A DNA stretch of 64,000 nucleotides from an uncultured Planctomycetota bacterium (GTDB lineage: Bacteria; Planctomycetota; Planctomycetia; Gemmatales; Gemmataceae): the NCBI GenBank assembly GCA_963849325.1, contig CAWKHF010000005.1, positions 32,001 through 96,000 of the forward strand, in the 5' to 3' direction. How positions within the stretch are numbered: the first letter of the stretch is position 1; each line of letters starts with the position of its first letter. A program made the position numbers and the translations under genes. This document shows positions 1 to 64,000 of the stretch, piece by piece. A model generated the notes under the pieces. That model worked only from the letters and a program-made list of their open reading frames with translations, ran no database searches and was not told where the DNA came from.

Positions 1-1080
1 TGCCACGCCTTCGTCACGCAGCCATTGTTTGACGGGCCGGTAGGCAGGCTGGTTCATCACTCTCTCCGCGTGCAGTATGAAATCATTGCAGTGCGTGATT
101 CCGCCGGCAAATATCAACCCTGTCTGACCAAGAAAACGTTCAGTCGTGTCTGGATGACTGCCGGTCAAGTACGCCTTGATGATGGCCTGGTTGCGAGCCT
201 CCTGGTTCAGTAATTGCTCCAATTGCCTATTGGTGAGAGGATGTCCTTGCTGCTGTTCGAGAAACTCTCTAGCTTTGGCGAGGTTGATGACATCCTTACC
301 GCGGAGGTGTGTCTTCAGAACAATCGGCCTGACGTGGCACAGGTCTCCTCGCTCGATGGCAGTATTGAGCGGCAGGTGGTAATAGCAGTGCCCCAGCTTG
401 TTAGCGACCGTTTTGTCCGTCGAGTATTCCGGCGTGGCAGTGACACCGAGCTGGATGGCTCCTTTGAACTTATCGACGGCAGCCGGCCCGAATTTGGGAC
501 CGGTCAGGTAATGCGCTTCGTCGTGGATCACGAGCCCAAAATCGGCTGGGTTGTGTATCCGTTGCTCCTTTGACTTTCTCTGATCTGCGGCTTGGCCCTG
601 ATAGGTCGTGATGAGAACTTTCGGTTTATTCTGGGCACCGTGCCGACGGGTGTAATGAATGTCGATCTGGCTGTTCGTCCAGTCGATTTCCCTGCCGCAG
701 TCGTCATCTGCTTGCATTCGTTTGGCAACATCGGGCATGAAGTCAGCGAAGGACTGCGCGGTCTGGATCACTAGGTCGGTGGTTGGTTCATGGATCAGGA
801 CGCGGGGTGCGTCAGGGATATTCTCTGTTGCTCGGAGATAGCAGCCGATGATGGCGATAAACAGGGCGGTTTTGCCGACGCCGGTGGGTATTTCATAGTA
901 GCCTTCGCGATGGTCGGCCTTGATGCCATTGAGGTAAGCGTCAAACGCCTCCCGCTGCGTTCCTTCAAACAATTCTCTGCCGGAGTCGGGGAATCTGTAA
1001 CCGCCGTGCTTGAACGCTTGCAGTTCCGTAATGAACGCTTCCGCAATCTGCTTGTGTGATCTGTGAGACGGTCTCGGCAT
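1..1080 (-). CDS. SF2 DEAD/DEAH-box helicase (ResIII-like), 3' end beyond window
   Basis: Manual translation from ATG 1080 is open for 360 codons: MPRPSHRSHK..., motif I EIPTGVGKT, VLITTYQ, motif II VIHDEAH, motif III GVTATP, GLIFA. Not in ORF track because no stop lies in the window. Confidence 0.9.
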   Translation of the reverse strand, partial: MPRPSHRSHKQIAEAFITELQAFKHGGYRFPDSGRELFEGTQREAFDAYLNGIKADHREGYYEIPTGVGKTALFIAIIGCYLRATENIPDAPRVLIHEPTTDLVIQTAQSFADFMPDVAKRMQADDDCGREIDWTNSQIDIHYTRRHGAQNKPKVLITTYQGQAADQRKSKEQRIHNPADFGLVIHDEAHYLTGPKFGPAAVDKFKGAIQLGVTATPEYSTDKTVANKLGHCYYHLPLNTAIERGDLCHVRPIVLKTHLRGKDVINLAKAREFLEQQQGHPLTNRQLEQLLNQEARNQAIIKAYLTGSHPDTTERFLGQTGLIFAGGITHCNDFILHAERVMNQPAYRPVKQWLRDEGVA

Positions 1081-1375
1081 CCAACGGCGTAACAGTTATT
1101 AGTCCACGCCGTTTAGAATAGCGCATAAACGCTTTCAAAGAGGTTAATGGCAGGTAAGTCAATGTGACTTGCACCAGGGCGCTGGAGGGGGCGGTAGCCG
1201 TCGCGTACTCGCGACCGAGCGTATGCGGAGCCCAGAGGCACCCGGTCGCCTGGATGGCGAGGTGCCCGAAAAAGCACGTCAGCCTTGGACGGAAACAAAA
1301 ACCATCACCCCAAACCAGGTGTCCAGGAGATGCTGGCAAGTGGAGACCGCAAAAAGCTGGGACGAGCAGTAAAAT

Positions 1376-1420
1376 CCCTACCCCTAGGGGGGTGGCGTGG
1401 AGGTGACATAGCGGTGACAA
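1376..1420. other. candidate oriT
   Basis: Palindrome CCCCTAGGGG followed by GGTGGCGTGGAGGTGACATAGC, resembling MOBF nic regions, about 100 bp upstream of the relaxase. Confidence 0.35.
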
Positions 1421-1517
1421 TGCGAATGTAAGAACCAGAGAAAACCGGGGCTGGCCGCGGTGGACCGCAGCATCGTTAAGAATGCGTTAACGAAATCGTG
1501 CTATTCTAAAATTAGGC

Positions 1518-4189
1518 ATGATCCGAATCACGCAACAGGATAATGCCAGGTCAGCCAAGTCGTACTACACGGCCGGCGATTATTACAGCGAAGGCCAGGA
1601 AATCATCGGCCTTTGGGGAGGCAAGGCCGCGTCCATGCTCGGGCTCGAAGGGACGGTGGATAAGTTCTCATTCGAGCGTCTGTGCGACAATCTCCATCCT
1701 AAAACCGGCGAACACCTGACGATGCGGACGCGCACTGAACGGCGTGTCGGCTATGACTTCACCTTCTCGGTGCCCAAGTCGGTGTCGCTGCTCTACACGC
1801 TGAGCGGCGATCAGGACATCATGGAAGCATTCCGTGGGGCGGTCGATGAGACGATGCGGGAGATTGAGAAGGAGATGAAAACCCGCGTGCGGAAGAAAGG
1901 CCAGGACACGGACCGCACCACGGGCAACATGGTTTGGGCGGAGTTCATTCACACCACGTCGCGGCCGGTGGACGGCCTTCCCGACCCGCAGCTTCACGCC
2001 CATGTCTTTGTGTTCAATACGACCTGGGACAAGGAAGAGGACCACTGGAAGGCGGGCCAGTTTGCCGAGATCAAGCGGGATGCTCCATATTTCCAGGCGG
2101 CGTTCCGCGTCCGGCTGGCGAATCGGCTCCAGGGCCTGGGTTTAGGTATTGAACGCAAGCGGGATGATTTCGAGGTCGCCGGGATTCCGAAGGATGTGCT
2201 GAAACGCTTCTCGCGGCGAACGGCACTGATCGAGAAGGTGGCGGAGGAGCGTGGCATCACCGATGCGCGCCGCAAGGACGTGCTTGGCGCCGAGACGCGC
2301 GAAAAGAAGGCGAAGCCCCTGAGCCTTTCGTCACTGCGGAAGGAATGGAATGCACGGCTGAGCGACAGCGAACGCGACGCGGTTGCAAGCGTCCATCGCC
2401 GCGAGCATGCACCCGAGATACCGGAGCGTGGCGAGAAACTGGCGGTGGACCATGCCATCGGGCATTGCTTCGTCCGTGAGGCAGTGGTGCCCGAACGCAA
2501 GATCGTGACCGAGGCCCTGAAGCGTGGGCTGGGCACGGTGACGGTCGCCGGGGTGCAAGGTGAAGTGAACTCCCGGCCGCTGATAAGCAGCGAAATCACA
2601 GGCCGGAAAATGGCAACCACGACCGAAATGCTGGGCCTGGAGTCGCGGCTGATCGAATTCGCCCGCAGCGGCCGTGGGCGTTGCCGCCCGCTGGCCGACC
2701 CGAACCGCCCCATCTCCCGCGACTGGTTCAATGAAGGGCAGAAGGCAGCGGTCCGGCATGTCCTGGGCTCCCGCGACCGCGTGATGGTTATCCGTGGCGC
2801 GGCGGGAACCGGCAAAACGACGCTGGAACAGGAAATCGGCGAAGCGTTGGCTGAGGCTGGGCGGCCGGTCGTCGCCCTGGCCCAGTCGGTCAAGGCCAGC
2901 CGCGAGGTGCTTCGCGAGGAAGCAGGCTTTGCCAATGCGGACACTATTGCCCGGTTCCTGAAGGACGAGCAGATGCAACTTAGCGCAAAAGGTGGAGTCA
3001 TCCTGGTGGACGAGGTTAGCCAGGTCGGCACGCGGGACATGCTGAAGATATTCGGCGTCGCCGAAGCGGTGGTGCGCGCGTCCTTCTCGTGGGGGACCGC
3101 CGGCAGCATCGCAGCGTGTCGGCGGGCGAGCCGCTCAAGCTGCTGGAAGACCTGGCTGGCTTGCCGGTTGCCGAGGTCACGGAGATCCTGCGTCAGCAGG
3201 GCGACTACAAGAAAGCGGCGGAATACTTGAGCGATGGCCGCGTGGGCGAAGCGTTCGAGGAACTGGACAAGCTCGGCTGGGTCAGGCAAGTGCCCGATGC
3301 TGAACGCTTCCAGCAGCTCTCCGCCTGTTATCTCGCGGCGGTGGCTGAGAAGAAACGCAATGGGGAGCAAAAGACGGCGCTCGTCGTGACGCCGACGCAC
3401 GCTGAGGCTGATCGCATCACGGGTGCGATTCGCGCCGGGCTCAAGGAAAAGGGCACGCTCGGCAAGGAACGCATCATCAACGTCTGGCTCGCGACCCACC
3501 TGACGGAAGCGGAGAAAACGGACCCGACGCAATATGATCCGGGGGACATGCTCCAGTTCCATGAAAATGCGAAAGGCCATACGAAGGGATCGCGGCTGGT
3601 CCTGGGCGAGGGCGACGTGCCGCCGACCGAACTGGCCGCGCGCTTCGAGGTTTACAGGCCGGGACAGCTTGCGCTGGCGGCGGGTGATCGTATCAGGGTC
3701 ACCGCTGGCGCGAAGACCAGGGACGGCCATCGCCTGAGCAACGGGTCGCTGTTCACGGTGCAGGGATTCACGAAGCGCGGTGATATTATCGTTGATCGCG
3801 GCTGGGTGATCGACCGGGATTTTGGCCATCTCACACAGGGCTACGTTGTTACGAGCTATGCGAGTGAAGGGTCCACCGTGGACAAGGAATTCGTCGGCAT
3901 GTCCAGTGAATCCTTCCCAGCGACAAACCAGCGGACGACGTATGTCGCCCTGACGCGCGGACGGGAACAGGTCACTGTATTCACGGACGACAGGGCAGCA
4001 CTACTGAAGGCCATGAGCCGCCCGGACGATCCCATGTCTGCGACACAGCTTGCCGAATCCACGAACGGCCAAGCCGTATCGCGGAATGGCCCAGCCTTCG
4101 GCCGCAGGCACGCGGTCCCGGCGGTGCACGTAATGCAGCCAAATACGGAGAGACGTTTGCCCGAAAGGGGGCTGGATCATGAGCGATGA
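1518..4189 (+). CDS. MOBF (TrwC-like) relaxase-helicase, frameshift near 3075
   Basis: YY..GDYYSEG tyrosines, GYDFTFSVPKSVS, HTTSR..DPQLHAH HUH motif, GAAGTGKT, VDE, GDRRQH, YVALTRGR; ORFs 1518-3230 and 3089-4189 join. Confidence 0.93.
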
Positions 4190-4691
4190 AAAGCTTACCC
4201 ATCAGGAACGGCTGAAGCGGGCGTTCAATACGCAGGGTCAGTCCGGAGGCCCACAGAAGGAAGCGGAAGGTGAAGAAACGGAAGTCTCCTGCGGGGCGTT
4301 CGGCTATCTGCGCGGCATCCGCGATCTGCCAGGCTCCGTCGAGTTCCGCTTTCGCGATGGAAACAGCGCGTGGTTCCCCTATGGCTGGCTGGGACCGTGG
4401 AAATTCAACCCCTCCGAGGGCTTGCTGCTCAAGTTCTCCGGGGATCTCGTTTACCTTGTCCTCATTCGCGGCAGCAACCTGGACAAGCCTCTCAACGAGG
4501 GGGCGATCAACCTGACCACGGGCGGTCTGCAACGTAACCGGATCGTGTGGGTTCGCGAAATGAGCGAAGCGGACATCCGCCAGGTCGGTGACAGCGGGCC
4601 TACAATCGACAGTATTCAGGTCTGTGAGTTTGAGACCCAGGCCGCGCTCAGGGAATGGCTGACGCAGAATGCCCCGGCGTTCGTGCCGTGA
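4179..4691 (+). CDS. hypothetical protein coupled to relaxase
   Basis: 170-aa ORF overlapping relaxase stop; protein-like composition. Confidence 0.7.
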   Translation: MSDEKLTHQERLKRAFNTQGQSGGPQKEAEGEETEVSCGAFGYLRGIRDLPGSVEFRFRDGNSAWFPYGWLGPWKFNPSEGLLLKFSGDLVYLVLIRGSNLDKPLNEGAINLTTGGLQRNRIVWVREMSEADIRQVGDSGPTIDSIQVCEFETQAALREWLTQNAPAFVP

Positions 4692-4696
4692 TTTCA

Positions 4697-5086
4697 TCAA
4701 CTGTGCGGCTCCGCCTGCGGCATCAAAAAGTGTGGGAGGTATTCTGGTTCATCCCATGTCCTTGTCCAGGGTGCGGCCGCTCTGCTCAACGCTTGCTCAA
4801 ATGCTTTGTCCTCGGTGGGAGAGAACAGAGTGCGCGAAAGAAATGTGTGGATGCGATTCACAACACCTTTCATCAGTGTCTTCATTTCCTCCTGGTCGAT
4901 GTGTGATACCTCATTCCAGGGAATCTCCCGGCCTTCGGCATCAATGACCTTCACGTCGGAGTAGTCACCCGACCGGGTAACCGGCGTAATACCGGCATGG
5001 ATTTTCTCAAGGTAACCGCGCCGCACGCAGGCGGCGGCCATTAGCTTGGCGATTTCGGCCTGCGCTTGTTTAGGGCTGAATGTCAT
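4697..5086 (-). CDS. hypothetical protein
   Basis: ORF MTFSPKQAQAEIAK... with GGAG RBS, downstream of integrase. Confidence 0.6.
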   Translation of the reverse strand: MTFSPKQAQAEIAKLMAAACVRRGYLEKIHAGITPVTRSGDYSDVKVIDAEGREIPWNEVSHIDQEEMKTLMKGVVNRIHTFLSRTLFSPTEDKAFEQALSRAAAPWTRTWDEPEYLPHFLMPQAEPHS

Positions 5087-5181
5087 GGGCCTCTCCACTC
5101 TTGTGTCTGGAGAAGGATAGCACGATGGAATGGAACATACACGCCTTTCTGATTCGTGGGGGCTGAGACCGACAGCTCGGT

Positions 5182-6376
5182 TCAACGCGTCGGCGGCTTC
5201 TTGACTGCGATTTCATCGAGATAGTCTGCCCACCATTGCATCATCTCGCGGCGCTCCGATAGGTACTGGGCGTGATTGTAGGCGGCCCGGACGCTATTCC
5301 GTTCGCTGTGAGCGAGTTGACGTTCTATGACATCCGCCCGGAAACCGTGCTCGTTCAGGATAGTGCTGGCCGTGCTGCGGAATCCGTGCCCCGTGGTGCG
5401 GGAATGGTAGCCCATGCGATAGAGCGCATAGAGCATAGTGTTCTCGCTCATGAATGTCGCGGGATTGTGCTCGTTCGGGAAGAGATAGGGACGGTTGCTT
5501 GAATGCTTCTGGAGTTCTCGGAGAACAGCAATTGCTTGTTTCGACAGGGGCACGATATGGAGTTCGTTCATCTTCATGCGTTCCGCCGGAATTCGCCAGT
5601 CCGCCTTGTCCCAGTCGATCTCCATCCATTGTGCTCCCCGAAGCTCCTGGGTGCGGACGAAGGTGAGCAGCAGGAGTCGGAGGCGCTAGCCTAGTCTGGA
5701 CACTGCCGTCATAGCGCTCCAGCTTTTTCAGGTACTCCGGCAGGTCGCTGGCTTTCAGGAACGAGTAATGCTTGGCAACCGGAGCCTTTAACGCTCCGCG
5801 CAGGTCGGGGACTGGGTTGCGTTCGGCCCGCCCAGTAGCAATGGCATACATGAAGACTTGCCCGCAAATCTGCATGACACGCCGGGCGGTTTCCAGGTTG
5901 CCTTTTGCCTCGACGACCCTGGCCATTTCCAGCACCTCCGGCGGAGTGATCTCGGTTACCGGCCTTTCCCCCAGCTTCGGAAGGATATGTTGTTCCAAGC
6001 GGGCAAGCATGGTTTTGGCGGAGCGTGGCGCCCATTCGTGCGCGCGTTTCTCATACCATTCGCGGGCAATGGTCTCGAACGCATTGGCGCTGTGCAGGAC
6101 GGTCAGCCGCTTAACCTCTTTCTTTGCCTCCCCAGGGTCCTTGCCGGCGGCCAGCAGTTTGCGGGCTTGCGCCCGCCGGTCGCGCGCGTCGCCCAGGCTA
6201 ATCTCCGGATACACACCGAGAGCCAGGAGCTTTTCCTTGCCAGCAATGAAATATCGCAGCCGCCAGTATTTGCTGCCGGATGGCGTGATAACCAGGAAAA
6301 GCCCTTCGCCGTCGGCGATTTTGTAAGGCTTGTTTTTCGGTTTGGCGTTGCGCACCTTGGCATCCGAGAGCGACAT
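5182..6376 (-). CDS. P4-like tyrosine integrase, frameshift near 5690
   Basis: Arm-binding N-terminus MSLSDAKVRNAKP..DGEGL..SGSKYWRLRY; C-terminal HGFRSTAST, QLAH, AAYNHAQY. Confidence 0.92.
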
Positions 6377-6539
6377 GGGGTACATCCTGATGTTGGTGGG
6401 GTATTGGTCCGAGAAATGTACCCCGAAATCTGGCTGGATGTCAATAAGCTTGAATGGGCGCGGTTGATCGACCGGCTCGGCGAAAGTGGCTGTCAGCCTT
6501 GATTGTGTCGATGTGGATGGACGCGGTTGGCCAGGGATT

Positions 6540-6554
6540 TGGCGACCCCTACGG
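6540..6554 (-). other. att core resembling a tRNA 3' end (CCGTAGGGGTCGCCA)
   Basis: Acceptor-stem+CCA-like 15-mer between int and alpA; TACCCC motifs on both sides (about 6377-6424 and 6619-6637). Confidence 0.6.
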
Positions 6555-6710
6555 TCTTCACATTGATGAAATAACCGATTGTAGTATTGACCATATCTTA
6601 TGATGCGAGAAATGGAGATACCCCGGTTTTGTACCCCTAACTCTAATTAGGAGTGAGAAAGCGATATGCCAAGGCATAACACGTTGAGCAAAAAGGCGCA
6701 AGAGATGCTG

Positions 6711-6914
6711 TTAAGGTTTTGATTTTATGGCCGATAGGTGGTTGATAAGCTCCCGGATGTCCTCGGCCCGCCAGGCGGTGCATCGCGGTGATAACTTGAC
6801 TGGTTCCGGATACCGCCCGGATTTCACTCCATTCCACCAGCTGCTCTTGCTGATAGGAATGACGGCTAGAATCTGCGGCAATCGCAAGAAGCCTGTTTCT
6901 GGAATGTCGTACAT
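6711..6914 (-). CDS. alpA: AlpA family regulator/excisionase
   Basis: GFLRLPQILAVIPISKSSWWNGVKSGRYPEPVKLSPRCTAWR. Confidence 0.9.
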   Translation of the reverse strand: MYDIPETGFLRLPQILAVIPISKSSWWNGVKSGRYPEPVKLSPRCTAWRAEDIRELINHLSAIKSKP

Positions 6915-8101
6915 GTAGAAACCTATCTTTATTTCAACTCCTAATTGTAGCACGATTGATAACCGAATGTCTCGGAGAATCGCACTGGCAGCCGGTTTTC
7001 GCGATTTGTGCGGCGCAGCAAAGCGGGCGCTACTGCGACAGGGAAACCGGAGTCCCTGTCGGCTGTTCTGCCCGTGGTAGAGGTCTTCGCGACGGCGACC
7101 ACTGGCTGCCACAGGTCGTTGCGTTCCCAGAGGATAATCGGGAGCAGCGACGAAAGGAGAGGGCGATAGCAATGGCAAACGATGCACGGGCAGCGTCTGA
7201 GGTCGGAGGGACGACTTCCGCCCTCAATCGGTGAAGCACCTCGCCGTGACAAAAACGGCGTGGTCTTTCGCCGGCTGAACCGCTACCCCGGATATGACGA
7301 TGCCGCTACCGGCGCGATAGCGCCGACTACCGCAATGTACAGTGGGAAGGGCAGCTCGACGAGTACGTCAACACTGCTTTCTCGGGAAACCACATTGCGC
7401 CGCACACGATCGAAGTCGCCGCCGTATGGGCGCTTACGGCGAGCTTTTTCTGCGTCATTCCCTGCGATTTCATCCTTGCCTCCCGTTTTCCGCTCTTGAT
7501 GGGAGCAGGGGTAGTCGGCGTATGCTTTTATAATGGAGGAGAAGGCGGGACGAACGCTAAGGTGAGTCGAGGACGCAGGTTAACGCCGGCGCCTTGATTC
7601 TTCCCTCCCCCAAAACTAGAGTCCGCAAGGGTCCAGGCGGACCAAAAAGTCCCCAGAAATTCCTGAAACCGAGAAAAGCGATCCCAGGGTCGCCCTGTGG
7701 AGCGTTCGCGCCTGGGGGTGCGCTACTCGTGGCGACGACGGCGACGAGAAGAACATCAAGAAGCGCATGAAGAAGGACATCGAGTGCCAGCAAAACCTGA
7801 CGGTCCGGAGAATCGCGGGAAGATTTCACGCTCGTGCCGCCGGAAACCCCAGAAAAACGCAAGCGACAGCGGGGTGACCTGCTGCCCGTGAGCAGCAGGG
7901 TCTCTCGGGACGTTGGTAAGGGCCATCGGGCATCGTCCTAAGGGCGGCTTGCGATGGGTCAGGACCACGCTAGGCCGGGGACAGGGAAGCGTTGGAGCGA
8001 TCCCCAAGGGGCAGGAGCGTCTGCGTCTTCATCCCCTGCGTGAAAAAGTTTGGAAAATCCAGCGAGGAAGATGTCCGGATACGGGTAGGAGGACAAACAT
8101 C

Positions 8102-8956
8102 ATGACTCAGTGGCAAATGAAATACGTGAAACCACAGGACATTGTGGTCAAGGAACAAGTCCGCAAGGAAATCGACCCAAAGAAGCAGGAGGAACTGAAC
8201 GTCTCCGTAAAGGCACACGGCATCCTACAGCCTTTGCTGGTGACCGTTCTCATGGTTCTCCTCGCCGGGCACCGCCGGCTCATCGCGGCCCTGGCCGCAG
8301 GGCTTGAAGCCGTTCCCGTCATCATCACGGACCGCGTTCTTTCTGACAGCGAAATCCGGGTGATCCAGTTGACCGAGAACATGCACCGCGCCGACCTCAA
8401 GCCAATCGAGCAGGTCGAGGGGGTGGAGGAAGTCGCCAGGCTCAACCCTGGGATGACCAACAAGGACTTGGCCAAGCTGCTCGGCTTCGAGGCCAGCATG
8501 ATAACCCGCCTGCGGTCGGTATCCAAAGTCACTCCTGCCGTGCGTGAAGCGTTTGCGGCCGGCAAGATCGGGCTGAGCACCGTCTACGCGATCAGCAAGT
8601 GCGAAGCGCTGGCCGACCAGGAGCAGATGCTTGCCCAGGCCCTGTCCGGCGCCAGCCGCGACACCATCGAGCAGGTGGGCCAGAGAAACCGCAAGGGGAA
8701 GTCGGCCAAGGACGAGGCTGGCAAAACCGCCAAGGTTCACTGCCTGCTGCCTACCGGGGTGCAGATCACTGTCAGCGGCAAGGGTTTGTCCCTGGGATCG
8801 GCAATCGACGCGCTGATTGACGGGATTAAGGAGATGCGGGCAGCCAAGGCCAACGGCTACACCGCCAAGACGTTCGCCGCTTCCATGAAGGACAAGGCAA
8901 GGGCGAAGCAGGCTAAGGCAAACGCAACAGCAACAGAAAACGAGGCGAAAGGATAA
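8102..8956 (+). CDS. parB: ParB/RepB/Spo0J family protein
   Basis: AGGAGG RBS; GILQPLLV, AGHRRL, ENMHRADL, HTH; no parA nearby. Confidence 0.85.
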   Translation: MTQWQMKYVKPQDIVVKEQVRKEIDPKKQEELNVSVKAHGILQPLLVTVLMVLLAGHRRLIAALAAGLEAVPVIITDRVLSDSEIRVIQLTENMHRADLKPIEQVEGVEEVARLNPGMTNKDLAKLLGFEASMITRLRSVSKVTPAVREAFAAGKIGLSTVYAISKCEALADQEQMLAQALSGASRDTIEQVGQRNRKGKSAKDEAGKTAKVHCLLPTGVQITVSGKGLSLGSAIDALIDGIKEMRAAKANGYTAKTFAASMKDKARAKQAKANATATENEAKG

Positions 8957-8959
8957 ATC

Positions 8960-9145
8960 ATGGTGCGCATCCGGCATGACATCGCTTGGGCAACGACGCT
9001 ACGCATCCTGGAGATATTTAATCTCCGCCCGGAGGAACAACACGAGGCGTTCCCGGTGGTGTACGAGCACGTCAGGGACGGACTGCTCGCTTATGAGAAG
9101 GAAACAAAGGACCTTCTTCACCGGCGGAGACTACTTAGCAACTGA
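8960..9145 (+). CDS. small hypothetical protein
   Basis: 61-aa ORF tightly packed between parB and coupling protein. Confidence 0.6.
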   Translation: MVRIRHDIAWATTLRILEIFNLRPEEQHEAFPVVYEHVRDGLLAYEKETKDLLHRRRLLSN

Positions 9146-9186
9146 GGCACAAAGACACTCCGGCATAGCCGGATGGAGACATTCCC

Positions 9187-10782
9187 ATGCGTCCGAGCAC
9201 TGACGACCAGATTATTTCCCTGTTCATCATCGCTGCTGTCGTGGCCATCATCTTTTTCCGCCACCGCCGCTGGCGTGGATCTGGAACGGCCTTCGGGACA
9301 TCGGCATTTATGAGCGACAAGGCGCTTCGTGCCGCCGGGATGCTGACTGGCACAGGGCTTGTCCTGGGACGCACCTTCAAGGGCGAACTCATTCGTCTGC
9401 GTGACTATTTTGCCGTCCTACTCTGCGGCACCCCAGGATCGGGTAAGGGAATCGGAATCATCATCCCTAACCTGCTTGCCTATCGGCGTGGCTCGATCAT
9501 GGTTTTCGACACCAAAGGCGATCTCTACGAGACGACGGCGGGACCACGTGCCGCCTGGGGAGAATGCATCCGCCGGCTTGCACCGTTCAACGGAGGTGAG
9601 GACGCATTTAACCCTCTTGACACGATTCCCAGTGACAGCCCGACGCTCGTGGACTCGGCACGCGCGCTTGCAGAGGCGCTGGTAGTTCGCCAGGGAACGG
9701 AGCCCGATCCCTATTGGAACGACAAGTCCGTCCAGGTGATTTGCGCCGTACTGGTCCTCGTACTGCTGCGGTTCACGGGCGAAGACCGCAACCTTAGCAC
9801 GGTACAGGAAATTGTAAGCGATCCCGACCTGTTGAAAGCCGCGTCCAGCATGCTGCAAGACATTGGTGGCATTCCCGGACGGCTTGGGGCGCAGTTGAAA
9901 ACTCATTTCGACAAAGCGACCTCGGCATTAACCAAGGAAGGCACCAGCGTGTTGGGCTGTGTAACCCGCCATTTATCTTTCCTGGATTCAGAGCTGGTTG
10001 CAAAGGCCATTGCCAGCAGTACGTTCGACCCGGCTGAGTTGCGTAAGCCTGGCATCACGCTGTTCTTGCAGATACCTCCCGACCAGCTGGAAGCCCAGAA
10101 AGGGTTGCTTCGCTGCTGGGTTACCGCCCTGGTGCGCGTGATAGGCGCTGTCGGCGATGAGCGGGACGGTGAAACCCTGTTCCTGCTGGACGAAGCGTCG
10201 GCGCTGGGCTCACTCCCGGCAATCGAAGAAGCGATGGTACGCGGACGTAGCGCGGGTATCCGGCTGCTCATGGCGTACCAGTCGGACAGCCAGATTACCA
10301 CGGCCTTCAAAGGTAAGCCCAGCCTGCTTTACGATAATTGTTCCGCGCAAATCTACCTCGGCGCTCCCAGCAGTTACGAGACCGCTGAGCGACTTTCTAA
10401 GTCTCTAGGGGCCTGGACACAGGTTATCGAACAGTACAGCGAAAACGAATCGCACTCGTGGCAGGCGGGCTCCATGTCGTCGGAGGGCGGCCAGGCGAGC
10501 CGTGGCAGTTCCCTGAGCTACTCGGAAACCGAGAGATCCCTCAAACGGCCAGAAGAGCTACTTCAACAAAGCAACGATCGCGTCATCGTGCTGCAACGCG
10601 GAAGCTTGCCAATCCTGGCGAACCGCGTGAAGTGGTACGCGGACCCGGAGTTCAATCCCGCATTGCCACGGCAACGCAAGCCTTGGTTCCGGTGGAACAC
10701 TGTGGGCTGGCAATGGCGGCTATGGGCAGCAGGCGTCCTCGCCTTGATCCTGTTGGGCCTGATTAACAGGTCGAATCACTGA
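9187..10782 (+). CDS. virD4: type IV coupling protein, TraG/VirD4 family
   Basis: N-terminal TM, GTPGSGKGIGIIIPNLL, DTKGDL, FNPLD, FLLDEA, GRSAGI..YQS. Confidence 0.92.
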   Translation: MRPSTDDQIISLFIIAAVVAIIFFRHRRWRGSGTAFGTSAFMSDKALRAAGMLTGTGLVLGRTFKGELIRLRDYFAVLLCGTPGSGKGIGIIIPNLLAYRRGSIMVFDTKGDLYETTAGPRAAWGECIRRLAPFNGGEDAFNPLDTIPSDSPTLVDSARALAEALVVRQGTEPDPYWNDKSVQVICAVLVLVLLRFTGEDRNLSTVQEIVSDPDLLKAASSMLQDIGGIPGRLGAQLKTHFDKATSALTKEGTSVLGCVTRHLSFLDSELVAKAIASSTFDPAELRKPGITLFLQIPPDQLEAQKGLLRCWVTALVRVIGAVGDERDGETLFLLDEASALGSLPAIEEAMVRGRSAGIRLLMAYQSDSQITTAFKGKPSLLYDNCSAQIYLGAPSSYETAERLSKSLGAWTQVIEQYSENESHSWQAGSMSSEGGQASRGSSLSYSETERSLKRPEELLQQSNDRVIVLQRGSLPILANRVKWYADPEFNPALPRQRKPWFRWNTVGWQWRLWAAGVLALILLGLINRSNH

Positions 10783-10811
10783 GGCAACAACAACACGAAA
10801 GGAGGTGCGAA

Positions 10812-11132
10812 ATGGCTCGGAAGATTGGTGAAGGGCACGTGGCAGCAATGGCCCGGCTGGGCCTCAAGGAACTGCGCAACGCGCTCAATCCGTCGCGTGA
10901 AAGCGTGGCCGACAACGAAATCGGCTTGGTCGGCACTGCAACGCAAGGGGAGATCGCCGATGCGCGGGACGGCCCCGGAAAAGGCTCGAACCAGGAATCG
11001 CGCGTCGGAAACGTGAGCCTTAATGATCTTCGTGCCTATGCGAAGGAGCTTTCGCAGGCCGAGGAGAGAAGCCGGGAACAAAGCAGAGAGCAAGTTCAGG
11101 AACGTGATCGAGGCGGGCACGAATTGGAGTAG
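10812..11132 (+). CDS. hypothetical protein with SLxDLR...ELE tail
   Basis: GGAGG RBS; charged C-terminus. Confidence 0.75.
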   Translation: MARKIGEGHVAAMARLGLKELRNALNPSRESVADNEIGLVGTATQGEIADARDGPGKGSNQESRVGNVSLNDLRAYAKELSQAEERSREQSREQVQERDRGGHELE

Positions 11133-11170
11133 TGTCCGTTCAACCATAACTCGCCCACAAGGAGTTCGCT

Positions 11171-11323
11171 ATGTCCGGTGATTACTTTTTGTTTCTGGTC
11201 GTCTTCGTGAGTCTAGCCCTCATCGGCTTCCGCAAGTTTATGCGAAACGTCGATCCCGAAGGCAAGATCACAACGACTACGCGGGACGGCATCGTCGGGA
11301 AGATCGGCAAGTGGCTGTCGTAA
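11171..11323 (+). CDS. 50-aa single-TM peptide A
   Basis: AAGGAG RBS; MSGDYFLFLVVFVSLALIGFRKFMRNVDPEGKITTTTRDGIVGKIGKWLS; paralog of B; below ORF-track size cutoff. Confidence 0.8.
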   Translation: MSGDYFLFLVVFVSLALIGFRKFMRNVDPEGKITTTTRDGIVGKIGKWLS

Positions 11324-11388
11324 CTGTGCGGCGGGGGCGCGCGCCCCTGCTGTTCTTCAACCTCAATTTCGCCCAGAAGGAGTTTCTT

Positions 11389-11544
11389 ATGGATGGTGGA
11401 AATGTATGGGGCTACCTGTTCCTGTTCGGACTGGTACTCCTCGGCCTTCGCAAGATGTGGAGCGCGTTTGATTCCGGCGGCAAGGTCAAGAGTGCCGCCC
11501 AGAATGGTCTGGCTGGCTGGATCAGCAGCCTGTTCAAGCTGTAA
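11389..11544 (+). CDS. 51-aa single-TM peptide B
   Basis: AAGGAG RBS; MDGGNVWGYLFLFGLVLLGLRKMWSAFDSGGKVKSAAQNGLAGWISSLFKL. Confidence 0.8.
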   Translation: MDGGNVWGYLFLFGLVLLGLRKMWSAFDSGGKVKSAAQNGLAGWISSLFKL

Positions 11545-11602
11545 CCCACGGCGGCGGGGTGCGCTCAACCCCGCCGCCTCTTACAAGAAAGCGAGGTGAT
11601 TC

Positions 11603-11791
11603 GTGGACTTCGTTGGGATTATTTTCTTCTCGCTCTACGCGGGCATCTGCGCCCTGTTCGGGGCCGGATACTACCACTTCGCATGGGGAGTGGGAACGAT
11701 GAAGCGCGAACTGGCAGAAGCTCGCGAGAAGCTCACCGCGCTGCAGAAGTGCAGCGGCACAACGGCAAATGACGCCGTGAAAGCGGCGTGA
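11603..11791 (+). CDS. 62-aa TM + coiled-coil peptide C
   Basis: GAGGTG RBS, GTG start; ELAEAREK motif shared with D and E. Confidence 0.75.
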   Translation: MDFVGIIFFSLYAGICALFGAGYYHFAWGVGTMKRELAEAREKLTALQKCSGTTANDAVKAA

Positions 11792-11849
11792 ATGTTTGGA
11801 GGCGGGGCACGCTAGCCCCGCTTCCTCTTACAAGAAAGTGAGGTGATAC

Positions 11850-12017
11850 ATGGTGCTGTTTATTGCGTTGCTTCCTACCCTCGTCGGCGCCGCGATGCTT
11901 GTCATCGGCGTTGCAATGCTGATCCGTGAACAAGGACAGAAGGAGCGGAAGATGGCCGAGCTGGAAGCTGAACTGGCCGAAGCCAAGGAAAAGACCGGTG
12001 CGCAGAAGGCTGAGTGA
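11850..12017 (+). CDS. 55-aa TM + coiled-coil peptide D
   Basis: GAGGTG RBS; MVLFIALLPTLVGAAMLVIGVAMLIREQGQKERKMAELEAELAEAKEKTGAQKAE. Confidence 0.8.
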   Translation: MVLFIALLPTLVGAAMLVIGVAMLIREQGQKERKMAELEAELAEAKEKTGAQKAE

Positions 12018-12069
12018 TGGTGCGGGGCACGCCCATCCCGCGTTCTCCAAGAAAGTGAGGGAAGTTCAG

Positions 12070-12213
12070 ATGGAAGGTTTCATTGTCTGCGTCGTGGTCG
12101 CTGCTATCGTTTGGGCGATCTTTATCCGCAACGGACTCAGGGACGAGCGGAAGATGGCTGAGCAGGAAGCCGAACTGGCGGAAGCCAAGCAAAAGCTGGC
12201 TGCCAAGCAGTGA
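12070..12213 (+). CDS. 47-aa TM + coiled-coil peptide E
   Basis: MEGFIVCVVVAAIVWAIFIRNGLRDERKMAEQEAELAEAKQKLAAKQ. Confidence 0.8.
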   Translation: MEGFIVCVVVAAIVWAIFIRNGLRDERKMAEQEAELAEAKQKLAAKQ

Positions 12214-12265
12214 GGAAAGGACGGGGCCGCCCAGCCCCACCTCCTTTTCTTCCGGAGGAAATGCG

Positions 12266-12796
12266 ATGAGTAACAAACACGCGAAACTCGCCGAGCAGTT
12301 GTTGTCGGTGCGGGCGACCACCCGCAGCTTGGTCACGAGCATGCTGACCGATAACTGGCCGAGTGATGCGGCCGTCGTCGATTTTGGTGTCGATAGCCGG
12401 AAACACTACGAAGCGCTGTGCTTCCCGATCCGCGAAGCGGAAATCATGCCGAAGGAGCTGGATGCAGCTTTAGGTGACGGAATGCGGCTCACCACACTGA
12501 CACGGAACGCGGATAGCAATCCGCACAAGGATGTGGAATTCCACACGGCGATGGATTTGATACTTGGGCGGAACGACAAAACTGCGACCCGCACCATTCA
12601 TCTTTCCCCTCCAGATGCTGCCGATTTCTGGCGGTGTCAGGGCCTGAGTCCTCCCTGGGAAACGCAGGCCGGGCTGCATCGGTCTGCTCCAACAGCAGAA
12701 GACGGGAAAATTTCGCTGGGAGATTTGCGGACCCGATCACAGGAGCGCGAGAGCGGGGAAGCTCAGCGAAGTAAGTCGATGGAGTTTGAACGGTAA
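12266..12796 (+). CDS. hypothetical protein with SLxDLR...EFER tail
   Basis: GGAGG RBS before ATG 12266 (MSNKHAKLAEQ...). Confidence 0.7.
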   Translation: MSNKHAKLAEQLLSVRATTRSLVTSMLTDNWPSDAAVVDFGVDSRKHYEALCFPIREAEIMPKELDAALGDGMRLTTLTRNADSNPHKDVEFHTAMDLILGRNDKTATRTIHLSPPDAADFWRCQGLSPPWETQAGLHRSAPTAEDGKISLGDLRTRSQERESGEAQRSKSMEFER

Positions 12797-12849
12797 GGCG
12801 GTCGGGCCAAGCGACGGCGCCTATAGCCCGTTGAAAGGAACCGAGAGAC

Positions 12850-13209
12850 ATGCGCAAGGAACAGGAACCGCAGGCCGGCGGAAGCTGGCTTGAGAAGAAG
12901 CTAGCCACGATGGACGCGATCTATCGCAGGTTTGGACGCGATGGTCTCAAGGACCATTCCGTGGCCGATGTGGGCCTGCTGCTGTCGTCGAAGGAGCTTC
13001 AGCTCGGGGATGCAGCCAAGGGCCGTGACCTTGGCGAAGATCAGAAAGCGGCGAACCGACAGCTAGCGCTGGAGATCAAAGACCTGACTGCCTACATCAA
13101 GGGCCAGCTTGTTGGCTTGAGCCTTTCTGACCTGCGCTCATTCCGGCAACCTGATCGCCCGCGCGAGCACGAGCCGCAGAAGCGCCGGGATGTTGAGTTG
13201 GAGAGATAA
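12850..13209 (+). CDS. hypothetical protein with SLxDLR...ELER tail
   Basis: 119-aa ORF in operon order. Confidence 0.7.
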   Translation: MRKEQEPQAGGSWLEKKLATMDAIYRRFGRDGLKDHSVADVGLLLSSKELQLGDAAKGRDLGEDQKAANRQLALEIKDLTAYIKGQLVGLSLSDLRSFRQPDRPREHEPQKRRDVELER

Positions 13210-13211
13210 CG

Positions 13212-13559
13212 ATGAATACCAACGCGAAAAACCGCTGGGCCGACATCTGGCAAGCAGAATGTGAACGGGCCGCTTTCCATGCCGCTGCCTTGCTGCGCAT
13301 CGCGCGAATGTATCCGAGCAAAGCGGCGATCCTGGAAATCATCCGCACCGCGCCTCGGTCACCGGATGAGGAACAGGACCCGGAGACATCTCCGTTCTTT
13401 CGCTATGCGAGGGCCGCACGGACGATGGCCCAGTCTTGGGATGACGATCTACTTCGCAGTATTTGGGACTACTTCGTTCATCTGGCATCGATGAAACCGG
13501 CAAGGCGTGCATTCCTGGAGGCATCGCTTGCAGGTGTGCTGATCGGCGCGGAACAGTGA
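13212..13559 (+). CDS. hypothetical protein
   Basis: 115-aa ORF 2 bp after previous stop. Confidence 0.6.
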   Translation: MNTNAKNRWADIWQAECERAAFHAAALLRIARMYPSKAAILEIIRTAPRSPDEEQDPETSPFFRYARAARTMAQSWDDDLLRSIWDYFVHLASMKPARRAFLEASLAGVLIGAEQ

Positions 13560-13614
13560 GGCCCGGGAGCTGGGGCCAGGAGCGGGACTGGGGGATGGAG
13601 AGGTGAGGGCTGCA

Positions 13615-13926
13615 ATGAGCGTGCAAGAACAACTGGACAAAATCGAAAAACTGCTCCTCGTCCTGGTTGAGCGCCAGCAGGTGAGAGAGTGGTACACCAC
13701 TGAGCAGGCCGCCACGTTTCTGGGCAAGGGAGTCTATACGGTCAGGGAATGGTGCAGGAGGCACCGGGTGAATGCAACGAAAAAGGCAAGCGGCCGTGGC
13801 GGCTCCAAGTCATGGGCACTGTCACATACTGAATTGCTCCGAATCCAGCGCGAGGGCCTGTTGCCTGGCCGGCGCAGCGGGGCTGGCTTGCTAAGCCTGC
13901 TGAAATCTGAGGGAGAAGGGCTGTGA
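13615..13926 (+). CDS. excisionase-like helix-turn-helix protein
   Basis: REWYTTEQAATFLGKGVYTVREWCR. Confidence 0.8.
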   Translation: MSVQEQLDKIEKLLLVLVERQQVREWYTTEQAATFLGKGVYTVREWCRRHRVNATKKASGRGGSKSWALSHTELLRIQREGLLPGRRSGAGLLSLLKSEGEGL

Positions 13927-14879
13927 TCGAGACACTGACGCTGCAACTGATCATTGACAACCGTGGCGGTCTCCTGGCCGAGCTGCACGGGCGGCAGGCG
14001 ATTGCTCGCGACTACGTTCGCGGCGTGGCCCGCCAGTACGCCACGGGCGCGTACCTGTTCGGGCGGCCTGGAACCGCCAAGACACATACGGTGCGGGCCG
14101 TGCTGGAGCAGGAAATCCGGGAAATCTTCACCTACCAGCGCGGGCACATTACGCCGATGGGCCTGTTCGAGCTGATCGCCAGCCATCCGGATGAAGTGAT
14201 CGTCCTCGATGACCTAGGTGCCGTCCTGAAAAGCGACGTGGCGTTGCAAATCCTGTTGTCGGCTCTGGAGCACCCGAATTCGCGGGACCGCAGTCGCGTG
14301 GTCAAGTACCGGCGGCAGGGGCGGGAAGAGCGTGCCGTGTTCCGGGGAGGAATCGTCTGCATCTCCAACCGGGAATTACACGACGATGAGCTGCTCGGGG
14401 CGTTCAAAAGCCGGGTCCACACGCTTAATTATGACCCCACGGACGCCCAGCTCGGGGCACTGATGCTCGACATCGCAGACCGGGGCTGGCCAGGCGGATC
14501 GGCCAATCCCGAAATCACTGCCGACGCGGCCCGGATGGTCGCCCACTACCTGATCGGCGAAATGCTGCGGCTTTCCTGCCGGTTTGACCTGCGCCTGCTC
14601 GTCAACAAAGCCTTCCCCGATTACCAGCAATGGATGGATGGCGAGGCGGAATCCGACTGGCGTGACCTGATTACCGCGTCCATCGAGGAGCACCTGGTCG
14701 CCGTCAGGCATGCCGAGGAGTCGCCGGTGCCGCGCGAGGAACGCAAAAGCGAGGAGCATTCAATCTTGCAGGAGATCATGCGGGTTCATCCGTCTCGGGA
14801 AGATCGCGTGCGGGCCTGGATGGAACGGACTGGCAAGTCGGAGCGGGCCTTTTACCGGCGTCTGGCCGAGATGAAGTGA
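13923..14879 (+). CDS. P-loop (AAA-like) ATPase with C-terminal HTH
   Basis: GRPGTAKT, VIVLDD, CISN, AFKSR; C-terminal TGKSERAFYRRL. Confidence 0.75.
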   Translation: MIETLTLQLIIDNRGGLLAELHGRQAIARDYVRGVARQYATGAYLFGRPGTAKTHTVRAVLEQEIREIFTYQRGHITPMGLFELIASHPDEVIVLDDLGAVLKSDVALQILLSALEHPNSRDRSRVVKYRRQGREERAVFRGGIVCISNRELHDDELLGAFKSRVHTLNYDPTDAQLGALMLDIADRGWPGGSANPEITADAARMVAHYLIGEMLRLSCRFDLRLLVNKAFPDYQQWMDGEAESDWRDLITASIEEHLVAVRHAEESPVPREERKSEEHSILQEIMRVHPSREDRVRAWMERTGKSERAFYRRLAEMK

Positions 14880-14954
14880 CGTTTTGTGAAAGTGTCAAAC
14901 TGTCAATGTGGCAAAGGCCGGCGTCCAAGCCGGCTGCAACGGGGAGGAACTGCA

Positions 14955-15152
14955 ATGGCTGGGAGAAGTTTCAGCGAGGACTTCAGCAATGAAATGACGG
15001 GTAAGGCCATCATGTGGGGGCCTGCCATCGCGGGAGCCGCCCTACTGGGGCCAGCGGGCATCGCGCTCGGACTGCTAACTTCGGTCATCCTCGCGGCGTC
15101 TGGGGGCAGCAGCGACCCGGCGCCGAAAGACGGCGATCAATCGGGGGAGTAG
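14955..15152 (+). CDS. small glycine-rich membrane protein
   Basis: GGAGG RBS; GPAIAGAALLGPAGIALG. Confidence 0.55.
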   Translation: MAGRSFSEDFSNEMTGKAIMWGPAIAGAALLGPAGIALGLLTSVILAASGGSSDPAPKDGDQSGE

Positions 15153-15892
15153 CCGGGGTGGCGCGGGCCGATGAAGCGTTGGAATGGCGCGGATGGTCGT
15201 GAAGTAGGTTGGTTAGTTTTAAGGTGCGGCGATGTTGTCGGCAAAGAATCAGCCTGATGACCTTGATGCCTATATGAACCTGGGCAGCAAGGAGATTGTC
15301 CGGCTGGTTTTGTTACTGCTGGTTGAGGAAGGGTTGCGGAAGCAGTTAGCCGCCTTCCGTGCGGAGGATTTGCCTACGGAGCCAGTCGAGGGCCAGGAAG
15401 AACTCGGCGCCGCTGGAAACGACGTAGTGCGGGTCCGCAACCGCGCGGGGTGAATCGGCAAGTAAGGAGCGGCGGAAAAAGGAAAGAATGACCCGCTGTG
15501 AACAGCGGTTTTTTCGTTTAAGTGCCCGGAGAGGCCGGGCATATGCGAGCGGCCAGGTCCAGCTTTTCCCTTTCTGGGTACCCGTTCACGGGTCGAGGGT
15601 GACAAGGTAGAGAGTGGGGCCCCGCGGTGAAGGTGCTTCCCAGCTACTTCGGTCGATGTGACCGCAGCAGATTGGCATAATTGCGGTGCGCGCGGAGGTG
15701 TTTCGGACAGTGTTTCGGACCGAAGCACGCTCTGAAGCCGTACATAGGGCGTTGTGCCAGAAACTGTTCGCACTCTGTCCTCGTTCTGATTAGCGCGCCT
15801 GACTTAGATTCTGCGCGCTCCTGGTACAGACCCGGCTGAGGGCCCCGGCCATCTGCTCACGGCTGTGGAAGCGAGTAATCCTCCCACCACCG

Positions 15893-16606
15893 CTACCGGG
15901 CGGCTGCCTTTTCCTCCTTCACCCCGAGGACAATCTCCACGGGAACCCACATCATCTTCCTTTCCGTGCTCTCGATGCGGAAGCCAGCGGCCTCCAAGGA
16001 CTGGCGGGCGAAGATCGGGCGGCAGTCCACCAGGTTGGGGAAATGCCGGTGGCTCCACTCGAAGGCGTGCAGGATGACACCGCCCTCGCCTTCCTTGGAA
16101 ACCCCGACGACCACGATCCGCCCCTCCTGCCGCAGGACGCGCTGGCACTCGGCCAGGACCTTGGGGATCTCCGGCGTATCGAACAGTTCCAGCGTAAAGC
16201 TCATGAAGATCGCGTCCACCAAATCCGACGGGTAGGGCAGCTGCACGGCGTCGCCACAGGTCAGCTCCACCCGGTCGGCCAGCCCTGCCTTGTGTAAGTT
16301 GTCCCGGGCCACGTCGAGCATTCGCTCTGAGAGATCGAGGCCATACACTTTGCCGGTCGGGCCGACGGATTGGGCCAGAGACACGAGGCTATGGCCGGTC
16401 CCGAAGCCGATTTCCAGCACCTTCTCCCCAGGCCGCGCGTCGAGTTTCTCCAGCCCGGCCCGGCGGACGGGCCCCTCGCTGTGCTCGGCTAGCAGGTCGT
16501 AGACGTGGCTGATTTTGTCGTAAAACGCCTTCGTCTCAGCCTTGGACTGGAAGACGCGCTGGATTTCCGGCTCGTCTGTAGCTTGGGTGGTCGCGGTTTG
16601 TGTCAT
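15893..16606 (-). CDS. class I SAM methyltransferase (UbiE-like)
   Basis: VLEIGFGTG, GLDLS, GDAVQLPY, RVLRQEG. Confidence 0.88.
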   Translation of the reverse strand: MTQTATTQATDEPEIQRVFQSKAETKAFYDKISHVYDLLAEHSEGPVRRAGLEKLDARPGEKVLEIGFGTGHSLVSLAQSVGPTGKVYGLDLSERMLDVARDNLHKAGLADRVELTCGDAVQLPYPSDLVDAIFMSFTLELFDTPEIPKVLAECQRVLRQEGRIVVVGVSKEGEGGVILHAFEWSHRHFPNLVDCRPIFARQSLEAAGFRIESTERKMMWVPVEIVLGVKEEKAAAR

Positions 16607-16679
16607 CGTTCTCCCCTTTCGGTTTGTTCGCGCTCTGAGTTTTGCGCCATTGGGGCTCTGTCCGGGTTGCCCGCGGTCT

Positions 16680-17510
16680 CTAGGCTTCTTTCGCGGCATG
16701 ATACTCCCGGCGAATATGCTCAAGATCCACCGAGGGTGAAGGGAATTTCATGTCCAACCCTTCCAGGTATTCGACGACGATCCGTGCTATCGCGAGGTTC
16801 CGGAACCACTTGTGGTCGGACGGGATGACGAACCAGGGCGCCTGTTGGATACTGCAGCGGGACAGAACCTCCTCGTAAGCCGCCGTATAGTCGTCCCAGA
16901 ACTTGCGCTCCTTGTAGTCGGCCTCGCTAATCTTCCATTGCTTGGCCGGATCTTCGAGCCGCTCCTTGAAACGAGTCAGTTGCTCTTGCTTGGAAATGTG
17001 CAGGTAGAACTTGAGGATGTGGGTGTTGTCCTCGACGAGTCCCTGCTCGAACGCGTTAATCCGGTCGTATCGTTGGGACCAGACCGCTTGCGGGACCAGG
17101 TTGTGAACGCGGACGACGAGCACGTCCTCGTAGTGGGAGCGGTTGAAAATGGCCACTTCTCCCTTGGACGGCACGGCCCGGTGAATCCGCCACAAGAAGT
17201 CGTGTGCCAGTTCCTCAATAGTCGGCTGGCGGAACCCAACCACACGACAGCCCTGGGGGTTCATCGCTCCCAGGATGTGGCTGATCGTCCCGTCCTTGCC
17301 CCCCGTGTCCATCCCTTGCAAGCAGATCAGGAGGGAGCACCGTCCGTCCGCGTAGAGCAACTCTTGCAGCTCGCGCAGCTTTTTCCGGTCTTGCTCGATT
17401 TCCTCGGCCGCGTCCTTGTGGCTCTCGTGGTGGTCCTTGAACCTCGGATCGATGTCTTTGAGCTTTACTTTGCTGCCGGGTGCCACTTTGAACCGATTGA
17501 CATATTTCAC
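16680..17510 (-). CDS. ppk2: polyphosphate kinase 2 family
   Basis: QGMDTGGKDG, HDFLWR, FNRSHYEDVL, WFRNL. Confidence 0.93.
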   Translation of the reverse strand: MKYVNRFKVAPGSKVKLKDIDPRFKDHHESHKDAAEEIEQDRKKLRELQELLYADGRCSLLICLQGMDTGGKDGTISHILGAMNPQGCRVVGFRQPTIEELAHDFLWRIHRAVPSKGEVAIFNRSHYEDVLVVRVHNLVPQAVWSQRYDRINAFEQGLVEDNTHILKFYLHISKQEQLTRFKERLEDPAKQWKISEADYKERKFWDDYTAAYEEVLSRCSIQQAPWFVIPSDHKWFRNLAIARIVVEYLEGLDMKFPSPSVDLEHIRREYHAAKEA

Positions 17511-17673
17511 CTTGAGCCTCCTACCTGGATGCGAGCGTCATGCTAGATTTCGCAGGACGAAAATGGATTGCATTGCGATTGCGAGTTTCATCCACACGCA
17601 CACACGCCAGTACACCTCGCCCGCGGCAACTGACATTGAATCCGTGAGTTCGATCGGATTGTAACTTTGCACG

Positions 17674-18567
17674 TCAGGGTGTCTTTCCTTTGGACAAGGA
17701 TTCGTAGCCGGATAGGACGTCGAATAATTCCTCATCAATGGAAGTCTGGCGCAGGCGGCGGAACGTCTGATTCAAGGTTCCCAGCAGTTCGTCAATGTTT
17801 TTCTCGGCTCGTTGCATGGCGGCCAAGCGGCTCGCGTTTTCGCTGGCCAACGATTCGGCGCAAGCCTTGAAGAGCGAAACAAAAAGATACTCCCGCACGA
17901 GTGCCGACAGCGTTTGCACCTGGCTTCCTATGACCTCGGGCAGGGTTTTTGTTGGCCACGGGAGATGGGCCAGCCGGACTCCCCATTGTGCATCCAGGGG
18001 CAGCAGGCGTTGACTGACCGTTTCATAGGTCGCCCCGGACCTGGGGCCGTTGTGGAAGAGGTAAAGTTGACCGATCTCCCCCGTGCCGTGATGCGCCTCA
18101 CTTTCAACGAGAATCTGCCCGACGAGCGGCGTGATGGCGTTGACGGAAGTCGGAACGGCGAAAAGTCCGACCGGCGCCAAACCGGCATCCGCCAGCCGCG
18201 CGTGGATGCGCTCACCGACCGCCCAGACTTTCTTTTCGCCGGGCAGAGCATTCAGCGCTGTAACGACAAAATCAGCCAGCACATCATTGAATTGGCCGAC
18301 GAGTCCCTGATCCGAGCCGAAGACGATGGCGCACACCGTCTTCACATTGTCTGAACGGCGACCTTGTTCGGCTGTGGCCATTCCCTGCTTCCTCAGGCAG
18401 ACAAGCAAACCCAACTCCACGGTGCGATAATAGTCGGCCAGGGCCAGCACGGACTTCTCATATTGGCCGATGCTCGCGGCTGCCAGGGCCTTCATCGAGC
18501 GGACCACGGATTCCAGATCACCCGCTCCGTTGATTTTGCGGCGCAAACTCGCCAGGGTATCGCTCAT
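17674..18567 (-). CDS. atpG: N-ATPase gamma subunit
   Basis: [32 protein letters not shown]. Confidence 0.95.
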
Positions 18568-20123
18568 GGTTTCCCCTTGGTTTCGGGAGCGGGTTTTGGC
18601 TGGAACGACGCGATCGCTGTGCCGGCGATTTGCAGAATGGCTTTGCGGTCCTCGTCGCTCAACGGGTCCTTAGAGGAAAATCGTTTACGAACCTCGGCCG
18701 GGATGTCCGCGGCCGATTTTCGCAGAGCTTGCTCGGCATCGCGCACCTTGTCAATTGGCACGCTATCCAGCAGACCGGCGGTGAGCGCCACGAGGATGAC
18801 GATTTGTTCGGGAACGGACGCGGGCTCGAACTCCGGCTGTTTGAGGACTGCGCGGATTCGCTGGCCATGGTCGATGATCTTGCGGGTGTGTTCATCGAGC
18901 CGAGTGCCGAACTTGGCGAAAGATTCCAGCTCGGTGAACTGCGCGTACGCGAGCTTGAGATCGCCCGCCACCGCACGGTAGGCCGCCCGTTGTGCCTTGC
19001 CGCCGACGCGTGAGACGGACTTGCCGACATCGACGGCGGGAAGAACGCCCAGCTCGAACAGCGTCGGCGAGAGGTAGATCTGCCCGTCCGTGATGGAGAT
19101 GAGATTCGTCGGAATGTACGCGGAGATGTTCTGCGCCTCGGTCTCGATGATGGGCAGTGCGGTGAGCGAGCCGCCATGAAAGTCGTCGCCGAGATGAGTG
19201 GCACGCTCCAGCAGCCGCGAGTGGATGTAAAAGATATCGCCGGGAAAAGCTTCGCGACCGGGTGGGCGGCGCAGCAGCAAGGAAAGCTCGCGATAGGCCC
19301 GTGCGTGGTGGGTGAGATCGTCGTAAACGATGAGTACGTCCCGGCCCGCTTCCATGAAATGCTCCGCGATGCTGGTTGCGGCGTAGGGGGCGATGTAGGC
19401 GAGCCCGGGCGGGTCGTTGCCTTCAGTCACGACGACGACGGTGTAATCCATGGCGCCTTTTTCGCGCAGGTTGGCGACGACCTTGGCGACGGCGGACGCA
19501 CGCTGGCCGATGGCGCAATAGACGCACAGCACATTTTGGCCGCGCTGATTCAGAATCGTGTCAATAGCGATGGCGGACTTGCCGGTTTGCCGATCGCCGA
19601 GGATCAGTTCACGCTGGCCGCGGCCGATCGGAATGAGAGCATCGATGACGATGAGGCCGGTCTGCAGAGGAACGGTGACGGGAGCGCGGTCCATGATGGG
19701 CGGGGCGGGGCGTTCGATGGGCAAACGCTGGCTGGAGGCGACCGGCCCTTTCCCATCGAGTGGCCGGCCCAACGGGTCGATGACGCGCCCGATCAGTCCA
19801 TCGCCCACCGGCACGTCCATCACGCGCCCCGTGCGCTCGACTTCAGCGCCCGCGTGGAGGTGCTCGCAATCACCAAGGAGCACGACGCCGATTTCGTCCT
19901 CATCGACGTTGAACGCAATGCCGTACAGATCCCCGGGAAACTTCACCAGTTCATCAAAGCCCACGCCCGGAAGGCCCGAGACTTTGGCGATGCCGATGGA
20001 GACACTCGTGATCGTCCCCACCTCACGCGGCGTCATTTGCGGTGTGAAAGTTTCCAACGTCCGGCTGATACCAGCGAACGCCTGATCGAAGACGGTATGC
20101 AGGCTATCCGGCGAGTTGTTCAT
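18564..20123 (-). CDS. atpA: N-ATPase alpha subunit
   Basis: [29 protein letters not shown]. Confidence 0.97.
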
Positions 20124-21034
20124 TAGTCCCCCTTAGGAGCGGAGGGTACCGGTGCAAACCCAGGCTTGGATTCAGCCTTTGGCTCTTGCTTGGCTTTAGC
20201 CATTGACTCGGGTATGACCTCAGCCTTTGGCTCGGACTTCACTTCGGGCTTCGGCTCAGGTTTCGCTTCGGCCTTCGCATCCTTGTGCAGAAGTTCGCCG
20301 GCGCTTTTTTCCATCATCGTGAGATAATCCGAGATGCTCCAGGCCACCTTCTGTCCGTTGGTGGAGAGTTCGATGCCGCTGACCAGCTCGGGCACGGTCT
20401 CGAACTGGATGTGAATATCAGCCGAAAAGGTTTCGTTCAGCGCTGTTTGTATCACCGCGCGCTGCTCCGGCGGCAGATCGAACGCGCTGCGCACACGCGC
20501 CGGTTGGGTCGAAGTCTTGAGAGCCGCGGCCAATTGCTCCTTGGCTGCGCCCGTTAACGCGCGCAGGCGCTGAACGAACACGTCCCCCATGCGTTCCTCA
20601 AGGCTGGTGGTGGAGAGGTCCGCCAGCGTCTTTCGCGCGATGGCAAAAACTTGCTTCTGCGTCCAGCGGGTAATTTCTTGACTGAGGTTCCGTTGTTCCT
20701 TTCGCATTGCGTCCTGGCGTTTGGCACGCAACGAGTCGGCATCCTTTCGTGCTTCGTCGATGATCCGTTGCCCTTCGCCGTTGGCCTCGTCTGTGGCTTT
20801 TTTCAATAGCGCTGCACGCTCCTGGTCGAAGGCCTCGTTCTTGTGCTGAAAGTCGTCGCGCTCCTTTTGCGCTTCAGCCTTCTTCGCCTCGGCCTGGGCG
20901 AGCTGCGCGGCGATCCCTTTCTCCCGCTCGTCGATGGCGTGGAGGATGGGTTTGTACAGGAATCGCTTCAACAACCACACCAGGATGAGAAAGTTGATTG
21001 CTTGTGCGACGACGGTGAACCAATCGATCGGCAT
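20123..21034 (-). CDS. atpF: N-ATPase b subunit with delta-like extension and Pro/Lys/Glu tail
   Basis: [27 protein letters not shown]; no separate atpH in operon. Confidence 0.93.
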
Positions 21035-21037
21035 GGC

Positions 21038-21319
21038 TCACCTTCCTGTGCTTTGGGCAATGACGTGGTTCCAAAACGGGTTGGCGAAGATCAGAATCAT
21101 CGAGACCACGAGACAATAGATGGCAATGGATTCGATCATCGCCAGTCCCACGAACAAGGTTCGTGTGATGGTGCTTGCGGCATCGGGCTGTTGTGCCAGC
21201 GCATTCAAAGCCGTGGAGACCGCCCGCCCTTCGCCCAGCGCGGGCGCGATGCTCCCAAGTCCCATCGTGGCGCCGGCGGTTATGATTGAAACGATCGCGA
21301 TAAGTGTCATGCTGTCCAT
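21038..21319 (-). CDS. atpE: N-ATPase c subunit
   Basis: ALGEG, QQPD loop, AMIESIAIY, ANPFW. Confidence 0.95.
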   Translation of the reverse strand: MDSMTLIAIVSIITAGATMGLGSIAPALGEGRAVSTALNALAQQPDAASTITRTLFVGLAMIESIAIYCLVVSMILIFANPFWNHVIAQSTGR

Positions 21320-21349
21320 ACGTGTCCTTTCGTCGCTAGTGGTCTTGTT

Positions 21350-22021
21350 TCATCCTTCGCGGGTTCGCGTGGCGGCTGCGATGTAAACGGTGGCGAGGAT
21401 GCTGAAAATGTAAGCCTGCACCATGCCGGTGAGCAAACCGAGCAGGTTCATAAAGATCGGGAAGATGAGGGGCGCGATCGTCAGCAAGATGCCGACAATC
21501 AACGTCCCGCTCATGATGTTGCCGAACAGCCGGATGGCCAGAGCAAACGTGCGTGAGAACTCGCTGATGATGTTAAACGGCAGCATGATGAACGTGGGCT
21601 TCAAGTAGGATTTGAGGTAACCGACAAATCCTTGCTCCTCAATGCCGAAGAGCAACACGGCGACAAACACGGAGATCGCCAGCGCCGACGTTGTCGAGAG
21701 CGAGCCGGTGGGCGGTTCGTACCAGGGGAGAATCGCGCAGAGGTTGGACACCGCGATGAAAAGAAATAAGGTGCCAATAAAGCCGAGATACTTCTCCGGA
21801 TGGAGCAGGCCCACCTCTTTGATCTGCTTTTGAATCGTCGTGACCACGATTTCAAGGAAGCCTTGCCAGCGTGAGATATCCCCTTCGGTTTTGAGCTTGC
21901 GTGTGATTAGCATCGCCCCAACGGTCATCACGAGCATCAACGCCCAGGTCGTGACGATCGTGCTATTAAGCACGACAAAGCCCCACTTCCAGAAGACCAG
22001 CTCGTCGGGACTAATCCGCAT
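21350..22021 (-). CDS. atpB: N-ATPase a subunit
   Basis: PPTGSLS, ALAIRLFGN, VQAYIF. Confidence 0.95.
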   Translation of the reverse strand: MRISPDELVFWKWGFVVLNSTIVTTWALMLVMTVGAMLITRKLKTEGDISRWQGFLEIVVTTIQKQIKEVGLLHPEKYLGFIGTLFLFIAVSNLCAILPWYEPPTGSLSTTSALAISVFVAVLLFGIEEQGFVGYLKSYLKPTFIMLPFNIISEFSRTFALAIRLFGNIMSGTLIVGILLTIAPLIFPIFMNLLGLLTGMVQAYIFSILATVYIAAATRTREG

Positions 22022-22328
22022 TGCTAGTCTCCTTTTCCAATGGAGTCGGGTCCTTCGCAGGCGCTCGTGTGAGCCATTTCACGACGATGACGCGCGCGAT
22101 GACAAATCCAGCAAGGCACGCCAGGAACCTCGACCAATGATCCTGCGAGACAAAATAGAAACCAGCCAGAACCGTACCGGTTCGCAGCAGCAAGCTGCCG
22201 AGGAACCAGAGCGCTGACCTCTCGGACGCAACGCCCTTCTGGACCGTCCACCAAAGGCCGCCGAAGAAGAACGCGCCGAGCAAGGCGCCGGCAAGCGACG
22301 CCAGGGCAAGAGCCAGGATGTCATTCAT
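22011..22328 (-). CDS. atpR: N-ATPase AtpR subunit
   Basis: GAFFFGGLWWTV, SLLLR; position in operon. Confidence 0.85.
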   Translation of the reverse strand: MNDILALALASLAGALLGAFFFGGLWWTVQKGVASERSALWFLGSLLLRTGTVLAGFYFVSQDHWSRFLACLAGFVIARVIVVKWLTRAPAKDPTPLEKETSNAD

Positions 22329-22642
22329 CCGGATCCTCCTGCATTTCCTTGTATTCGGAGGCGACCCAATGCCAGGCATTCAAACAGCCGATGATCAAAC
22401 CAAGGAGAAGCAGCATCAGCGTCCATGAAAACCGACTCGGATAATGGTTGTCCACCCAGATGCCGAGCGCGGCGCCGATCAGAGTCGGAACCGTCACGGA
22501 CCAACCGATCAACCCGGACATGCCCAGGCCAAACCAGACGCTCCTTTTGGCGCCGCGCTGCGCCTTCCGCTTGCGCGCTGCCTGTGCGCCGACCTGCCGG
22601 CTGAAGTTCGTCTCTTCGTTTGGGACGTTCACTTTGTTCTCT

Positions 22643-22650
<8 letters not shown>
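22321..22650 (-). CDS. atpQ: N-ATPase AtpQ (AtpZ/AtpI family)
   Basis: GLIGWSVTVPTLIGAALGIWVD, GCLNAWHWV. Confidence 0.85.
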
Positions 22651-24546
<1,896 letters not shown>

Positions 24547-24565
<19 letters not shown>

Positions 24566-26913
24566 TTCCAGTTCCGGATTTCCGGCAGGTCTTGGCCGTA
24601 CCGGGCGATATACTGCTTATGCTCGATAAGTTTGTCAATGAGCTTCTGCTTCAGGTATATGCCCTTGTCGCCGGTCTGCGGTACGCGGTCTATGGTGTCC
24701 ATCACGAGATGGAAGCGGTCCAGATCGTTCCGCACGGTCATGTCGAAGGGCGTGGTGACGGTGCCCTCTTCCTTGTAGCCGCGGACGTGGATGTTGTCGT
24801 GGTTAGTGCGGCGGTAGGTGAGCCGGTGGATCAACCACGGGTAGGCATGGAAGGCGAAGATGACCGGCTTGTCCTTGGTGAAGAGCTGGTCGAAATCGAT
24901 GTCACTCAACCCGTGCGGATGTTCGGTTTGCGGCTGCAACTTCATGAGATCGACTACGTTGACCACCCGGATTTTCAGGTCGGGCAGGTGTTCGCGCATG
25001 ATGGAGACGGCGGCGAGCGTCTCCAGGGTGGGCACGTCGCCACAGCAGGCCATGACCACGTCGGGTGCAGCGCTCTGGTCGTTGCTGGCCCACGGCCAGA
25101 TTCCGATGCCCTCGGTGCAGTGCTGGACGGCGGCCTCCATTGTCAGCCACTGCGGCGCTGGGTGTTTGCCCGCGACCACGACGTTGACGTAATGGCGGCT
25201 GCGCAGGCAGTGGTCCATCACGGATAATAGGCAGTTTGCATCCGGCGGAAGGTAAACACGCACGACCCCGGCCTTCTTGTTCACGACGTGGTCGATGAAA
25301 CCGGGATCCTGGTGCGTGAAGCCGTTGTGATCCTGGCGCCAGACATGCGAGGCCAGCAGGTAGTTTAACGAGGCGATCTGCCGCCGCCACGGCAGGTGCG
25401 ACGTGACCTTTAGCCACTTGGCGTGCTGGTTGAACATTGAATCGACGATGTGAATAAACGCCTCGTAGCAGTTGAAGAGTCCATGCCGCCCGGTGAGCAG
25501 GTAGCCCTCGAGCCAGCCCTCGCATTGGTGCTCGCTGAGCATTTCCATCACGCGCCCAGTGGGCGCCAGGAATTCGTCATTCGGCGCGGTCGCGGCATCC
25601 CATTGGCGTTTGGTCACCTCAAAGAGAGCCTCCAGGCCGTTGGAGAGCGTCTCGTCAGGGCCAAAGACCCGGAAATTCCTCTGCTCACTGTTCAGCTTCG
25701 ATATATCGCGCAGGAAACGCCCGAGCACATGGGTGTCGCCGATGCCGGGCACTCCCGGCGAATCCACATCGATCGCGTATTCGCGGAAGTCGGGCATCCG
25801 CAGGTCGCGGAGCAGATTGCCGCCGTTGGCGTGAGGATTGGCCCCCATGCGCCGTTCGCCCTTGGGCGCCAGCTCGGCCAGCTCCGGTTTCAGCAGGCCC
25901 CGCTCGTCGAAGAGTTCCTCCGGCCGGTAGCTCCTCAGCCAGTCTTCCAACAGCTTGAGGTGTTCGGGATGGGTGGCCGGGTCTGAAAGCGGCACCTGGT
26001 GTGCGCGGAAGGTGCCTTCAACCTGTAGACCATCGACCATCTTCGGCCCTGTCCAGCCCTTGGGCGAATTGAGGACGATCATCGGCCAGCGTGGACGCGC
26101 AATTTTCCCGTGGACGCGAGCTTCTTGCTGGATCTTCTTGATCTGCTCCACCACCGTATCGAGCGTCGCGGCCATCGCCTGATGCATGAGTTCAGGCTCG
26201 TGACCCTCGACGAAGTGCGGGGTCCAACCATAGCCGCGGAGCAACTGATCCAATTCCTCATGTTCGATACGGGCCAGGATCGTCGGGTTGGAAATCTTGT
26301 AGCCGTTGAGATGCAGGATCGGCAGCACCGCCCCGTCGCTGGCCGGATTCAGAAACTTGTTGGAATGCCACGCCGTGGCCAGCGGTCCGGTTTCCGCCTC
26401 GCCATCGCCGACGACGCAGGCGACGATGAGATCGGGATTGTCGAACACCGCGCCGAACGAATGGCTGAGCGAATAGCCCAGTTCGCCGCCCTCGTGGATC
26501 GAGCCAGGACACTCCGGCGATGCGTGACTGGGAATTCCTCCGGGAAACGAAAACTGAAGGAAAAGCTTCCGAAGCCCGGCCTCATCCTGGCTAATGTCGG
26601 GATAGATTTCGGTGTAAGTGCCTTCGAGATAAGTGTTGCCCACGACGGCCGGGCCGCCGTGCCCGGGGCCGGAGACGTAAATCATGTTGAGGTCGTATTT
26701 CTTGATGACCCGGTTCAAATGCACGTAAATGAAGTTCTGCCCGGGAGTTGTACCCCAATGTCCTAGCAGCATGTGCTTCACATCCGCGAGCGTCAGAGGC
26801 CGCTTCAGCAGCGGATTGTCGAAGAGGTAGATCTGTCCGACCGCCAAATAATTGGCCGCCCGCCAGTAAGCGTCCATTCTCCGCAGCAGGTCTGGGGAAA
26901 GGGGTTCGTTCAT
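24547..26913 (-). CDS. xfp: phosphoketolase
   Basis: [45 protein letters not shown]. Confidence 0.96.
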
Positions 26914-27545
26914 AAGGCTGCTCCTAGAAACGGGTTCCACGCAGGAGTCAGGAGTCTCCACGCCGACTGATCCGACCTGGGTGAAGCGGGCGGTACTCCC
27001 GCAACGCAATCACTGCCAGACCTCCGGCGGAACGTGCGCCAGGTCCGTCGCTATAAGCCGCTCGGCGTGAAAGCTGGTGGCCCGGGGGCCAGGCAACAGC
27101 AACCGGCAGCTCAGGCAACAGCAACCGGCCGCTTTTGCCGCCTCCAGCCCCGGCAACGGCGTCCTCGACGACCAGGCAGGCGGCCGGGGGGCAGCTTCAG
27201 CCGCTGTGCCGCCGTCAGCAACAGGTCGGGATGCGGCTTCTTGCGCCAGACTTTCACTGGCATCGACAACCGCGTCGAAACTGCTGGGCATTAGGCCGAC
27301 CTCCCGGAGATTGTATTCCACCTTGATTGCTGCGGCGTTGCTGGCCGGCGCGACCTTGAGGTGCCGCCTTGCTCGCCGACCATACGCGCAGCGTACCGGG
27401 AAGGGAGTCTTGCCTGCTGCGGTTCTCTCGACCTACGCGCGGAAGCCGAAGTCCTCAGCGCGCTGAGGACCGACACACCGCCTTCAGCGATTGCCGCAGC
27501 TGAACGGCTGTCACCCTCGGCCCGTGAACGCGCACCCCTTTGTGA

Positions 27546-28877
27546 TTAAGCGGGTAATCGCTGGGCAGCTTCGGTAGCCAGTAGCTGCTCCCGGAGCCAA
27601 TTCAGGGCCTTGAAAAACTCCTCGTCGCTTGGGATCACGTAATGACGATCCGCCATGTTGCGGGGAGAATCCGCGAGGAAGTGGTTGGCGTAGAACTTGT
27701 ATTGCGGATGCTGGCCCAGAATCGTCGCCGATGTCTTCCGCAGGTGCTTCATGCCGAGGCGGATTTTCTCCAGCTCCAGCTTTTCGGCAAGCCGGGTCCA
27801 TGCCGAGTGAATGCAGTCATATCGTTTCATCTTCCCATCTTCCAGCCAGAACCTGACCAGCGGGTTGCCTTCGTCAGTGGTGAGCGCCAGCTCGCCCTTG
27901 GCCCGGTGCTTCTTGAGCAGGGCGAGCGTCTCCGGCCACAGCTTGTAGGTTACGACCGGCCCGTTGCGGTCGCGTGTCTTGCTGCGGGCGCGGGTGATGG
28001 TCCCGTTCTTCCAGTTGACTTCCTCGGTCCGCAGCTCGGCGATGTCGTTCTGGTACATGCCGCAATTGAGCATGAGCAGCAGGTACAGCTTCGTCTTGTC
28101 GGAGAAGCCATCGCAGCCGGCGAGAAGGGTCCTGACTTCGACCGGGGTGAAGGTTTCGATCTTCGCAGGTGCGGAATGGTTGAAGCGGAAGCGGCGGGAG
28201 CGGATGTTGCCGGGCAGCGGGATCAGCTTCATTTCGGCCAAGCGGGAGATGAACTGCTTGGCGGTCATCATCAGCGTATGGGCGTAGGTGGGGGAATACT
28301 TGCCGGTGGCGATCTGCGTGGACAGGTAATTGAAAAAGCCTTCCAGCTTGCTCTCCTCGATGGCGTCGATGGCGGCGTCTTCGCCTATCCACGTGACGAA
28401 GTTGCCGATGTTGCGGCAGTAGGCGTCGTACCTTCCTTCGCTCATCTGGCCGGACTGACACACGCCATGCAAAAGCGTCTTCCACGCTTCGACCTGCGCC
28501 TTGACGGTACGCTCCGGCGGAGTGACCTTGGCGGTGCTTTCGATCATTGCCTCGGCCTGGACCTTGATCTTTTGGTACTGCCCGTTCCCCACCAGCGAAT
28601 CGACAATCTTCTCCCGGCTGGGCTCATCCAGCGATTGCCAGTCCTGCACCATCGACCAGACCTTGAAGGCGTTGGCCCGCAGCTCCTCTTCGGTGGGCGG
28701 AGCCGCCTCGATTTCCTTCTGCTTGTTTTCCCACCAGCGGTTGGCGGCAGCGGCGCTTTCCTCTTTCGTGTCCGGGCGTTCGAGCTGCTTGCAGGAGACC
28801 GCGTACATCTTGCCTTTGTGCTTCTTGATCCACCGGCGGGATTCGGGAATCCAGGTCATGAGGAGTCGGCGTGCCAT
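27546..28877 (-). CDS. tyrosine integrase of the tRNA-Ser element
   Basis: Adjacent to tRNA 3' end and reading away from it; NCGMYQNDI, RARSKT, KHLRKT, MADRHY. Confidence 0.85.
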   Translation of the reverse strand: MARRLLMTWIPESRRWIKKHKGKMYAVSCKQLERPDTKEESAAAANRWWENKQKEIEAAPPTEEELRANAFKVWSMVQDWQSLDEPSREKIVDSLVGNGQYQKIKVQAEAMIESTAKVTPPERTVKAQVEAWKTLLHGVCQSGQMSEGRYDAYCRNIGNFVTWIGEDAAIDAIEESKLEGFFNYLSTQIATGKYSPTYAHTLMMTAKQFISRLAEMKLIPLPGNIRSRRFRFNHSAPAKIETFTPVEVRTLLAGCDGFSDKTKLYLLLMLNCGMYQNDIAELRTEEVNWKNGTITRARSKTRDRNGPVVTYKLWPETLALLKKHRAKGELALTTDEGNPLVRFWLEDGKMKRYDCIHSAWTRLAEKLELEKIRLGMKHLRKTSATILGQHPQYKFYANHFLADSPRNMADRHYVIPSDEEFFKALNWLREQLLATEAAQRLPA

Positions 28878-29070
28878 AGGTTTTGCCCTCTTGTAAACCG
28901 TAAATGCCGCACCTTCATTCTATGGTCGCAGCCGGCAAAATCAATGGCTTGTAAACCGTTTTGTAAACCGAAAGGCGGGAAAACGGTTGGACGGGTATAC
29001 AGCATCAGGAAATGGCGATCTGCCGAGATGTGCGGATTATTGGCGTAAATCCAATGTTTTCAAGGATAAG

Positions 29071-29159
29071 CGGAGAGGGCGGGATTCGAACCCGCGGTGA
29101 GGTTTGACCCCCACACGGCATTTCCAGTGCCGCACAATCGGCCACTCTGTCACCTCTCC
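29071..29159 (-). tRNA. tRNA-Ser(GGA)
   Basis: GGAGAGG/CCTCTCC acceptor stem, anticodon loop CTGGAAA, long variable arm, GGTTCGAATCC; CCA not encoded. Confidence 0.97.
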
Positions 29160-29220
29160 GAATGATGTAACCTGCTTATTTACAAGACATTATGTCTAAG
29201 AGGTACTAACAAAATGGAGA

Positions 29221-29268
29221 GCCGCGACCGCGAGGGAGCGGGAAGAACCGCTCCCTCACGGTCGCGGC
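29221..29268. repeat. REP-like palindrome
   Basis: GCCGCGACCGCGAGGGAGCGG..CCGCTCCCTCACGGTCGCGGC. Confidence 0.75.
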
Positions 29269-29911
29269 CCTCCAAAAAGATAGAGCCTCTAATTCTTTGT
29301 ATAAACCCTCCCAGCTTTGCGATTTTGTAAACTTTTCTGTAAACTACAAGTCGGCTAGTTGGTGCGGCATCTTGTAAACCGCTCTGTAGATTGTATCGGG
29401 GGGAAGGTGAGCGAGCAATCGGACGGGAGAATGAGCCGTGGGAGTGGAGTCCACGAAGGAGTCAACGGTCGATAAGACCGACGCTCGCAAGGCAACCGAC
29501 TGCTGACGGGTGTCACGACCCCCTTGCTTCCTTCCGCGCCCTCCTGGCCCGGTGCGCCGCCGCCTTCGCCCGGCTTTGTTGCCGAACCGCCTCGTTGCAA
29601 AACCCATCCGGTCTGTTGCAAAACCGGCGGCGCAAAGAACAGGGCAGATGCGCGAGACTTTTCCTCTCGCGCATCTTTCGCCCCTGTCCTGTCGTCCCGT
29701 TTTCGCTCGAAAGGTCTCCTGTATCTCTCTTCCGCGACTCCAGAACACAAAAAAGGCAGCCAGCAGCTGCCCGGCTTTATTGCCAACTGACGTTGCTTCT
29801 CAAGCAGGCGAAATGCAGGATACGAGGCAAGGGCGACGTTACCCGGACCCGACCAGCCGCGACGAGACGGGGATGCCGGGGGAAACGCGAACTCGGAGGA
29901 GACGCGCACGC

Positions 29912-30500
29912 ATGGAGGAACCGACCAGCCAGCCCTTGCGACAGGTCGTGGAGGGCATCTATCGCTCCCAGTCGCGGCGCGTCCTCGCGACGCTGATCCG
30001 CCTGCTCGGCGATTTCGACCTCGCCGAGGAGGCCCTGCACGAGGCGTTTGCCGCGGCGGTGGAGCAGTGGCCGCGAGAGGATCGCCGAAGGACAGACCCT
30101 GGTCGAGCAGGCACTCGCGTCCGGGCGGTTCGGCGCGTACACGATTCAGGCGACCATCGCCGCGGTGCATGCCGAGGCGGCGACGGCCCCGGCCACGGAC
30201 TGGCGCCGGATGGTCGCCTGGTACGACGTGCTCGAGCAGCGCCGCATCCTCGCCCGTCGTGGCCCTGAACCGGGCCGTGGCCGTGGCCATGCGCGACGGC
30301 CCCCAGGCGGGCCTCGCGCTCATCGACTCGATCCTGGCCGGGGGGCAGCTCGCCGAGTACCACCTGGCCCACGCGGCGCGGGCCGACTTGTGCCGGCGGC
30401 TGGGGAGGACGGCCGACGCCCGCCAGTCCTACCGCAAGGCGCTGGCGCTGGCCTGACAGGAGCCGGAGCGAGGGTTCCTCGAACGACGCCTCCGCGAACC
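29912..30500 (+). pseudogene. ECF sigma factor (YciI-associated type) with large internal deletion
   Basis: LATLIRLLGDFDLAEEALHEAF..QWPRE jumps directly to C-terminal IAEGQTLV..SPVVALNRAVA; also an in-frame stop at 30454. Confidence 0.8.
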
Positions 30501-30601
30501 GGGCTCGAAAAAATATACGCGATGTCGATATCCCGCTTTCCCGAACGACTACCGCTGTGAAAGCGGCGAGAGTCCGCCGCCAAACCCGTAAGGAGGAAGC
30601 C

Positions 30602-30964
30602 ATGAAATATCTGTTGCTCATCTACACCCCGGAAAATTCCTGGACGCCAGCCGATCGGGAAAAGTGCTTTGCCGAGTCCACCCAGCTTAGCCACGAACTC
30701 CATTCCACAAAGCAGTACCTGGGAGCCGCGCCGCTCCATCCGGTCGCCCTGGCCACGAGTGTTCGGGTGCGGGACGGGAAACGTGTCATGACGGACGGAC
30801 CGTTCGCCGAAAGCCATGAGCAGCTAGGCGGTTTCTTCGTGATCGAGGCCGGACACCTCGACGAAGCCATTGACATCGCCGCACGTATTCCCGGCGCCCG
30901 CAAGGGCACGGTGGAAATCCGGCCGGTCCTGGATCTGCCGGGACTTCCGGACGTGAAATCGTGA
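30602..30964 (+). CDS. YciI family protein
   Basis: MKYLLLIY, TDGPFAESHEQLGGFF, GTVEIRP. Confidence 0.9.
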   Translation: MKYLLLIYTPENSWTPADREKCFAESTQLSHELHSTKQYLGAAPLHPVALATSVRVRDGKRVMTDGPFAESHEQLGGFFVIEAGHLDEAIDIAARIPGARKGTVEIRPVLDLPGLPDVKS

Positions 30965-30998
30965 TCCATTGTTCTCTTCGCTGGAAAGGAAAAAACTC

Positions 30999-31430
30999 AT
31001 GCAATGGGAAAGTTCGCCCCCATCCGTTTCCCGGGGCGCCCTGTGGACGGGAAGGGCCCTGAGCACCCTGCCGGCCCTCTTTCTGCTGTTCGACGGGGCC
31101 ATGAAACTCGTGAAGCCGACTCCCGTCGTGGAAGCCACCGTTGAACTGGGTTTTTCCGAACAGGTGATTTTTCCGCTCGGGATCGTCTTGCTGGCTTGCA
31201 CCATCCTTTACCTGCTCCCGCCCACGGCCGTTCTCGGGGCCATCCTGCTGACCGGATACCTGGGCGGGGCGGTCGCGATACACGTGCATGCCGGGCACGG
31301 TCCGTTCCGGGTTATCTTCCCGGTCCTCTTCGGCGTCTTGCTCTGGGGGGGGTTGGTGTTGCGCGACCGGCGATTGCGCCCGCTCGTGCCCTGGCGGCGC
31401 GGCGTGGAAGGCCGGCCGGAGGCGACGTAG
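30999..31430 (+). CDS. DoxX family membrane protein
   Basis: LLFDGAMKL, LGAILLTGYLGGAVAIH. Confidence 0.88.
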   Translation: MQWESSPPSVSRGALWTGRALSTLPALFLLFDGAMKLVKPTPVVEATVELGFSEQVIFPLGIVLLACTILYLLPPTAVLGAILLTGYLGGAVAIHVHAGHGPFRVIFPVLFGVLLWGGLVLRDRRLRPLVPWRRGVEGRPEAT

Positions 31431-31519
31431 ACCCGAAAAAGCTTCGCGACGTCGATTCCACCCGGACTCGTTCGACAAGGGGGTGGAGATCGAATTCCTG
31501 CTCGAACCAGGGAGCCCCC

Positions 31520-31931
31520 ATGCAAGTAAATCCGTATCGGATGTTCGCCGGCCCGTGCGAGGCCGCGTTTACGTTCTACGCGAAGTGTCTGGGCGGCCAG
31601 ATCGAGGCCATGCTGCCGCACGAGGGCACGCCCGCGGCGGAGAACGTGCCGCCACCGTGGCGCAAAGAAAATCCTTCACGCCTGCCTGCGCCTGGGCGAC
31701 GGGGTGCTGATGGGTTCCGATGCCCCGCCGACCTACCAGGAGAAACCCCAGGGCTTCTCCCTATCGATCCAGGTGAAGGATCCCGCCGAGGCGGAACGCT
31801 GCTTTCACGCTCTGGCCGAAAACGGCACCGTACGCATGCCGATTCAGGAGACCTTCTGGGCCCTCCGGTTCGGCATGCTCGTCGATTCGTTCGGCATCCC
31901 GTGGATGATTAACTGCCCTCGACCCGGATGA
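31520..31931 (+). CDS. VOC/PhnB-like protein, frameshift near 31670
   Basis: MQVNPY..CEAAFTFY; LMGSD, TFWALRFGMLVDSFGIPWMIN. Confidence 0.85.
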
Positions 31932-32051
31932 ACGGGGCCAGTTCCGACCCGGCGAAACTGGCGCGGAGCGAAACCGGCCCTTTCTCGCCGGGTCGAGACC
32001 CTCGCCAAGCCCTCGGTTGAATTCGGCGGATGAGTCTGCATCCCCGTCGGG

Positions 32052-32391
32052 GCCGAACGTCACAGATCAGGTAGCCCATTCGATGGTCGCCGTGGGGCGA
32101 TACATTCCAGGTAAAAGCTTGGAGAGAGCCGAGCGTTGAAGTGCCGAGGAGGAGTAGTTGGCGAGTCGCCGAGAGCAGGGTAGTCGGTAGGCACGGTGGG
32201 TCAGACGGTGGCACGGAACAATTGCGACCATTGGGGTCGCAAAGGAGCAATGACCGTGCGCACCCAGCGTGCCGGCATCCTCACCAAAATTGCTCTTGCA
32301 TTGCTTAGAAAAGCAGCCGGGCGGCCAGGAGGGACTGCATGTCGCGCGAAACCAGAATGGCCGCCCGGTCTGCTGAAGCGGTTTGTTCGGC
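32052..32391 (-). other. attC site split by a 243-bp insert
   Basis: Minus strand GCCGAAC-AAACC-GCTTCAGC..CCGGCTGCT | insert | GATC-TGTGAC-GTTCGGC. Confidence 0.75.
32071..32313. mobile_element. ORF-less 243-bp insert flanked by AG cores
   Basis: Removing it restores an attC; same position as the IS1111 insertion; nested stems 32190-32273. Confidence 0.65.
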
Positions 32392-32397
32392 CCTCCG

Positions 32398-32862
32398 CTA
32401 CCCGATCAAAGATGCTTTCCCTCTGAATTTCCGCTCTGGCCCGAGTAGAAGCGAGATGCCGTGCCCAGCGAACAGGTCGCCGCACGAGTAATACCAGGAC
32501 GCGCTGCCGTCGTGGTACAGGTTGATCCCACTCGGGCGGATGTTGGCCAGGAACTCTGCCCGGTTCATGGGCGGGGTGCCCTCTTCGGGATCCTCGTCCG
32601 CCCACACCTCGTTGTAACAGTTGAGTAGGTCGTCAGCCACCCTCGCCCGGACTTCCGGTTCGGCCTCTCGTGCCCAGGCGAGGTACTCGGCGCCTACCGT
32701 GAACAACTCGGCCGGCTCGGCTCCCGCCCACTCAGCCTCGGCCACGATGGAGAAGCTGAGCGGATACCCAGGGACCAGTTCGACTTCGGTCCCCCAGGAG
32801 TTCACCCGGTCGTCCCACTGAATCTGACCCAGGACAGGGTGATTGCGTGTCCGCTTGGCCAT
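32398..32862 (-). CDS. cassette gene, DUF2262-like
   Basis: Stop 6 bp from attC; GDLFAGHGI motif; GGAGG RBS. Confidence 0.7.
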   Translation of the reverse strand: MAKRTRNHPVLGQIQWDDRVNSWGTEVELVPGYPLSFSIVAEAEWAGAEPAELFTVGAEYLAWAREAEPEVRARVADDLLNCYNEVWADEDPEEGTPPMNRAEFLANIRPSGINLYHDGSASWYYSCGDLFAGHGISLLLGPERKFRGKASLIG

Positions 32863-33027
32863 CAGAGCCTCCGCTTCCACCACTATGGCTATCCGTCATC
32901 TGTGCTATCCGGCACCCAACGACAATGCTCGACTGCCGAGTTGGATGGGGCGCCGCAAGCCGAACCCCATCGTGCCGGCCTGGAGACCAGTCCGGAAGCA
33001 AAACGCACATGGGCGAGGGGTCAAGTG

Positions 33028-33124
33028 GCCGAACGACGAAGCTCACCTGCCCGGCGGGCGCTGGGAGCGATGACCCTGGAACAGCCTCCATGCCCGCCGG
33101 GTCAGGTGCAGCGCCTGGTTAGCC
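33028..33124 (-). other. intact attC (97 bp)
   Basis: GGCTAAC-CAGGC-GCTGCACC..CCCGGCGGGC..GCCCGCCGGG..GGTGAGC-TTCGTC-GTTCGGC. Confidence 0.88.
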
Positions 33125-33196
33125 GAAATCATAGCGACTGAAAGACCAAGGTGGAATCCACTTTCAGGATTGTGCCGTTGACGCTTCCGGCTCGGG

Positions 33197-33655
33197 CTAC
33201 AACCTGGCCGAGCGAACCGTCCGGCGCTTGAGCGTCCCCTCCACCACAATCCCGAGTTTGGAAGGAGCGCCCTTTCCTACTGTCGCGGCCACCAGTTCGC
33301 CATCGATCAAAAGGTGCACGCGTCGCCACACATACCATTCTCTGTAACCCACTTCGATCGTGTGTCCCCCAGACTGAAGAAGAAACCAGCGGTTGGATAG
33401 CGCGTAGCAAGACAGAACGGAGTCAATCGAGATCCGGCACCGGCAGCCCCAGCCGACGCGAACATGCACCGGATGGTTATCCCTGCCGGCATGACCAGCT
33501 TGCGCCGTCAGCGCGATCGGGAGGAGATGCCAGCCGCGCTGTTCGGCCGCTAAAACACCATCCAGATACAGGCGATCCCAAGGGTGGGAGTCGCGCCGCA
33601 TTTGGATGTGCGCCTCGTGCCCTTCCCACCGATAAGTCCACTCAATAACCGACAT
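33197..33655 (-). CDS. cassette gene, hypothetical
   Basis: Between GTTAGCC (33694-33688) and complementary GGCTAAC (33124-33118). Confidence 0.7.
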   Translation of the reverse strand: MSVIEWTYRWEGHEAHIQMRRDSHPWDRLYLDGVLAAEQRGWHLLPIALTAQAGHAGRDNHPVHVRVGWGCRCRISIDSVLSCYALSNRWFLLQSGGHTIEVGYREWYVWRRVHLLIDGELVAATVGKGAPSKLGIVVEGTLKRRTVRSARL

Positions 33656-33797
33656 AGTTGCGATTACGGTGAAGAACGTCCAGCATCGGCTAACACCAAG
33701 CTCAGATGGGGATGATGCCGGGTTGCTCCCACCGACGACAAGCCGGCGGTATTATGGAGTAACCCAGTAAAAGCCACCCCATCTGGAGCAACCCGAC

Positions 33798-34811
33798 ATG
33801 TCCACCACTCTACCACTGTTCGTCGGACTGGACTACTCCCAACACGCCGTCCAACTGTGCGTCTTGGACCCCACGGGTCAGGTCTTGTGTAACCGCGCCG
33901 TGCCTGACTCCGCCGACGCCATCGATCAGGCCGTCCGGCGATTCGGTGCCGTCCGCGGCGCCGCCCTGGAAGCCTGCACCGGAGCCGCCAACCTCGCCGA
34001 AGAACTCGCCGACCGCTACGCCTGGCCCGTCCACCTCGCCCACCCCGGATTCGTCAGCCGCATGAAGCAGTCGCCCGACAAAACCGACTTCTCCGACGCC
34101 CGCGTCCTGGCCGACCTCGAACGGGTCGGCTACCTACCCCGCGTCTGGATTGCACCCCAGCAGCTCCGTGAACTCCGTACCCTGGTCCGCGACCGCCAAC
34201 AACTGGCCGCCCAGCGACGCAATCTCAAGCTCCAGATCGGTGCCCTGCTACGGGAACACCGCCTACGCTGTAGCCACAACCGCTGGACGCGGGCCTGGCA
34301 CGCCTGGCTGGAGCATCAAGCTCAACTGCCCGAACAAGCACGCTGGGTCATGCAACAACGCCTGCGTCGGCTGGCCTGGATCGTCCAGGAGATCCGCACC
34401 GTCGAAGAACGTCTCCAACAAGTCACCGCTGTGGACGGCACCGTAACTTGGCTGCGGACGATCAAGGGCATTGGTCCGGTCACCGCCTGGACGTTGCGGG
34501 CCGAGATCGGTCGCTTCGACCGTTTCCGAACCGGCAAGCAGTTGGCGCGGTACTGCGGCCTGACGCCGTGCAACCGCTCCTCGGGCGTGCGTGAGGCCGA
34601 CGCCGGTTTGATCCGGGCGGCCAATCCCGAACTGCGTCGCGTGCTCATCGAGGCGGCCTGGCTGTTGGCTCGTCTGCAGCCGCGTTGGCGGCAACTGGCC
34701 GAGCGTCTGAAGGCACGGGGCAAACCGAGTACGGTGGTGATAGCGGCCGTGGCCAACCGCTTCGTGCGTTGGTTGTACCACGAAGGAGTCCGCCAACAGG
34801 CGGCGGCCTGA
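33798..34811 (+). CDS. IS110 family recombinase/transposase
   Basis: FVGLDYS, LEAC, KTDFSDA (DEDD); IKGIG, YCGLTPCNRSSG. Confidence 0.95.
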   Translation: MSTTLPLFVGLDYSQHAVQLCVLDPTGQVLCNRAVPDSADAIDQAVRRFGAVRGAALEACTGAANLAEELADRYAWPVHLAHPGFVSRMKQSPDKTDFSDARVLADLERVGYLPRVWIAPQQLRELRTLVRDRQQLAAQRRNLKLQIGALLREHRLRCSHNRWTRAWHAWLEHQAQLPEQARWVMQQRLRRLAWIVQEIRTVEERLQQVTAVDGTVTWLRTIKGIGPVTAWTLRAEIGRFDRFRTGKQLARYCGLTPCNRSSGVREADAGLIRAANPELRRVLIEAAWLLARLQPRWRQLAERLKARGKPSTVVIAAVANRFVRWLYHEGVRQQAAA

Positions 34812-34835
34812 CGGATAGTGACAAGGCGTTGTCAT

Positions 34836-34990
34836 TGTCGGGGAAGTTCCTGAGCGGTTGCGGGTGTGCTCGGCCGGCTGCTGGGGTTTAATCCTCGCGC
34901 TCAGATGGGGCAGCCCGCAACCTTTCTTCGCATCCCATTTGGGCAGGGTCTTGAACCCACGCTCGGATAAGAAGCATGGGAGCCCCGACA
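34836..34990 (+). ncRNA. candidate bridge/seek RNA
   Basis: Outer stem TGTCGGGG/CCCCGACA; inner stem GGTTGCGGG/CCCGCAACC enclosing two junction-matching segments. Confidence 0.75.
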
Positions 34991-35427
34991 GCGTTGGCGT
35001 CCTGCCGAAGATTTCGCCGCCTCCGTGCGGCGACCAGGGGCGCTGATTGCCGCCCCCTGGACCCCCGGCTAGCCTCTCTCTGTTCCGGGAGGAAGAGAGG
35101 AGACTAACGCCGAGAAAAGGTGATTTTCCTCTTGACGAGTGGCCTGGCATCATAGAAGCAGCCGGCTCACGCGGAATTGGCGTTATGACTCGGAGAGCCG
35201 CCTATCGCGTGGCCGGTCTGCTGCAGCGCCTGGTTCGCATCCTCGCAGGGTTCCCCTGCACCACAATGCCAGGAACTTGGGGCGAGACTCGCTTATCCTA
35301 CCTCCGGTGTCCGGTGTCGATGTCCGACATGCTTCTGGTGCTGAGAGGCTTTGCGCTCCGCCCGCTGGTTCGACTGGACCGGGGAGCGATTTTCGGCCCA
35401 CTCGTTTGGTGACGACCGCCTACGGCC

Positions 35428-37180
35428 TTCGACGCCGTCGCGGTCGATCCCGTTGGGACGGCTGGTGCCCGTGCCGACTCCCCCACCGGACACCCTGGTT
35501 CCCCAATCCCCCTATTGTGGAGGCTCCCGTGTCCGACTGCAAGACCCCACCACGCGACGCCCGTAAACCGCAAACGCCATCGGTGGCCGCGACCGCCAAC
35601 GAACTACGCCGCGCCGCCCGCCACGCTGAAAAGACCCGACGTGACGCCCAGGAGTGCGCCAAGCTGGTCTCGATGCCGGTGCAGCATGCTCACGCCGCCG
35701 GCATCGACGCTGGCGACGTCAGCCACTGGGCCTGCGTCGAATCCACCCCCGACGACAGCGACGCCGTCCGCGAGTTCCCCGCTCATACCGCCGGGCTGCG
35801 GCAATTGGTCGCCTGGCTACGCCAATGCGGCGTCACCACCGTGGCCGTGGAGGCCACCGGCGTCTACGCCCACGTCCTGTTTTTGACTCTGCTGGAAGCC
35901 GGCTTCGTGGTGGTGATGACCGCACCGCAGTTTGCCCGCCAGATCAAGGGCCGGCCCAAGACCGACAAGCGTGACTGCCAGTGGATTCAACGCCTGCACA
36001 AGCACGGCCTGTTGCCGGCCATCTTCCAGCCCGACGAGGCCACCCAGACCCTGCGCGACTACGTCCGCCAACGCGCCAACCTGGTCCGCCTGTCCGGCCA
36101 GCACATCCAGAGGATGCAGAAGGCGCTGCAACTGATGAACCTCAAGCTGACCGGCGTGCTGGGCGACGTCACCGGCGTAACGGGGCTAAAGATCATCCGG
36201 GCCATCCTCGCCGGCCAACGCGACCCGCAGCAACTGGCCAGGCTGCGCGACCGCCGCTGCCGGCACAGCGTTGCGGACATCGCCCAGGCGTTGGATGGCC
36301 GCTATCGCCCCGAGCATATAACCGAGCTGCGCTGTTGCCTGACCTTGTGGGAGAAGTATCAGGAGGTGATCGGTGAGCTGGACGAAGCCATCGACGCCCA
36401 CCTGCGGAGCATGCGTCGGCAGACCGCGTTGCCCCCACTGCCGCCCAAGCCCCGCATGCGTGGCCGCAAGCCGCACGACCCACGCTTTGACGTGCGCCAG
36501 GCGTTGTACTTGGCCACGGGCGTAGACCTGACGGCGATCGAAGGCATTGACGAGGTGCATGCGTTGACGTTGGTCAGTGAGCTGGGTTGGGACTTCACGA
36601 AATGGCCGACGGTCAAGCAGTTCACCTGCTGGCTGGGGCTGTGCCCCAACTGGCACAAGACCGGGGGTAAGGTGCAAGTCCAGCGCGACGCGTAAGGGCA
36701 AGGGGCGTGCGGCGCGGACGTTGTGTTTGGCGGCCTGGAGTCTGATGCGGAGCAAGAGCTATTTGGGAGCCTATCTGCGTCGTCAGCGTTCGCGTCTGGG
36801 TGCGCCCAAGGCGATCACGGCGACGGCGCACAAGCTGGCGCGGATCGTGTACCACTTGGTGCGTTACGGCATGGCCTACGTCAAGCAAACGGAGGCGGTC
36901 TACGCCGAGCAGGTGCGGGCGCGTCTGGAGAAGCAGTTGCGTCGTCGTGCGATGGAGCTGGGCTTCGAGCTGCGGAAGGTGGAGGCGCCGCCGATGCCGG
37001 CGGTGACCTAGATTCGCGTTGGCGTTGGCAGTCATTGACAGTGAGGTGAGACGGAAACAGCGGAGAGGACAAGGGCGAAGGGCGGAAGGGAGCGGAGACG
37101 GTGCGCGCCGGCGGAGGCCCATCGCAGCAGGGAGCTACGTCACCGTCGCGTCACCTTCCGAGGAAGTTCCTGGGGCGGCC
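35428..37180 (+). mobile_element. second IS110 family element (ends tentative)
   Basis: CGGCC at 35423-27 and 37176-80; removal leaves palindrome TACGGCCGTA. Confidence 0.5.
35530..37011 (+). CDS. IS110 family transposase, frameshift near 36675
   Basis: HAAGID, VEATGVY, KTDKRDCQWI, WLGLCP, KAITATAHKLARIVY. Confidence 0.92.
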
Positions 37181-37344
37181 GTATTCTCTGACCCGGCAAG
37201 CCATTACGGCCTGAAGAGACCGCGAACCTCTCTCTTGAGCTGCGCTGCCTTTCCCTCATACTTGGAGTACGAATACAACCAACCTTTGTATTCTCCGAAA
37301 CTAATCCGGCCCTCCTCCTCGTCAACGTCGAGAGGATTCATAGA

Positions 37345-38673
37345 CTCAGTAGTTTCCGGTGAGTGTGAATTATGATACCATTCCCCAACTCATTCATACA
37401 TCCGATGTTCCGTGGCGATTTCATCGTGGATTCCCAAATGGGCTTCGGCCCAGTGTTGCAACCACACCAGCATCTTGCGAAAGCTCAAACGCCCCAGGTC
37501 GATCCGCCGACCGCCTCGCTGACGACGCGCCAACACCTGCCCATGCAACCACACCCAGACGTTGCGCAAGAGCAACGCCACCCCCACGTACAACAAACGC
37601 AGCAGCGGATCGCGCGTACACGTCCGAATCCGCGCCTGGTGCATCTGACGGTAACTCGTCTCGATGGCGAACCGACTCCGGTACGTCTCCTTCACCCACG
37701 TATACGACGACGGACGCAACGGCCCACCGAAGGCATAGACCAACGCCTCACGACCATGCCGTCCACGCTCGCCCCGCCGGTTGCGGCACTTCACGCACAC
37801 CGCGAACCGCGCCCGACGTTTGCTGGCATTGGTCATGGTGTACTGCCCCCAACCGCTCCGCTTGCACCCGGCGAAGACTCGGCTGCCCGAAGGCCCCTTG
37901 GGGTGGTCAGCCTTGCGGCCCCGCAACACCAACGGCATCAGCCACGCGTAGCGGGCGCTTTGCAAGTAGCGGATGACGTCCACGCTGCAAAACCCCCGAT
38001 CCAGCAGCAGATAACGCGGTCGGACACCGCCCTGGGCCGCTTGCCGCAACAGGCGTTGCAGCACGACGGGTAAGGCATCGTGGCGGTTCACCGTCGTCAG
38101 GGCAACCGTGAAGCGTCGTCCTTTGCGGAGGACGTAGGCGGTGGCGTAGGCGTGGAAGTGGCTGGTGCCACTCTTGGCCTGGCCGCGATAGATCTCGTCG
38201 GGTTGGTGCAAGGGTTTGCCGTGGTAAGGCAGCAGGGTGAGGTCAATGGCCAGGGGTTGGCGATGGCGACGTAAGGCGTGGGGCAGGTCGCCTTGCAGGG
38301 CGCGGTTGAGCCGGCGTTGTAATTCGGCGTAGGTGGGCAGGGTGGCCAGCAAGGCATCGTGGGCGGCGCTGTCGGAGGGAGCATCGCGGAGGGTGGCGCA
38401 GGCAGCGGCCAGGGAGATGATGCGGCTGGCGGCATAGAAGAGGACGGTCCACAGGGTATCGGTGGTGCATTTGCGGCCGTGGTCTGGCAGGCGGAGATGC
38501 TTTTGGATGCGCCAGGCGGCGTGGGCCTGGACGTGGGCGGGGGTGAGGGTATACTGCCGAGGTCGCATGGCTTCCTCCTGAAATGTCCTTGGTAGCACAA
38601 GTCATTATCAGGAGGAGCCTTGCGATTGCCCTCTACACCTTTTGTCGTTCCGCCCGAACCGGAAACTACTGAG
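37345..38673 (-). mobile_element. ISH3-like (IS4-related) insertion sequence
   Basis: Perfect 16-bp TIR CTCAGTAGTTTCCGGT at 37345-37360 and 38658-38673; no clean TSD. Confidence 0.88.
37390..38568 (-). CDS. DDE transposase, ISH3-like
   Basis: AIDLTLLPYHG, LLLDRGF, YRSRFAIETSYR. Confidence 0.9.
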   Translation of the reverse strand: MRPRQYTLTPAHVQAHAAWRIQKHLRLPDHGRKCTTDTLWTVLFYAASRIISLAAACATLRDAPSDSAAHDALLATLPTYAELQRRLNRALQGDLPHALRRHRQPLAIDLTLLPYHGKPLHQPDEIYRGQAKSGTSHFHAYATAYVLRKGRRFTVALTTVNRHDALPVVLQRLLRQAAQGGVRPRYLLLDRGFCSVDVIRYLQSARYAWLMPLVLRGRKADHPKGPSGSRVFAGCKRSGWGQYTMTNASKRRARFAVCVKCRNRRGERGRHGREALVYAFGGPLRPSSYTWVKETYRSRFAIETSYRQMHQARIRTCTRDPLLRLLYVGVALLLRNVWVWLHGQVLARRQRGGRRIDLGRLSFRKMLVWLQHWAEAHLGIHDEIATEHRMYE

Positions 38674-38868
38674 GCTAGATGTCGAACGGTGTCGATCCAG
38701 TTTATCGGGTCGAGGTCGAACTCAAGGTTAAAGAATCCGAATAGGTCGCGCAACGCCACTTTCCCCAAACTGCGTGGCCGTGATTGGTCTGGCATACGAG
38801 TAGTTCCTCGTTGAGCGAGAGGTCAGCATCAGGTTCAGCCGCTCTCACGTCATGGGCAGCCCTCCGTG

Positions 38869-38887
38869 GCCGAACAAGTGATTAGGG
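38869..38887 (-). other. attI site
   Basis: CCCTAAT-CACTT-GTTCGGC, same layout as attI1 CCCTAAA-ACAAA-GTTRRRY; upstream of and divergent from intI. Confidence 0.7.
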
Positions 38888-39165
38888 TGCGCGCGTGCCC
38901 TAATTCGGAACCCTTGTGCCAGGGGTATTCGGCGCAAAGGATTTCCCTGGCAAGGGTCGCCGCATTTACCACCGCCGTTATCTCAATATTAGGGTGTGCG
39001 CCTAAGCAGGTGCTTAGGGCGCGCACGCCCTAAGCCGGATTGAAACCCCACGGTGTCTCGCCGTCAAGCGAAATCTTAACCCGTGCCGTTTTTTTTCTTT
39101 CCTCCGTGTCTATCCAGGCGTACACTCCTTCTTCAGGACGCATTTTCCACTTTGCGGAGTGTCTC

Positions 39166-39630
39166 ATGTCCACACCTCCTTCCCCTCCTCGACTCCTCGA
39201 TCTCGTCCGTCCGGTCGCCCAGACACGCTTCGGCCAGGACGGACCTGGAGAACGCTACGCTTGTTGGACGCGCTGCCTGATTCTCTTTCACGACAAACGT
39301 CATCCCCGCGACCTGTCGCCCGGCGACGTGGGGCGTTTCCTCGAACACGTCGCGCAGACCGAAAAAGATGCCTTGAATGCTCTGGAAGAAGCCCATACCG
39401 CCCTGACCTTTCTCTACCGCGACGTTCTCGGCCTGGCCATCGGCGAACTGCCCTGCCCCGAGCCGCCGCGTTTGCTCGATCGCCTCCGCCGCGCTTGCCG
39501 CGTTCGTCAATACTCGCCCCGTACCGAAGACTGTTACACCGAGTGGGCCACGCGCTTCATCCGCTTTCACGGCCTGCGTCATTCCAACACGCTCACCGTC
39601 CGTCACGGCAAGGGCGCGGGGTCAGGTTAA
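39166..39630 (+). pseudogene. intI: integron integrase remnant
   Basis: PRLLD..W..FHDKRHP, then PRLLD..RQYSPRTEDCYTEW..FIRFHGLRH, fused to LTVRHGKG and stop; catalytic boxes absent. Confidence 0.82.
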
Positions 39631-39646
39631 ATTCTCTCGAAAAGAC

Positions 39647-39736
39647 GGAAAACCACGAATCACACGAATGAAAGAAAAGGCAACATTTCTCGGGGGTTAT
39701 TTTTATTCGTGTTATTCGTGTTATTCGTGGTTTTCC
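39647..39736. repeat. inverted repeat with 9-nt subrepeats
   Basis: AACCACGAATCACACGAAT..ATTCGTGTTATTCGTGTTATTCGTGGTT. Confidence 0.8.
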
Positions 39737-39754
39737 TCTTTATTGTGGTGGTTC

Positions 39755-41066
39755 TTAACTTCCCTTCAGCGAATTGAACACCAACCCACTGAGCAATTTC
39801 GGATAGAAATACGTCGATTTGGGCGGCATCTTCTCCAGGTTGCCGGCGATCTGCTCGACGTGGTGCATCGTGGCCGGCGGCACCAGCACGGCCAACTTAC
39901 AATCCTTCCGCACCACCGCGTCCGTCACCTCGCGCAGCAGATGCACGTACTTGCATTCGGGCTTGCCGCCAACCGTCTGCGGCAGCAGATGGTCGAGCAC
40001 GGCGACGTGCAGAACGCTGACGGCCAGGCCGCGCCAGGCGGCGCTGTGGTCGGCGGCGTGCTCGGCCATCAGCTGCCGGCGTGCGGAACCGCGCCGTCTG
40101 CCAGACGCCGTCGGCCACGGTGCCGAAGCCGAGCAGCTCCTGCGAGCCGTCCGCCTCGATCAACTCCCAGGTATCGCGGGCGCCCTGCTCGCCCTGACCG
40201 ACGCGCTCAAGCTGGAAGTGCTGGCCGAGGATCGCGGCCAGGCGGTCGGCGGTCACGTCGGGGAGGCCGGAGACGAGGCGGTGCGTCGGCAGGATGATGA
40301 GGCCGGGATCGCTCATGCTGACGAGCATCATCAGGATGAAATTCGCCGCGGCCTCGTCGTCGCGGACCTCGCCGGCGGCGCGGCGCTCTTCGAGGTAACG
40401 CAGGCCGGTCTCGTAGCGGTGATGGCCGTCGGCGATGAAGACCGGCTTGGGACCGAGCAGGCCGGTGACGGCGCTGACGACGTGCTGGTCGGTCACCGGC
40501 CAGAGACGGCTGACGACGCCGAGGTGGTCGGTCGCTTGCAGCGGCAGGCTGCGCGAGACCAGGGCGTCGAGGTGCTGGATGACCTCGTCGCCGGGGTCGG
40601 GGTAGAGGCCGAAGACCGGGCTGAGGTTCATGCCGGTGGCGTGGAACAGCCGTAAGCGGTCGGCCTTGGGGCCGGCCAGCGTCTCCTCGTGCGGATAGAT
40701 GCGGCCGGTGCCGAACGGCTCCAGGCGAACGCGGGCCAAGAAGCCGCGGCGCGTGTAGCGGCGGCCCTCGACCTCGAAGTCCTGGTAGTAGACGTACAGG
40801 CCGCGGGCCGAATCTTGCACGAGAATGTCGTCGCGCTGCCAGTCGCGCAGGAAGCGGGCGGCGCGGCTGTAGCGGTTGTCCGTCTCGTTGTCGCCTGGCT
40901 CCTCCTTGTTGAGGATGAGGCGGATGACGTTGTAGGGGTTTTGGTCGTAGAGGGCTTGCTGCAGGGCCGGGTCGATGACGTCGTAGGGCGGGGCGATGAC
41001 GTCGCTGAGGGCGCCGACGCGGCCCAGGTCGTAGCGGAAGGCGCGGAACGCACGAACGTCGGCCAT
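39755..41066 (-). CDS. DUF1015 family protein, frameshift near 40075
   Basis: APPYDVI, IYPHEET, IADGHHRYET, MPPKSTYFYPKLLSGLV. Confidence 0.9.
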
Positions 41067-41079
41067 ACATTCTCTCCGA

Positions 41080-41215
41080 TTCACCACCCAGACACAAAGA
41101 ACCCAAAGCCGGCAATGAAGTGAGTATATAAAAGAGGATGGCAACGACGGCGCCTCGATCCCATGCGCCCGCGCGATGGGTTCTTCCTTTGTGTTCTTTG
41201 TGCCTTGGTGGTGAA
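41080..41215. repeat. inverted repeat with 9-nt subrepeats
   Basis: TTCACCACCCAGACACAAAGAACCCAAAG..CTTTGTGTTCTTTGTGCCTTGGTGGTGAA. Confidence 0.75.
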
Positions 41216-41220
41216 CGCTT

Positions 41221-41915
41221 ATGAGCGTGGATGCACTGGCCGAACGGCTGGCCGCCGTGGAAGATCGGCTCGGCGCCGCCTGCCGCCGGGCCGGCCGAGC
41301 GCGCAACGAGGTCACGCTCATCGCCGTGACCAAGACCGTCTCCGCCGACGTCGTCGCCCTGCTGCCGGGCCTGGGCGTCCACGATCTCGGCGAAAGCCGG
41401 CCGCAGGAGCTATGGCACAAGGCCGCCGTTGCCGCGGCGTCCGCTGGCACCTCATCGGCCACTTGCAGCGCAACAAGATCGAGCGCACCCTGCCGCTGGT
41501 GTCGCGCATTCATTCGGTGGACAGCCTGCGCTTGCTCGGCGCCCTGGAGACGATGGCGGAGAACCTGGCGCCAGTCCAACCTCTACCCGTGCTTCTGGAA
41601 ATCAACGTCAGCCGCGAGGCGAGCAAGCACGGCTTCGCACCGGAAGAGGTGGACGGCCTGGCCGCCGCCGTGGCGGCGTTGAAACACGTCCGCGTGGACG
41701 GACTGATGACGATGGCGGCCTACGAGGAGGACGCGGAGCGGACGCGGCCGACGTTCGCGGCCTTGCGGGAGCTGCGCGATCGGCTGTCGGCGACGCTGCG
41801 CCGGCCGCTGCCGCACCTGTCGATGGGCATGAGCAACGATTTCGAGGTCGCCGTCGAGGAAGGGGCGACGATGGTGCGCCTGGGCACGGTGCTGTTCGAG
41901 GGGATTGGCCCATGA
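41221..41915 (+). CDS. yggS: YggS PLP-binding protein, frameshift near 41440
   Basis: LIAVTKT, WHLIGHLQRNK, GLMTM, LSMGMSNDF. Confidence 0.92.
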
Positions 41916-41938
41916 TCGCGGTCAATGAAGAAAAAATG

Positions 41939-42058
41939 AACCACGGATAACACGGATAACACGGATAAAAAAGACAAAAAATATTGAATGAGATGGAGTT
42001 ATTTGGCTATTCTTTCGTTTGTTATATTTCATCCGTTTTATCCGTGTAATCCGTGGTT
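41939..42058. repeat. inverted repeat with 9-nt subrepeats
   Basis: AACCACGGATAACACGGATAACACGGAT..ATCCGTTTTATCCGTGTAATCCGTGGTT. Confidence 0.8.
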
Positions 42059-42097
42059 TTTCTTTTTTCTCTCTGTGTCCACCTCCCTGGAGGCATC

Positions 42098-42899
42098 GTG
42101 TCGGAAAAGCAGAGTCCGCAAGTGGGTGAAAAAGCCTGGCTGGCCCTGGTATTGGCGCTGGTCGCCGGCTGTATCGACGCGGTCGGTTACATGGTCCTTC
42201 TGAAGCTGTATACCGCGCACATGAGCGGCAACAGCGTCGGCGCGGCCGTTTACAGCGGCGAAGGCAAGGGAGGCCAAAGCCTTCGAGCGCGCCTTCCCCA
42301 TTCCGGTGTTCGTGCTCGGCGTGGCCGCCGGCGCCACCCTGAGCGAAGCCTTGGCCCGCCGCGGCCTGCGTCGCATCTTCACCGTGGCCGTCACGCTGGA
42401 GGCGGCCTTGCTGCTCGTTTTCCTGCTGTGCGGCGGCTCCGCGTTGCGTGACGGCGCTCTGCCCGAGGAGCCGGCCTGGCGGTTTTACCTGCTCGTCGCC
42501 CTGCCCACCCTGGCGATGGGCGTTCAGAACGCCAGCCTGCGCCGCGTCGGCGGCGTCACCGTGCGCACCACCTACATCAGCGGCATGCTCACCAACTTCG
42601 CCGAGCAGACGGTGCAATACCTGTTCTGGCTGCGCGACCACTGGGCCGAACATCGCGGCCGGCCGGCGGCCCTGCTCCGGCTGTCCCTGGAGCAGCCGCC
42701 GTTCGGTCATTTGTCGCTGCAATTGAGCATTTGGCTGGCCTTCGTCCTGGGTGCGATCCTGGGAGTGGCGGCCACGCTGCGCTGGGGTCTGCTGTCGTTA
42801 GCAGTGCCCATCGCTTGCCTGGGTATCGTCGCTGTCTGCGATATGCTGCGCCCGATTCATCCCCCGCGCCAGGAGGAGTCCAAGCCCGACTGGACGTGA
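42098..42899 (+). CDS. YoaK/DUF1275 membrane protein, frameshift near 42280
   Basis: AGCIDAVGY..AHMSGN; AMGVQNA..TTYISG. Confidence 0.85.
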
Positions 42900-42916
42900 A
42901 GCCGTTCGCCGCGGCG

Positions 42917-43585
42917 CTACTCTTCCTCGAAGGAATCCGTCGGCCGGAAGAAATCGGTATCCGGATGCGGAGGCGGCGTCCCGGTGATGTCGGTCCTGGC
43001 GTCGGCTCGGCGGCGCGGAGCGGCCTCCCGAACGCGCGGCGGACGGAAGGCCGGGGTGTAACGGCGCGTCACGAAAGACAGGACCAACCCGACGGCGAGT
43101 CCGGGGATGGTGCCGAGCAGGCAGCGGTCGGCGCCCAGCAGCACGCCCGCGACGAACGAGCCGAGCAGACCGGCGACGAACACTAGCAGGACCGCCCGCA
43201 TTCCGTGGCGCGTCATCCCGTAGGCCAGCACGCCGAAAAACGCCGCCGCGCCAACGAGGAGCAGGCTGCCCAGCGCCGCCGGCACGAGCAGCTCTCCTAC
43301 TTCACGGCCGCCTAGCCCCAGGAGGGCGCCGCCGACGAGACCGAGCGTTCCCAGAAACAGAACGCCGTCGGCCGCGCCAACGACCGCGCCCTGCGCGACG
43401 GGCGACAGCTCCCGCTCTCCCGTCCGGACGAACGCCTCCACCACCTGCCGACCCAGACGGGTGCCGGCCATGCGTCCGCTCTGCGCGAACAGCGCTCCCG
43501 TCAGCGCGCCGAAGGCACCACCGAGAAGGGATCCCCCACCGGCGCCGCTGACTATCCAAAGGCCGATCCGCAGCCGCTCGTCCAT
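42917..43585 (-). CDS. hypothetical membrane protein
   Basis: GGAGG RBS; several Gly-rich TM segments. Confidence 0.7.
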   Translation of the reverse strand: MDERLRIGLWIVSGAGGGSLLGGAFGALTGALFAQSGRMAGTRLGRQVVEAFVRTGERELSPVAQGAVVGAADGVLFLGTLGLVGGALLGLGGREVGELLVPAALGSLLLVGAAAFFGVLAYGMTRHGMRAVLLVFVAGLLGSFVAGVLLGADRCLLGTIPGLAVGLVLSFVTRRYTPAFRPPRVREAAPRRRADARTDITGTPPPHPDTDFFRPTDSFEEE

Positions 43586-43784
43586 GTCCCATCCTCCGCG
43601 GGGATTGTACCGGATGTGCCGTTCGGGACGAACACGAGCATGGCCGTCCGCCGGGAGAGATGAAAGATATTTTATCCAGCGCTCATGCTTGCTTCAGCCG
43701 GCTCGGGTATGCTGCGGGGCATACGGTGACGGCCCGTCAGGGTGACGGCTGCCGTCGAATGCGGTCCCCAATCAGGAGAGCACG

Positions 43785-44681
43785 ATGCAACGATGGCGTG
43801 GTTGGCTGGTGGCGAGTCTCGTCGCGGTTGGCTCCGTGGCCTTCGCCGTTGCGGAGGACCAGGAAGGGAAGGTGTCGCTTGACAAAGTGCCCAAAGCGGT
43901 CCTGGATGCGGTCAAGACCAAGTACGCCAAGGGAAAAATCGTGGCCGCCGAGTTCGAGACGGAAAGCGGCACCAAGCTGTACAAACTGGACGTCAAAGTC
44001 GGCAATGCGGAATTGGAGGTCAAGGTTCGGCCCGATGGGAAGATCCTGAGAGTGGAAAAGGAAATCGCCCCGGACAAGCTGCCGCCAACGGTTCGGAAAG
44101 CGTTTGCGGCGAAATTTCCCGGAAAGCACATCAAGAAGGTTGAGCAGATCGAACAACGAGGTCTCGTCCTCTACGAGATCGAATTCTACCTGCAAGGCAC
44201 CAGCGGCAAGGACAAGGAAGTGATGTTCACGGCCGAAGGAAAAGAGGCCACCGTCGAAGAAGGCGGCGAGATCGAGGTCCCGGTGGCGGAACTGCCCAAG
44301 AAGGTTGTTTCCGCCGTGAAAGCCCTGTTCCCGCACGGCGAACTGACCAAGGGCGAAAAGGAAAAACTGGACGAGGAAATCGTCTACACGGTTGTGGTCA
44401 AAGACAAGGGCAAGCCGGTCGAAGTAACCCTCAACGGCGAAGGCAAAATCCTGGAGGTGGAAAAGGAGGTCGCCGCCAAGGACCTGCCGAAGGCCGTGGT
44501 CGAAGCGCTCCGGGCCAAGTATCCCAAGGCTGCGATCGAGGAGGCGGCGGTGGAAATCAAGGGAGAATCGAAAGTCTACCGGGTGTCGTTGCTTACCGCG
44601 GACAAGAAGAAGGTGGATGTGAAGCTCGATGCCGGCGGCAAAATCCTGATCGAAGAACGCAAGGACAAGAAGAACGATTGA
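43785..44681 (+). CDS. secreted PepSY-like repeat protein
   Basis: Signal peptide; four (L/V)PxxV..GK(I/E) repeats. Confidence 0.8.
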   Translation: MQRWRGWLVASLVAVGSVAFAVAEDQEGKVSLDKVPKAVLDAVKTKYAKGKIVAAEFETESGTKLYKLDVKVGNAELEVKVRPDGKILRVEKEIAPDKLPPTVRKAFAAKFPGKHIKKVEQIEQRGLVLYEIEFYLQGTSGKDKEVMFTAEGKEATVEEGGEIEVPVAELPKKVVSAVKALFPHGELTKGEKEKLDEEIVYTVVVKDKGKPVEVTLNGEGKILEVEKEVAAKDLPKAVVEALRAKYPKAAIEEAAVEIKGESKVYRVSLLTADKKKVDVKLDAGGKILIEERKDKKND

Positions 44682-44770
44682 GCAGCCGTGCCGCGCGGCT
44701 AGGATGTGGCCCGAACGGATGGTACAACAATCGAGTTGGCCATCCGTTCTTATCTCGTCGGGATGGAGAC

Positions 44771-45449
44771 ATGGGCATTCGCATCCTGGTTGTCGAGGAT
44801 GAGCCGGCGATCGCGGATTTCCTGGTGCGCGGTTTGCGCGAGGAGGGTTTCACGGTCGAGCACGCCGGCGACGGCGAATCGGCCTGGCACGCCCTGGACA
44901 GCGGCGGCTGGGATGTCGTGCTGCTGGACTGGTGGCTGCCGGGCGCCGATGGTTTGACCTTGCTGCGCCGCTATCGCCGGGCGGACGGCGCGGCGCCGGT
45001 GCTGTTTTTGACGGCGCGCGACGCCGTCTCCGATCGCGTGCGCGGCCTGGACGGTGGGGCCGACGATTACCTGTGCAAGCCGTTCGCCTTCGACGAATTG
45101 CTCGGCGCATCCGCGCCCTGGCCCGCCGTCACGAGCGCGGCGCCGATACGGTGCTGAGTTGCGCCGGCGTGCGCATCGACTTGGCGACACAGGCGCGGAA
45201 CGGGCCGGGCGGCGACTGGACCTGACGGCCAAGGAGCAAGCCCTGCTCGTCTTGTTCCTGCGTCATCCCGGCGAAGTGCTGTCGCGGACGCGCATCTACG
45301 AACACGTCTGGGACGAGCGTTATGACGGCCTGTCGAACACGCTGGAAGTCCACGTCATGGAACTGCGGCGCAAGCTGGAGGTACACGGGCCGCGCCTGAT
45401 CCACACGCGGCGCGGCCGCGGCTACGTCTTCGAGGAGACGCCGTCATGA
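44771..45449 (+). CDS. OmpR-family response regulator, frameshifted
   Basis: ILVVEDE, LLDWWLPG, GADDYLCKPF, LTAKE, IHTRRGRGY. Confidence 0.88.
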
Positions 45450-46899
45450 CGCTGACCACGCGGCTGTCGGTGTTCTTTCTCGGCACGCTGGCGGCCGTGC
45501 TGCTCGGCTTCTCGACGACGCTGTATCTGCTGGCCCACACCTATTTGCATCGCCAGATCGAGGACCGCTTGGAGGCGGCGCTGGAACGTCCTGTCGGCGA
45601 CGGCGGAGGTCAAGCCGGATGGCGTCGAGTGGGAGGCGAGCGAACGTCCGGTGTCGCTGGCGCCGCCGCCCGGCGCGGAGCCGATCGTCTGGAGAGTATG
45701 CGACGATCGCGGCCGAGCGATCGACCGCTCCCGCGACCGCGACGACGCGAACCCCTGGTGCGCAACGAAGCCTCGTGGCGAGTGCGAAGCCGGCGCTTGC
45801 CGGTCGAGTCGGTCCCCGGCATCGGGAAGGTGGGGCATCGCCATCGACGAGAGAACATGAAAAGGAGAGGAAATATCCTTTTATCGTGCTGACGGTGGGT
45901 CTGCCGCTGCGTTCCGCGGCCACGACCTTGCGGGACTTGCTGTTTCTGCTGGGCGGCCTGTCGGCGCTGTTGTGGTTGTCGGCGGCGCTGGTGGGCGGCC
46001 GCCTGTGTCGCCGGGCACTGGCGCCGGTGCTGCGAATGGCGGAGGCGGCCGGCGCCATGAACGCGGCCGACCCCGGACAGCGTTTGCCGGCCGTGGATAC
46101 CGGCGACGAGCTGGAAGAGCTGAATCGCGCCTTCAATCAGTTACTCGCCCGTTTGCAGGAGTCCTTCGAGCAGCAGCGGCGTTTCACCGGCGATGCCTCG
46201 CATCAGTTGCGGACGCCGTTGACGGCCATGCTCGGACAGATCGAGATCGCCCTGCGTCGTCCGCGCGCGGCGGAGGAATATCACCGGACGCTGACGGTGC
46301 TGCACGGACAGACGCTGCACGTGCGGCAGATCGTGGAGACGCTGTTGTTCCTCGCTCGCGCCGACGCCGAGGCCAAATCGCCGCAGCTCGAACGCCTCGA
46401 CGTGCGGACGTGGCTGACGGAGCATCTGGCGACGTGGTCCGGCCATGCGCGGGCGGCGGACCTGCGGACGGAGATGGCGGGCGATGGCCCCTTGTGGGTG
46501 CGGGCGCAGGCGCCCTTGCTGGGCCAGTTCGTGGACAATCTGCTGGAGAATGCGTGCAAATATAGCATGGCCGGCTCGTCCATCACGGTTCGGCTGGCGG
46601 AGGAAGGAGGAATCGTGTCTCTATCGGTGGCGGACGCTGGCGACGGCATCTCCGCCGAGGACTTGACGCACATTTTCGAGCCGTTTTATCGCTCGATTCA
46701 GGCGCGGTGCCGAGGTGTGCCGGGCATCGGTCTGGGCCTGGCCGTGGCGCAGCGCATTGCACTGGCGTTGGGCGGCGTGCTGCGTGTCGAGAGCCAGCCA
46801 GAGCGAGGATCGCGTTTAGCTTCAGATGGAAGTCGCTGGCGGGTAGGAGAGAAAGGGGGAATGCCCACGCGTCAGGGAATGAATACCGATTATACCTAA
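45446..46899 (+). CDS. HAMP sensor histidine kinase, frameshifted
   Basis: DASHQLRTPL, NLLENACKY, DAGDGI, GLGLA. Confidence 0.88.
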
Positions 46900-47061
46900 A
46901 CTCTGCCGAGATTGTGATTCGCAGAGAACGTCGCCCTTTTCCGTTCCCTTTTCCGTTAGAACGTCACCCTTTTCCATTCTGAGTCTACCGACTCCCGCAT
47001 GGGCTATGCCGCACGGAGGGGTACTACCCGGTCGGCGGCGCCGCTTTCCTCGGGCGGGGAA

Positions 47062-47090
47062 TTGACGATCCGGTAGCCAAAGGGGATACT
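47062..47090 (+). promoter_or_regulatory. candidate sigma70 promoter
   Basis: TTGACG-17 nt-GATACT upstream of sulfatase. Confidence 0.4.
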
Positions 47091-47173
47091 AGGCGTCGCG
47101 TTGTCGCGGCCCAAGAAGCCGCCAGCAGGGTCACCATCGGCGTGCCCACACCCCCGTTAGCGCAGGAAGGACC

Positions 47174-48665
47174 ATGAGCACTTTTCACCGACACTTGCTA
47201 CCCAGATTCACTCCATTCATCCTTACCATCGGCACGGCCTTTCTGTCGATCCGCTCGGAAAGCAAGGTCTATTCCGCGGAAAAGACAGGTGTACCCAACA
47301 TCGTCTTCATCCTCGCCGACGACCTCGGCTATGGCGATTTGCACTGTTACAACAAGGACTCGAAGGTCCCGACGCCGCACCTCGACCGCCTGGCCGCGCA
47401 GGGCACGCGCTTCACCGACGCGCACACGCCATCCTCGCTGTGTACGCCGACGCGCTACGGCATCCTGACTGGCCGATACTGCTGGCGCTCGTCGCTGAAA
47501 CGCGGCGTGCTCAACGGCTACTCGCCGCTGTTGATCGAGCCGAAGCGCCTGACCGCGGCGTCTCTGCTCAAGCGTCACGGCTACGTCACGGCCGGCGTCG
47601 GCAAATGGCACCTCGGCCTGGGCGACGGCGGCAAGACCGACTTCGCCAAGCCGCTGCGGCCCGGCCCGTGCTCGGTCGGCTTCGATTCGTACTTCGGCAT
47701 CCCCGCCTCGCTCGACATGCCGCCTTACGTATTCATCGAGAACGAGGGCGTCACCGAGGCGCCGACGGCGACGATCGAGGCGAGTGCCATGCGCCGCCGG
47801 GGCGGCGACGGCTTCTGGCGCGCGGCGCCATCGCGCCGCACTTCAAGCACGCCGACGTCCTGCCGGCGCTGACCGAGCGCGCGGTCGGGCTTCGTCCGCA
47901 AGCAATCGGCTGAACAAGCCGTTCTTTCTCTATCTGGCGCTGACGGCGCCGCATACGCCGTGGATGCCGACCGAGGCGTTTCGCGGCAAGAGCGCGGCAG
48001 GCTGGTACGGCGATTTCGTCGCCCAGGTCGATGCCAGTGTCGGCCGTTTACTGCAAGCGCTGGACGAGGCGAAATTATCGGACAACACGCTGCTGATCTT
48101 CACCAGCGACAACGGGGCGCACTGGCTGCCGACCGACATCGACAAATGGGGACACCGGGCCAACGACGGCCTGCGCGGCCAGAAGGCCGACATCTGGGAC
48201 GGCGGTCATCGCGTGCCGTTTCTGGCTCGCTGGCCCGGCCGCGTTCCGGCCGGCGTCACGAGCAAGGAGCTGATTTGCCTGACGGATTTCCTGGCGACGG
48301 CGGCGGCCCTCGTCGGCGCCGAGCTGCCGGCCGACGCCGGTGAGGACAGTTACAACATCCTGCCCGCCCTGCGCGGCGACAAGCGCGATAAGCCAATCCG
48401 CGAGGCAATCGTACATCACTCCGGCGATGGTACGCTGGGCATCCGTCAGGGTCCGTGGAAGCTGGCGCTGGCGCTCGGCTCGCACGGGTTCAGCCAGCCG
48501 GCGAACGTCAAACCGAAACCCGACGGACCCAGGGGCCAGCTCTACAACCTCGACGACGATCCCGAGGAGCGCAACAATCAGTGGTTGGACAAGCCCGAGA
48601 TCGTGAAGCGCCTGACGGCGCTGCTGGAGAAGTACCAGCGCGAGGGCCGCAGCCGGCCGCGCTGA
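47174..48665 (+). CDS. arylsulfatase family, frameshifted near 47820-47900
   Basis: PNIVFILADDLG, CTPTR, GKWHLG, FTSDNG, GGHRVPF. Confidence 0.92.
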
Positions 48666-48738
48666 CCTCGCTCGTCTTGCCGTAAGGTTGTCCGCGTGGG
48701 ATACTGCGAGAGGGTCGCCCTATTTTCCCGGAGATCGC

Positions 48739-48937
48739 CGTGAGCCTGCAGGAACTCGAATCCGCCGTAAGCCAGCTGCCCGCTGACGAGTTAACCGCCT
48801 TTGCGCGGTGGTTTGAGGAGTACCTCGCGGACGCCTGGGATCGCCGCATCGAAGCGGACATCCAGGCCGGACGATTGGAAGAGGCGGGTCGCCGTGCGGA
48901 TGCTGATTTCGAGGCGGGGCGGTGCAAGCCGCTATGA
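48739..48937 (+). CDS. small antitoxin-like protein
   Basis: LESAVSQLP..AWDRRIEADIQAGRL; overlaps a 12-codon toxin-like stub. Confidence 0.6.
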
Positions 48938-48974
48938 ACCACTTTGCCATGCCCGATTTCTGGTATTGTTGACA

Positions 48975-49321
48975 TGGATGAGGCCGACTACTGGGTATCG
49001 TTGGAGTTCCGTGTCTGCCGCGAGTTCGCGGGGATGCCGGAGAACCGCGTCCGCTTCCTGTGGTGCGATGGCTTCATCCCAGAACGATACTTCCTGGATG
49101 GCCCATCGCCACGCATCACGGGCCGGGCGTGGATCGGTAATGGTCCCCGACAAGACGAATGGATTTTCACGCTCTTCTTGAATCAGACATTCGGTTCGCC
49201 GCGAGAGATAGAATGGCAGCGACTGCTCCCCCCGGAGAACGTCACTCGATGGCTGGCTGTTGACCTGCCGGGTAAGCGTATCCAAGTCGAGCCGGCGGCG
49301 ACGGTCGCCGAGGGAAAGTAG
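48975..49321 (+). CDS. hypothetical protein
   Basis: MDEADYWVSLEFRV..WCDGF; protein-like. Confidence 0.6.
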
Positions 49322-49398
49322 CGGTCTGTTCGGCGCACCATCCACAGCGTCGCCAAGCGGATCGCGGGTAGTGTGGCCGGTGACAAGGACCGATCCCA

Positions 49399-49884
49399 AT
49401 GGTACAGCGAACTCCCGTGGCAACCGCCGCCTTGTACGAACAGGACGAAACAGCCTGGCTGGAGGCAACGGCCGAGCTAATCCGGCAAGGGCAGCTGGAC
49501 GGGGTGGATTTGGACACCCTGGCGGAGTATCTAACGGACATGGCCAAGCGGGACCGTCGTGAGGTGTACAGTCGGTTGGTGGTGTTGCTGTCCCATCTGC
49601 TGAAGGGGGACTACCAGCCGGATCACCGCTCTGGGTCGTGGCAAGGGACCATTTTGGAGCAGCAGCGGGAATTGCGTCAGCTCCTGGAGAGCAATACCCT
49701 CCGAAACCACGCCATCGCGGTGTTCGCCGCTGCGTATGCGGACGCCCGCAAGCAAGCCGCAGCAGAGACGGGGCTGACACGCGGGACGTTCCCAGAAGAG
49801 TACCCTTGGAACCTGGACGGCGCACTTGCCGACCGCGGCGAAGACGCCGATCCCAATGCGGCGGCAGATCGGCCACGCCAATGA
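49399..49884 (+). CDS. DUF29 family protein
   Basis: LYEQDETAW, LLSHLLK, SWQGTI.EQR, AAAETGL..FP. Confidence 0.88.
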   Translation: MVQRTPVATAALYEQDETAWLEATAELIRQGQLDGVDLDTLAEYLTDMAKRDRREVYSRLVVLLSHLLKGDYQPDHRSGSWQGTILEQQRELRQLLESNTLRNHAIAVFAAAYADARKQAAAETGLTRGTFPEEYPWNLDGALADRGEDADPNAAADRPRQ

Positions 49885-50065
49885 GGTTTCTCCGCGTTTC
49901 AACGTCTTTCCTCGCGGAGCCGGCTGCGGAGTGCGTGGGAGGATGTGCCTGGCGTCCGCCCCTGCCTTTAGACCCCGCCGCGCATAAAACGAAACTTTTT
50001 CCGAAACCATTTCCCGCCGCGTTTGTTAGAATCTACGGTGAGTCGCCTACCCGCCGAGACACCGC

Positions 50066-52408
50066 ATGAGACCGCCGTCGGCCCGCCTTTATTCGATCTC
50101 CTTCCTTTCCGTGCTGGCACTGCTCGCCGCGGGGTCCGCGCTTTGCGCCGCGGACGCCGGCGTTGTCTTCTTCGAGACGAAAGTGCGCCCGGTGCTGGTC
50201 GAGCACTGTTATCGCTGCCATTCGACGGCGACGAAGCAGCGCGGCGGATTGAGCCTGGACAGCCGCGACGGACTCCGCAAGGGCGGCGATACAGGGCCGG
50301 CGCTCGTGCCGGGTCAACCGAAGGACAGCCTGCTCCTCCAGGCGGTGCGCTACAGCGAGGAGCTGCGCATGCCGCCCAAAGGCAAGCTGCCCGACGCCGT
50401 CATCGCCGATTTGGAGAAGTGGATCGCGATGGGCGCGCCCGACCCGCGCACCGGGTCCGGCGCCGTCGTCGCGGCGAAAGGGATCGACGTGGAGGAGGGT
50501 CGCAAGTTCTGGGCGTTCCAGCCGCCGCGACCTCATCGCGTGCCGCAGGTCCAGGACACGAGCTGGCCGCGCGGCGACATCGATGCGTTCCTGCTCGCCG
50601 GCCTGGAGGCGAAGGGTCTGCGTCCGGCCGCGGACGCCGACCGGGCCGTGCTGCTGCGCCGCGTCTGTTTCGACCTCCTCGGCCTGCCGCCGACGCCGGG
50701 CCAAATCGACGCCTTCGTGAACGACCCATCGCCGAACGCCTTCGTCCGCGTCGTCGATGATTTGCTGGCCTCGCCGCACTTCGGCGAGCGCTGGGGTCGG
50801 CACTGGCTCGACGTGGCTCGCTTCGCCGAGTCCTCCGGCGGCGGCCGTTCGCTGCTGTTCCCCGACGCCTGGCGCTACCGCGATTACGTCATCGAATCGT
50901 TCAACGCCGACCGGCCCTACGACCAGCTTCGTCACCGAGCAGATCGCCGGCGATCTGCTGTCCGCTGCGACGCCGGAACAACGCCGCCGTCAGCTCGTCG
51001 CCACCGCTTTCCTGGTGCTCGGACCCACCAATTACGAGCAGCAGAACAAGGACGCTCTGGAGATGGACGTGGTGGACGAACAACTCGACACGATGGGCCG
51101 GGCCATCCTCGGCCTGACGATCGGCTGCGCTCGCTGTCACGATCACAAGTTCGATCCCATCCCGACGCGCGATTACTACGCCCTGGCCGGCATTCTGCAC
51201 AGCACGCGGACACTCCTTCACGACAACGTGTCGCGCTGGGTCGAGCAGCCGCTGCCGGTGAGTACCGAGCAGGATGAAACGATCCAACGACACGAGGCCG
51301 CCATCGCCGAGCTGCGCCAGCGTCTCAAGCAGGCCCGGACGGAGAAGGGCCAAAGCAAGGCAGCGGTGGAGTTGGAGAAGGAACTGCGGCGACGGATCGA
51401 GAGCGGGCCGCGGCGGCCGACGGCGATGGCGGTGCGCGACGCGGAGCGCATCGAGGATTGCGCCATCTGCATCCGCGGTAACATTGCCAGCCGTGGCGCC
51501 AAGGTGCCGCGCGGCTTCCTGCAAGTCGCCAGCACCGTCCCTTCACCCGCGCTGTCGGCGCGGGAGAGTGGTCGCCGCGAGCTGGCCGCCTGGCTGACCC
51601 GGCCGGACAATCCGCTGACGGCGCGAGTGATGGTCAATCGCATCTGGCATCACCTGTTCGGCGCCGGCCTGGTACGCACGGTGGACAACTTCGGCAGCGC
51701 CGGCGAACGGCCCTCGCATCCGGAATTGCTCGATGCGCTCGCCCTCCGTTTCGTGCAAGACGGCTGGTCCATCAAGAAACTGATCCGCGTCCTCGTGCTG
51801 TCGCACGCCTACCAAATGAGCAGCGCCGCCGGGCCGGAGGCGCCTGCGCGTCGATCCCGAGAATCGACTGCTGGGACGCATGAATCGACGCCGTCTCGAC
51901 GCCGAGTGTCTGCGCGACGCCATGCTGGCCGTCAGCGGCCGGCTCGACCGTTCGCTCGGCGGACCCACTATCCGGAAGGGCACGACCAGCGAGATCGCCT
52001 ATCGTTTCGACGAGACGCGCCGCAGCGTGTACGTGCCGATTTTCCGCAACAAGCTGCTGGAGCTGTTCGAGGCGTTCGACTTCGGCGACCCCAATCTCGT
52101 CAACGGCCGCCGCAACGTCAGCACCGTCGCCACGCAGGCGCTGTATCTGATGAACAGCCCGTTCGTGAGGGAGCAGGCGCGGCAGGCGGCGCGGGCGCTG
52201 CTCGACGTGCCGGGCCTGGACGAAAGCGGCCGTCTGGAACGTGCCTATCGTCTGGCGTTAGGCCGAGCCGCCGACGCTGCGCGAGCGCGACATCGCCTTG
52301 ACGTTCCTTGGCTCGTCCGAGGACAGGCAGCGCGGAACAGCGGTTGCCCAAATGGGGGCGGTTGTACCAGGCTTTGTTTGCGTGCCTGGATTTTCGCTAT
52401 GTGAACTG
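50066..52408 (+). CDS. planctomycete cytochrome c/DUF1549/DUF1553 protein, frameshifted
   Basis: CYRCH, GERWGRHWLD, CARCHDHKFDP, NPLTARVMVNR, QALYLMN. Confidence 0.9.
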
Positions 52409-52466
52409 ATGCGGGTTATAGCAACGGAACAGGTAACGAGAAGTAGGGTGCGGGAACGGATAGTGG

Positions 52467-52664
52467 GGGTATTTTTCGTTAGCCCAGCCCTTCAGGGCTG
52501 GGAACAGCGGTGAGTAGGTGGTCTTGGGGCGGGGCTTTAGCCCCTCAACGAGGGCTTCAGCCCTCGATTCATGCGTCCTCGGCAAAGGGCTAAAGCCCTG
52601 AACAAGTCCTCTTTCCGTGGTGCCGTCCCCAGCCCTGAAGGGCTGGGCTAACGAAAAACACCCC
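52467..52664. repeat. composite REP-like palindromic element
   Basis: About 37-bp terminal IR containing AGCCCTTCAGGGCT; internal GGGCTTTAGCCC, AGGGCTTCAGCCCT, GGGCTAAAGCCC. Confidence 0.85.
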
Positions 52665-52694
52665 AAGCCATTAGGGCGGCTGAGGAGCACGCAT

Positions 52695-52988
52695 ATGGAT
52701 CCCGTGACACGTGTTCGAGAATTCCTCCTGGATCAAGTCGGTCACCTGACTCGCCCTGGGGTTGCCTCGTTCGATTCCCTGGCAAGCCGCTGGTTTGTCC
52801 CCATCTGTTGCCGAACCGAGCGCGGAGACGTGGTTATCGGTGATGTCGAGGTAGACCGCGAGGGACATATCGTCTTCGCACCTAGCCGAGACGAAATGTT
52901 GACTCGATTGCACCGGGCGATGGCGTCATCGTCCCAGCCCATCAAGGAAACAACGCCGCTTGGAGACGTGGCTCATGAACACTCGTAA
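52695..52988 (+). CDS. hypothetical protein
   Basis: GAGGAG RBS; MDPVTRVREF... Confidence 0.6.
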   Translation: MDPVTRVREFLLDQVGHLTRPGVASFDSLASRWFVPICCRTERGDVVIGDVEVDREGHIVFAPSRDEMLTRLHRAMASSSQPIKETTPLGDVAHEHS

Positions 52989-54396
52989 TACTCTGCTCCC
53001 CACTCGCCGTCAACTTCTCCAGAGTACGGCATGCGGCTTCGGCTACCTCGCCCTGGCGGGACTGACCAATAGCGCCGCGGCGAATCCGCTGGCGCCGCGG
53101 GCGGCGCCGATTCGTCCGCGTGCCAAGCGGGTGATCTTCCTGTTCATGCAGGGCGGTCCCAGTCACGTCGATACCTTCGATTACAAGCCGCGCCTGGAAC
53201 GGGACAACGGCCAGATGCGTTCCTTTGACGACGCCCGCACGCTGGCCAAGACGCATCAGGTCGTCGCGCACCGCGTGATGAAATCGCCGTGGCGGTTCCG
53301 CCGGCACGGCCACAGCGATCTGTGGGTGTCCGAGTTGTTTCCGCACATCGCTCGCCGCGCCGATGATTTGTGCGTGCTCAAGGGCATGCACACCGAAGGC
53401 ATCGCCCACGGTCCGGCCACGCTGTTTCTGCACACCGGCGCCATCAACCTCATCCGTCCGTCGGTCGGCTCGTGGGTGCTCTACGGTCTGGGTACGGAGA
53501 ACCAGAACCTGCCGGGCTTCGTCACCCTCTGCCCGTCGATGGGCAACGGCGGCCCGCGCAACTACAGCAACGCCTTCCTGCCGCCGGCCTACCAGGGCAC
53601 GGCCGTCGGCCGCGCCGGCATCCCGGCCACCGAGGCCAAGATCCGCAACCTCGGCAACGACCGCCTCGCGCCCGCCGAGCAGCGCCGCCAACTCGATCTC
53701 CTGCAAGCACTCAACGCCGAGCAGATGCGTCCCTCTCCCGGAGACGCCGAGCTGGAGGCCGTCATCGATTCCTTCGAGCTGGCCTTCCGCATGCAGACCC
53801 ATGCGCCGGGCGTTCTCGACCTGTCCGGCGAGACGAAGGAGACGCAGCGACTGTACGGCATCGGCGCGAAAGATACGGACAATTTCGGCCGTCAATGTCT
53901 GATGGCGCGTCGCCTGGCCGAGTCCGGCGTGCGTTACGTACAGATCAACTACGGCGACAATTCGGCCAATCCGGCCTGGGACCAGCACTCGAATTTGCCC
54001 AAGCACGCCGATCACGCTCGCGCCGTCGATAAGCCGGTGGCGGGGCTGCTCGAAGACTTGCGGCGGCGCGGCCTGCTGGACGATACGCTGGTGTGGTGGG
54101 GCGGCGAGTTCGGGCGGACGCCCTACGCCGAGAAGAACGGCACCGGCCGCGATCACAACCCGGACGGCTTCACGGTGCTGTTGGCCGGCGGCGGCGTCAA
54201 GGCCGGCCTGTCTTTCGGCGCCACCGACGAGTTCGGTCATCACGCCGTCGCCGACAAAGTCCACATGCGCGACCTGCACGCCACTCTTCTGCACCTGCTC
54301 GGGCTGGATCACGAGCAGCTGACCTATCGCTACGCCGGCCGCAACTTCCGCCTGACCGACGTGGCCGGCCGCGTGGTACACGAGATCATTGCGTGA
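52975..54396 (+). CDS. DUF1501 family protein
   Basis: TRRQLL, AKRVIFLFMQGGPSHVDTFD, GEFGRTP, GRDH. Confidence 0.93.
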   Translation: MNTRNTLLPTRRQLLQSTACGFGYLALAGLTNSAAANPLAPRAAPIRPRAKRVIFLFMQGGPSHVDTFDYKPRLERDNGQMRSFDDARTLAKTHQVVAHRVMKSPWRFRRHGHSDLWVSELFPHIARRADDLCVLKGMHTEGIAHGPATLFLHTGAINLIRPSVGSWVLYGLGTENQNLPGFVTLCPSMGNGGPRNYSNAFLPPAYQGTAVGRAGIPATEAKIRNLGNDRLAPAEQRRQLDLLQALNAEQMRPSPGDAELEAVIDSFELAFRMQTHAPGVLDLSGETKETQRLYGIGAKDTDNFGRQCLMARRLAESGVRYVQINYGDNSANPAWDQHSNLPKHADHARAVDKPVAGLLEDLRRRGLLDDTLVWWGGEFGRTPYAEKNGTGRDHNPDGFTVLLAGGGVKAGLSFGATDEFGHHAVADKVHMRDLHATLLHLLGLDHEQLTYRYAGRNFRLTDVAGRVVHEIIA

Positions 54397-54724
54397 GAAA
54401 AGGGGAAGTCGGCGGTGAGACGGGAGAAGAGGTCCGGCGACAGTGTCATGTGGAAAGGATTCCGTCTTGATTTCGCTCCGAGGGGGAGGGTTTTGTCGGG
54501 GCTGCCGGTAGTTCTGCCTAGGTTGGCGAGAGGACCGAATCGGTTCGCGGAAGGGGGGCGCTTTGTATGGTCTCTTGTGCCGGCAGACGGTCTAATGATA
54601 GTTGACGGTACCGGCCGGAGAGGATCCCATCCGGGAGCCTGGCCGGGGCCGACTGGGCCGCGAGCAGACGAAGCTGCCGTAAGCGCCGGGACAGGACGGC
54701 CCGGACCAAGAAGGACCCGTCCCC

Positions 54725-55543
54725 ATGACCAGCCCCACCCGACAACTGGACGCCTCCGGTCTAGAAGAGGCTTTTTACCGGCTGTACCGCGAGTTCTTCG
54801 ACCAGGCCGAGAGGAAACGGCGTTGGTCGATCCGCGACGACATCCCCTGGCACCAGGTCAACCGGAACATGCCCCCGGCTGTGGCCAACGTGGTCGAATC
54901 CTTTTGCGCCGTCGAACTCTACCTGCCCGACTATATCACCAAGGCGTTGGCCTTGCCGTTGATCCGGGCCAGCCGCGGCCGGGCCTGGTTCCACGCCAAC
55001 TGGGGCTACGAGGAGGCCAAGCACTCGCTGGCCCTGGGCGACTGGCTGCTCCACTCCGGCCAGCGCACCGAGGAGCAGATGGCCGACCTGGAAGGGCAGG
55101 TCTTCGACCACGAATGGGAGTTGCCGCGCGACAGCCCGATGGGGATGATCCTGTACGGCATGATGCAGGAGTTTGCGACCTGGCTCAACTATCGCAACCT
55201 GCAGCACCGGGCGGACGAGTTCGGCGACCCAGCCTTGTCCCGGCTTTTGGGCTATGTCATGGTGGACGAGCGTTGCCACTACGACTTTTACAAGCGGATC
55301 GCGCTGATGTATCTGGAACGCGATCGGCAGAGCACGATCGAGGAGTTGCGCCGGGTAGCGCAGACCTTCGCCATGCCGGCCCTGCACATGCTGGCGGACA
55401 GCAGGCAGCGGGTCGCCGAGGTGAAAGCCCTGAACATCTTCAGCGAGGACATCTTCTTCCGCGACGTGCTCCGGCCGCTGCTGACCGCGCTGGGGGTGAG
55501 CTGGGCGGAATTCCGCCAGCGCGACCCGCAGCGCAAGTCGTAG
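54725..55543 (+). CDS. acyl-ACP desaturase-like ferritin-fold protein
   Basis: VELYLPDY, WGYEEAKH, QEFAT, DERCH diiron ligands. Confidence 0.85.
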   Translation: MTSPTRQLDASGLEEAFYRLYREFFDQAERKRRWSIRDDIPWHQVNRNMPPAVANVVESFCAVELYLPDYITKALALPLIRASRGRAWFHANWGYEEAKHSLALGDWLLHSGQRTEEQMADLEGQVFDHEWELPRDSPMGMILYGMMQEFATWLNYRNLQHRADEFGDPALSRLLGYVMVDERCHYDFYKRIALMYLERDRQSTIEELRRVAQTFAMPALHMLADSRQRVAEVKALNIFSEDIFFRDVLRPLLTALGVSWAEFRQRDPQRKS

Positions 55544-55657
55544 GAGGTCCGTGCGACTTGCCGAGGGGTAGATAGGGCCGGCGAAAGCGCTGCTGTCAAG
55601 CCACTGTCATACGGAACAGGCGCGCTCCTCGGGGATAGATCCTGGGGGAACCGATTC

Positions 55658-58042
55658 TCAGTCGGGGCGCGACGGCTCTCTCTCGCGCCGGGGCCGGAAG
55701 GAGGGGCCGCCCGACGGCCAAGCGCGCATCCGTTTCGTCAACTCCTCGGCCTGGAGCGACGCCTTCGCGGCCAATTCCGGTTCCTGCAGACGCTGGAGGA
55801 CAGCCGCGAGGTTCCGGTACTGCTCGGCGAGCAACTCGCTGCTCGGCCGCATGCGCGGATCGCCCTTGCGTCCCGTCTGCAAGTCGGCGATCGACTCTTC
55901 CAGCACGGCGCGGGCGTCGGCGGGGTGGTCGCGCTCGAGGAGCAGGTTGGCCAGGGCTTCCCGCGCCTGTGCCCGCTCGAACGCATCGCCGAAGAAGGCG
56001 TTCGTCCGGCGATCGAGCGCCTGGAGTTGATCGATCGTCCGCCGATACGATGCCTCGGCCTCGTCCTTTCGCCCCTGCTGCCGCAGGACGGCGCCGAGCC
56101 TGCTTTGGATGTGGGGGACAAGGCGGACGTAGCGCGGCTCCGTGGCGTCGGCCCTGGTCAACTCCTCGGCGAGTGCCAGGGCGCGGCGCAGCGCTGCTCC
56201 ATCGGAGCCAACGCCGTCGGCTCCGTCGCACGAGGATCGATGCGAGCGTAGGTCTGGGCCAGTTCGTAGCGGTAGTCGAGGTTCGTAGGAGAGGCGGCGG
56301 CCAGTTCCTCCAGCATGGCGACGGCGCGGCGGTAGGAGGCGGCCGCCTTGTCGGACTGGCCGCGGTGCAGGTGGATGTCGCCGACGTGGCGGTGGGCCTT
56401 GGCGGCCTCGACCCGCACGCGCGAGTTGGTCTCGTTCTCCTTGGCGAATTCGTCGTAGAACTGCAACACGTCCTGGAGCAAGGCTGCCTCTCGTTCCGTC
56501 TGCGCGCGTGCGGCGGCCGGCGCGACGACGGCCCCGTTTCCTGGGCGGCCAGATCCTCGAAAATGCCCTCGAAGGCTTGCAGCGACAGGCGCACGTTGCT
56601 CTCGGCGCGTTCGGTCGCCTTCTCGGCCCTCTCGCGTTGCTGGGCCTCGCTCGCCAGGGCGTACTCGGCCTCGCGCCACTTCCAGACCACGCCGGCGAAG
56701 CCGGCGAGGAACACGAACACCAGCGCGGCCAGGAGGGCGGCGACCACGCGGTTGCGGCGATACCAACGCAGCAAGCGCTCGGGGGCGGTAATGCGGCGAG
56801 CGCGGATCGGCCGGTCGTCGAGAAAGCAGCGCAGGTCGTCGGCCAATTCCGCCGCCGTCGAATAGCGGCGGGCCGGCTCGCGCGCGATGGCCTTGAGGAG
56901 GATCGTTTCCAGGTTGCGCGGGATGGCCGGGTTGAGCTTGCGCGGCCGGATCGGTTCGTGGGCGCTGACCTGCTGGAGCAGCTTCGCCGGGTTGGACTCG
57001 GGGAACGGCGGCGTCAGCGTCAGCAGCTCGTACAGCGTCAGGCCCAGGCTGTACACGTCGCCGCGCGCGTCGCTCGGCCCGTGCAGGCTCTCGGGGGCCA
57101 GGTATTGCAGCGTGCCGACCAGGTCGCCGGTGCTGGTCAAGTTGTTCTGCTCGGACAGCTTGGCCAGGCCGAAATCGGTTAGCCAGACGGTACCCTGCGA
57201 ATCGAGCAGGATGTTGGCCGGCTTGACGTCGCGGTGCAGGGTGCCGTGCTGGTGGGCGTAGGCCAGGGCGTCGGCGGCCTGCACGCCGATGCGGGCGACC
57301 TCATGCCAGTGCGCATTGGCCGACCAACTTCCCCCCCTCTCCCCCGAAGTGGGGGAGAGGGGTTGGGGGTGAGGGGGCGGCTCCTCCCCCTCACCCCCAA
57401 CCCCTCTCCCCCACTTCGGGGAGAGGGGAGAGCGGATGCCGTCGTGCCCGAGAGATTGGCGGCGGTGGCCGGCTCGGCTCGGCTCATGATCTCCGGCCAG
57501 GAGACGCCGCGGCGCAGACGGGCCAGCACTTCATGCAGCCCCTGACCCGGAATGAGCTGCATGACGTAGTAATGCAGGCCGTCGTCCTCGCCGACGCCGA
57601 AGACCGGCACGATGTTGCTGTGGTGCAGCCCGGCGGCGGCCTGCGCCTCGCGCTGGAAGCGCGCCAGCTTCTTGGGATCCAGCAGCGAATGGCGCGGCAG
57701 CACCTTCAGGGCGACGTGGCGGCCGAGCGATTCCTGGACGGCCTCGTAAACGATGCCCATGCCGCCGCGGCCCAGCTCGCGGACGATGCGGTAATCGCCC
57801 AGGCGCTCGATCGTCTCGCGTCCAAGCGCGGCGGCCGCGCCCTGCTTGTGCCGGCGCAGCTGCTCCATGAAGGCCGCCGCCGGCAGTAGCTCACGCAGCT
57901 CGTCGGCCCATTGCGGATAGCGCGTCAGATATTCGCTCAGCGACGGCATTTCGCCGCGACGGCAGCGCGCCGCGAACTCCTCGGCCACCACGTCGAGCGG
58001 ATCGCGTTCGTCGAGGACTTCCGGATGCGGGGGGTCGATCAT
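55658..58042 (-). CDS. Ser/Thr kinase with TPR-like C-terminus, frameshifted
   Basis: LGRGGMG, VALK, HRDVKPANIL, DFG, APE across several ORFs. Confidence 0.9.
57334..57428. repeat. palindromic repeat inside kinase CDS
   Basis: About 43-bp arms CCCCTCTCCCCCGAAGTGGGGGAGAGGGGTTGGGGGTGAGGGGG and its reverse complement. Confidence 0.88.
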
Positions 58043-58682
58043 GGCGGGCCGTCCAGGAAACCGGGGATGTCGGTGAGGATGTCCTTGAGTCGCCGCAGGC
58101 GCGGACGTAGCGCTTGCTGGCGGCGGCCGGCTGAATGCCGAGCACTTCCGCCGTCTCGTGATTGCTCATCTCCTCGAAGTGCCGCAGCGTCAGCACTTCG
58201 CGATCCAGCGGGTCCATGCCGGCCAGCGCGTCCTCCAGCATGGCGAAGCGCTCGGCCCGCACCACCGCTTCGCTCGGCGACGTCAGGTGCTCGACCAGCC
58301 GCGCCGCCAGGCACGTCGAGCTGGCGGAGGGGATGCCGGCCTGGTTGAGCGAGATTTCCTGACCGGCGTTGCGGGACTGCGCTCCCAGGTGCTGGCGATG
58401 GACCTCGATCAGCCGTTGGCCGGCGACCCAGCGCAGCCACAAAAAGAACGGCATGTCCGGCTTGGCGAAGTAGTGTTCGACGCGCTTGAGGGCGTCGATG
58501 TAGGCTTCCTGCAGCACGTCCGAAGGCGAGACGCGGCCATTGAGCCGATGATCGAGCCGCACGTCGATCATTCGTCGCAACGGATCGCGGTAACGCGCGA
58601 ACAGGTCGGCCAGCGCCTGCTGCTCGCCCTGGCGCAGACGGACCAACAACTCCGAAATGTCCGTCGCGTCGTCGCCGGTCAT
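58039..58682 (-). CDS. ECF sigma-70 factor, frameshift near 58100
   Basis: SPSDVLQE, FFLWLR, DREVLTLRHFE, AASKRYVRA. Confidence 0.9.
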
Positions 58683-58888
58683 GATCGCCGATTCTCCGCC
58701 GGTCGAGACCTCTACTCTGTTAAACGCGAACGCGGACCGTCCGGCGACAAGCCCGGCGGACCATTCGTCATTGTCGCCCCGGCGAGAGGTGGACGGAAGG
58801 TGAATTTCCCCTCCGCATCGCTGTCCGAGCCCGGATTCTTCGTTGTCGCCACCGCCAGCGGAAGGCGAAGGGGATGCCCACCCGCTTG

Positions 58889-59314
58889 CTATTCGAGCCA
58901 GTTCTCGAAGCGCAGTCCCGGCACTTTCTCGAAATCCCGCCGATTGGCCGTAAGCAACAGGGCGTTATTGGCCATGGCGATGCAGGCTGTCTTCAAATCC
59001 ATGGTGGCGATTTTCACGCCCGATTTGCGGAAGCCGTTGAAAAGCCCAGCGGCTTTTGCATCCAGTAATACAATCGTGTAGCCGGAGAAAAAGGTGAAGA
59101 GTTCAGCCAGCTCACGATACGCGGATAACTGCCGTTCGATCCGTCGTTCTTTGGCGATGGCCGAAAGCCAGCCGCGCATCGCCTCCTCGACGTTTGCAAT
59201 GGATGTGGCGATCGGCTTTTCCGTCGCTTGATCTAAACGGGCGGTGAGCTGGAGCGCGCGTTCGCTGTTATGATACCGCAGGATTGATAAATGGTCCGAG
59301 TCCAGAATGATCAT
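58889..59314 (-). CDS. PIN/VapC toxin
   Basis: ILDSD, EE, MDLK, TANRRDF..VPGL. Confidence 0.88.
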   Translation of the reverse strand: MIILDSDHLSILRYHNSERALQLTARLDQATEKPIATSIANVEEAMRGWLSAIAKERRIERQLSAYRELAELFTFFSGYTIVLLDAKAAGLFNGFRKSGVKIATMDLKTACIAMANNALLLTANRRDFEKVPGLRFENWLE

Positions 59315-59526
59315 TCGCCCTCTTCCGTTTCGGCCGCCCGGCGATCGGCGTCACGCAGGGCATCCATCTCCGCTTGCATGAGGCGCGAAAAATCGGTCAT
59401 TTCCGAAATGCCGACGACGCTTCGCCAATCTTTGGTCGGCGCAATGACCGACGGCTGTTTCTCGTTCAGGCGGCGCTCGATTTCGTCGAGGCGGCGGGCC
59501 AGGCTTTCCAAAGTCAATTCCGACAT
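59311..59526 (-). CDS. putative antitoxin
   Basis: Small ORF overlapping toxin start (ATGA). Confidence 0.7.
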   Translation of the reverse strand: MSELTLESLARRLDEIERRLNEKQPSVIAPTKDWRSVVGISEMTDFSRLMQAEMDALRDADRRAAETEEGE

Positions 59527-59778
59527 AGTGATTCTCCCCGAATTCGGATGGAGGTATTCTACCCGGGTAAGGATCATTTCGCAGCGCCGGATTCAGCCCA
59601 TTTCCGCCGCCGATCAGCCGAGCCGGCGAGGGAACCGAGCCGGCCGCGTTCGGCCAGGCAGGGCCGAGGGCAGTCTATTGCAGTGGGGGCGACACGGACA
59701 TTCCTCGGCAACAGCCGCCACGCTACTTCTGGAACTCCCCTTTGTCGTAGCGAACCCGGAACTCCGCCGCTGGCCAGC

Positions 59779-60184
59779 TCACCAAATCACGGTCCCGAGT
59801 CCTGAACTCTGAATGACCGAATCCCGAGTCCGTAGCGCTACCGTGGCGCCCTTGTCCTGCAAAACCAAGGCCGACGCCACGATCTGGCGATCGTGCATCT
59901 CGTCGATCACCGCAAGGCCAAGGCTGCGGTCCAGAACCTCTCGGTTCAATGGCGTGATTTCGAGTCGCGGATCGGCGTCCACGACCGCAAGCAGATCTTG
60001 CACGTTTGAAATCGTGGATTTGCCATGTTCGACAATCCAGCACGCTTCGGCGAGGGCGATCATCGGCAGCACCAACTCGCTGCTTGGATCCGCAAGGATG
60101 GTTTTGGCGCTGGAACCCAGCCGCGAATTTCCTTCCAGATGCCATACGAGGGCATGTGTGTCCAGAATGTGTTTAGTGGTCATC
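59779..60184 (-). CDS. PIN domain toxin
   Basis: ILDTHALVW, LAEA, MHDRQIVA, TRD. Confidence 0.88.
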
Positions 60185-60403
60185 GTTGTTATCGCCGTGC
60201 CACTCCGCATTGCGGAAGTCTTCCTCGGTGGACATTTTTTCTATCGGGCCCGAAAACTGGCCGAACCGCATCATCCGCGGGCGCGGCTGGGCCTGGGCGG
60301 ACCCCAGGAAGGTGACGAGGACTTTCGCTTCGCGCAGGCCTTGCGGCGTCTCGCTCAATTCCACTTTCCCCTCTTTGAATGTGCCTTCGATGGTGAAAAG
60401 CAT
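60173..60403 (-). CDS. putative antitoxin
   Basis: GGAGG RBS; IEGTFKEGKVEL; overlaps toxin start. Confidence 0.75.
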   Translation of the reverse strand: MLFTIEGTFKEGKVELSETPQGLREAKVLVTFLGSAQAQPRPRMMRFGQFSGPIEKMSTEEDFRNAEWHGDNNDDH

Positions 60404-60440
60404 GGCTTATTCCTCCCAGGAGAACTTCGTGCCGTGAGAG

Positions 60441-60677
60441 TCAGCTCGAAGGCGAAATGTTTGCCGCCGACTCGAAGCTGACTCCTCTGATCGACGTGCC
60501 GTCGAGCATATCCAACTCACCGTTGCGCTGGTAAACCAACACCGTTCGTCCTTGTTCGGGTGGGACGAGAATAACGTCACGGCCTGTCACTGGAACGCGC
60601 CGGCCATCGGCAATGTTGAACGTGAAGGGTACGAAGGGGGACGCGACCATACATTTTCTCAATTCGTCAACTGACAT
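60441..60677 (-). CDS. hypothetical protein
   Basis: PFVPFTFNIADGRRVPV; AAGGA RBS. Confidence 0.7.
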   Translation of the reverse strand: MSVDELRKCMVASPFVPFTFNIADGRRVPVTGRDVILVPPEQGRTVLVYQRNGELDMLDGTSIRGVSFESAANISPSS

Positions 60678-60739
60678 GGTGTTTTCCTTTCCCTTTGCGC
60701 GTATCTACCACATATTGTAAGCCGGCAACAGCCGCCACG

Positions 60740-63700
60740 CTACTTCTGGAACTCCCCCTTGTCGTAGCGATCCCAGAACTCCGCCGCCGGCCAGGCTTGC
60801 TTCCATGCGAGGCCGATGGTTTCGAGGCTCTTCATGTCGCGGAGAATATCCAGGCCCCGAGTGATGTTCTTCGGGGTCAGGCGGATGTGTTCCAGCGGCA
60901 TGCCTTGCAGGGGAGTCAGGTCGGTGATGGCGGTGTTGTTCATGTTCAACTCCCTCAGCGACATGCCCTTGAACTGGGCCAGACCCGCATCGCCCACCTG
61001 CGTGCTGTCCACGTACAGGAACTTCAGGTTCTTGCAGTCCTTGAAGTGGGCCAGGCCCACGTCGCTCACCTTCGTTCCGGCCAGATTGAGGTTCCTCATG
61101 GCCTTACAGCCCTGGAAATGGACCAGGCCCGCGTCGCCGACCGGCGCGTTATTCAACCAGAGAGTGGTCAGGTTCTTGCAGTCCTTGAAGTGGACCATGC
61201 CCGCGTCGGTCACCTTCGTGTTGTCCAGATAGAGGTGCCTCAGGTCTTTGCAGTCCTTGAAGTGGACCATGCCCGCGTCGGTCACCTTCGTCTGGACCAG
61301 GTTAAGAATCGTCAGGTTCGCCAGTTTCATTCTCTTCAGCGGCGTCAGGTCTGCCAGGAGCCCGTTGGGCTTGAAGTTGGCCCATGTGCCGCTGCAATCG
61401 AGCACCCGCAGGGCAGTCCAGACTCGAATCGGGGCGATGTCCGTCACCTTGTCGGTCACGATCCGGAATTCCGTGACGACGCCGTCCTCGATCTTGTACT
61501 TCATCTGGCCGTCGAAGCCGGGGTTGCGTCGCACCAGCTCCTTCCGCACTTCCTCGACCTGCAGGGCGGCGGGCAGGGCGGCGATGCGCTGCACGTCGGC
61601 GTCGGTAAACGGAGCGATCGCCGGCGCTGCGGGTTTGTTCTTCGTCCCGCTCTCGGTCCCGGCGCCGGCAGGAGGCGAAACGAGCAGCACACGAAAACCG
61701 CCGTGACCGTGGCGGCTATCGGGAGCTACGTAGCCGCGGAACGCCGAGCGGCAGTACACGGGCCCGAACGGATACGAGCCGCCGCGGGCCACGCGACCGC
61801 CGCCAGCGCTTGGGCCGGGCGGGTCTTTCACAGGGCTGTTCTTGTAATAGTCCGGATCGTAGTTGTCCTGACACCATTCCCATGCGTTGCCGTGCATGCC
61901 GTAAAGACCCCAAGCGTTGGGCTTCTTCTTGCCCACCGGATGCGTTCCGACGCCTGGGTGCTGTCCGAAACGAGGGCGAGCGCCTGCATTCGTGGCGTAC
62001 CAGGCATATTCTTCCAGCTGTGCTTCGTCGTCGCCAAAGCAGTACCGACTCCCGGCTTTCCCGGCCCGGCAGCTATGTTCCCATTCGGCCTCGGTGGGCA
62101 AGCGGTATTCTTTCCCTTCCTTCTTGCTCAACCATTTGCAAAAATCCACCGCATTGTTCCACGAAACCCAGACCACCGGATGCTGGTCCGTCTGATCGAA
62201 CCCCGGATTTCTCCATGTGCCATCACCCACCTGGTAGCCCTGTTCGTCAACGAATTGTCGAAATTGCCCGACCATGACTTCCGTGGCTCCCAGGTAAAAT
62301 GGCTGCGTGATCTCCACGAGATGCTCCGGACCCTCGGTCGCCAGGGTCTTCTTTACCCAAAGCTCTGCACCTTCTAACTGCTTAAGGCAACGGTCGATCT
62401 CTTCTTTCGGCGATCCCATCGTGAACTTGCCTGCCGGGATGAGCTTGAACTTCATCCCCAGCGTGTTGGTGAAATCCGTGGAGGGTCCGTTGTCCTTCGC
62501 TTGGTCACCGCTTTGGAGCAGGTCGGGCGTCGGTTGCTGCTTCGGCAACAGATGTGTGATCCCGGCGATCTCCGTCAGCGCCAGCGCAACGACGGGAAGC
62601 AATAGGGCTGCTGCCGCGACCCATTTCCACCGGCCGCTCGCCCCTGCCGCGGGTTTGCTCTGCGGGATGCGGGAGAAATCCTTGAGCTTGGCGTTGGCCT
62701 TGAGCTGGGCCTCGCAGTCGGTGAGCACGTCGGCCACTTCCCGGGCCGACTGGTAGCGGTCGTCCGGATCCTTGGCGTGCAGCTTGGCAATGATGTCGCA
62801 CAGCCACTGCGGCGTCTCGGGGATGATCTCGCGGATGGCCCGCGGCTTGTCCTCGGCGACGCGCTTCAGCACCGCGACCGCGCGTATTCGCCCGGAACGG
62901 CGGCCGGCCGGCCACCATCTGATAAAGCACGCTGCCGAGGCTGAACAGGTCGGCCCGCTGGTCGAGCGTTTGACCCTGGGCTTGTTCGGGGGCCATATAC
63001 ATCGGGGTTCCGGCGATGATGCCGCTCTGCGAGATGCTGGCGTCGTCGGCCGTCCGCGCCAGCCCGAAGTCGCTGATCTTCACCTTGTGTTGTCCGCCTT
63101 CGAGAAGCACGTTGCCCGGTTTGATGTCGCGATGGATCAAGTCCGTCGCATGGGCCGCGGCCAGACCCTCAGCGATCTGCCGGCCAATTCGCAACACTTC
63201 CGGCACCTCGAGCGGGCCGGTCCGGTCGAGCTTCTGCTGAAGCGTCTCGCCAGGGACGAACTCCATCGTCAGGTAGGGGAGCGGCTGTTCGCCGACCTCG
63301 TAGATCTGCACCACGTTCTCGTGCCGCACCTGCGCGGACGACCGGGCTTCGCGCAGGAACCGTTTGCGCGGGGGACAGGGTGGCAATCTGCGGGGCCATT
63401 ACCTTCACCGCGACCACGCGCTGCAACACGTCGTCGAAGGCGCGAAAGACGATGCCGAAGCCGCCGCGGCCGAGCACCTGGAGCATTTCGTAATGCCCCA
63501 GCCGGCCCAGCGAGTCGGGCCGGCTGGACGGGGTGAGGAATTTCCGGTCGTCGGAATCGTCTTCGTGGTCTTTTTCGGCAGACACGGCAGCCGCCGAGAT
63601 CGTGACCGTGTTTTCTTCCCTCGAACCCGCCTTGACCTGCTCGGCCGCCGGAACGTCCAGAAACTCCCCGCTGCGGAAGTGCGCGGCCAGCAGGGCCTCG

Positions 63701-63810
63701 ACCTGGCGGCGGAACACAGCGTCCTCGCCGCAAGTCTCGTTCAGATAAGCGGCTCGGGCGGCGGTATCGGACAGGTCGAGGGCAGCGAGAAAGACTTGTT
63801 CTTCGGTCAT
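60740..63810 (-). CDS. Ser/Thr kinase + FGE-sulfatase domain + LRR, frameshifted
   Basis: LGRGGFG, HRDIKPGN, DFG; RLPTEAEWE, GNAWEWC; 24-aa LRRs TKVTDAGMVHFKDCK. Confidence 0.9.
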
Positions 63811-63888
63811 GGCGGGGTCTCCGCAAGGGATCACGGTTCCGGCCTCACTCCCAATGCGTAATCCGCCCGAAAAACCGGCCAAGAAGGT

Positions 63889-64000
63889 TCAAGATTTTTC
63901 CCCGCTGCCTTCGACGGCCCGCCGCAGCCAGGCGCGGGCGTAGGCCCAGTGGCGGCCCGCCGTCCGCTCCGACAGCCCCAGCGCCGCGGCGGCTTCGGGG
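63889..64000 (-). CDS. ECF sigma factor C-terminus (partial)
   Basis: EAAAALGLSERTAGRHWAYARAWL. Confidence 0.85.
   Translation of the reverse strand, partial: PEAAAALGLSERTAGRHWAYARAWLRRAVEGSGEKS

What the first reader, a model, noticed from the sequence alone, without database searches (positions are those of the whole stretch)
32052..32391. ORF-less 243-bp element inserted at the same attC nucleotide
Seen: this attC is broken at GATCAG|CAGCCGG, again with AG on both sides (32069-70 and 32312-13). The insert has no transposase, lacks the neighbour's ATGATGCC IRs, and folds into nested stems (GGCACGGTGGGT/ACCCAGCGTGCC, GCACGG/CCGTGC, TTGCGACC/GGTCGCAA). The site matches 10 of 11 nt of the neighbouring IS guide. 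Inference: a non-autonomous IS110-type miniature element, possibly with its own structured RNA, or a deletion remnant of another attC-targeting IS. The L boxes of the rejoined attC pair imperfectly, so the halves could come from two sites.
Basis: partly seen in the sequence, partly recalled or inferred. Interest (0 to 1): 0.72.

Follow-up and report, generated by a model that had tools for sequence, protein, structure and literature searches.

The report
Orphan right end of RNA-guided transposon
The 243-base insert is the severed right end of a full-length RNA-guided jumping gene found elsewhere in the same genome, sitting exactly where that element normally lands in an integron cassette site; it was likely put there by the element's own enzyme acting on one end only, a behaviour already reported, so it is a tidy example rather than a new kind of mini-element.

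Summary
Observation confirmed; interpretation partly. Window 32071-32313 is the last 243 bp of a 1767-bp IS110-family element on contig C7 (242/243 identical; not the neighbouring IS). That parent has a 432-aa DEDD recombinase, sub-terminal inverted repeats and a right-end bridge RNA whose guides co-vary with target and donor ends across relatives. The fragment starts at an internal AG inside the predicted donor-binding loop. It lacks the target loop and the left end, but keeps a terminal hairpin, one inverted repeat, a -35 box and the right donor arm. It is not a MITE: one solo copy here, and relatives' solo right ends differ in length (77, ~92, ~186 bp). The flanks rejoin to a normal 97-bp attC. 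One relative's 77-bp piece also abuts an attC arm at the core, which random deletion would rarely give. Best reading: one-ended, recombinase-driven transfer (partial circle or direct transfer) into an empty attC (~0.5); rivals are in-place deletion started by the recombinase (0.3) or ordinary deletion (0.12). Partial-circle reinsertion is in a 2026 preprint. The scan had no note on this DNA; notes on other genomes describe similar right-end pieces.

The parts
32052..32070 (-). Short (19-bp) arm of the attC, ending in the AG core on the + strand; distal R/L end on the cassette (-) strand
   Evidence: pairs with 32314-32391 when rejoined; model positions 1-19
32071..32313 (+). Terminal 243 bp of the right non-coding end of an IS110-family element whose full copy is at G000:C7:287247-285481
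   Evidence: 242/243 identical to C7, 221/243 to L031, 209/243 to L064
32072..32078 (+). Predicted donor guide of the bridge RNA (reverse complement of the parent's first 7 left-end bases); the fragment begins one base before it
   Evidence: guide reads AGCCCA where the left end is TGGGCT and AGCCAA where it is TTGGCT
32082..32136 (+). Rest of the predicted donor-binding loop: inner hairpin, second donor guide (AAAAG, 32113-17) and orphaned 3' strand of the closing stem, whose 5' strand is missing
   Evidence: (helices 5-7)
32187..32276 (+).
   Evidence: z -4.0 here; z <= -2.5 in 6 of 9 relatives folded
32274..32283 (+). Right sub-terminal inverted repeat of the parent (partner GGGGATGCC is in the missing left end)
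32296..32301 (+). Outward -35-like box TTGCAT; 17 nt from TATAAG of the left end in the predicted full circle, with no -10 partner in this locus
32306..32313 (+). Right donor arm and AG core, exact end of the parent element
32314..32391 (-). Long (78-bp) arm of the attC
   Evidence: 51.0 bits, E 1.2e-12
32398..32883 (-). Cassette gene (DUF2262) whose attC is interrupted

Best explanation
The insert is the last 243 bp of a full-length IS110-family element present on contig C7, placed at that element's normal AG landing point in an attC site, and it likely got there by one-ended transposition by the element's own RNA-guided recombinase. Shown: identity with the parent's right end, an exact right terminus, an exact left junction at the target core, and a start at an internal AG of the parent. 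Inferred: the recombinase, supplied in trans with its intact bridge RNA, engaged only the right donor arm (the 'RD' arm by guide order), joined it to an internal AG to give a partial circle (or transferred that end directly and resolved at the internal AG), and inserted it into an empty attC that matches the parent's target guides at 13 of 14 bases. Predicted outcome: a dead-end plug that encodes no complete guide RNA, splits the L box, and would block cassette recombination at this last attC of the array.
For: Parent in the same genome: 242/243 identity; the one difference (position 2) is T here, as in 7 of 7 closest relatives, and G in C7. The left junction is exactly at the core, and a 77-bp right-end piece in G104, found by its right terminus and not by its junction, also abuts an intact attC arm at or within one base of the core; its flanks rejoin at 43.3 bits. 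Both junctions use only a 2-nt overlap although longer direct repeats with the left flank were available: 7 nt in the C7 copy for this site, 8 nt in L031 and L064 for G104's. 10 of 15 family right ends tested are followed by an attC right half at E<0.001. Literature: partial circles keeping one terminus, no similarity at the other boundary, preference for the RD side, and reinsertion (10.64898/2026.08.14.744561, sections 9-10); donor-flank resealing about 34-fold rarer than donor joining (10.64898/2026.08.31.748434); RD junction transferred first in a direct pathway (10.1101/2025.10.25.684509, passages); ISPpu9 end mutants recombine at unexpected AGs (PMC12288879 Discussion).
Against: No second copy with the same boundaries, and no empty or full allele of this site in 10 genus relatives. 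No run holds the junction. G104's parent is not assembled, so its internal AG is inferred from 2 of the 14 full-length right-end rows of alignment A2. AG occurs about 115 times in the parent, so an AG overlap alone is weak. The genome has ordinary deletion debris of IS110 elements, including a left-end-only piece of this family. The mechanism papers concern IS621, CazIS110, ISPpu9 and mixed natural elements; three are preprints; the RD/LD assignment here is my inference.
Confidence: 0.5

Rival explanations
1. In-place loss started by the recombinase: a full element first inserted at this attC, then the enzyme cut at the left junction core and the break was joined to the internal AG (or the right end duplicated in tandem and the first unit excised), leaving the same scar.
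For: Gives an identical sequence and explains core precision equally well. Full elements of this family do sit at this attC position (L024, L031, L064 left junctions). An earlier AI note in another genome describes a tandem duplication of an IS1111-type right end (e1-780204; untested).
Against: Needs resealing of chromosomal flanks, which was minor for IS621 and not detected for ISEc11 or CazIS110. No tandem right end among the family loci examined.
Confidence: 0.3
2. Ordinary recombinase-independent deletion of a full element that happened to end at the core.
For: Decayed IS110 pieces with imprecise ends are common here: a 138-bp left-end piece at C7:458385, a roughly 15-bp right-end piece of another family in an attC at C12:1471990, and microhomology-like joins on both sides of the C7 parent. 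2 of 3 other right-end pieces are imprecise.
Against: A random left breakpoint lands within one base of the core about once in a thousand (my estimate, assuming 1.5-2 kb of possible positions), yet G104 gives an unselected second case; longer microhomologies were not used.
Confidence: 0.12
3. A true non-autonomous miniature element (MITE-like, as MITEPpu9) that spreads as a defined 243-bp unit.
For: AG on both sides, a precise target and a stable hairpin; MITEPpu9 shows that IS110 satellites exist.
Against: No left-end sequence or left repeat; the first bases are the parent's internal donor guide. One solo copy in G000 by BLAST and by covariance model. Solo pieces in relatives are 77, ~92 and ~186 bp. 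14 of 14 G189 and G010 loci are full elements.
Confidence: 0.05
4. Assembly artefact joining part of the C7 repeat into an attC.
For: The genome is 85% complete with many frameshifted genes; no independent reads span the junction.
Against: The insert carries the family-consensus T where the assembled C7 copy has G; both joins fall on the biologically exact core; G104 shows the same architecture.
Confidence: 0.03

Closest known systems
Partial IS110 circles and their reintegrants (Hu et al., bioRxiv 10.64898/2026.08.14.744561; part 1 of 7, passages, sections 9 and 10 read; Fig. S10 not seen)
   Same: Sub-element piece keeping one true terminus, other boundary unlike the donor arm, no transposase needed in the piece, RD side kept (by my guide-order assignment).
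   Different: Their partial circles were most prominent in expanded elements; here the parent is a compact 1.77-kb element with a right-end bridge RNA and the target is attC. No circle and no second insertion of the same piece were seen here.
IS1111-attC group (ISKpn4, ISPst6, ISPa25; PMC11187229 passages and section 9 read; Tetu & Holmes 2008 and Post & Hall 2009 seen only as reference entries, the former not held)
   Same: Parent has sub-terminal repeats, a long downstream non-coding region with two target-matching segments, and inserts at one fixed nucleotide of attC sites.
   Different: Parent recombinase is 432 aa, below the NCBIfam IS110 cut-off (113 vs 140 bits) and at most 30% identical to anything in PLSDB; repeats lie 14-28 nt inside the ends; relatives with other guides sit in REP-like palindromes. 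Clade membership not tested.
ISPpu9 / MITEPpu9 (ssr9 module; PMC12288879 abstract, introduction and first part of Discussion read)
   Same: Transposase-free piece from the 3' side of an IS110 element at the element's own target, AG core on both sides.
   Different: ssr9 is flanked by near-copies of both IS ends, has 8 copies and a detected circle; this piece has one end, one solo copy and is a cut fragment of the bridge-RNA region.
Bridge RNA of IS621 / IS1111 group (PMC11208160, passages read)
   Same: Two stem-loops with internal loops carrying target and donor guides, in the right end; promoter predicted across the circle junction.
   Different: The insert holds only part of the donor loop and no target loop.

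Membership tests
MITE / non-autonomous IS110 satellite (insert) | Both termini of the autonomous partner present | tested here: not met
   Right end only; left boundary is internal parent sequence
MITE / non-autonomous IS110 satellite (insert) | Several copies with the same boundaries at independent sites | tested here: not met
   1 solo copy in G000 (85% complete); solo pieces elsewhere are 77, ~92 and ~186 bp
MITE / non-autonomous IS110 satellite (insert) | Paired terminal or sub-terminal inverted repeats | tested here: not met
   Only the right repeat, 32274-83
Partial-circle reintegrant of an IS110 element (insert) | Keeps one exact terminus of a full element | tested here: met
Partial-circle reintegrant of an IS110 element (insert) | Other boundary internal and unlike the donor arm | tested here: met
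   Starts GTAGCCC; parent left end starts TGGGCTA
Partial-circle reintegrant of an IS110 element (insert) | Sits scarlessly at the core of a guide-matching target | tested here: met
   Rejoined site 97 bp, 64.8 bits; 13 of 14 bases match the family target guides
Partial-circle reintegrant of an IS110 element (insert) | Same fragment at independent sites, or an empty allele in a sister strain | tested here: inconclusive
   No second site; no syntenic relative among 10 genus genomes
Partial-circle reintegrant of an IS110 element (insert) | Circle detected, dependent on the recombinase | not testable with these tools
   No raw reads of this organism offered
IS110 family, IS1111-type (parent on C7) | DEDD and Transposase_20 domains in one protein | tested here: met
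   PF01548 33.8 bits and PF02371 46.9 bits, both over cut-off; NF033542 below cut-off; hits IS621 and ISCro4 structures
IS110 family, IS1111-type (parent on C7) | Right non-coding end much longer than left | tested here: met
   About 383 nt against 85 nt
IS110 family, IS1111-type (parent on C7) | Sub-terminal inverted repeats | tested here: met
   GGGGATGCC left, GGCAT(C/T)C right, across family members
IS110 family, IS1111-type (parent on C7) | Bridge/seek RNA in the right end with guides that track target and donor | tested here: met
   Two-hairpin consensus, 97.2% of cells paired, 8 of 39 pairs with changes on both sides, 0-1 of 500 shuffles as high on four of five measures (structure derived from the same alignment); guides change with targets in G189, G010 and L045. 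Expression not shown.
IS110 family, IS1111-type (parent on C7) | Recombinase falls in the IS1111 clade | not tested
   No curated reference set was at hand; no tree built
Integron attC site (flanks) | Complementary R boxes and L boxes with an extrahelical base in a single-strand hairpin | tested here: met
   Rejoined DNA fold -32.0 / -29.4 kcal/mol, R boxes paired, one bulged base in the L stem, one mismatch
Integron attC site (flanks) | Lies just after a cassette gene in an array | tested here: met
   DUF2262 gene ends at 32398 on the - strand; further sites at 33028 and 35154
Integron attC site (flanks) | Cognate integron integrase | tested here: not met
   Only an N-terminal piece at 39040-39630; 0 of 15 matches over the TIGR02249 cut-off in the 85%-complete assembly
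Integron attC site (flanks) | Recombined by IntI | not testable with these tools
   Needs an assay

The most novel reading that the evidence does not exclude
RNA-guided IS110 recombinases routinely fire off transposase-free right-end pieces of arbitrary length into their exact attC target. These small plugs carry no IS gene, so annotation misses them, yet they lock integron cassettes in place; the pieces are a natural record that a half-matched donor can be integrated at a fully matched target, and the raw material from which IS110 satellites such as MITEPpu9 arise.
Probability: 0.3. Interest if true: 0.5.

Novelty: new member of a known kind. Interest (0 to 1): 0.27.

Why it matters
If made by the recombinase, it is a natural case of a one-armed donor integrated at a correct target, the mirror of the half-matched-target events that cause off-target edits with bridge recombinases, and it gives a defined 243-bp substrate to test. 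It also shows that attC sites can be knocked out by short gene-free inserts that IS annotation overlooks. The parent is an apparently unnamed, divergent IS110 lineage with readable guides for attC or REP-like targets. None of this is a new kind of system.

Tried and rejected
Rfam on 28000-44000: no match over the insert among 18 listed at E<=1. Neighbouring IS (33704-35160) as parent: no similarity of the insert to it at any useful E-value; different ends. ISPpu9-like module: no copy of the parent's ends at the internal boundary. Recombination at the DNA encoding the donor guide: it is inverted relative to the true left end and would cut on the other side of the guide, so it does not fit. Slippage at the target-guide direct repeat would leave about 285 bp, not 243 or 77. 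Exact-motif scans: 75 of 91 loci were chance hits (62 metagenome, 29 genome). Covariance-model search of 151 family genomes and DNA search of 267 order genomes found no further solo pieces (only the top 2-3 candidates per genome were scored in the DNA searches, and most genomes are incomplete). A pattern for 60-90-bp plugs found 0 of 252 genomes and also missed G104's known piece because of a one-base variant, so it is uninformative. A survey with the neighbour's right end returned mostly a shared hairpin motif: 30 loci, 1 not re-aligned, no clear solo right end in an attC. Sequencing runs: 21 listed, all with 5-6% of words; 7 distinct runs laid hold only relatives, none spans the junction. 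One RNA contig covers the donor-loop region of a related full element, too weak to show expression. The RNAalifold consensus of the terminal hairpin showed little covariation because the alignment is poor there; single folds were weak in 3 of 9 relatives. No sigma-70 promoter in 31900-32500. Paper searches found no description of right-end-only IS110 pieces in attC sites, but Tetu & Holmes 2008 was not held and may describe such pieces.

Full report
Observation. The insert, the two AGs and the stems are as described. With the 243 bp removed, the flanks make a 97-bp site that scores 64.8 bits over all positions of an attC-like model built from this genome. That model came from 5 seed sequences (7 of 12 candidates were dropped by my trimming pattern, and one seed is a fragment); it did not include this site and finds 38 of 58 listed hits at E<0.01. 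The site follows a DUF2262 cassette gene on the minus strand and is the last of a short array (further sites at 33028 and 35154) that leads back to a truncated integron integrase at 39040-39630. No full integron integrase is in the 85%-complete assembly. The one L-box mismatch also occurs in two other left arms that run straight into CAGCC, so it does not require two sites, though a hybrid cannot be excluded from a 19-bp arm.

What the insert is. BLAST of the genome gives one other copy, at C7:285723-285481. There it is the end of a 1767-bp element (C7:287247-285481) with a 432-aa DEDD/Transposase_20 protein. Identity is 242/243. The odd base is T in the window and in 7 of 7 closest relatives (L031, L064, L049, L068, L033, L059, L050) and G in C7, so the source was a sister or ancestor of the C7 copy, or C7 carries an error. 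Two exact-motif scans gave 91 loci, of which 16 match the element: 9 with transposase, 2 cut by contig ends, and 5 that are three distinct right-end-only pieces. More distant full elements are in G189, G010 and G200; 14 of 14 G189 and G010 right-end loci are full-length.

Anatomy of the parent's right end. Twelve right ends fold into two stem-loops with large internal loops: 97.2% of cells paired, 8 of 39 pairs with changes on both sides, slid controls 32-48% (the structure was derived from this alignment, and I removed three predicted pairs that lie in the guide segments). The first loop holds two segments that track the insertion site: CGGCTGCT and CAGCTCAG where the flanks are attC arms, CAACCCT and AAGCCCAG in G189 where the flanks end in AAGCCCAG and begin GGTTG, and a shifted pair in L045. 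The second loop holds AGCCCA where the left end begins TGGGCT and AGCCAA where it begins TTGGCT. This is the bridge-RNA layout described for IS1111-type elements (PMC11208160 passages; PMC11187229 section 9). A -35-like box at the right end and a -10-like box at the left end would be 17 nt apart in the full circle. The 243-bp piece starts at alignment column 120, after the 5' strand of the donor stem (columns 99-114): it has lost the target loop and half the closing stem, so it cannot encode a whole guide RNA (inference). The site matches the parent family's own target guides at 13 of 14 bases; the neighbour's 10-of-11 match shows only that both elements aim at the same nucleotide.

How it arose. 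The final sequence cannot separate insertion of a fragment from loss in place. What stands out is precision. The left join is exactly at the target core and at an internal AG of the parent. G104 has a 77-bp right end joined to an intact attC arm at or within one base of the core; it was found through its right terminus, so it is not selected for that. L034 (~186 bp) and G101 (~92 bp) are not core-precise. Longer direct repeats between left flank and element (7 nt in C7 for this site, 8 nt in L031 and L064 for G104) were not used, which argues against slippage. By guide order the kept end is the RD arm (my inference). Recent work reports partial circles that keep one terminus, prefer the RD side and can reinsert (10.64898/2026.08.14.744561; supplement not seen), copy-out excision with flank resealing about 34-fold rarer and half-match reactions (10.64898/2026.08.31.748434, parts 1-3 of 6), no regenerated target for ISEc11, a direct pathway in which the RD junction moves first (10.1101/2025.10.25.684509, passages), and use of stray AGs by ISPpu9 end mutants. 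I therefore put one-ended transposition into an empty attC at 0.5, recombinase-started loss in place at 0.3, ordinary deletion at 0.12, a true MITE at 0.05 and artefact at 0.03. Against the leading view: two precise cases only, one of them selected; no repeat of the same boundaries; no sister allele; no reads across the junction; about 115 AGs in the parent; and ordinary IS110 debris in this genome.

Likely effect. With the insert in place the minus-strand fold keeps the R boxes paired but opens a multi-branch loop inside the L box, so the site would probably no longer recombine. This is predicted, and may be moot if the strain has no integrase.

Comparison and novelty. It works like a partial-circle reintegrant and is a member of no MITE family: both-ends and multi-copy tests fail. 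It differs from MITEPpu9, which has copies of both ends, 8 copies and a detected circle. The parent meets the tested IS1111-type features but is divergent (at most 30% identity among 39 plasmid records; below the NCBIfam cut-off), and its clade was not tested. Seven paper searches found no account of right-end-only pieces in attC, but the main IS1111-attC paper was not held. The scan's index had nothing for this sequence; word look-ups gave unchecked notes on similar right-end pieces in other genomes and on integrase-less attC clusters in this genome.

Verdict. Real and now explained as to identity; the mechanism is probable, not shown. New member of a known kind; interest 0.27.

Noticed in passing
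window 33700-33711 and 34899-34910: The neighbouring IS carries in its right end an exact 12-bp copy of its own left junction (target arm, core and first six IS bases), overlapping its target guide; a ready site for internal deletion or for a module start.
   Followed up: no
G000 genome-wide: At least four IS110 lineages sit in this genome's attC-like sites, at the left L box (neighbour, 4 copies; the parent studied here) and at or next to the right L box (elements at C4:315k/C7:285k and C7:540k/C12:880k); some sites hold two.
   Followed up: partly
window ~35226-37176 and G000:C1:446138-444191: A further IS110 element begins with bases that look like the attC's own right arm; its C1 copy starts with the same bases but lies among 37-bp direct repeats that look like a CRISPR array (recalled resemblance). 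Either its end mimics attC or it captured that piece.
   Followed up: no
G000:C7:287500-283600 (L001): Nest of three IS110 pieces. The parent's left flank is a short attC-like arm fused to a fragment of a neighbour-type transposase; its right flank runs into the start of another IS110 gene. The C7 copy also departs from family consensus in a guide and two stems and has a shorter left end.
   Followed up: partly
G000:C7:458385-458520: Left-end-only 138-bp piece of the same family (85% identical), preceded by an attC-like arm and followed by a degenerate attC-like right arm: an imprecise remnant of the opposite polarity.
   Followed up: partly
G000:C7:285480-283700 and C4:315235-317040: IS110 transposase of about 600 aa with a C-terminal Cys/His motif resembling a primase-type (CHC2) zinc finger; the name is recalled, not scanned.
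   Followed up: no
G189:C11 ~388-391 kb and C15 ~40-43.6 kb (L013, L107, L116): Pairs of the related element inserted facing each other about 160-200 bp apart, one in each arm of a REP-like palindrome pair.
   Followed up: no
L158, L160, L174 (G114, G108, G005): Another element end (…CTTCATAG) joins attC-like sites further out, near the R box: a third target position in this family of bacteria. A transposase was detected upstream in L158 and L160 but not in L174.
   Followed up: no
window 39040-39630: Integron integrase reduced to its N-terminal part; ISH3-like and IS110 elements lie between it and the cassettes.
   Followed up: partly
window 29910-31931: The genes left of the array (a TPR-containing, sigma-factor-like gene and a PhnB/VOC gene) are frameshifted or internally deleted, as are several transposases: decay or long-read errors.
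   Followed up: no
L031 right flank; L059 right flank: Full elements with an attC arm on the left but a non-attC or quickly diverging right flank, further signs of one-sided events in this family.
   Followed up: partly
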